Origin: a virus | Virus record (IMG/VR): IMGVR_UViG_3300045988_007371 | Location: 1 to 5,935 of that record | Strand: one strand, 5' to 3' | DNA: 5,935 nt | Shown: positions 1 to 5,935 of the stretch, piece after piece | How the letters are laid out: each line of letters begins with the position of its first letter | Position numbering within the stretch: the first letter of the stretch is position 1 | Made by a program: the position numbers and the translations under genes | Notes under the pieces: generated by a model | Databases searched by the model: none | What the model was told of the DNA's origin: nothing | The model's input: only the letters and a program-made list of their open reading frames with translations

Positions 1-99
1 AAGAAGCTTTGCAAACGAAATTGATTTAGAACTAATCAGAAGGGATTATGAAAATGGGACGACATCGTAAGAAAATGAGCGGCGCAAAAGATCGCCGAA
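1..99. repeat. Terminal redundancy, copy 1 (circular-genome assembly overlap)
   Basis: By direct comparison, bases 1-99 (aagaagctttgcaaacgaaattg...aaagatcgccgaa) are identical to 5837-5935. The repeat cuts through coding sequence: it holds the 3' end of the 75-aa ORF and the 5' part of the J-like ORF. That is what a circular genome written past its own start looks like. Implied unit length is 5,836 nt. Confidence 0.97.
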
Positions 100-176
100 T
101 GTTCAACGTAACTGCACGAAAGACGAAAACTATCAACCTTAGCCAGAAGCCCATGCGCGGTGGTATCCGGCTGTAA
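48..176 (+). CDS. Small basic DNA-binding/packaging protein (phiX174 J-like; gokushovirus VP8-like), 42 aa
   Basis: Hand translation gives MKMGRHRKKMSGAKDRRMFNVTARKTKTINLSQKPMRGGIRL, with stop TAA at 174-176. It is very rich in Arg/Lys and ends in PMRGGIRL, the C-terminal signature I recognise from gokushovirus small DNA-binding proteins. An alternative start is the in-frame ATG at 54, giving 40 aa. The purine-rich gaaggga at 38-44 could serve either start. The ORF is below the size cutoff of the supplied track. A truncated second copy begins at 5884 inside the terminal repeat. Confidence 0.8.
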   Translation: MKMGRHRKKMSGAKDRRMFNVTARKTKTINLSQKPMRGGIRL

Positions 177-192
177 AAGAAAGGAAAAGACA

Positions 193-432
193 ATGGAACA
201 TCTGTATTATGGACTGTGGGACAACGTAGCAAAGTGCTATGCGTGGGTAGGCGAAAGCAAGAATAACGCAACCTTTGCGCGTATGTGCAATGTTATGGAA
301 AAGGACGAAAAGACTTTTGTCGGACAGAGTCCGGAAGACTACATCGGATACCGGCTGGCAACATTCAACGATGAGACCGGCACCTTCACCAACGACAAAG
401 AGAAAGCATGGGAGGGCAAGCCGCATGAATAA
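193..432 (+). CDS. Conserved microvirus nonstructural protein (gokushovirus VP5/ORF5-like), 79 aa
   Basis: This is the track ORF 160..432. I prefer the ATG at 193 (MEHLYYGLWDNVAKCYAW...), which has AAGGA at 181-185 seven nt upstream. Position 160 is a GTG lying inside the J-like gene. The pattern Y..WD......W....N...A.R ... SPEDYIGYRLATFNDETGTF resembles the PEDY/F..(Y/L)..G.FDD.TG motif of the small nonstructural protein found in many gokushoviruses. The function call comes from memory of that family, not from a search. Confidence 0.75.
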   Translation: MEHLYYGLWDNVAKCYAWVGESKNNATFARMCNVMEKDEKTFVGQSPEDYIGYRLATFNDETGTFTNDKEKAWEGKPHE

Positions 433-823
433 ACGATACGAAGAAGGGCGAGAGCCCTTCTTTTCTGAAAGCGGAGAAAAATTCAGAAAGCAATACGTCT
501 GGACAAAAGACGAAAAAGGGCAAGAAGTGCTGCAAGAAACAGAACCGATCGACATTCAGCAAGAAATCGAAAGCTATGCAGACGAATGCGACATCAAAAA
601 CATTGTCCGAAAAGCAAGTTTTGACCCGCAGTTCCTTGAAAGCTTATCCGAAGGAGCAATGACGGGGGAAGAAGTGGACATCACCGAATTTCCGCAAAAC
701 ATTCATGAGTATCACCGCATGATTGCGACCGCACAGGCAAACGCAATGAAGCTTGAAGAGCTACAAAAAATGGAAGCGGAAAAAGCAAAAGCAGAACCTG
801 AAGCAAAGGAGGAAGAAAAGTGA
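425..823 (+). CDS. Internal scaffolding protein (VP3-like), 132 aa
   Basis: Same frame as track ORF 275..823, but position 275 is a TTG with no RBS. The ATG at 425 has GGAGG at 411-415 nine nt upstream and overlaps the upstream stop (ATGAATAA, 425-432). The product MNKRYEEGREPFF...ESYADECDIKNIVRKASFDPQFLESL...ITEFPQNIHEYHRMIATAQANAMKLEE... is acidic and helical, about 130 aa, and sits immediately upstream of VP1. All of this fits gokushovirus VP3. Its stop TGA (821-823) overlaps the VP1 GTG start. Confidence 0.8.
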   Translation: MNKRYEEGREPFFSESGEKFRKQYVWTKDEKGQEVLQETEPIDIQQEIESYADECDIKNIVRKASFDPQFLESLSEGAMTGEEVDITEFPQNIHEYHRMIATAQANAMKLEELQKMEAEKAKAEPEAKEEEK

Positions 824-2511
824 ATCGAAACAATGAACGACACTTCAACCAAATCCCAGAAATGAAAGCAAGTCGAACACGATTCAACCGAGACCAGACG
901 ATTTTAACAACATTTGATTCCGGGAAATTGATTCCGTTTTACGTTGACGAAGTATTGCCGGGCGACACATTTAGAGTAAACACGACAGCAATCATCAGAA
1001 TGACGACACCGAAGTTTCCAGTGATGGATGATGCATTCATCGACTTCTATTACTTCTATTGTCCAAATCGCATCCTATGGAAAAACTTTAAACAATTCAT
1101 GGGAGAAGTAGAAAATAAACCCTGGATGCCAGTAAAAACGTACAAAGTCCCAGAAATAAAAATCGAAGGAAGTGAAACCTCAGCAAAACCACTCGAAAAA
1201 AGTATCTTAGATTACATGGGCGTTCCAACGAAAGTAAAAAGACCCTTCAAAATTAACGCATTGCCAATCAGAGCATATGTAATGATCTGGAACGAATTTT
1301 TTAGAGACGAAAATGTAGGCAATGCGGCAGTATGGTCAGACGAAGACAGTGATGTAACATACGCACAAAGCTACAATGAAAACTCAACCAACGCGGACAA
1401 AATGCAAAAAGAGTTGAATGAAGCAATAACCGGCGGGCTCTGTCTACCGGTAAACAAGTTCCACGACTACTTCTCAAGCTGTCTCCCCTATGCACAACGT
1501 GGGCCGGAAGTGACGCTGCCAATGCAAGGCAATGCAAGAATATCCGGATACACAAATGATAAATTTAACGAAAAAGCACCACTATATGCAAACAGCTTTT
1601 TTGACGGAAGCACAAACCCGGGCAACATCAAAGACAAAATGTATGCAATCGCAGCAGATGGAGGCACAGGATCAGCATACTTAGCCATTGGAGACGGAAC
1701 AGGCAGTGACCATAAAGTAGTATACCTAGGCGCAGACCTTGGAAGCGTAACCGCAGCAACCATCAACGACTTGCGAAAAGCCGTAGCAGTGCAACAGTAC
1801 TACGAGGCGCTGGCAAGAGGCGGCAGCCGTTACCGCGAGCAGGTACAAGCATTGTGGGATGTAATTATCTCAGATAAAACTGTACAGATCCCGGAATATC
1901 TTGGCGGCGGCAGATACCGCGTCAATGTTAACCAGATCGTACAGACAAGCGGACAGCAGACCGACAAAGACACGCCTATTGGTGAAACCGGTGCAATGTC
2001 AGTAACACCCATCAATGAAAGCAGTTTTACGAAATCTTTCGAGGAACACGGATTCGTAATCGGTGTATGTTGTGTACGACACAATCACAGTTACCAGCAA
2101 GGGCTTGAACGTTTCTGGAGTCGAACGGACAGACTGGACTATTACGTACCTCAGTTCGCAAATCTTGGCGAACAGCCTGTCAAAAAGAAAGAAATCATGC
2201 TAACCGGCACAGCAACAGACGAAGAAACTTTCGGTTACCAGGAAGCATGGGCAGACTACAGAATGAAGCCGAATCGAGTATCCGGCCTCATGAGAAGCAA
2301 CGCAATCGGAACGCTGGACTTCTGGCACTATGCCGACAACTATTCAACCGTACCAACACTATCGCAGGAGTGGATGGCAGAAGGAAAGAAAGAAATCGCA
2401 AGAACATTGATCGTGCAGGATGAGCCGCAGTTCTTCGGCGCAATCCGAGTAGCAAACAAAACAACAAGACGTATGCCGTTGTACAGCGTACCGGGCTTGT
2501 ACAAACTGTAA
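820..2511 (+). CDS. Major capsid protein (VP1, phiX174 F-like), 563 aa
   Basis: GTG start at 820, preceded by AAGGAGG (806-812) with a 7-nt spacer. The N-terminal region RNNERHFNQIPEMKASRTRFNRDQTILTTFDSGKLIPFYVDEVLPGDTFRVNTTAIIRMTTPKFPVMDDAFIDFYYFYCPNRILW matches the conserved Microviridae capsid N-terminus (..HF..vP...i.RS.F......T.F..G.LiP....EvlPGDtf...). The size is typical of gokushovirus VP1. Confidence 0.97.
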   Translation: MNRNNERHFNQIPEMKASRTRFNRDQTILTTFDSGKLIPFYVDEVLPGDTFRVNTTAIIRMTTPKFPVMDDAFIDFYYFYCPNRILWKNFKQFMGEVENKPWMPVKTYKVPEIKIEGSETSAKPLEKSILDYMGVPTKVKRPFKINALPIRAYVMIWNEFFRDENVGNAAVWSDEDSDVTYAQSYNENSTNADKMQKELNEAITGGLCLPVNKFHDYFSSCLPYAQRGPEVTLPMQGNARISGYTNDKFNEKAPLYANSFFDGSTNPGNIKDKMYAIAADGGTGSAYLAIGDGTGSDHKVVYLGADLGSVTAATINDLRKAVAVQQYYEALARGGSRYREQVQALWDVIISDKTVQIPEYLGGGRYRVNVNQIVQTSGQQTDKDTPIGETGAMSVTPINESSFTKSFEEHGFVIGVCCVRHNHSYQQGLERFWSRTDRLDYYVPQFANLGEQPVKKKEIMLTGTATDEETFGYQEAWADYRMKPNRVSGLMRSNAIGTLDFWHYADNYSTVPTLSQEWMAEGKKEIARTLIVQDEPQFFGAIRVANKTTRRMPLYSVPGLYKL

Positions 2512-2521
2512 GAAAGGAGAA

Positions 2522-2547
2522 AGCCCGGAGAAATCCGGGCTATTTTT
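2522..2547 (+). terminator. Rho-independent terminator after the capsid gene
   Basis: An 8-bp GC-rich stem, AGCCCGGA (2522-2529) paired with TCCGGGCT (2534-2541), closes a GAAA tetraloop (2530-2533). It is followed by A-TTTTT (2542-2547). It lies 11 nt after the VP1 stop. Confidence 0.75.
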
Positions 2548-2550
2548 AAA

Positions 2551-3414
2551 ATGAGCGCATTATCAGGACTCTTAACAGGGCTAAACGTAGCCGGAAACAT
2601 TGCAAGCACAATTGGAACATTTGCAAACGCTGGTAAACAAGTCGCCGGAATATTTGGCGGATGGGGTCAGGAAGGCAACAGCCAAAGCCAAGGCGGCAGT
2701 GTAAGCCAAGGCGGCGGTCATTCAGAAAGCGGAAGCTATTCGGGCACAAACGTGCAACAGGTAAACGACTGGCTAAAACAAGCATATGCATACCAAGGGC
2801 AAGAAGCAGCCATGCAAGGTAAATACAACAGTCAGAGTATGCTTAAACAAATGGGGTACAACACCTTACAAGCAATCATGCAAGGCATATATAACCACAT
2901 TGAAAACGGCGTAGCAATGAACTACAACAGTGCAGAAGCACTAGCAAACCGTGAATGGCAAGAACACATGTCAAGCACAGCATACCAGCGTGCAGTTGAA
3001 GACATGAAAAAAGCGGGACTTAATCCAATCTTAGCTTTTTCAAACGGCGGAGCAAGCACACCGGGGGGAAGCGCAGGAACAATTAGCGGTGCAAGTATGG
3101 GACTAGCAAGCAGCAGCGCACTAGGAGTAAGCAGAAGCGGCGGATTCGTACCGAACGCATACGAAAGCAACAGCTGGTCGAAAAGCGACTGGTACAACGC
3201 CGCAGAAAGCTGGCAACAGATGCTCAGTAATACACACATGACGCCCTATGGACTGACAAAAGCATTAACAAAAATTGCAAACGGCACAGACGATGCAATC
3301 AAAGATGCAGTAAAGCCAACAACAAAACAACCAAACAAGAAAAACTACATTAAACCGCAAGACAAAACGGGCAAATACGGAGAAAAAAGGGAACCGGGTG
3401 ATTATTTAAAATGA
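2551..3414 (+). CDS. Minor capsid / DNA pilot protein (VP2, phiX174 H-like), 287 aa
   Basis: It has a Gly/Ala-rich hydrophobic N-terminus (MSALSGLLTGLNVAGNIASTIGTFANAG), then a G/S/Q low-complexity region. It also carries NREWQEHMSSTAYQRAVEDMKKAGLNPILAF, which I recognise as the conserved core of gokushovirus VP2 (..sNTAyQR.v.DlkaAGLNP.La). Position after VP1 and before the rep gene fits. Confidence 0.92.
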   Translation: MSALSGLLTGLNVAGNIASTIGTFANAGKQVAGIFGGWGQEGNSQSQGGSVSQGGGHSESGSYSGTNVQQVNDWLKQAYAYQGQEAAMQGKYNSQSMLKQMGYNTLQAIMQGIYNHIENGVAMNYNSAEALANREWQEHMSSTAYQRAVEDMKKAGLNPILAFSNGGASTPGGSAGTISGASMGLASSSALGVSRSGGFVPNAYESNSWSKSDWYNAAESWQQMLSNTHMTPYGLTKALTKIANGTDDAIKDAVKPTTKQPNKKNYIKPQDKTGKYGEKREPGDYLK

Positions 3415-4430
3415 GTTGCTACAAGCCATTAATAAGGCTGTACAACCCGAACGATAAAGACATTAGCGGGAGGGTGTATTCACTCTCCCGCATTTCTCAG
3501 TTAGCGGGAAAACAGCTCAAATATGAAGATCTGATGTACAGGAAAGATATAATGTTGATACCATGCGGACAATGTATCGGATGTAGAATCAGACAAAGAG
3601 AGGACTGGACAACACGAATAGAATTAGAAGCACGAGATTATCCAAAAGAACAAGTCTGGTTTATTACGCTAACCTATGATGACGATCATGTACCGGGCAT
3701 GATAATAAACACAGGCGAAATCATGCGAAAAGTGCAATACGTCTGGAAGCCGGGAGAGAAGCGCCCTGAAAGCGTCCAAACGTTACTATATCCTGACATT
3801 CAAAAATTCTTAAAACGTCTCAGAAAGGCTTATAGGGGCAAATTACGCTATTTTGTAGCGGGAGAATACGGAGAACAGACAGCAAGACCGCACTATCACA
3901 TGATTCTATACGGGTGGCAACCAACAGACCTTGAACACCTGTACAAGATACAACACAACGGATACTTTACAAGTAAATGGCTAGAAAACCTATGGGGCAT
4001 GGGTCAAATACAGATAGCACAAGCAGTGCCAGAAACCTATAGATATGTTGCAGGGTACGTCACAAAAAAAATGTATGAGATAGACGGCCAAAAAGCAAAC
4101 GCATACTACGAACTAGGGCAAACAAAACCATTCGCATGCATGAGCCTAAAGCCGGGTTTAGGCGAACACTATTACCAAGAGCACAAAGAAGAGATCTGGC
4201 GGCAAGGATATATCCAATGCACAAACGGCAAACACGCACAAATTCCGCGCTATTATGAAAAAATGATGGAAGCAGAAAACCCACAAAGATTATGGAGAAT
4301 TAAACAGAACAGACAAGCAGCAGCAATTGCAGAAAACCGGCTAAAGTACGAAAATGCAGACTTTGCAGAACAATGTAAAACAAAAGAGAGAGTAATAAAG
4401 AAGCAGATGAAGAAGAGAGGGACACTTTAA
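3411..4430 (+). CDS. Replication initiation protein (VP4, phiX174 A-like HUH endonuclease), 339 aa
   Basis: The ATG overlaps the VP2 stop (ATGA, 3411-3414). Rolling-circle Rep motifs are present. These are a Cys cluster PCGQCIGCR (aa 51-59), motif I FITLTY (aa 84-89), HUH motif II PHYHMILYG (HYH at nt 3891-3899) and motif III YVAGYVTKK (nt 4044-4070). Motif III has two tyrosines spaced YxxxY, as in the phiX174 A protein. Confidence 0.96.
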   Translation: MSCYKPLIRLYNPNDKDISGRVYSLSRISQLAGKQLKYEDLMYRKDIMLIPCGQCIGCRIRQREDWTTRIELEARDYPKEQVWFITLTYDDDHVPGMIINTGEIMRKVQYVWKPGEKRPESVQTLLYPDIQKFLKRLRKAYRGKLRYFVAGEYGEQTARPHYHMILYGWQPTDLEHLYKIQHNGYFTSKWLENLWGMGQIQIAQAVPETYRYVAGYVTKKMYEIDGQKANAYYELGQTKPFACMSLKPGLGEHYYQEHKEEIWRQGYIQCTNGKHAQIPRYYEKMMEAENPQRLWRIKQNRQAAAIAENRLKYENADFAEQCKTKERVIKKQMKKRGTL

Positions 4431-4448
4431 CAGTGTCATAGTGTCACC

Positions 4449-4482
4449 TAGCCCAGTGCCTATCAAGTAAGGTACTGGGCTA
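4449..4482 (+). other. Stem-loop immediately downstream of rep (weak terminator or ssDNA structural/origin element)
   Basis: TAGCCCAGTgCC (4449-4460) pairs with GGtACTGGGCTA (4471-4482). This gives 12 positions with one G:T mismatch and a 10-nt loop, TATCAAGTAA. No clean T-tract follows (ttgtcgtc), so it is not a textbook terminator. It is preceded by the tandem AGTGTCA AGTGTCA (4432-4438 and 4440-4446) and a small GACACT/AGTGTC hairpin spanning the rep stop codon. Confidence 0.5.
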
Positions 4483-4537
4483 TTGTCGTCTAAGGACGCC
4501 ATGTATCGAACTATTCAGTCTATCAAATAATCCAATT

Positions 4538-4582
4538 CGCACGTGCGCACACGCGCGATAGCGCGCACGCGCGCACGCGCGA
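4538..4582. repeat. GC-rich alternating purine-pyrimidine (CG/CA) tract with nested palindromes and short tandem repeats
   Basis: The sequence is cgcacgtgcgcacacgcgcg-ata-gcgcgcacgcgcgcacgcgcg. It contains perfect Y/R alternation over 4538-4557 (20 nt) and 4561-4581 (21 nt). It also holds the 10-bp palindrome CGCACGTGCG (4538-4547), the tandem GCGCGCAC GCGCGCAC (4561-4576), and the imperfect direct repeat GCGCAC(AC)GCGCGATA (4545-4560 and 4571-4584). It stands out sharply against the A-rich remainder of the genome. Confidence 0.9.
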
Positions 4583-4600
4583 TATAATATTAACTTGTTG

Positions 4601-4621
4601 TAGGAGTAGTAGTAGTAGTAG
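4601..4621. repeat. (TAG)n trinucleotide microsatellite
   Basis: The sequence tag gag tag tag tag tag tag has five perfect TAG units (4607-4621), preceded by TAG and GAG. It reads as stop codons in one + frame. It also explains the spurious YYYYY run in the minus-strand track ORF 4480..4674. Confidence 0.95.
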
Positions 4622-4794
4622 TGGAAAAGTTGAAAAGTACTAAAATTTAACGTTAAAGCGTAAATAAAAAGCAAAAAACGCCGTTGAAAGTTTTGTTGAA
4701 AAATTGTTGAATTGTTGAAAGTCCGTCAAAATGACGAAAATCATTGTGCAACATTTTGTGGAAAACCTGTTGAAAGTGTTGAAAGTGTTGAAAA
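4621..4794 (+). repeat. Array of direct GTTGAAA-type heptamer repeats (iteron-like), ending in three tandem 9-mers
   Basis: Perfect GTTGAAA occurs at 4629, 4683, 4695, 4714, 4769, 4778 and 4787. Variants are GTGGAAA at 4621 and 4758, GTTGAAT at 4706, GTTAAAG at 4652 and GTCAAAA at 4725. All share one orientation. The last three form cTGTTGAAA gTGTTGAAA gTGTTGAAA (4767-4793). With equal base frequencies a given 7-mer is expected about 0.36 times in 5.8 kb. Confidence 0.9.
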
Positions 4795-5153
4795 CGCGCA
4801 CAGCGCTTACAATGAATGGATTAGCCGAGCTCCGCATACGCTCCGCACGGCAAGGCGCTAAAGCGCTTTCGAAACAAAGGAGCAAAACCGGGTTGCAAGA
4901 GAAGGTTACAATTTTATTACAAAACAGCAAAATCATTGAAAAACCTATTGACAAGGAGTATAATAAAGTCAGAGGAAGGAAGGTGTTCAGAATGACGCTG
5001 AAAAGCTACAAAATTGAAATGACAAACAAAGAAACAGGCAAAAGAGAAATTCGCCACACGCTGGCAGAAAGCAAAAAACTTGCAAAGTGTCTCATCTGGA
5101 CAAAAAAAGACATCATAAGCCAATGGAAGATAAACAAAATAGAAGAGGGTTAA
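4731..5153 (+). CDS. Hypothetical protein, maximal ORF model (140 aa); N-terminal 87 codons uncertain
   Basis: Track ORF. For: the frame stays open for about 91 codons upstream of 4992 in an A-rich strand, where I estimate roughly 6% of random codons would be stops. That is unlikely by chance. Against: there is no RBS before the ATG at 4731. The 5' end is built from the GTTGAAA repeats (encoding LKVLKVLK), and the consensus promoter lies inside it. An intermediate start is TTG at 4893, with AAGGAG (4877-4882) 10 nt upstream. This is an alternative model of the same frame as the 4992 entry. Confidence 0.4.
   Translation: MTKIIVQHFVENLLKVLKVLKTRTALTMNGLAELRIRSARQGAKALSKQRSKTGLQEKVTILLQNSKIIEKPIDKEYNKVRGRKVFRMTLKSYKIEMTNKETGKREIRHTLAESKKLAKCLIWTKKDIISQWKINKIEEG
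4829..4874. promoter_or_regulatory. Operator-like phased direct repeat and overlapping palindromes upstream of the accessory-cassette promoter
   Basis: GCTCCGCA occurs at 4829-4836 and 4840-4847, an 11-nt period. An 18-bp near-palindrome AAGGCGCT-AA-AGCGCTTT (4852-4869) contains the perfect palindrome AAAGCGCTTT (4860-4869) and overlaps TTTCGAAA (4867-4874). TTACAA is also repeated at 4906 and 4917, again 11 nt apart, just upstream of the -35 box. The regulatory role is inferred. Confidence 0.4.
4936..4964 (+). promoter_or_regulatory. Sigma70-type promoter for the accessory cassette
   Basis: The -35 box is TTGAAA (4936-4941). A spacer of exactly 17 nt (4942-4958) separates it from a consensus -10 TATAAT (4959-4964). 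The predicted start near 4971 lies just upstream of the GGAAGGAAGGTG RBS and the ATG at 4992. Confidence 0.65.
4992..5153 (+). CDS. Hypothetical small protein, promoter-proximal start model (53 aa)
   Basis: The ATG at 4992 has GGAAGGAAGGTG ending 6 nt upstream and sits about 20 nt downstream of the predicted transcription start. The product is MTLKSYKIEMTNKETGKREIRHTLAESKKLAKCLIWTKKDIISQWKINKIEEG. It is lysine-rich, has no hydrophobic segment and matches no family I recognise. The stop at 5151-5153 is 5 nt before the M15 start. Confidence 0.5.
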   Translation: MTLKSYKIEMTNKETGKREIRHTLAESKKLAKCLIWTKKDIISQWKINKIEEG

Positions 5154-5158
5154 CAAAC

Positions 5159-5551
5159 ATGGAAATCAAAGCATATGTAGTAGACGAGCAAGGAAACGAA
5201 CAAATCACAGACCACTTCAAAGTGAAAGAGTTTGCTTGCAAAGACGGGTCACCAATCGTATTCGTTGACGAATATCTAGCAGTCATTCTAGAGATCGCAA
5301 GAAAAAAAATCAATAAGCCGATTGTCATCACGAGCGGATACCGCACAGTAAGCCACAACAAAAAAGTAGGCGGAGCAAAATATAGCTATCACATGCGCGG
5401 CATGGCGGCAGACATCAGAGCGAACGGAGTGACGCCAAAAGAACTTGCAAAAGTACTAAACGACATCGTACCAAACAGCGGCGGAATCATCGTATATAAC
5501 AATTGGGTACATTTCGATACAAGAAATGAAAAATACAGAAAGGGGGTATAA
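5159..5551 (+). CDS. Peptidase M15 family (M15A/Peptidase_M15_3, Zn D-Ala-D-Ala carboxypeptidase-like) cell-wall hydrolase, 130 aa
   Basis: Same frame as track ORF 5087..5551. I prefer the ATG at 5159 (MEIKAYVV...), which has GAGGG (5145-5149) 9 nt upstream and lies just after the upstream stop. The sequence FKVKEFACKDGS...KPIVITSGYRTVSHNKKVGGAKYSYHMRGMAADI...VHFDTR matches the M15 signature SGYR...N..vGG...S.H..G.A.D....vH.D. The Zn ligands are H78-x6-D85 and H118 (H78 codon at 5390-5392). There is no signal peptide or TM segment. Confidence 0.93.
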   Translation: MEIKAYVVDEQGNEQITDHFKVKEFACKDGSPIVFVDEYLAVILEIARKKINKPIVITSGYRTVSHNKKVGGAKYSYHMRGMAADIRANGVTPKELAKVLNDIVPNSGGIIVYNNWVHFDTRNEKYRKGV

Positions 5552-5552
5552 A

Positions 5553-5675
5553 ATGGCGCTGATTTCCATTAAAGACGTCAAGCAAGCAATCCGCATTATG
5601 ATGCAGATTCTCGAAAAACTTGACGAGATCTATCACGCGCTGCACGACAGCATCAACGAAAACGAAAAGGAGTAA
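5553..5675 (+). CDS. Hypothetical small helical protein, 40 aa
   Basis: Hand translation gives MALISIKDVKQAIRIMMQILEKLDEIYHALHDSINENEKE, with stop TAA at 5673-5675. A GGGGG run (5542-5546) lies 6 nt upstream of the ATG. The ORF exactly fills the gap between the M15 gene and the next ORF, starting 1 nt after the M15 stop. It is too short for the ORF track and has no recognisable family. Confidence 0.55.
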   Translation: MALISIKDVKQAIRIMMQILEKLDEIYHALHDSINENEKE

Positions 5676-5678
5676 ACC

Positions 5679-5906
5679 ATGATGCACAAGACATGGAACG
5701 TAAGAGACCAGACCACAGAAGCACTAGAAGAGCTACTCATACGAAAATTAAAAGAAATTGATGACAATTACAAAATGCTTAAAAAAGTGTCAAATATCGA
5801 AGACGCTAAAAAGCTAGTAGATGAAATGTGGCGAATAAGAAGCTTTGCAAACGAAATTGATTTAGAACTAATCAGAAGGGATTATGAAAATGGGACGACA
5901 TCGTAA
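5679..5906 (+). CDS. Hypothetical coiled-coil-like protein, 75 aa (crosses the circular junction)
   Basis: Track ORF. AAGGAG (5667-5672) lies 6 nt upstream of the ATG at 5679. The product MMHKTWNVRDQTTEALEELLIRKLKEIDDNYKMLKKVSNIEDAKKLVDEMWRIRSFANEIDLELIRRDYENGTTS is charged and helical and matches no family I recognise. Its last 23 nt overlap the J-like gene in another frame (window 48-70, equivalent to 5884-5906). Confidence 0.7.
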   Translation: MMHKTWNVRDQTTEALEELLIRKLKEIDDNYKMLKKVSNIEDAKKLVDEMWRIRSFANEIDLELIRRDYENGTTS

Positions 5907-5935
5907 GAAAATGAGCGGCGCAAAAGATCGCCGAA
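5837..5935. repeat. Terminal redundancy, copy 2 (circular-genome assembly overlap)
   Basis: Identical to bases 1-99. It contains the 3' end of the 75-aa ORF and a truncated second copy of the J-like ORF, starting at 5884/5890. Confidence 0.97.

Follow-up and report, generated by a model that had tools for sequence, protein, structure and literature searches.

The window analysed here, the whole stretch of 5,935 nucleotides of IMG/VR record IMGVR_UViG_3300045988_007371, is a circular gokushovirus genome with a true length of 5836 nt, since its first 99 bases recur at its end (Table 1). The interval between the VP4 stop and the VP8 start spans 1453 nt, or 24.9% of the genome, and adds about 25% relative to reference gokushoviruses of 4.4-4.6 kb, as a first-pass annotation of this DNA had estimated. 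From the VP4 stop onward its parts are a hairpin with a conserved loop (hp), a CG-rich palindrome, a cassette that we call EL, a block designated EL2, the main sigma-70 promoter, a hypervariable cargo slot occupied here by a 53-aa gene (o53), an M15 peptidase gene, a 40-aa gene (o40), and a 75-aa gene (o75), followed by VP8. The sigma-70 and Shine-Dalgarno signals, together with the similarity of the M15 peptidase (PMC3394797), hint at a host among the Firmicutes, possibly Faecalibacterium.

Table 1. Genes and sequence features of the window, in window positions
Feature	Position	Strand	Remarks
VP8/J-like core gene	48-176		
VP5 core gene	193-432		
VP3 core gene	425-823		
VP1 core gene	820-2511		
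VP2 core gene	2551-3414		
VP4 core gene	3411-4430		
GTGTCA repeats (CAGTGTCATAGTGTCACC)	4431-4448	+	immediately 3' of VP4 stop
Rep-proximal hairpin (hp)	4449-4482	+	13-bp stem, loop ATCAAGTA
CG-rich alternating purine/pyrimidine tract	4537-4585	.	imperfect palindrome, 21-nt arms
EL cassette	4586-4794	+	single-copy, ultra-conserved, origin-like element, ~205 nt
Nick-like motif TAACTTGTTGTAG	4591-4603	+	candidate VP4 nick between G4597 and T4598
TAG run (TAG GAG TAG TAG TAG TAG TAG)	4601-4621	+	equals 3'-GAT-5' DnaA-trio consensus
Direct 9-mer array	4620-4794	+	members at 4620 (AGTGGAAAA), 4628, 4682, 4694, 4705, 4713, 4757 (TGTGGAAAA, exact relaxed DnaA box), 4768, 4777, 4786
N-terminal 87 codons of "140-aa ORF"	4731-4991	+	not a gene; open frame over conserved non-coding DNA
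EL2, second ultra-conserved non-coding block	4795-4885	+	in 68/141 genomes
EL2 palindrome GCGCACAGCGC	4796-4806		
EL2 hairpin	4824-4851		stem with four compensatory pair types
EL2 palindrome GGCGCTAAAGCGCT	4854-4867		
Main sigma-70-type promoter TTGAAA-N17-TATAAT	4936-4964	+	position kept across clade
53-aa cargo gene (o53)	4992-5153	+	hypervariable slot, promoter to M15
Peptidase_M15_3, LAS-type zinc peptidase, putative endolysin	5159-5551	+	Pfam 7e-23, 81 bits (cut-off 23)
Conserved 40-aa gene (o40)	5553-5675	+	consensus MALIsiKDvK.AI..Mm.ILEKLDeIYHALhD
Conserved 75-aa gene (o75)	5679-5906	+	modelled helical hairpin, pLDDT 90.8
Assembly overlap	5837-5935	.	identical to window 1-99

The near-consensus promoter, the M15_3 peptidase, and the small ORFs with Shine-Dalgarno sites that had been read in this stretch are all present, each of the four packed ORFs having a ribosome-binding site of the AGGA/GGAG/GGGG type. 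As had been anticipated, M15 is the sole module product to match a named family in profile searches; the 53-, 40-, and 75-aa products matched none in Pfam, PHROGs, or NCBIfam. The peptidase, found in 106 of 141 related genomes, carries the metal-ligand motifs SYHMRGMAAD and WVHFD, and its closest match outside the microviruses is the endolysin of Faecalibacterium phage FP_Toutatis (45.5% identity). Acquisition of M15 by human-gut Gokushovirinae and Alpavirinae was published in 2012 (Roux et al. 2012; PMC3394797), and, following the proposal made there, the protein may serve as a phage endolysin; neither a holin nor a signal peptide is evident for it.

The 53-aa product is basic, with a predicted beta-beta-alpha-alpha-beta fold (pLDDT 91). 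Its gene occurs in 7 of the 141 genomes, is common to clades whose VP4 proteins are 38% identical, and forms 31 clusters in public data, every one on microvirus-sized contigs; it is a real cargo gene, rare and exchanged horizontally, and the slot in which it sits is occupied by at least 20 unrelated families of small ORFs in different genomes. Clustering at 90% identity gives 546 clusters for o40 and 1914 for o75, on microvirus-sized contigs only; both genes are found also in genomes that lack M15, and the 3' end of o75 overlaps the VP8 start (5884, equivalent to position 48) by 23 nt. The view that these small ORFs are under selection held up: dN/dS is 0.09 for o53, 0.19 for o40, and 0.29 for o75, beside 0.24 for VP8 and 0.23 for VP5, values of real genes under purifying selection. 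A 140-aa ORF (4731-5153) was rejected as an artefact, having no Shine-Dalgarno site and a frame that stops or frameshifting indels break in 41 of the 50 relatives matching this DNA, including the closest (96% identity). The non-coding DNA beneath its 87 N-terminal codons comprises the end of EL, EL2, and the promoter.

The promoter scores 11/12 and is the top promoter-like site when both strands are considered. A site of at least 10/12 stands at this place in 128 of the 141 genomes, 114 of which have no other such promoter; the near-consensus site is real, but it is the main promoter of the phage and not the module's own. Its transcript would run through o53, M15, o40, o75, VP8, VP5, VP3, and VP1, ending at a terminator at 2522-2541.

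These observations bear on the initial interpretation of the stretch as a self-contained accessory module lying between rep and the J-like gene, with a promoter of its own, kept for host-acting orphan proteins. The share of the genome that the region takes up speaks for such a module, as do the grouping of M15 with bacterial and tailed-phage enzymes (PMC3394797), the sharing of the rare o53 between distant clades, and the variety of ORFs in the slot. An insertion peculiar to this genome is contradicted by the identical order of parts across 141 genomes and by a VP4-VP8 interval of 124-2261 nt (median 1247) in 135 relatives; the segment is present in hundreds of gut gokushoviruses, and the module or its non-coding DNA has matches in 45-48 microvirus records of GenBank. 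One sample, of 120 IMG/VR loci, was chosen for carrying the motif, and the unbiased sample is that selected by VP1 similarity only. Codon usage of the module genes equals that of the core (RSCU r = 0.83, with r = 0.64 for VP1 against VP2+VP4). The term accessory cargo suits M15 and above all o53, but not o40 and o75, which relatives carry clade-wide as ordinary conserved genes, with or without M15, the latter overlapping VP8. Nor does the stretch hold nothing of the conserved core, as had been stated, for no sequence is more conserved in this phage group than one in its non-coding part. The promoter, which has no strong counterpart in 114 of 141 genomes, likewise counts against a self-contained module. 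Applied to the segment in full, the accessory-insertion reading is largely refuted, and we consider it quite unlikely. There is little doubt that the 1.45-kb stretch is clade-wide architecture: it is the common control-plus-small-gene segment of a large mammalian-gut gokushovirus clade, not a private insertion, its non-coding part being made up of conserved cis elements and not of spacer DNA.

The description of that part as one long structured stretch applies to 4431-4600 (DNA fold -36.3 kcal/mol, z -4.65) and not to the remainder, 4586-4795 (z -0.63) and 4790-4935 (z -0.28) being no better folded than shuffles. The hairpin hp, preceded by GGTGTCA(C/A)C in all clades and always in gene orientation, combines a conserved loop with a covarying stem; the reverse complement of the loop, TTACTTGATAG, matches the Chp2-type hairpin loop and the phiX174/pC194 nick consensus CTTG^ATA. 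The CG-rich tract forms a strong ssDNA hairpin, is prone to Z-DNA or cruciform formation, and adjoins the AT-rich end of EL. EL2 is always found in gene orientation, upstream of the promoter.

From left to right, EL consists of an AT-rich tract, TAACTTGTTGTAG, a (TAG)n run, and about 10 direct TGTTGAAA(A/G) boxes, so that the opposite strand reads DnaA-boxes, DnaA-trios, AT-rich tract. Its boundaries are sharp, it is unstructured as ssDNA, and its nucleotide identity is 72-95% where protein identity is 41-56% for VP1 and 38-55% for VP4. Conserved blocks alternate with free spacers within the element, a pattern that argues for selection and not recency. Exactly one copy is present in each of 42 terminal-repeat contigs (complete genomes) chosen by VP1 similarity alone. 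EL was not found among 72,556 plasmids, and a scan of 185,579 species genomes (one per bacterial or archaeal species) for its 22-nt core pattern returned exact matches only in a binned microvirus contig, plus one chance match. It has the same orientation as the genes in 108 genomes and is inverted in 33; inversion in place is seen among close relatives, with short GC-rich inverted repeats at the junctions, and in the clade with 38%-identical VP4 the element has moved to between VP2 and VP4. Being self-contained, EL could change its direction or its intergenic site and still function.

With at most one mismatch, TAACTTGTTGTAG is present in 141/141 related genomes, exact in most, and it is similar to the phiX174 origin core CAACTTG^ATA. 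Over its own 10-nt core, ACTTGTTGTA, it agrees at every position with the hairpin loop of phiMH2K (TACTTGTTGTA), and in Chp2, SpV4, and phiMH2K (T/A)ACTTG(A/T)T lies in the loop of each one's single strong intergenic hairpin. Nick-like motifs number 1.36 per genome on the + strand, where 0.20 are expected. A second one lies on the non-coding strand in the hp loop, so that either hp or EL may hold the real nick site. Five trios (TAG nnG TAG TAG TAG) are kept clade-wide, one of them reading nCG in many genomes, against the rule of a middle A; (CTA/TAG) runs of three or more were absent outside the EL trio site in the 141 genomes.

The 9-mers, 8-12 nt apart, all point in one direction, exact GTTGAA averaging 7.4 copies per EL in that direction and 0.01 in the other. 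Their complement, TTTTCAACA or TTTTCCACA, has 1-2 mismatches to TTATCCACA; the best 9-mer by the trios lies within two mismatches of TTATCCACA in 108 of 140 elements, and the box consensus is identical across three VP4 clades. Boxes and trios are separated by 0-16 bp (mode 4 bp), the trios number at least five, and the AT-rich tract beyond them is short, about 19 nt. The published rule for the bacterial basal unwinding system (BUS; PMC8287927), applied strictly, matches EL in 103 of 141 genomes, with no match elsewhere on either strand of these genomes and 0 in shuffles. Since the dominant box, TTTTCAACA, lacks the stringent C that the DnaA consensus has at position 6, the reader might be another factor, such as VP4, a Spo0A-like protein (TGTCGAA), or a packaging protein.

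EL is probably a cis-element of replication. We propose that it could be the replication-origin cassette of the phage, in which TAACTTG^TTGTAG would be the recognition and nick motif of VP4, an HUH Rep, and the other strand, with its putative DnaA-boxes, ~4 bp spacer, (CTA)n DnaA-trios, and AT-rich tract, would follow the grammar of a bacterial basal unwinding system. On the double-stranded replicative form, host DnaA would occupy the boxes and then spread onto the trios, opening the neighbouring AT-rich and nick-motif DNA and so providing VP4 with a single-stranded substrate, permitting episomal replication, or both; replicative forms of gokushoviruses are able to persist as episomes (PMC7062461). 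That DnaA is the protein that binds EL is a more tentative suggestion, rather less likely than not. Against the proposal stand the departure of the dominant box at position 6, the short AT-rich tract, the nCG trios, the second nick-like motif in hp, and the strand asymmetry taken up below. For the statement as a whole, a clade-wide segment whose EL cassette is a portable replication origin recruiting host DnaA, we would give a probability of roughly 0.5.

EL might instead be a rolling-circle double-strand origin of the classical kind, which VP4 alone reads, with TAACTTG^TTGTAG as the nick site and the TGTTGAAA repeats as Rep iterons, like the nic plus bind loci of pMV158-type plasmids; its likeness to DnaA boxes and trios would then be coincidental, and its orientation would decide which strand is packaged. 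HUH replicons commonly have iterons next to nick sites, and the nick-like motif shared with phiX174 and the hairpin loops of reference gokushoviruses, the presence of one EL per complete genome, and its cassette-like behaviour are in keeping with such an origin. If EL contains the nick site, however, its orientation should set the packaged strand, and at four-fold sites the strand asymmetry does not differ between clades with EL in one direction and those with EL in the other (EL> and EL<), which counts against this; the equality suits a purely double-stranded role better, or else the asymmetry has another cause. The box consensus is also constant between VP4 clades only 38% identical, the order and polarity of box, spacer, trio, and AT-rich DNA fit a bacterial unwinding grammar found nowhere else in these genomes, and the hairpin-loop architecture of the reference phages belongs to hp, not EL. 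An origin read by VP4 alone is on this evidence rather unlikely.

The chances are slimmer that EL is a sensor of transcription or physiology, that is, an array of host-regulator sites (for a Spo0A-like or nucleoid protein) that silences or times the adjacent main promoter, or titrates a factor, with no direct role in replication. The 0A box of Spo0A is TGTCGAA, one mismatch from TGTTGAA, and copies of it occur in some genomes; in most genomes the main promoter stands 140-350 nt downstream of EL, and the orientation independence of EL suits a double-stranded binding array. Yet in the clade with 38%-identical VP4 the VP4 gene separates EL from the promoter, over 1 kb away, no promoter-like site lies inside EL, and the conserved TAACTTGTTGTAG and TAG run are left unexplained. 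An identity far above that of surrounding genes, two positions, both orientations, and inverted repeats at the inversion junctions would suit a selfish miniature mobile element (of MITE/PATE or inverton type) recently transferred among gokushoviruses. Such elements would scarcely be expected in one copy per complete genome without exception, never zero or several, and the patterned conservation, the lack of EL in plasmids, the confinement of the 22-nt core, apart from the chance match, to a microvirus contig in the species scan, and the absence of a transposase or invertase partner and of target duplications make this reading very improbable.

Several parts of the segment have counterparts in known systems. 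The M15_3 gene of human-gut Gokushovirinae and Alpavirinae (PMC3394797) is the same gene in the same place, downstream of VP4, and the Faecalibacterium-type affinity reported for that peptidase is reproduced here. Human gut gokushovirus SH-CHD5 (KX513868) has an M15 90.8% identical to ours and DNA about 84% identical over 81% of the module, and Gokushovirus WZ-2015a 43Fra07 (KT264791) is a further GenBank example. In that paper and the GenBank records, annotation is limited to the peptidase and "unknown ORFs"; none of the 45 GenBank records marks the o40, o75, slot, promoter, or cassette that it carries. Our literature search found no paper tying Microviridae to DnaA boxes, and among papers mentioning both DnaA-trio and bacteriophage none, by title, concerns a phage origin.

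We know of no experimentally mapped origin in any gokushovirus. The phiX174 origin of viral-strand synthesis reads CAACTTG^ATATTAATAAC..., and this origin and the hairpins of Chp2, SpV4, and phiMH2K have the ACTTG(A/T)T core in common with EL, the phiMH2K loop matching ACTTGTTGTA of EL in 10/10 nt; the Chp2 loop shares TACTTGAT with the reverse complement of the hp loop. Unlike these, the EL motif stands outside any hairpin and on either strand relative to the genes, the hp motif is on the non-coding strand, and the 30-bp "key" sequence of phiX174 is absent. Rolling-circle plasmids of the pMV158 type have iteron-containing double-strand origins with nic plus bind loci, and resemble EL in placing a nick motif beside a short direct-repeat array at one locus per replicon; in EL, however, the repeats do not change along with the Rep protein, which is of the phiX174 A type, another family than the pMV158-type Rep.

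Richardson et al., in 2016 and 2019, reportedly described the bacterial chromosome origin as DnaA-boxes plus DnaA-trios plus an AT-rich element. EL has the order and polarity of the bacterial basal unwinding system (Pelliciari et al. 2021; PMC8287927), with tandem 9-mers, a spacer, a 3'-GAT-5' trinucleotide run, and then AT-rich DNA, and its polarity is also that of C. difficile oriC2 (PMC7561715), in which boxes are followed by CTACTACTA and then the unwinding element. EL differs from a bacterial oriC in lying within a 5.8-kb ssDNA phage and not next to dnaA, in its about 10 boxes, all direct and tightly packed, in the A for C at position 6 of the dominant box, in its short AT-rich tract, and in the conserved Rep-like nick motif that stands between trios and tract.

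The ends of the window are identical (1-99 = 5837-5935), an assembly overlap of a circular genome, and the sequence is therefore a complete circle with a true length of 5836 nt. The + strand carries every gene, and profile searches of the window matched Phage_F (1e-132), REP_ORF2-G2P (3e-17), Chlamy_scaf (7e-11) and Phage_ORF5 (5e-10) in Pfam and the pilot protein in PHROGs (1e-125, VP2). The genome belongs to the Gokushovirinae: it has the Phage_F capsid, VP4 HUH Rep, VP2 pilot protein, Chlamy_scaf VP3 and ORF5/VP5 of that subfamily, encoded on one strand of a circle within the ~4.4-6.3 kb range. The segment between the end of VP4 and the beginning of VP8 spans 1453 nt, 24.9% of the genome; called the module here, it is what the first-pass annotation had taken for a self-contained accessory insertion. 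That reading was partly right on the facts and largely wrong in its interpretation. Its near-consensus promoter and four packed ORFs, each with a ribosome-binding site, are present as described (see table). Its long structured non-coding stretch holds for 4431-4600 only (z -4.65), the remainder folding no better than shuffles. The 140-aa product that it had entertained, read from 4731, is not a gene; it lacks a Shine-Dalgarno site, and its frame is broken by stops or frameshifts in 41 of the 50 relatives that match its DNA, including the closest (96% identity). Covariance models of all Rfam families gave no match at E <= 1 on either strand of the whole window, and a tRNA scan of the window found none.

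Features of the window genome and hairpins of three reference gokushoviruses
Feature	Coordinates	Strand	Remarks
VP8/J-like gene	48-176	+	
VP5 gene	193-432	+	
VP3 gene	425-823	+	
VP1 gene	820-2511	+	
Intrinsic terminator	2522-2541		hairpin AGCCCGGAGAAATCCGGGCT + T-run, directly 3' of VP1
VP2 gene	2551-3414	+	
VP4 (Rep) gene	3411-4430	+	
hp, Rep-proximal hairpin	4449-4482		after VP4 stop, GGTGTCAC before the hairpin; always in gene orientation
CG-rich alternating purine/pyrimidine tract	4537-4585		(CG/CA)n imperfect palindrome; separates hp and EL
EL, non-coding cassette	4586-4794		~205 nt
EL2, second conserved block	4795-4885		always in gene orientation, upstream of promoter; in 68/141 genomes
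EL2 hairpin	4824-4851		
Promoter	4936-4964		TTGAAA-N17-TATAAT
o53, 53-aa ORF	4992-5153	+	Shine-Dalgarno present
M15 ORF, 130 aa	5159-5551	+	Shine-Dalgarno present
o40, 40-aa ORF	5553-5675	+	Shine-Dalgarno present
o75, 75-aa ORF	5679-5906	+	Shine-Dalgarno present; 23-nt overlap with VP8 start
Chp2 hairpin	L143 ~2896-2952		loop TCTACTTGATCTG
SpV4 hairpin	L144 ~500-556		loop TTACTTGTTAT
phiMH2K hairpin	L145 ~3289-3345		loop CCCTACTTGTTGTAAG

Comparison with related genomes refutes the idea of a private insertion. In GenBank, 45 microvirus records contain DNA matching the module, every one of them of mammalian gut or faecal origin, with KX513868 (Human gut gokushovirus SH-CHD5) and KT264791 (Gokushovirus WZ-2015a) at ~84% identity over ~82% of the module. 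The same order of parts recurs across a set of 141 genomes (20 GenBank records, 120 IMG/VR contigs chosen for the EL motif, and the window), each rotated to the VP4 start; its commonest form is VP4 – hairpin – EL – (EL2) – [slot] – M15 – o40 – o75 – VP8 – VP5 – VP3 – VP1 – VP2, where the slot is the interval from promoter to M15. The VP4-VP8 interval of these relatives spans 124-2261 nt (median 1247), and codon usage does not set the module apart, its genes and the core genes being equal in this respect (RSCU r = 0.83). The added length and the M15 gene are already known and form the ordinary part of the finding; the value of the region lies in an unannotated origin-like cassette and in a promoter-proximal cargo slot.

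The three orphan products had been put forward as candidates for host interaction. Their genes are real, and two of them, o40 and o75, prove to be clade-core genes: o40 occurs in 109 of the 141 genomes (546 clusters at 90% identity, dN/dS 0.19) and o75 in 93 (1914 clusters, dN/dS 0.29), values to be set beside dN/dS of 0.24 for VP8 and 0.23 for VP5. Their clusters come from microvirus-sized contigs without exception, and both genes are also found in genomes that lack M15. Since they stand in line with VP8-VP5-VP3-VP1, and o75 overlaps VP8, we think it more likely that they serve the phage's own programme than that they manipulate the host. Neither these two proteins nor o53 gave anything significant against Pfam, PHROGs and NCBIfam, which leaves M15 the sole module product with a recognisable family, as first annotated. 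Sequence searches with the three matched only microvirus-sized contigs without names, HMMs of their families recovered no equivalent from Chp2, SpV4 or phiMH2K (E > 0.2), and o75 has an identical nr entry, 'MAG TPA: hypothetical protein [Microviridae sp.]'. The structural models of o53 and o75 have no significant Foldseek match in the PDB. The o75 model, of high confidence, is a generic helical hairpin (pLDDT 90.8). That of o53 is a basic beta-beta-alpha-alpha-beta protein (pLDDT 91; best E = 0.05) with weak likenesses (TM 0.5-0.77) to ribosomal L18Ae/LX, the crAss001 vertex protein, RNA polymerase epsilon/YkzG, T7 Gp2 and p56; small phage proteins without characterisation often have this fold, and its BFVD matches are of that kind only.

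For o53 the label of accessory cargo was apt. The gene is rare (7/141 genomes; 31 clusters at 90% identity; dN/dS 0.09), its product is 53 aa long in every copy, and copies from genomes with VP4 proteins only 38% identical are still 75-92% identical to one another. The gene occupies the slot, which across genomes holds at least 20 unrelated families of small ORFs (examples lie at L090 1229-1414, L001 1589-1768 and L002 1572-1940); among these is a 61-aa ORF whose CxxC...CxxC pattern looks like a zinc ribbon. The slot seems to act as a hot spot at which a genome of limited size gains small genes, and the succession of a conserved promoter and a hypervariable slot marks where such tiny genomes take cargo.

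The 130-aa M15 protein matches Peptidase_M15_3 in Pfam (E 7e-23, 81.2 bits against a gathering cut-off of 23.2) and the endolysin family phrog_894 in PHROGs (3e-42). For the zinc ligands, the H-x6-D motif SYHMRGMAAD can be aligned with SRHMYGHAAD in 1LBU, a zinc D-Ala-D-Ala carboxypeptidase, and WVHFD, read by eye only, supplies the C-terminal His motif. By inspection, no signal sequence or holin that would give M15 passage across the membrane is evident: its N-terminus is not hydrophobic, and none of the + strand ORFs of at least 30 aa in the module and overlapping frames looks like a membrane protein. The closest match outside microviruses is the endolysin of Faecalibacterium phage FP_Toutatis (45.5% identity), which reproduces a published affinity: M15_3 peptidases of gut Gokushovirinae, their relation to Faecalibacterium and a role as endolysin were reported in 2012 (Roux et al. 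2012, PMC3394797). M15 is, as they proposed, a putative endolysin that would act in lysis at the end of infection.

The promoter matches consensus at 11 of 12 positions and is the top promoter-like site of both strands. Of the 141 genomes, 128 have in the VP4-VP8 interval a gene-strand sigma-70 site that scores 10/12 or better, and 114 of these have no other such site anywhere; this one is therefore the main promoter of the phage and not, as had been supposed, one belonging to the module. The transcript that starts at 4964 likely ends at the terminator that follows VP1. Canonical -35/-10 hexamers and strong Shine-Dalgarno sites point to a Firmicutes-like over a Bacteroidetes host, and these signals, taken with the Faecalibacterium-like endolysin, argue for narrowing the probable host to Firmicutes-like bacteria. 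A complete 5.7-kb relative (CAVKUS010000079.1) is binned with the 'Bacteroides sp. CAG:545' MAG; for a free phage contig such binning is weak evidence of the host, and it conflicts with the sigma-70 and Shine-Dalgarno signals, which make a Bacteroides host unlikely. A scan of bacterial and archaeal genome contigs with the EL core, undertaken for prophages, found none, returning only this relative and one chance match on a 130-kb contig.

EL is a single-copy, selected, orientation-free and unstructured array with a grammar of boxes and trios. It is 72-95% identical in nucleotides across genomes whose VP1 proteins are 41-56% and VP4 proteins 38-55% identical, and its ends are sharp in alignment. 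Its blocks follow one order: an AT-rich tract; TAACTTGTTGTAG, present in 141/141 genomes with at most one mismatch and mostly with none; nnGTAGTAGTAG; 5-6 variable nt; and ~10 direct copies of TGT(T/G)GAAA(A/G). These boxes are spaced 8-12 nt apart, with two poorly conserved spacers among them, and keep an unchanged consensus across three VP4 clades; exact GTTGAA occurs 7.4 times per EL in one direction and 0.01 times in reverse. Exactly one copy is present in 70 of 80 contigs chosen by VP1 similarity, our unbiased sample, and in 42/42 of those with terminal repeats. Only chance hits were obtained among 72,556 plasmids, and a 22-nt pattern of the EL core, sought in 185,579 bacterial and archaeal species with one genome apiece, gave exact matches only in the binned microvirus contig and at one further site, a chance match. 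EL is annotated in none of the GenBank records that match the module.

The cassette points the same way as the genes in 108 genomes, the window and KX513868 among them, and the opposite way in 33, KX513876 included. The clade with 38% VP4 identity has it inverted and placed between VP2 and VP4, and in several close relatives, MG945447 for one, it has flipped in place, with constant cassette ends and short GC-rich inverted repeats at the junctions. Such in-place inversions (L004 1203-1430, L025, L068, L096 and L129) have junction repeats of 5-6 nt, CGCCGT/ACGGCG in L004 and GCGGT/ACCGC in L025, which suggests inversion by recombination between GC-rich flanks. One 10,711-nt record (IMGVR_UViG_3300045988_004182), about twice genome length, carries two EL cores in opposite orientation, being a head-to-head dimer unless the assembly is chimeric. 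At four-fold sites, strand asymmetry is alike in clades with EL in either orientation and inconsistent among reference gokushoviruses (coding strand: window A 0.55 / T 0.09, phiMH2K A 0.47 / T 0.24, Chp2 T 0.52, SpV4 T 0.65), and so is uninformative on the packaged strand; opposite asymmetries within one subfamily could reflect a difference in the strand that is packaged or in the codon pressure of the host.

Several known kinds of element might be thought to account for such a cassette. RNAalifold found no consensus structure on either strand of 140 aligned EL sequences, and a mid-cassette hairpin is strong in few lineages only, so we reject a role as structured RNA or single-stranded DNA. 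An invertible promoter would have an internal promoter, long flanking inverted repeats and both orientations in one population; EL differs in having no promoter-like site inside it and junction repeats of only 5-6 nt. A mobile element of the MITE or PATE type would have terminal repeats and target duplications and would either be present in several copies per replicon or have reached unrelated ones; EL is unlike it, occurring once per complete genome, with no copies in plasmids and, by the 22-nt core pattern, none in bacterial genomes outside the microvirus contig. To a XerCD/dif-type integration site (Kirchberger and Ochman 2020) there is no more than a loose likeness, that of the AT-rich left end to dif.

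The complementary strand of EL reads 5'-...TTTTCAAC TTTTCCA CTA CTA CTA CTA CTA CTC CTA CAACAAGTTA ATATTATAT-3', a series of tandem 9-mers that differ from the DnaA box TTATCCACA at 1-2 positions, followed by a CTA run (= 3'-GAT-5' DnaA-trios) and by AT-rich DNA. The rule for basal unwinding systems asks for a box within two mismatches of TTATCCACA and a second within four, a spacer of 0-16 bp, at least three consecutive NAN trios with a polarity that follows from the boxes, and an AT-rich unwinding element beyond them. In the window the boxes are TTTTCCACT (2 mismatches) and TTTTCAACT (3 mismatches). A box within two mismatches and within 16 bp of the trios is present in 108/140 elements, 43 of them with TTTTCCACA; the spacer is 4 bp in 89/140 (range -2 to 16, negative values meaning that the box overlaps the first trio), and the trios number at least 5, the window having 7, with TAG nnG TAG TAG TAG conserved. 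A stricter box-trio rule matches EL in 103/141 genomes, nothing elsewhere on either strand of them, and none of the shuffles.

A Rep-like nick motif adjoins this grammar. The origin core of phiX174 is CAACTTG^ATA on the viral strand; TAACTTG|TTGTAG of EL resembles it, with 6/7 positions alike up to the nick and a different sequence beyond, and the complement of hp gives TTACTTG ATA. The 30-bp phiX174 origin has in addition an AT spacer and a 'key' sequence, CACTATAGACCAC; by inspection, neither stands beside the EL or hp motif. In each of the isolated gokushoviruses Chp2, SpV4 and phiMH2K, a single intergenic hairpin is strong (-10.8 to -14.5 kcal/mol), and its coding-strand loop contains (T/A)ACTTG(A/T)T; the phiMH2K loop and EL have a 10-nt core, ACTTGTTGTA, in common. 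These loops, which resemble the phiX174 core, are candidate nick sites for gokushovirus Rep. The hp stem covaries around a conserved loop, C-TATCAAG-TA, whose complement, TTACTTGATAG, is a Chp2-type motif; in the 38%-VP4 clade the homologue of hp stands just before the VP4 start. There are thus two nick-like motifs per genome, and VP4 may cut at either candidate. The 41 nt around hp (4441-4481) are 88% identical to the minus strand of 4.1-kb microviruses associated with Ciona robusta (MH572423, MH572424, MH572466), within a gene annotated as internal scaffolding protein. Of the other cis elements, EL2 has most positions at least 95% conserved, two perfect small palindromes, and a hairpin whose pairing is kept through four types (GC/GC, AT/AT, GT/AC, AC/GT); it could be a complementary-strand origin or an operator upstream of the promoter. 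The CG-rich tract keeps its pattern, with varying exact sequence, in most close relatives and is prone to Z-DNA or cruciform formation.

Our best reading is that EL serves as the replication-origin cassette of the phage. Host DnaA would bind its boxes on the replicative form and spread onto the trios; the spreading would open the AT-rich and nick-motif DNA, and the opened cassette would serve VP4, permit episomal replication, or both. Being self-contained, it would be able to flip or move, which would make a packaged strand antisense to the genes possible in about a quarter of genomes. To DnaA acting in this way on a movable cassette we assign a probability of a little over one in four; the mechanism is testable and unproven. 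A serious rival, itself doubtful, is an iteron origin in EL that works through Rep only. The DnaA reading has its caveats: strand asymmetry does not track the orientation of EL, the dominant box departs from the DnaA consensus at a stringent position, the AT-rich tract past the trios is short (~19 nt, CAACAAGTTAATATTATAT, ~80% A+T, followed by the CG-rich tract), and one conserved trio is nCG in many genomes, against the NAN rule. Should a lineage of gut Oscillospiraceae or Lachnospiraceae turn out to have TTTTCAACA as its own oriC boxes, that would point to the host.

In the human gut, gokushoviruses rank with the commonest phages, and to our knowledge next to nothing has been mapped of their replication origins, host factors, hosts or mechanism of lysis. 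EL offers a concrete candidate for the missing origin: ~205 nt, one per genome, conserved far beyond any protein. We found no paper that connects the Microviridae with DnaA boxes. A close parallel is the basal unwinding system of bacteria (PMC8287927, PMC7561715, PMC6669920), whose order and polarity EL has; the polarity of its trios is identical to that of 5'-CACCTACTACTATTACTACTA-3' in C. difficile oriC2 (PMC7561715). In experiments, gokushovirus DNA has been seen to persist in the manner of a plasmid (PMC7062461), and DnaA, if it binds EL, would offer a mechanism for it and link a single-stranded DNA phage to the host initiator. The bacterial system belongs to chromosomal oriC, usually beside dnaA, whereas EL lies in a 5.8-kb phage genome; if bound by DnaA, it would be the first module of the DnaA-trio type described outside a chromosome.

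Follow-up and report, generated by a model that had tools for sequence, protein, structure and literature searches.

An inverted phiX174-like hairpin and a DnaA-trio-like cassette in the putative replication-control region of a gut gokushovirus

Gokushoviruses are among the commonest ssDNA phages of gut and environmental viromes. To our knowledge, their replication origins have no experimental definition, and a full-text literature search found no paper describing the gokushovirus origin element considered here. In phiX174 (Bullavirinae), the gene A protein cuts and religates a 30-nt site, CAACTTG^ATATTAATAACACTATAGACCAC, which lies inside the rep gene on the gene-sense strand and has an AT-rich spacer. 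The CRESS-DNA viruses (the geminivirus and circovirus nonanucleotide) and pT181-type plasmids have their HUH Rep site in a conserved hairpin loop beside a Rep-binding sequence, and in CRESS-DNA viruses, the genes may be on either strand relative to the origin. In rolling-circle plasmids, the single-strand origin (sso) is found on the displaced strand a short way 5' of the nick, and its structure is conserved while its sequence varies. The sso families have motifs such as RSB and CS-6 and are primed by RNA polymerase or primase. Origins of this kind, such as ssoA, ssoU, ssoT and ssoW, the PriA hairpin of phiX174, the primase hairpins of G4, and that of Ff, are long imperfect palindromes that pair on a single strand. 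The theta origins P1 oriR, pSC101, F, and RK2 have direct repeats and DnaA boxes beside an AT-rich region in a small replicon. The basal unwinding system (BUS) of bacterial oriC consists of DnaA-boxes, DnaA-trios, and an AT-rich DUE (Richardson 2016/2019; Pelliciari 2021, PMC8287927).

The window analysed here is a stretch of 5,935 nt from the IMG/VR record IMGVR_UViG_3300045988_007371, a complete 5.8-kb virus genome without dnaA. The region of interest, 4431-4991 of this gut microvirus, had been described in a first-pass annotation as a long, structured, non-coding region with an origin-like layout. Every element listed there (a stem-loop, a GC tract, an AT block, a microsatellite, and heptamer repeats) was found at or near its given position and is non-random. 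The region is conserved and non-coding, and its identity is often above that of the genes. It matches 48 GenBank microvirus records, with an identity of up to 93% compared to a genome average of 84% in the same record, and is not unconserved filler. Folded as minus-strand ssDNA, the whole region had a z-score of -5.97. A search of the region against all Rfam families, with E up to 1, gave zero matches. From its sequence, we read it as probably a phage replication-control region made of separable modules: an inverted rolling-circle origin, a GC-palindrome single-strand origin, a DnaA cassette, and a promoter (Table 1). The origin-like character proposed in the first-pass annotation held in part, with replication-origin-type elements and a hairpin for ssDNA, but the anatomy proposed for it did not.

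Table 1. Features of the intergenic region and their positions in the window
Feature	Position	Strand	Remarks
Conserved box AGTGTCACC (clade and family consensus GGTGTCACC)	4440-4448	-	Proposed Rep recognition segment
Candidate origin hairpin	4449-4482	-	Arms 4449-4460/61 and 4470/71-4482, loop ~4461-4470, 13 pairs
Variable spacer	4483-4536		Low conservation in a 15-genome alignment; other small hairpins replace or extend it in relatives
GC-rich (CGCGCAC)n imperfect palindrome	4537-4582	-	21-bp hairpin on the non-coding strand; candidate single-strand origin
AT-rich block TATAATATTAACTTGTTG, proposed DNA-unwinding element	4583-4600	+	15/18 A/T (83%); adjoins the GC palindrome
DnaA-trio-like array TAG GAG TAG TAG TAG TAG TAG	4601-4621	+	TRF period 3, 7.7 copies (GTA/TAG 4600-4622)
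Co-oriented DnaA-box-like 9-mers, ~10-11	4620-4797	+	TGT(T/G)GAAA type
Named boxes	AGTGGAAAA 4620, AGTTGAAAA 4628, TGTTGAAAA 4694, TGTGGAAAA 4757, 3 x GTGTTGAAA 4768-4794	+
GC-rich conserved segment (GCGCACAGCGC...GGATTAGCCGAGCTCCGC...GGCGCTAAAGCGC)	4798-4870		~90% conserved in a subset of relatives
Sigma-70-type promoter TTGAAA-N17-TATAAT	4936-4964	+	11/12 consensus positions; best site of the genome
RBS AGAGGAAGGAAGG and ATG (4992) of the first accessory ORF	4971-4994	+	Sequence reading

The complement of 4440-4482 reads ACTTG^ATA-N10-CTAGGTGACAC, which matches the phiX174 gene-A cleavage site and its spacing. On the minus strand, the hairpin loop is TTACTTGATAG, and the box is GGTGACACT, the proposed counterpart of ...GACCACC in phiX174. 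The octamer ACTTGATA (4468 to 4461, minus strand) is identical at 8/8 positions to the phiX174 origin, which was checked in NC_001422 (CAACTTG^ATATTAATAACACTATAGACCACC), and the core ACTTG^ATA of the 30-nt site is the same in both. After ACTTGATA, the next 12 nt differ from phiX174, and the following 12-mer agrees at 7/12 positions with the same spacing. In our own alignment, CTAGGTGACAC(C) begins 12 nt past the G^A, like CTATAGACCACC in phiX174, and the 3' segments there, CTA..GAC(C)ACC, may be related. Where phiX174 has an AT-rich spacer and needs no hairpin, the corresponding 12 nt here form the 3' arm of a 12-13-bp stem that covaries, and the predicted cut site falls in the loop. The element also differs from phiX174 in being intergenic and, in this clade, in lying on the strand opposite the genes. 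Its arrangement resembles that of CRESS-DNA viruses and pT181-type plasmids, but the Rep family (superfamily I, two tyrosines), the loop sequence, and the bacterial host are different.

The box was invariant in 40/40 aligned diverse genomes, a set for which the search pattern had selected for the box, and was also found in relatives identified by BLAST, without pattern selection. Box and hairpin together occurred in at least 210 IMG/VR contigs (~4-7.4 kb), every one a microvirus by VP1 match, and in 83 GenBank microvirus records. Some of the hairpin-bearing genomes have only ~30% VP4 identity. The element is also present, with ACTTGAT on the coding strand, in Chp2 and an E. coli gokushovirus prophage, where the counterparts of the box are CTAGGTGATAGC and AGGTGACACC, respectively; in phiMH2K, a recognisable element was not found. 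By our own reading, SpV4 appears to carry ACTTGATA at 1641 with a TAGGTGA-like tail. As ssDNA, 4449-4482 had a dG of -11.9 kcal/mol and a z-score of -5.4 on the plus strand, with 0/200 shuffles folding as well; on the minus strand, the z-score was -3.7. The hairpin of the window has an A.C mismatch on the minus strand. Covariation of the stem was calculated from 98 unique arm pairs with 31 distinct 5' arms. The arms formed 9.06 consecutive Watson-Crick pairs, compared to 5.20 +/- 0.21 after partner shuffling, and none of 200 shuffles reached the observed value.

The VP4 protein matches the Pfam family REP_ORF2-G2P (2.8e-17). Its motifs PHYHMILY and YRYVAGYVTKK can be compared to LHFHAVHF and FYVAKYVNKK of the phiX174 A protein, and it contains the two-tyrosine motif YVAxYVxKK expected of a cognate superfamily-I HUH Rep. 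We propose that 4440-4482 is a rolling-circle origin, in which the loop ACTTG^ATA, the 3' arm, and CTAGGTGACAC follow each other on the minus strand. Judging from these motif matches, VP4 would recognise the box and nick the minus-strand loop between positions 4464 and 4463 (ACTTG^ATA), and the predicted substrate is 5'-CCTTACTTGATAGG-3'. A family-wide hairpin with the phiX174 cut site provides a concrete, testable candidate for the gokushovirus origin.

The GC-rich palindrome showed a clear strand asymmetry. Its dG was -20.2 on the plus strand (z = -1.45) compared to -26.2 on the minus strand (z = -3.9), and the minus-strand fold was more stable in 29/29 distinct variants, with a mean difference of 5.3 kcal/mol. 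Across the variants, 95 G.T wobbles were counted on the minus strand vs 7, with full pairing only on the non-coding strand, while the gene strand of the hairpin carries A.C mismatches. On the minus strand, the palindrome (4582 to 4537) lies 55 nt 5' of the origin hairpin (4482 to 4449). Extensive pairing on one strand and a position just upstream of the putative nick, on what would be the displaced strand, are both features of rolling-circle plasmid sso, and here too the variants keep the structure while differing in sequence. By analogy with these origins, the GC palindrome most likely starts second-strand synthesis after infection. Unlike the known single-strand and complementary-strand origins, it is nearly pure alternating CG/CA and folds on the non-coding strand, and a motif of the RSB or CS-6 type was not recognised in it. 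ssDNA fold prediction bore out both the stem-loop (best on the plus strand) and the GC tract (best on the minus strand) of the first-pass annotation. Its suggestion of a complementary-strand origin that folds in the packaged strand gained a candidate in the GC hairpin, but this hairpin is written for the strand opposite the genes and not for the gene strand, as had been assumed.

The palindrome is followed by a 215-nt cassette made of the AT block, the TAG array, and the box-like repeats. TATAATATTAACTTGTTG is almost invariant from 4588 on. The heptamer GTTGAAA occurs in 4621-4794 as 7 exact copies, or 11 with the relaxed pattern GT[TG][GA]A[AT], all on the plus strand. Elsewhere in the 5.8-kb genome, GTTGAAA was not found, and TTTCAAC was not found at all. 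A position weight matrix of the boxes (143 sites, 15 genomes) has the consensus TGTTGAAAA. While the hairpin is conserved family-wide, the AT/trio/box cassette is confined to the gut clade: among the matches listed, it was present in 15/15 gut-clade contigs and in 0 of the other 195. In MG945447, the AT block, trios, and boxes are inverted together, as one unit. MG945219, considered as a cassette-less relative, was set aside as uninformative, since the record is incomplete and stops after the hairpin. Nothing similar to the cassette was found in a plasmid collection.

The cassette was compared to the BUS using three sequence features: at least three consecutive trios with a central A (consensus 3'-GAT-5' = 5'-TAG-3'); a box with up to 2 mismatches, in the TGTGGATAA orientation and, along the trio strand, at most 16 bp from the trios on their 3' side; and a second co-oriented box with up to 4 mismatches, together with a short GC-rich spacer. 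The S. aureus and E. faecalis oligonucleotides served as the reference for box orientation. In the window, TAG GAG TAG x5 is abutted by AGTGGAAAA (2 mismatches), and AGTTGAAAA (3 mismatches) comes directly after. In relatives, TAG-NNG-TAG-TAG-TAG is followed by a 4-nt G-rich spacer (GCAA, GGAG, AGAC or GGGG) and then TGTGGAAAA (1 mismatch); the window has extra TAGs instead of the spacer. The AT-rich unwinding region expected beyond the trios corresponds to 4583-4600. The strand form of the trios is the same as in S. aureus, C. difficile, and C. botulinum.

This layout can be set beside known and predicted modules. The validated S. aureus scaffold is 5'-TAGTAATAGTAGTAG-GTGC-TGTGGATTG-GTGGATAAG, and the validated E. 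faecalis scaffold is ...GGGC-ATGTTGATT-C-TGTGGAAAA. C. botulinum has (TAG)6-GGCT-TGTTGATA-TGTTAATAA, Ruminococcus albus is predicted to have TGTTGAAAA-ACC-TGTTGAAAA, and the phage clade has TAG-NNG-(TAG)3-GCAA/GGAG-TGTGGAAAA-GTTGAAAAG. The order and orientation are shared with the BUS: an AT-rich block, at least three TAG trios, ~4 nt of G-rich spacer, and two abutting boxes. Boxes of the same type are found in the E. faecalis scaffold, which has been tested, and in oriC modules predicted for R. albus, C. botulinum, and Butyrivibrio, and TGTTGA- and TGTGGAAAA-type boxes are common to the cassette and to Enterococcus, Clostridium, and Ruminococcus origins. Unlike the BUS, the cassette is located in a 5.8-kb rolling-circle ssDNA phage, away from the chromosome-origin setting beside dnaA/dnaN; most of its boxes depart from the E. 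coli consensus at 2-3 positions; ~8 more co-oriented boxes follow the first two; and in the window, the trio run is expanded over the spacer. A strict canonical-box test was passed by 32/49 relatives. The strict trio+box+box pattern occurred once in 839 kb of DNA from other microviruses and 16 times in 1.46 Mb from unrelated viruses.

The first-pass annotation had taken the heptamers and microsatellite for Rep iterons, but they resemble DnaA boxes and DnaA-trios instead. Iteron origins have 17-22-bp iterons and a replicon-encoded initiator, whereas the repeats here are 9-mers, 8-13 bp apart. The only replication protein in the genome is the HUH nickase, and the ORFs downstream vary and match no protein family. 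In contrast to P1 oriR, pSC101, F, and RK2, there is no iteron-type initiator gene, the repeats themselves are DnaA-box-like, and trios are present. From these resemblances, the most likely role of the cassette is to bring host DnaA to the double-stranded replicative form (RF). DnaA could then open the DNA and load the host helicase, resulting in auxiliary DnaA-dependent RF replication, or it could couple phage replication and transcription to host DnaA. We know of no precedent for a DnaA-dependent step in Microviridae.

Another possible explanation is that the GTTGAAA array and TAG repeat are iterons for a non-DnaA protein, such as VP5, a small accessory protein, or a Spo0A-type host regulator (box TGTCGAA), and that the likeness to oriC is coincidental. 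The majority of the repeats read TGTTGAAA. This sequence departs from TGTGGATAA at positions 4 and 7, and it has 2-3 mismatches to the E. coli DnaA box. Canonical-box matches are only ~2-fold enriched in the region, and 17/49 relatives failed the strict test. TGTTGAA is one base from the 0A box, and phi29-type phages use 0A boxes. We consider this explanation unlikely, though not negligible, since the layout matches the validated scaffolds in order, orientation, and spacing, boxes of the TGTTGA type lie beside trios in the tested E. faecalis origin and in those of C. botulinum, Butyrivibrio, and R. albus, and several phage copies, TGTGGAAAA or TGTTGATAA, have a single mismatch to the canonical box. 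Conservation of the array next to variable downstream genes also makes a dedicated accessory binder unlikely. The Spo0A-box reading of TGTTGAA was not retained except as part of this explanation.

If the DnaA-trio/DnaA-box module works, a minimal rolling-circle virus would be exploiting the host initiator in a new way. The module would then also provide a sequence-based host clue, namely the Clostridia-type boxes, and might explain the long-term gut carriage of these phages. The trios and boxes of the proposed captured module would be those of a Clostridia-like host, and the clade is abundant in the mammalian gut. In a VP4 scan of genome contigs, only one microvirus contig was found, binned into a Prevotella MAG, and the dnaA region of that MAG has no such box cluster.

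The orientation of the hairpin differs between genomes. Among the matches listed, ACTTGAT was on the coding strand in 178/210 genomes (canonical) and on the non-coding strand in 32/210 (inverted; the window and 31 others). Also among the matches listed, canonical genomes had a coding-strand AT skew between -0.34 and +0.23, and inverted genomes one between +0.22 and +0.44. In the capsid gene, third codon positions gave an AT3 of -0.455 for canonical compared to +0.39 and +0.57 for inverted genomes, and a GC3 of +0.09 compared to -0.20 and -0.33. In both groups, therefore, the strand that reads ACTTGAT is rich in T and G at silent sites. The canonical sister genomes L215 and L210 had intermediate silent-site skews. 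Since the hairpin is inverted relative to most gokushoviruses, the displaced, encapsidated strand is expected to be antisense to the mRNAs. The backward-pointing hairpin therefore suggests a virion strand opposite to the genes, and the flip in the sign of silent-site composition with hairpin orientation supports packaging of the antisense strand.

Three further comparisons were made. The capsid tree has ~5 orientation changes, only 2-3 of them on supported branches, and because independent changes are so few, a phylogenetically independent sign test cannot reach p = 0.05. Polarised C>T vs G>A counts from 4 inverted and 12 canonical triplets, in sequences too divergent for this count, showed no reversed asymmetry (ratio 1.23 inverted, 1.59 canonical). 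In the 150-nt flanks, the ACTTGAT strand folded better in both groups (canonical 58 vs 27), a result confounded by G+T content.

A different reading of the hairpin is that 4449-4482 is an orientation-indifferent signal (for example a cruciform, a Rep operator, or a transcription terminator downstream of VP4) rather than a nick site, and that the gene-sense strand is packaged. This would fit the position of the hairpin directly after the VP4 stop, the T-rich run after it in several relatives (e.g., GGGCTTTTGTCGTTT in KT264791), and the polarised counts in these divergent sequences, and all characterised Microviridae known to us are described as positive-sense. We give this reading a low probability. 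In the canonical orientation (178 genomes among the matches listed, Chp2, and the E. coli prophage), CTAGGTGACACC comes after the stem in place of a T-run, and an intrinsic terminator was rejected on this ground. An invariant loop and box with stems that covary across Reps of ~30% identity would be unexpected for a terminator. The match to the phiX174 cleavage site with the right spacing, the silent-site AT and GC skew signs that follow hairpin orientation, and the adjoining GC hairpin specific to the non-coding strand also favor a nick site and an antisense virion strand.

Taking the hairpin and the cassette together, we tentatively suggest, as a possibility somewhat short of an even chance, that the gut gokushovirus clade and at least 2-4 other microvirus lineages with an inverted Rep hairpin package the antisense strand, and that the gut clade captured a chromosome-type DnaA unwinding origin, resulting in DnaA-dependent, plasmid-like RF replication or maintenance beside the rolling-circle synthesis of virion DNA. 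If the inverted orientation does reflect antisense packaging, the textbook positive-sense rule for microviruses would fail in whole clades, with consequences for strand-specific virome methods, mutational-bias models, and annotation.

In the original interpretation of this region, the GC clamp, AT block, microsatellite, and heptamers formed a VP4-dependent viral-strand origin, with the gene-sense strand packaged and folding here for complementary-strand synthesis. The elements of this block are real, ordered, and conserved within the clade, but the interpretation is now very improbable. What looks like the Rep site comprises the upstream box and the first stem-loop, and this element occurs in genomes without the rest: among the matches listed, the cassette is missing from 195/210 genomes with the Rep-type hairpin. 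The cassette is inverted relative to the hairpin in MG945447, the GC hairpin has its A.C mismatches on the gene strand, and we know of no phiX174-type HUH Rep that uses an iteron array. A gene-strand nick site of the phiX174 kind at AACTTG (4592-4597) was rejected, since this sequence is not conserved (ATTTG/AGTTG in L016, L012, and L061).

It is extremely improbable that part of the region is protein-coding: a 140-codon frame (4731-5153) and a 104-codon minus-strand frame (4640-4954) are open in the window, phrog_15214 is a weak PHROG match (E = 0.004), and some GenBank records have a 'hypothetical protein' annotated here, but the first frame, open because the repeat composition is stop-poor, varies from 46 to 98 codons among relatives, is missing in the close relatives L115 and L229, and crosses the consensus promoter and RBS, and the alignment of 4800-4870 has 1-nt indels, so both frames were rejected for non-conservation and indels. 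The conserved segment at 4798-4870 is replaced by other GC-rich DNA in the remaining relatives, and its fold z-score was ~0 on both strands.

The region ends with the start of the accessory genes. The first accessory ORF (53 aa) had no PHROG or Pfam match. The promoter, which was absent from the first-pass list, would drive transcription of these genes. The pair of TTGAAA/TTGACA and TATAAT is kept at the same position in relatives.

The window holds the complete genome of a gokushovirus, circular and about 5,837 nt long; bases 1-98 recur at the end (IMG/VR class: direct terminal repeats), and all of its genes are on the + strand. The first-pass annotation had described the gap after rep as origin-like, and all the elements it listed were found there: a stem-loop, an alternating GC palindrome, an AT-rich block, a microsatellite (7.7 copies of GTA/TAG at 4600-4622) and heptamer repeats. 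GTTGAAA occurs in seven exact copies, all in the gap and on the + strand, and is absent from the other 5.3 kb. The stem-loop at 4449-4482 gave z = -5.4 when folded as single-stranded DNA. The gap did not prove to be unconserved filler, since it has matches in 48 GenBank microvirus records, the closest of them 93% identical here and 84% identical over the whole genome. When the gap was aligned with 14 relatives using MAFFT, invariant and variable blocks alternated sharply, and no reading frame was conserved in the alignment. A search of the gap against Rfam gave no matches. The origin reading therefore held as far as a conserved, non-coding region with origin-type elements is concerned, but the roles of the elements shifted: the candidate Rep origin is the stem-loop, on the - strand, and the heptamers resemble DnaA boxes. 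For other microvirus clades, one paper has searched for hairpins that might act as complementary-strand origins (PMC9865509). Our full-text literature search found no description of a gokushovirus origin, of DnaA boxes in Microviridae or of antisense packaging.

Features of the window and of the gap
Feature	Position	Strand	Details
Genes 5' of gap, in order		+	small basic protein, VP5, VP3, VP1, VP2, VP4/Rep
VP1	820-2511	+	
VP4/Rep	3411-4430	+	
Gap	4431-4991		561 nt, between VP4/Rep and 53-aa ORF
Hairpin element	4440-4482	-	stem-(T)TACTTGAT(A)-stem-CTAGGTGACACC
Predicted VP4 target	4464/4463	-	5'-...CCTTACTTGATAGG...-3'; predicted cut after ACTTG, between 4464 and 4463
GC palindrome	4537-4582		
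Cassette, in order	4583-4797	+	AT-rich block, TAG GAG TAG TAG TAG TAG TAG, AGTGGAAAA, AGTTGAAAA, about 8 further co-oriented TGT(T/G)GAAA units
GC-rich segment	4798-4870		GCGCACAGCGC...GGATTAGCCGAGCTCCGC...GGCGCTAAAGCGC; non-coding, 1-nt indels
Sigma-70 promoter	4936-4964		11/12 match, best in genome
Genes 3' of gap, in order		+	53-aa ORF, M15 peptidase, two small ORFs

The hairpin element is spread far beyond the close relatives of the window. A BLAST search with 4438-4484 alone matched 83 microvirus records; some of these are genomes of 4.1-4.7 kb, from insects, birds and tunicates, that have no other part of the gap. In IMG/VR, two pattern scans for GGTGTCACCTAG-N9-10-ATCAAGT together found at least 210 microvirus contigs, which match VP1 and measure about 4-7.4 kb, and in many of these VP4 is only about 30% identical to that of the window. 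The stem arms are diverse (31 distinct 5' arms) yet still complementary, with 9.06 consecutive Watson-Crick pairs compared to 5.20 +/- 0.21 when partners were shuffled. Unlike the stems, the loop and the upstream box are invariant. In the window (4432-4460), the box is AGTGTCACC, where the clade consensus is GGTGTCACC, and an additional AGTGTCAT duplication lies immediately upstream. G4458, which is A in relatives, pairs as G.T on the + strand but leaves the - strand stem with an A.C mismatch.

The phiX174 origin, checked in NC_001422, reads CAACTTG^ATATTAATAACACTATAGACCACC, and A4306 is annotated as the origin. Its 8-mer ACTTGATA is identical in the element of the window, and in each, 12 nt separate the cut from the start of a related CTA..GAC(C)ACC segment. 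VP4 carries an HUH motif, and its two-tyrosine motif, YVAGYVTKK, is nearly the same as YVAKYVNKK of phiX174 protein A. Because of the phiX174-like core, the spacing, the VP4 motifs and the family-wide covarying hairpin, we infer that 4440-4482 is the VP4 origin. It would work much like the phiX174 origin, but the predicted cut site sits in the loop, as is also the case in CRESS-DNA viruses. Also, a phiX174-type origin lies on the gene-sense strand, and the hairpin of the window does not.

Among the matches listed, ACTTGAT reads on the coding strand (canonical orientation) in 178 of 210 contigs. Chlamydia phage Chp2 has this orientation, with a 14-bp stem, the loop TCTACTTGAT and then CTAGGTGATAGC. 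So do gokushovirus prophages found in 6 of 5,426 complete E. coli genomes. In the E. coli E9 chromosome (NZ_CP104500.1, locus 3501-3540), the coding strand reads GGCACAGTGCCTTACTTGATGTAACTGTGCCAGGTGACACC and the element is flanked by a VP3-like gene and the capsid gene, which offers a possible laboratory model for origin tests. Among the same matches, the inverted orientation, with ACTTGAT on the non-coding strand, occurs in the window, throughout its gut clade (15 of 15 contigs) and in 17 small genomes.

Base composition follows the orientation. Coding-strand AT skew ranges from -0.34 to +0.23 in canonical genomes and from +0.22 to +0.44 in inverted ones. At the third codon positions of the capsid gene, AT3 changes sign, from -0.455 (canonical) to +0.39 in the gut clade and +0.57 in the small inverted genomes, and GC3 goes from +0.09 to -0.20 and -0.33, respectively. 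Since both signs flip with the orientation, in both groups the strand that bears ACTTGAT is rich in T and G at silent sites, as expected of a strand that is single-stranded part of the time. One comparison of sisters gives a clean mirror image, with skews of +0.59/-0.51 in contig L188 compared to -0.39 to -0.20 / +0.18 to +0.32 in contigs L234, L214 and L252. On the capsid tree there are about five orientation changes, only two or three of them on well-supported branches and, thus, a phylogenetically independent sign test cannot reach 0.05. Polarised substitutions gave no sign of a reversal in the bias of C>T versus G>A. The inverted origin leads to a surprising, testable prediction, antisense packaging.

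Two canonical sisters of inverted genomes (IMG/VR contigs L215 and L210) have intermediate silent-site skews, with AT3 of about +0.15 and negative GC3. It looks as if their orientation flipped recently and composition is still short of re-equilibration. Bdellovibrio phage phiMH2K (AF306496), which is cultivable, has skews resembling the inverted group (capsid AT3 +0.34, GC3 -0.64, coding-strand AT skew +0.29); no recognisable GGTGTCACC/ACTTGAT hairpin was found in it.

The GC palindrome is also asymmetric, so the inverted origin is accompanied by two independent kinds of strand asymmetry, composition and palindrome structure. In the window, the palindrome folds on the - strand into an uninterrupted 21-bp stem (-26.2 kcal/mol, z = -3.9), compared to -20.2 kcal/mol and z = -1.45 on the + strand. 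In all 29 distinct variants the - strand is more stable, by a mean of 5.3 kcal/mol, and G.T wobbles number 95 in the - strand folds and 7 in the + strand folds. Thus, wherever the palindrome is imperfect, one strand has a wobble and the opposite strand an A.C mismatch. That the imperfections pair as wobbles on the - strand indicates that the palindrome is selected as single-stranded - strand. Coding-strand substitutions show C>T slightly above G>A, which, if anything, favours the opposite asymmetry. Along the - strand, the palindrome is on the 5' side of the origin hairpin, 55 nt away, and the single-strand origin (sso) of rolling-circle plasmids sits at a comparable place, 5' of the nick origin. 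By this analogy, the palindrome, which has the structure and position of an sso, is a candidate start site of second-strand synthesis.

The cassette resembles a different kind of origin. In bacteria, the basal unwinding system (BUS) of oriC consists of DnaA boxes, a short GC-rich spacer, at least three DnaA-trios (3'-GAT-5') and an AT-rich region, with the trios on the 5' tail relative to the boxes (PMC8287927). Relatives of the window have TAG-NNG-TAG-TAG-TAG, a 4-nt G-rich spacer, TGTGGAAAA, one mismatch from a DnaA box, and GTTGAAAAG. This is the form of the scaffolds tested for S. aureus, 5'-TAGTAATAGTAGTAG-GTGC-TGTGGATTG-GTGGATAAG, and E. faecalis, 5'-...AAAGTAATA-GGGC-ATGTTGATT-C-TGTGGAAAA (PMC8287927 supplement). 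The same box type occurs in the origins of C. botulinum, (TAG)6-GGCT-TGTTGATA-TGTTAATAA, and C. difficile, TCATAGTAGTAATAGTAGTAGGTG, and a predicted Ruminococcus albus module, TGTTGAAAA-ACC-TGTTGAAAA, compares with TGTGGAAAA-CC-TGTTGAAAG at 4757-4776 of the window. The cassette thus has the sequence features of a bacterial BUS but not its chromosomal context. At 4607-4621, the window has five consecutive TAGs compared to three and the spacer in relatives; its trio array appears to have grown over the spacer through microsatellite slippage.

The cassette is limited to a mammalian-gut clade, where 44 GenBank records and each of the 15 IMG/VR members have it, with no instance in the other 195 hairpin-bearing contigs among the matches listed. 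A strict trio+box+box pattern is rare in control sequences: it matched once in other microviruses (839 kb) and 16 times in 1.46 Mb of unrelated viral contigs. One relative, CALBJK010000280.1, has the cassette and the same gap architecture with a VP4 only 51% identical to that of the window; here conservation, or else mobility, is greater for the non-coding modules than for the Rep gene. This record is a whole 5,840-nt microvirus contig binned into an uncultured Prevotella MAG, and such binning is weak evidence of host. In MG945447.1 (locus 887-1100), the cassette is inverted as one 215-nt unit, while hairpin, palindrome and promoter retain their orientation. The flanks of the inverted cassette are GCGCCGTAAAAT and GACGGCGTAAACGCGC. 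Given the unit inversion and the clade distribution, the cassette behaves as a self-contained element acting on double-stranded DNA.

The array may be bound by a protein other than DnaA, for example of the Spo0A type. Most boxes are 2-3 mismatches from the E. coli consensus, and 17 of 49 relatives fail a strict canonical-box test. On the other side, boxes of the TGTTGA type function, since the tested E. faecalis scaffold carries them. The cassette most likely recruits host DnaA to the replicative form (RF). DnaA would open the AT-rich block via the trios, which could allow a helicase to be loaded for RF replication, or could tie the phage to the initiation state of the host. Phage use of DnaA is, again, a surprising and testable prediction. 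The boxes are of a type that suggests a Clostridia-like host.

Beyond the cassette, the GC-rich segment is conserved in part of the clade, with other GC-rich DNA in its place elsewhere, and its fold gave no significant signal. The position of the promoter is conserved, and an RBS and the first accessory ORF come next.

Follow-up and report, generated by a model that had tools for sequence, protein, structure and literature searches.

The DNA analysed here, hereafter called the window, is a 5,935-nucleotide stretch of a viral record (IMGVR_UViG_3300045988_007371) that represents a gokushovirus. The genome is circular and comprises 5,836 nt, with its termini redundant over 99 nt. Every gene lies on the + strand. 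The gene for the replication protein VP4 is followed by a noncoding region, and then by a cassette of four ORFs that includes an M15 endolysin. The remaining cassette proteins, of 53, 40 and 75 aa, match no family in Pfam or PHROGs. The genes and expression signals are arranged as follows.

54-176, + strand: ORF8-like basic protein, 40 aa
193-432, + strand: VP5
425-823, + strand: VP3 scaffold protein
820-2511, + strand: VP1 capsid protein (Phage_F, E = 1e-132)
2551-3414, + strand: VP2
3411-4430, + strand: VP4/Rep, an HUH rolling-circle Rep
4431-4991: noncoding region of 560 nt, which contains the repeat array
4449-4482: VP4 terminator hairpin, with loop CTATCAAGTAAGG
4936-4964: near-consensus cassette promoter, TTGAAA-17-TATAAT
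4992-5906, + strand: cassette encoding the 53-aa protein, the M15 endolysin, the 40-aa protein and the 75-aa protein

The noncoding region carries an array of short repeats. When both strands of the window are searched, the heptamer GTTGAAA occurs seven times and exclusively on the + strand (at 4629, 4683, 4695, 4714, 4769, 4778 and 4787). In 200 dinucleotide-preserving shuffles, by comparison, its copies average 1.29 and never exceed five. An initial sequence-only reading had reported seven perfect copies, and all of them are present between 4629 and 4793. Of the roughly five one-off copies it also counted, three reside in the array and in register with the perfect ones (GTGGAAA at 4621 and 4758, and GTTGAAT at 4706), whereas CGTTAAAG and GTCAAAA differ at two positions and are not conserved as boxes. 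The two variants that it noted outside the array are found where expected (GTTGAAT at 1413 and GTTGAAG at 2995). One-mismatch copies elsewhere in the window number 33 versus 24.2 expected, which is chance level.

The repeat unit is a 9-mer, (T/A/C)GT(T/G)GAAA(A/G), that occurs ten times in groups of 2 + 4 + 4. The earlier estimate of about twelve same-orientation repeats was thus right in orientation and too high in number, as there are ten boxes. The conserved unit spans 8-9 bp and is separated from its neighbours by variable linkers of 0-3 nt, and the previously proposed spacings of 12, 11, 8, 9 and 9 nt are correct. At its 3' end the array reads CTGTTGAAA-GTGTTGAAA-GTGTTGAAA, which amounts to 2.9 copies of TGTTGAAAG; only two of these three units equal GTGTTGAAA, rather than all three being identical as first proposed.

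The array is part of a larger unit. The sequence-only reading had placed it at 4621-4794, and the 3' end holds (4794/4795), but the feature extends further in the 5' direction, to 4582/4583, where an AT-rich stretch is followed by a (TAG)n run. The parts of the resulting module, which is located between VP4 and the endolysin cassette, are listed below. The terms used refer to a bacterial basal unwinding system (BUS), which is described in a later section.

4538-4582: GC-rich, purine/pyrimidine-alternating palindrome (CGCA/CGCG)n that forms the left module boundary and a strong ssDNA hairpin
4583-4795, + strand: whole oriC-like module of AT-rich end, DnaA-trios and ten DnaA-type boxes; a discrete invertible unit of 213 bp
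4582-4600, + strand: AT-rich segment ATATAATATTAACTTGTTG, 84% A+T, distal to the trios and in the position of the AT-rich DUE of a host BUS
4601-4621, + strand: DnaA-trio run TAG GAG TAG TAG TAG TAG TAG, seven in-frame NAG triplets
4620-4636, + strand: proximal box pair with 8-bp period, AGTGGAAAA (4620-4628) and AGTTGAAAA (4628-4636)
4637-4681: spacer (about 45 nt) containing a variable hairpin/cruciform, here ATTTAACG/CGTAAAT
4682-4721, + strand: box cluster 2, CGTTGAAAG (4682), TGTTGAAAA (4694), TGTTGAATT (4705) and TGTTGAAAG (4713), spacings 12, 11 and 8
4722-4756: conserved spacer with GTCAAAATGAC and TTGTGCAACA, kept across deep clades
4757-4794, + strand: box cluster 3, TGTGGAAAA (4757), TGTTGAAAG (4768), TGTTGAAAG (4777) and TGTTGAAAA (4786), spacings 11, 9 and 9
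4795-4806: right module boundary CGCGCACAGCGC, which repeats CGCGCAC of the left palindrome

The boxes contain TTGAAA, which is also the -35 hexamer of the cassette promoter at 4936, and it had been suggested that the array titrates or recruits an RNA polymerase sigma factor through decoy -35 boxes. However, the conserved unit extends in the 5' direction to TGT, and the T/G variation (TGGAAA) falls inside the hexamer itself. A promoter requires a -35 hexamer with a -10 element at a distance of 16-18 bp, and the array offers a single weak pairing of this kind (4715-4744, 9/12) and no other -10 partners. The module is also tolerated in inverted orientation (see below). We therefore regard sigma factor titration as scarcely credible.

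Conservation and inversion of the module among relatives

Matches to the noncoding region were found in 53 GenBank records of microviruses, which come from the gut of humans, pigs and monkeys. A motif search of related noncoding regions found the array in all 14 of the GenBank relatives that were fetched, each of which carries 4-8 perfect copies on a single strand downstream of VP4, and in 64 of 65 close IMG/VR relatives, a set that comprises those with enough flanking sequence. Among these 65 relatives, the module is forward in 58, inverted in six and absent from one. As a candidate for a natural module-free genome, L163 was discarded: it is an 8.8-kb contig whose homology ends at window position 4529, and it is probably a chimera.

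In alignments of these relatives the boxes are conserved, whereas the linkers and the hairpin spacer vary. The 4637-4681 spacer forms a perfect stem of 12-17 bp in many relatives, such that its sequence changes and its palindromic character is retained. Similarly, the palindrome at 4538-4582 is kept as a feature in most relatives although its exact sequence is not, and other clades carry a palindrome, TGCACAAA...TTTGTGCA, in the spacer that corresponds to 4722-4756. The most constant portions lie at the other end of the module: TAACTTGTTGTAG is invariant or nearly so, the run of TAG triplets beside the array is nearly invariant, and TAACTTGTTG (4591-4600), located within the AT-rich segment, is invariant.

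This conservation is deep. The module is present in dozens of gokushovirus genomes from GenBank and IMG/VR, including clades whose VP1 and VP4 are only about 40-47% identical to those of the phage in the window. The boxes remain unchanged among GenBank relatives as VP4 identity falls to 49-56%, and the same boxes are found in an IMG/VR clade with 39-47% identity in VP4 and 42-46% in VP1. For example, the noncoding DNA is 84% identical in a case where the VP4 protein is only 49% identical, and hence the module is better conserved than Rep.

An exact inversion in place of positions 4583-4795 was found in seven contigs, which correspond to six genomes because L167 and L307 are one IMG/VR contig. 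Both flanks keep their orientation: the left GC palindrome stays forward, and the forward alignments of the right flank begin at 4792-4794. Genomes with an inverted module make up about 5% of the total, and one of them is deep-branching. The inverted copies are 76-79% identical to forward ones and therefore represent lineages rather than assembly artefacts. Because the module can be inverted relative to the genes, it is expected to act on the double-stranded replicative form (RF) of the DNA, independently of which strand is packaged.

The inversion bears most directly on readings that depend on one strand. The array might be an element of the virion strand, such as a complementary-strand origin, a primosome assembly site, or an RNA bearing GUUGAAA repeats that is structured or acts as a protein sponge. 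All copies in the window are indeed on the + strand, and the noncoding region folds better as ssDNA than its shuffles do (z = -4.2). However, this signal originates from the flanking hairpins, which are the only parts that fold, whereas the array itself is essentially unstructured as ssDNA. Moreover, Rfam gives no match even at E = 1, and an inversion in about 5% of genomes would destroy strand specificity. An RNA element is thus excluded, as are a complementary-strand origin and the use of trios on virion ssDNA, and we judge an element of the virion strand to be highly improbable overall.

In phiX174, which also belongs to the Microviridae, the origin is a 30-nt sequence that gpA recognizes and nicks, CAACTTG^ATATTAATAAC. 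It shares AACTTG with TAACTTGTTG of the gokushovirus module, but the phiX174 origin carries neither repeats nor host-initiator sites. A corresponding VP4 nick site in the window, TAACTTG^TTG (4591-4600), was considered and set aside, as AACTTG occurs six times in the window compared with 3.6 expected and is therefore not rare. It is also very unlikely that TAACTTGTTG is nicked by VP4, given that it switches strand with the module in the six inverted genomes.

Resemblance to bacterial chromosomal origins

Candidate host genomes were evaluated by searching 185,579 species, each represented by one genome, for three copies of TGTTGAAA within 30-nt gaps, and at least 120 loci were recovered. Among the matches listed, 16 have the array in the intergenic region between dnaA and dnaN, and these are mostly from Oscillospiraceae, Ruminococcus, Anaerofilum and other Clostridia, to which, judged by title, about 28 of the 120 listed matches belong. 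Pfam searches confirmed dnaA and dnaN in six of six loci tested. The number of boxes in this interval can be large, with 18 in L077 and 24 in L049. Thus, GTTGAAA-type boxes fill the dnaA-dnaN origin of Oscillospiraceae and Ruminococcus.

The phage and host arrays agree in composition as well as in motif. The variable position of the box is occupied by T and G in a ratio of 87:13 in host oriC and 83:17 in phage, and the commonest box spacings are 9 and 11 bp in both. The resemblance is confined to motifs, as blastn finds nothing past the boxes. Comparison of the module with the 120 listed loci by blastn yielded only box-level matches of 20-40 nt, and a recent capture from a host origin was rejected on this basis. 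Likewise, the host arrays are not hidden microviruses, since tblastn searches with VP1 and VP4 detected none in the 120 listed loci.

Several observations relate the phage box to the known DnaA box. TGTGGAAAA is the reverse complement of TTTTCCACA and fits the relaxed DnaA-box consensus TTWTNCACA, and TGTTGAAAA is one base off this consensus. Aligned box positions alternate among TGTTGAAAA, TGTGGAAAA and the canonical TGTGGATAA; for example, the second box of cluster 2 aligns with TGTGGATAA in L006 and L012. The proximal box in relatives is mostly TGTGGAAA, which is likewise the reverse complement of TTTTCCACA and fits the same consensus. Compared with TTATCCACA, TGTTGAAAA has two differences, one of which affects the C at position 6. 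This C is generally regarded as important in DnaA-box recognition, and the differences therefore count against a DnaA-dependent origin. The boxes predicted for the BUS of Ruminococcus albus 7 are given as 3'-AAAAGTTGT-5', which equals TGTTGAAAA (PMC8287927 Table S1).

The host proteins also differ from well-studied homologues. All 11 of the motif-bearing hosts whose DnaA was inspected carry RDHST(I/V) in the DNA-reading helix, where the proteins of E. coli and B. subtilis have RDHTTV, and this substitution fits an altered box preference. The list of DnaA contact residues reportedly stems from Fujikawa et al. in 2003, and a literature search on the role of Thr435 of E. coli DnaA gave nothing useful. 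Taken from its position and layout, TGTTGAAAA would be the DnaA box of Oscillospiraceae.

A related box family must be considered at this point. In the oriC of B. subtilis, 0A boxes overlap DnaA boxes, and phage phi29 uses 0A boxes as well. The array could be a set of sites to which the Spo0A protein of a sporulating host binds and silences or traps the phage genome, as in phi29. The sequence TGTTGAA is one mismatch from the 0A box TGTCGAA, many Oscillospiraceae sporulate, and the sites in both phages would be arrays for a host master regulator that is also active at oriC. However, the variable position of the gokushovirus box is T or G and never the C of the 0A box, and the boxes are coupled to trios. 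In addition, trio-adjacent boxes in host oriC must serve DnaA, and canonical DnaA boxes substitute at aligned positions. We consider a Spo0A array to be a very poor candidate. Nonetheless, the single base that separates TGTTGAAAA from the Spo0A box TGTCGAA is a point we count against an origin.

Geometry of the basal unwinding system

A BUS consists of tandem DnaA boxes, a GC cluster, DnaA-trios (3'-GAT-5') and an AT-rich DUE (Richardson 2016/2019; Pelliciari 2021; PMC6669920, PMC8287927). The entry for B. subtilis is 3'-AATAGGTGT TTAGGTGT CCGG GATGATAAT...-5', with units written 3' to 5' (PMC8287927 Table S1), and on the trio strand this corresponds to 5'-(TAG...)n-GGCC-TGTGGATT-TGTGGATAA-3'. 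Host oriC units take the form AT-rich - (TAG)3-5 - GGGN - TGTTGAAAC - TGTTGAAAAC. One host origin, for example, reads tatatgtt-(TAG)5-GGGG-TGTTGAAAC-TGTTGAAAAC, followed by a gap of about 50 nt and then by boxes at 9- and 11-bp spacings. The + strand of the phage reads ATATAATATTAACTTGTTG - TAG GAG (TAG)5 - (A)GTGGAAAA - GTTGAAAA. Thus, the order and polarity of boxes and trios in the phage are those of the B. subtilis, E. coli and host BUS.

The individual parts can be compared with the definitions that apply to bacterial origins. A BUS has one or two DnaA boxes with no more than two mismatches from the species box (four for the weaker of a pair). The window has AGTGGAAAA and AGTTGAAAA in this place, and its relatives have TGTGGAAAA and GTTGAAAA, which are identical to boxes between dnaA and dnaN in Oscillospiraceae. 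This proximal pair is tandem at 8-9 bp, as are boxes 7 and 6 of B. subtilis and the host pair TGTTGAAAC-TGTTGAAAAC. At least three DnaA-trios (NAN, consensus 3'-GAT-5') are required on the strand and side set by box orientation, and they are found at 4601-4621, 5' of the boxes on the strand reading TGTGGA. The run reads 3'-GAT-5' away from the boxes, TRF reports it as 7.7 copies of a 3-nt unit, and relatives carry 4-5 TAG or TAA trios each.

Spacing is similarly constrained. In a BUS, the better-conserved and usually distal box is no more than 16 bp from the trios, with a mode of 10-13 bp that includes a GC cluster of about 4 bp; in the phage, 12-13 bp separate the trios from the distal box. 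Of the 108 unique relatives that were parsed, 106 have a gap of exactly 4 nt between trios and boxes (GGGC, GCAC, GCAA, AGGC and others). The window departs from the BUS in that its 4-nt gap is TAGT, which is not GC-rich, and its proximal box begins with A. A gap of 45-55 nt follows the BUS box pair in host oriCs as well, where the phage has its hairpin spacer.

The combined BUS motif has a single occurrence in the window, whereas 300 shuffles yielded no copy. A BUS-like pattern was found in 90 viral contigs, about 87 of which are of microvirus size. Identical BUS cores are shared between phage and host over 27 nt (L296 and host L059, TAGTAGTAGTAGTAGGGGCTGTTGAAA) and over 22 nt (L328 and Ruminococcus L049).

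Other aspects of the module set it apart from bacterial representatives. A BUS is located at the chromosome origin beside dnaA and dnaN, whereas the module sits in a microvirus genome that encodes an HUH Rep, where it forms a 213-bp invertible cassette. The phage has no inverted boxes, whereas host oriCs have a few. The AT-rich segment at 4582-4600, which is presumed to be the unwinding element, is about 19 nt long with a GC palindrome at its edge, compared with DUEs of about 30 nt in hosts.

These features also bear on the proposal that the repeats are true iterons bound by a phage protein, be it VP4/Rep, the 40-aa ORF8-like basic protein or the 40-aa cassette protein. The bound protein would organise the origin in the manner of iteron plasmids, CRESS-DNA viruses or the pMV158 bind locus. 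Such a proposal is attractive because the repeats share one orientation, are spaced by about one helical turn and lie beside the Rep gene, and because the 40-aa cassette protein (5553-5675) is conserved in 111 of the 116 array-bearing genomes. However, the same motif, spacings and trio context recur in bacterial oriC. Repeat and Rep do not co-vary, in that the motif is constant while VP4 drops to 39-49% identity, and the unit of 8-9 bp is short relative to the typical 17-22 bp of iterons. Furthermore, no DNA-binding domain was detected in the small phage proteins, and nothing points to DNA binding by the 40-aa cassette protein, although some dependence of the array on this protein is conceivable. 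True iterons are thus improbable. The sequence-only reading had likened the array to binding sites for Rep/initiator or partition-type proteins, of which initiator sites about one helical turn apart stand, and the phage Rep and partition proteins do not. Host DnaA is favoured over VP4 because of the oriC motif and spacings, the trios, the interchange of boxes and the extent of VP4 divergence.

Plasmid and phage origins offer a precedent for such host involvement. In the origins of pSC101, P1, F, RK2 and R6K, an initiator encoded by the element works alongside host DnaA boxes. They resemble the arrangement proposed for the phage, in which host DnaA would likewise be brought to the origin of a mobile element whose direct repeats lie about one helical turn from each other. 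In origins of the pSC101 type, however, the DnaA boxes number one to four and support a Rep that is bound to iterons, whereas in the phage the repeats are themselves DnaA-type boxes and are joined to an apparently complete BUS.

A probable role for host DnaA and its alternatives

Our best reading is that the module at 4583-4795 reproduces the motifs and the layout found in the DnaA-dependent part of a chromosome origin from Oscillospiraceae (formerly Ruminococcaceae). From these sequence comparisons we infer that host DnaA probably binds all ten boxes and melts the neighbouring DNA, and that the opened DNA serves to start or assist replication of the phage RF. After conversion of the phage ssDNA to RF, host DnaA-ATP would occupy the ten same-orientation 9-bp boxes, TGT(T/G)GAAA(A/G), in their 2 + 4 + 4 arrangement. 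The box pair at 4620-4636 would then steer the DnaA oligomer onto the (TAG)n trios at 4601-4621, and the AT-rich segment at 4582-4600 would melt as it does in a BUS. The most likely use of the opened DNA would be the loading of host helicase and primosome on the RF. The outcome might be theta-type replication or maintenance of the RF that is independent of Rep, or alternatively the supply of a helicase for rolling-circle synthesis driven by VP4. A self-contained origin would account for the conservation of the trios, of the 4-nt gap and of the AT-rich end, as well as for the tolerance of inversion. Initiation at oriC normally occurs once per cell cycle, which is a poor fit with a lytic burst and speaks against an origin, as does the small effect of a multicopy DnaA-box cluster in B. 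subtilis.

DnaA bound to the array could have other consequences. DnaA acts as a transcription factor at box clusters, and the array has the VP4 terminator hairpin on one side and the cassette promoter on the other; DnaA might repress or activate this promoter or VP4 read-through and tie expression to the replication state of the host. However, about 140 nt separate the last box from the -35 element downstream of it, inversion shifts the box clusters and yet is tolerated, and the trios and AT-rich end have no transcriptional role. Transcriptional control by DnaA is thus as improbable as a set of iterons.

Pure titration of DnaA is the main rival to the proposed origin. Ten boxes on each of hundreds of RF molecules could sequester DnaA-ATP and thereby stop or retime host initiation, with no origin activity at the module. 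Titration of the datA type is an established mechanism (PMC3245932). Loci of the datA or DBC type are recognized as clusters of at least four to five DnaA boxes off oriC, and the module offers ten DnaA-type boxes within 175 bp, outside any chromosomal oriC. Like datA and the DnaA-box clusters of B. subtilis, the phage carries dense boxes away from oriC, and in this case they would become multicopy during infection. All of the DnaA-box evidence applies equally to a decoy, and since titration is independent of orientation it fits the inversions. Titration thus accounts for the boxes and for the indifference to orientation, yet it leaves the trios unexplained. A decoy needs no trios, 4-nt gap or AT-rich end, all of which are kept in clades at about 40% protein identity, whereas datA and the B. 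subtilis clusters lack DnaA-trios and an unwinding element. In addition, a multicopy plasmid with a DnaA-box cluster bound DnaA in B. subtilis and left over-initiation uncorrected (PMC3245932). A pure decoy is consequently unlikely, though it is a more serious contender than the other alternatives considered above.

The DnaA-dependent origin proposed here would have several implications. The conserved unit of DnaA boxes and trios implies that these gut gokushoviruses would use host initiation machinery, be it for replication, persistence or host takeover. Textbook replication of Microviridae is by a Rep-driven rolling circle that needs no host initiator. Our searches of the full-text literature yielded no publication in which DnaA boxes or trios are associated with Microviridae or gokushoviruses. 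A bolder and quite tentative possibility is that this large clade of gut gokushoviruses has a second, DnaA-driven origin, so that the RF behaves like an oriC minichromosome, independent of Rep. If so, the origin could amplify the RF early on, or sustain a non-integrated, plasmid-like carrier state in Oscillospiraceae.

The box may also be informative about the host. If host DnaA is recruited, the dialect of DnaA box that a phage carries would report the clade of its host. For these gut phages, whose host is uncultured, the TGTTGAAAA dialect together with the RDHST-type DnaAs points to Oscillospiraceae/Ruminococcaceae, and the host arrays document a non-canonical candidate DnaA box in this family. 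A search of small viral contigs for the pattern TAGTAGTAG-N0-6-TGTGGATAA returned chance matches only. A scan for three canonical boxes found a distant microvirus, L447, with three perfect TTATCCACA boxes at an 11-bp period; DnaA recruitment may thus be wider among microviruses, with each phage using the box dialect of its own host.

Inversion of the DnaA-box module and its surroundings

The 213-bp module that carries the DnaA-trios and the DnaA-type boxes (window 4583-4795) is inverted in place in the phage contigs L136, L138, L161, L167 (one contig with L307), L183, L205 and L304. Apart from one distant genome, the carriers of this rearrangement are otherwise close relatives whose VP4 proteins are at least 92% identical, and the inverted module copies represent a diverged lineage with 76-79% identity. 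Features inside the module, and between it and the VP4 gene, are as follows.

4449-4482: 13-bp hairpin directly 3' of the VP4 stop codon, with a conserved loop, CTATCAAGTAAGG
4520-4530: second copy of the loop core TATCAAG, as CTATCAAATAA
4538-4582: GC-rich tract of 44 nt with alternating purines and pyrimidines ((CGCA/CGCG)n), also a palindrome
4637-4681: spacer 1, with a small palindrome (a weak 7-bp stem in the window)
4722-4756: spacer 2, with a small palindrome and the conserved TTGTGCAACA

The left breakpoint of the inversions is the GC-rich tract, and the inverted module is flanked by short CGCGCAC-type repeats. This tract, which is conserved as a feature but not in sequence, forms a strong hairpin in single-stranded DNA and could adopt Z-DNA or a cruciform in the double-stranded replicative form (RF). 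Within the module, the palindrome of spacer 1 reaches a perfect stem of 12-17 bp in relatives, and TTGTGCAACA of spacer 2 forms TGCACAAA...TTTGTGCA in other clades.

Where the module is inverted, the hairpin that follows VP4 and its loop retain their orientation. Its stem exhibits compensatory changes among relatives, and the loop core is found again in deep clades. This structure may be a terminator, a hairpin presenting the VP4 nick site, or both. In the IMG/VR contig L163, which is 8.8 kb long and encodes a close VP4, homology to the window stops at 4529, where unrelated AT-rich sequence takes over. A chimeric assembly is more probable for this contig than a natural genome lacking the module.

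The endolysin cassette and the genome ends

Further features lie in or near the cassette and at the ends of the window.

4712-4861 and 4731-5153: mechanical open reading frames (ORFs) across the GTTGAAA-type array
4908-4925: direct repeat TTACAAT-TTTA-TTACAAA, upstream of the promoter
4936-4964: near-consensus promoter, TTGAAA-17-TATAAT
5553-5675: predicted helical protein of 40 aa (MALISIKDVKQAIRIMMQILEKLDEIYHALHD...)
5679-5906: ORF of 75 aa
1-99 and 5837-5935: exact terminal repeat of 99 nt

The direct repeat is conserved among several relatives and could serve as an operator or UP-like element of the endolysin cassette. The array-spanning ORFs are annotated as hypothetical proteins in some GenBank relatives. 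They are probably not genes, since they run across the promoter and inversion of the module disrupts them. The 40-aa protein, encoded just upstream of the gene for an ORF8-like basic protein, is present in 111 of the 116 array-bearing genomes and matches no Pfam or PHROG family. The 75-aa ORF and the ORF8-like gene overlap at the start of the latter. The exact terminal repeat identifies the window as a complete genome, circularly permuted and 5,836 nt in length.

DnaA-type boxes in a distant microvirus and in host origins

Canonical boxes occur in L447, a distant GC-rich microvirus whose VP1 is 33-41% identical.

L447 2459-2489: three perfect canonical DnaA boxes, 3x TTATCCACAGG, with an 11-bp period

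This cluster is intergenic and follows an AT-rich stretch; DnaA-trios are absent there. The main DnaA-type box at oriC of Oscillospiraceae/Ruminococcus is TGTTGAAAA (host loci L015, L042, L049, L059, L077, L079, L100, L102, L134 and others). In the DnaA proteins of these same hosts, RDHST(I/V) replaces RDHTTV, the proline of LPxIG is lost, and Tyr occupies the position of E. coli His439. Together, the box and the altered residues suggest a DnaA-box dialect specific to this lineage.

Follow-up and report, generated by a model that had tools for sequence, protein, structure and literature searches.

A gokushovirus M15 peptidase, fixed in its clade, is encoded in a genome without a holin or signal peptide detectable by hydropathy scales

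Genome organization

The window, that is, the whole stretch of 5,935 nt that was analysed (IMG/VR record IMGVR_UViG_3300045988_007371), contains a microvirus genome that is circular and complete at 5,836 nt; a 99-nt terminal overlap stems from assembly, and within this terminal duplicate the gene for the small basic protein restarts at position 5884. The features are listed in Table 1. Every credible gene was found on the + strand, whose sequence has a strong A-over-T skew, and GGAGG-type Shine-Dalgarno (SD) sequences precede most of the genes in a survey of ribosome-binding sites. The genome is circular and of ssDNA size, with VP1, VP2, VP3, VP4 and VP5 all on one strand, and the records nearest to it are classified as Gokushovirinae; by sequence it was assigned to a Gokushovirinae-type microvirus. 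The nearest GenBank record was that of Human gut gokushovirus SH-CHD5 (KX513868; 87.7% nucleotide identity over 87% of the genome). The peptidase of that phage (ARQ16010.1), annotated as 'peptidase M15' in GenBank, shares 90.8% of its amino acids with the window's, a difference of strain or species level only. In the Dulem viruses, the ORF equivalent to the small basic protein is annotated as 'DNA binding protein'.

A largely non-coding stretch of roughly 700 nt lies between VP4 and the M15 peptidase gene and holds a conserved control region with a hairpin, a GC-rich palindrome and iterons. A scan of the window against Rfam returned no family. The 140-aa ORF of this stretch ('orf140'), which the preliminary description had counted as an upstream neighbour of the peptidase, is probably not a gene. 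Conservation was limited to its first ~60 codons, and an alignment longer than 110 aa was obtained for just two loci; an SD is missing, and the ORF encloses a promoter-like site. The DNA under its start was 78–85% identical even in otherwise divergent microviruses, and its N-terminal part probably represents a translation of the conserved DNA iterons. On the same grounds (iteron overlap, the ~60 conserved codons, the missing SD and the internal promoter-like site) it was rejected as a partner gene of the peptidase. Of 81 relatives, 70 had a promoter-like site matching at least 10 of 12 positions in the 400 nt that precede M15, a weak figure, as it carries no shuffled control.

Table 1. Features of the window and the evidence for them
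Feature	Position	Strand	Evidence or remarks
Small basic protein, 42 aa	48..176	+	PHROG 10695; found in 80/80 relatives
VP5-like protein (PHROG 'DNA binding protein')	193..432	+	PHROG 1670, E 9e-16; SD before ATG 193
VP3 internal scaffolding protein	425..823	+	Pfam Chlamy_scaf, PHROG 24309
VP1 major capsid protein	820..2511	+	Pfam Phage_F, E 1e-132
VP2 DNA pilot protein	2551..3414	+	PHROG 8742, E 1e-125
Gly/Ala-rich VP2 N-terminal segment (LLTGLNVAGNIASTIGTFA)	2569..2625	+	KD 1.19; dG_app +5.6
VP4 replication initiator	3411..4430	+	Pfam PF23343, PHROG 942
Conserved non-coding control region	4449..4800	.	Repeats, nucleotide conservation
Control region, hairpin	4449-4482		
Control region, GC-rich palindrome	4537-4582		
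Control region, ~6 GTTGAAAGT iterons	4683-4790		
'orf140'	4731..5153	+	Doubtful ORF, 140 aa
Sigma-70-type promoter-like site, TTGAAA-17-TATAAT	4936..4964	+	11/12 match; 195 nt before the peptidase start
SD of the peptidase gene, GAAGAGGG	5142..5149	+	9 nt before ATG 5159; RBS survey, all genes
M15_3 zinc peptidase gene, 130 aa (predicted LAS fold)	5159..5551	+	Pfam, PHROG, AlphaFold2, Foldseek
orf40, 40-aa protein, predicted amphipathic helix	5553..5675	+	Strong SD AAGGGGG; start 1 nt past the peptidase stop
orf75, 75-aa protein, predicted hydrophilic and helical	5679..5906	+	SD AAGGAG

The M15 peptidase gene and its product

The peptidase gene runs from ATG 5159 to the TAA at 5549-5551, and its product, of pI 9.3, is predicted to be cytoplasmic. 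The longest ORF in this frame begins upstream, at GTG 5087; the start was placed at ATG 5159 because GAAGAGGG lies 9 nt upstream and because the homologues measure 129-130 aa from the equivalent residue.

The protein matched the Pfam family PF08291 (Peptidase_M15_3) with an E-value of 7.1e-23 and 81.2 bits (cut-off, 23.2) over model positions 2-108 of 108, and PHROG 894 ('endolysin') with an E-value of 2.7e-42. In an alignment of 36 homologues the predicted Zn ligands H78-x6-D85 and H118 were invariant, and so were S59-G-Y-R-T63, W116 and D120. An intact M15 zinc peptidase with the H-x6-D...H ligands had been described for this gokushovirus-type microvirus, and both the family match and the conservation of the catalytic residues bear this out. 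The H-x6-D stretch aligned with the same motif of the Zn DD-carboxypeptidase of Streptomyces albus (1LBU; E 4e-5).

The AlphaFold2 model of the protein had a pLDDT of 93.8 and a pTM of 0.88. Its top Foldseek match was again 1LBU (E 5e-5, 27% identity), and the other neighbours were VanY, VanXYc, the Hedgehog N-domains (Shh-N), the Ply500 endolysin domain, ChiX, and the LysECD7, RB49 and LysB4 endolysins. The model can be assigned with confidence to the LAS, or Hedgehog/DD-peptidase, fold. The median dN/dS against 59 relatives was ~0.16, and the gene is under purifying selection. The predicted activity is a zinc-dependent cleavage of peptidoglycan, and on grounds of homology the gene would provide the muralytic enzyme of a holin-endolysin cassette.

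Search for an export route

TM segments were called with two hydropathy scales, that of Kyte and Doolittle (threshold of 1.6 over 19 residues) and the biological scale of Hessa. Positive controls for the latter were phiX174 E (dG_app -3.4) and candidate TM miniproteins of three relatives, L020 (-2.4), L088 (-1.4) and L127 (+2.4). None of the + strand ORFs of at least 20 aa in the window reached 1.6 on the Kyte-Doolittle scale, the maximum being 1.19 at the N-terminus of VP2. When all three + frames were read from stop to stop on the Hessa scale, the VP2 N-terminus again scored best, at +5.6 kcal/mol, with everything else at +9 or above. Of all segments in the genome, this Gly/Ala-rich one alone comes near membrane propensity; for comparison, dG_app is +3.8 at the N-terminus of phiX174 H. 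No small TM lysis protein of the phiX174 E type was found in the three + frames, with phiX174 E itself as the positive control.

The N-terminus of the peptidase (MEIKAYVVDEQGNEQ) is acidic and hydrophilic and showed no signal-peptide or SAR features; the maximum over 19 residues on the Kyte-Doolittle scale was 1.16, in an internal helix. The alternative N-terminal extension from GTG 5087 is likewise hydrophilic. The preliminary description had seen no hydrophobic segment in the enzyme or its neighbours, and the check proposed there on the ORFs of the cassette, run here with the hydropathy scales, gave no TM-grade segment in any + frame. Judged by these scales, holin, pinholin, SAR domain and signal peptide are all absent from the genome.

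Many minus-strand ORFs of the window are hydrophobic because the coding strand is A-rich and T-poor. Alternative and antisense frames across M15 were not kept open in the relatives (median open runs of 34-70 codons), and the minus-strand ORFs were rejected as holins, being a base-composition artefact and not conserved. The junction downstream of VP2 was compared between the window, L127 and L183-L188, with regard to the TM miniprotein described below for the Oscillibacter/Dulem group. In the window, the stop of VP2 overlaps the start of VP4, and there is therefore no room for a miniprotein gene of that type.

Distribution of the peptidase in the clade

A relative of the window's peptidase was encoded by 263 IMG/VR contigs. 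At E<=1e-10 there were 1,413 homologues, of which the best 120 were all on microvirus-size contigs. For the fixation count, relatives were picked by VP4 alone (at least 90% identity; the 80 closest). M15 was present in 77 of these 80 and in all 43 that were circularly closed, the three exceptions being truncated contigs; the gene is fixed in this gokushovirus clade.

At a deeper level of the backbone M15 is, judged by sequence, accessory. The sister genomes L083-L087, whose VP1 and VP4 are ~45% and ~46% identical to the window's, have kept orf40 and the VP genes and have no M15; the slot holds other small hydrophilic ORFs, and no TM ORF was found in these genomes. Since such M15-less relatives exist, the enzyme would not be strictly required by the backbone.

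A hydropathy scan of 124 clade genomes for intergenic TM ORFs retained only that of L020. This ORF encodes a single-TM protein of 55 aa and overlaps the peptidase start by 22 nt, a classic holin architecture; it is a singleton in IMG/VR and was rejected as a general partner of the enzyme. The other candidates were discarded as well: L033 is a chimera of two microviruses, L074 carries DNA in excess of a full gene set, and the TM ORF of L057 is nested out of frame within VP1. A 17-kb contig (P0095) considered as a possible host-integrated copy proved to be a three-fold concatemer. In a few other M15-positive microviruses, KT264784, MG945689 and L094, no TM segment was found. The holin-less state of M15 microviruses recurs, and is not the rule.

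The genes downstream of the peptidase

orf40 was found in 78 of the 80 relatives with a median identity of 87%, as against 67% for M15; no other small protein of the lineage is as well conserved, and its conservation exceeds even that of the capsid. M15-less genomes with a VP1 of only ~45% identity encode it too, and there it is 64-75% identical. Profile searches with orf40 gave no family match and no homology to holins, and no homology of orf40 or orf75 to the TM miniproteins of Clostridia prophages was found. orf75 was present in 62 of the 80 relatives and also in M15-less records such as KT264790. By their sequence distribution, both are genes of the backbone of the lineage, and orf40 is not specific to M15. 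The earlier view of these small downstream helical ORFs as part of a cassette with the peptidase does not stand, given their presence in M15-less relatives.

Homologues with TM partners

The short M15 endolysins of tailed phages (FP_Toutatis gp86, Aster orf20 and NVP1105O_21 of Vibrio phage 1.105.O; 115-137 aa, 44-48% identity) resemble the window's enzyme in having the same motifs, no cell-wall-binding domain and no signal peptide. Each of their genes has one or two neighbours that encode TM proteins of holin, XhlA or spanin-like type, with dG_app values from -2.4 to +2.0, whereas no such gene occurs in the window. In Faecalibacterium phage FP_Toutatis, gp86 is followed by gp87, with an N-terminal TM segment, and then by the XhlA-like gp88; in Faecalibacterium phage Aster, orf20 is followed by one intervening ORF and then by orf22 and orf23; and in Vibrio phage 1.105.O two 'TMhelix' proteins lie directly downstream of M15.

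A second group of homologues, formed by the prophage of Oscillibacter sp. PC13 and by Dulem virus 189, 195 and 203, has the gokushovirus backbone and an M15 peptidase that shares 50-53% of its residues with the window's. Here, unlike in the window, the peptidase gene lies between the small basic protein and VP5, and the gene for a conserved single-TM miniprotein of 35-58 aa, with the motif LKLLRYACAALK-WIN, directly follows VP2; orf40 and orf75 are absent. For at least one member, the integration site is a dif-like palindrome beside a gene for a Xer-type recombinase.

The proposal that the M15 domain be traced to a tailed-phage endolysin or to a host was borne out in part. Endolysin-type homologues do sit in tailed-phage lysis cassettes, but the donor was not resolved: identities to the Faecalibacterium-phage, Vibrio-phage and Oscillibacter-prophage proteins all fall within 44-53%, and a distance tree of the sequences in hand was rejected as a means of choosing between them.

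Host

A capsid-alignment scan was made of 185,579 species genomes. The closest genome-embedded capsid relatives, 40-46% identical and carried on contigs of 20-177 kb, were all in Clostridia, including the cultured Muriventricola aceti H5_61 and Oscillibacter sp. PC13. A scan of bacterial genomes with the single capsid sequence gave no matches. Between the window's M15 peptidase and that of the prophage in Oscillibacter sp. PC13, identity is 51-53%; this prophage, carried on NZ_FOXE01000003.1, is bounded by imperfect 32-nt repeats with a palindromic core, has ~5.2 kb between its dif-like repeats and a TM ORF of 42 aa, and lies beside a tyrosine recombinase gene. Its dif-like motif was absent from the window. 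Capsid relatives of only 40-46% identity, together with the GGAGG-type SDs, point to a probable host among the Clostridia, likely in the Oscillospiraceae. Such a host is expected to have a thick wall.

Relation to earlier work

Both the M15 gene and the endolysin role proposed for it have been known since 2012, and the novelty implied by the preliminary description does not hold. Roux et al. (2012) reported M15_3 peptidase genes in 11 human-associated Microviridae, including 5 gokushoviruses, showed their horizontal acquisition, with the gokushovirus copies clustering with Faecalibacterium and Anaerofustis genes, and proposed the endolysin role (PMC3394797). Peptidases were later described as recurrent lysis-associated accessory genes of microviruses (Kirchberger et al., 2022; PMC9239249), and M15 peptidases are present in cultured Occultatumvirinae (PMC11499846). 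The literature also agrees that a lysis gene of the phiX174 E type is absent from gokushoviruses (PMC7062461).

The question of export, as raised in the preliminary description, stands. No account of the enzyme crossing the membrane was found in the papers searched, no holin-less lysis mechanism was found described for the Microviridae, and the passages of Roux et al. (2012) consulted here contain no discussion of a clade-wide absence of holins (PMC3394797). Here the export puzzle is extended to a whole clade and set against relatives that have TM partners: a constrained and fixed peptidase occurs, by hydropathy scales and with the exception of L020, without a membrane protein in a large gut clade, while a small TM protein accompanies the homologues examined in tailed phages and in the second group of gokushoviruses. 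In the mammalian gut, gokushoviruses count among the most abundant ssDNA phages, and this comparative picture sharpens the question of how they exit. Lysis of Clostridia by gokushoviruses might be approached experimentally through the prophage of Oscillibacter sp. PC13, a cultured strain.

Proposed role of the peptidase and alternatives

The account favoured here, with moderate confidence, is that of a captured endolysin that helps to breach the wall of a likely Clostridia host from within and is released by a holin-free route. The enzyme would be a single-domain LAS-fold Zn2+ peptidoglycan peptidase, made in the cytoplasm and captured, with the holin left behind, from among the short M15 endolysins that tailed phages carry. 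Endolysin ancestry is suggested because homologues of 115-137 aa adjoin TM proteins in tailed-phage lysis cassettes. As no holin, pinholin, SAR domain or signal peptide was detected, the enzyme could not gate its own release. It would accumulate in the cytoplasm and reach the wall only after the membrane had been compromised by something else, and this membrane step may be an M15-independent release mechanism of the backbone that is also used by the M15-less sisters. A route needing neither M15 nor a TM protein is suggested because the sister genomes have neither. Late in infection the peptidase would cut the peptide stems or cross-links of the wall, allowing the 25-30 nm capsids to leave. We infer in this way an activity on the host wall that would speed or complete lysis and would not be the sole lysis system. 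The candidate triggers, all speculative, are orf40, host factors and, less likely, VP2. An endolysin without a way across the membrane is mechanistically incomplete.

The gap might be closed by orf40. As the best candidate for a non-TM factor of the backbone, it would breach or depolarise the Clostridia membrane through its amphipathic helix, acting like an antimicrobial peptide and thereby releasing or activating the soluble endolysin without any TM protein. We give this a small chance. The gene has the position of a lysis partner, tightly coupled to the peptidase (1 nt) and with a strong SD, and the hydrophobic moment of the protein is 0.70 over residues 6-23; its net charge of -3 and mean hydrophobicity of ~0 are, however, unlike those of cationic membrane-active peptides, and neither the holins nor the TM miniproteins are homologous to it. 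Its rank as the most conserved small protein (87% median, against 67% for M15) and its retention in M15-less, TM-less sisters, which also need an exit, fit the proposal, but would be explained equally well by a small coiled-coil regulator or a factor of replication or assembly. The Oscillibacter/Dulem group has a TM miniprotein and no orf40; a strict anticorrelation of the two was nevertheless rejected, as L020 has both and the M15-positive MG945689 neither, and few independent lineages are involved. If true, release of the orf40 type would amount to holin-free lysis and would also explain the exit of M15-less gokushoviruses. An enzyme acting at entry is rather unlikely. A few packaged or virion-borne copies of the basic protein (pI 9.3) would then digest a thick wall, as expected of the likely Clostridia host, so that capsid and VP2 reach the membrane, and the export paradox would dissolve, no export route being needed. 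T=1 capsids, however, offer little spare volume, and the 130-aa single-domain protein has no capsid-attachment domain. M15-less sister viruses share the capsid and pilot type, and the homologues of characterised context are all in lysis cassettes beside TM proteins and not among structural genes; it is because of the tailed-phage cassettes that entry was considered less likely. The trace amounts of Ebor Gp7 found in virions lend the idea some support (PMC11980548).

It is very unlikely that the scans missed a holin, such as one encoded on the minus strand or overprinted, or a VP2 that also makes lesions in the membrane. Roux et al. (2012) did note one complementary-strand ORF beside a microviral peptidase (PMC3394797). 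The hydrophobic appearance of many minus-strand ORFs in the window is nevertheless due to the A-rich, T-poor coding strand, and the antisense and alternative frames across M15, with median runs of 34-70 codons, are not kept open. No + frame segment passed either scale in the window, nor in 120 relatives. The N-terminus of VP2 is weakly membrane-like, as in phiX174 H, but a pilot protein alone is not known to lyse; E-defective mutants of phiX174 do not lyse though they make H. The least probable reading is a non-lytic role, such as wall remodelling, superinfection exclusion or that of a nearly neutral passenger gene. A backbone that exists without M15, and an export route that is not encoded, would suit it. 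Fixation in 43 of 43 closed genomes and purifying selection, in a 5.8-kb genome with space at a premium, argue against it, as do the catalytic-site residues, all invariant, and, precursors apart, it is not obvious what a wall peptidase would cleave inside the cytoplasm.

Comparison with known systems

The phiX174 E protein is an overprinted TM protein of 91 aa that inhibits MraY and blocks wall synthesis, with no enzymatic activity of its own. It too serves lysis in a microvirus, and nothing comparable (dG_app -3.4 for E) is encoded in the window. To our knowledge, holin-independent endolysins, whether Sec-exported, of the SAR type, with a C-terminal TM segment or chaperone-assisted, all rely on a hydrophobic export element of their own or on a dedicated chaperone. 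Ms6 LysA/Gp1 is an example of these; the window's enzyme has no hydrophobic export element. The closest solved structure, by sequence and by fold, is that of the Zn D-Ala-D-Ala carboxypeptidase of Streptomyces albus G (1LBU; MEROPS M15A), a secreted bacterial enzyme of 213 aa with an extra N-terminal domain that is absent from the window's enzyme.

Among microviruses, Ebor Gp7 is, like the window's M15, an accessory peptidoglycan hydrolase, and it is the only microviral one with demonstrated activity (PMC11980548). Ebor belongs to another subfamily, the Tainavirinae, and infects Rhodobacter, a diderm host, and the best HHpred match of Gp7 is 6SSC, not an M15 structure; unlike the window, Ebor also encodes a predicted membrane protein of 45 aa, Gp1 (PMC11980548). 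The M15_3 peptidases of human-gut Gokushovirinae and Alpavirinae described in 2012 share with the window's the Pfam family, size, genome type, habitat, proposed role and horizontal origin (PMC3394797). The Oscillibacter group and the window's clade together provide a natural comparison of holin-bearing and holin-less systems.

Membrane miniprotein genes

A conserved gene for a miniprotein with a single transmembrane (TM) segment was found directly 3' of the gene for VP2, the DNA pilot protein, in the gokushovirus prophage of Oscillibacter sp. PC13 and in Dulem viruses 189, 195 and 203 (Table). The motif LKLLRYACAALK-WIN is common to the versions in L127 (the Oscillibacter contig) and L188 (from the Dulem virus comparison), and a related version is present in L187, from the same comparison. 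The miniprotein is a candidate holin or lysis protein of gokushoviruses. Its annotation does not go beyond "hypothetical" in Dulem viruses 189 and 195, and Dulem virus 203 has no annotation for it.

Small single-TM ORFs, intergenic and mutually non-homologous, were also detected in gokushovirus prophages and genomes without the M15 peptidase gene, mostly inside Clostridia contigs. Membrane miniproteins may be a widespread, fast-evolving feature of gokushovirus phages of this kind. Within the clade of close relatives of the window, L020 is the sole member with such an ORF (55 aa); since no relative of it was found elsewhere in IMG/VR, the gene may have been acquired recently or have arisen de novo. 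A borderline-hydrophobic segment in an alternative frame (LLYGH..LLC..PSA.G.L; dG_app 2.5-3.0 kcal/mol) recurs in four relatives whose VP1/VP2 type differs from that of the window. It presumably lies inside the gene for VP1, the major capsid protein, and could reflect chance or an overprinted ORF.

Coordinates of the features described. L numbers denote related microvirus genomes or contigs that contain them.
Feature	Sequence	Position	Remark
Conserved non-coding control region	window	4449-4983	
Hairpin	window	4449-4482	in control region
GC-rich palindrome	window	4537-4582	in control region
Iterons GTTGAAAGT, about six	window	4683-4790	in control region
orf40	window	5553-5675	40 aa, amphipathic helix
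Single-TM miniprotein	L127	10600-10728	
Single-TM miniprotein	L183	1409-1516	
Single-TM miniprotein	L187	2607-2783	
Single-TM miniprotein	L188	about 2577-2786	
Small single-TM ORF	L089	6589-6927	M15-less
Small single-TM ORF	L096	6686-6922	M15-less
Small single-TM ORF	L119	3043-3357	M15-less
Small single-TM ORF	L090	12297-12449	M15-less
Small single-TM ORF	L092	8727-8945	M15-less
Small single-TM ORF	L121	10758-10910	M15-less
Small single-TM ORF	L088	5148-5264	M15-less
Single-TM ORF	L020	2775-2942	22-nt overlap with peptidase start
LLYGH..LLC..PSA.G.L	L032	5377	
LLYGH..LLC..PSA.G.L	L045	3533	
LLYGH..LLC..PSA.G.L	L056	4913	
LLYGH..LLC..PSA.G.L	L081	3202	

Genome organization and base composition

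An exact direct repeat of 99 nt is present at both termini of the window (1-99 and 5837-5935); the genome is circularly closed and 5,836 nt long. The gene for the small basic protein (48-176) has a second start at 5884, in the terminal duplicate. The coding (+) strand shows a strong A-over-T skew over its whole length (AT skew 0.22-0.46), because of which antisense ORFs all resemble membrane proteins and chance hydrophobic ORFs are rare on the sense strand.

The non-coding control region is conserved (78-85% DNA identity over 4552-4983) in otherwise divergent gokushoviruses, M15-less genomes included. It matched no Rfam family and may be an origin or have a regulatory role. The product of orf40, directly 3' of the peptidase gene, is more conserved than the capsid protein (median identity of 87% within the clade), and is 64-75% identical in genomes with a VP1 identity of only about 45%; no protein family was matched.

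Three contigs in public collections are assembly artefacts: in L033 two different microviruses are fused into a chimera, L074 carries 2.3 kb of surplus DNA past a complete gene set, and L131 is one genome in a three-fold concatemer.

The Oscillibacter prophage

The prophage (NZ_FOXE01000003.1, 5697-10956; about 5.2 kb) resides in a cultured Clostridia isolate; its genes include one for an M15 peptidase, and it also has a 42-aa TM ORF. It is bordered by imperfect 32-nt direct repeats with the palindromic core ATTGAACAAAAT-TTTT-ATTTTGTTCAAT, a motif absent from the window, and is adjoined by a tyrosine recombinase gene. Borders and recombinase are reminiscent of enterobacterial gokushoviruses, for which integration of the XerCD/dif type has been described.
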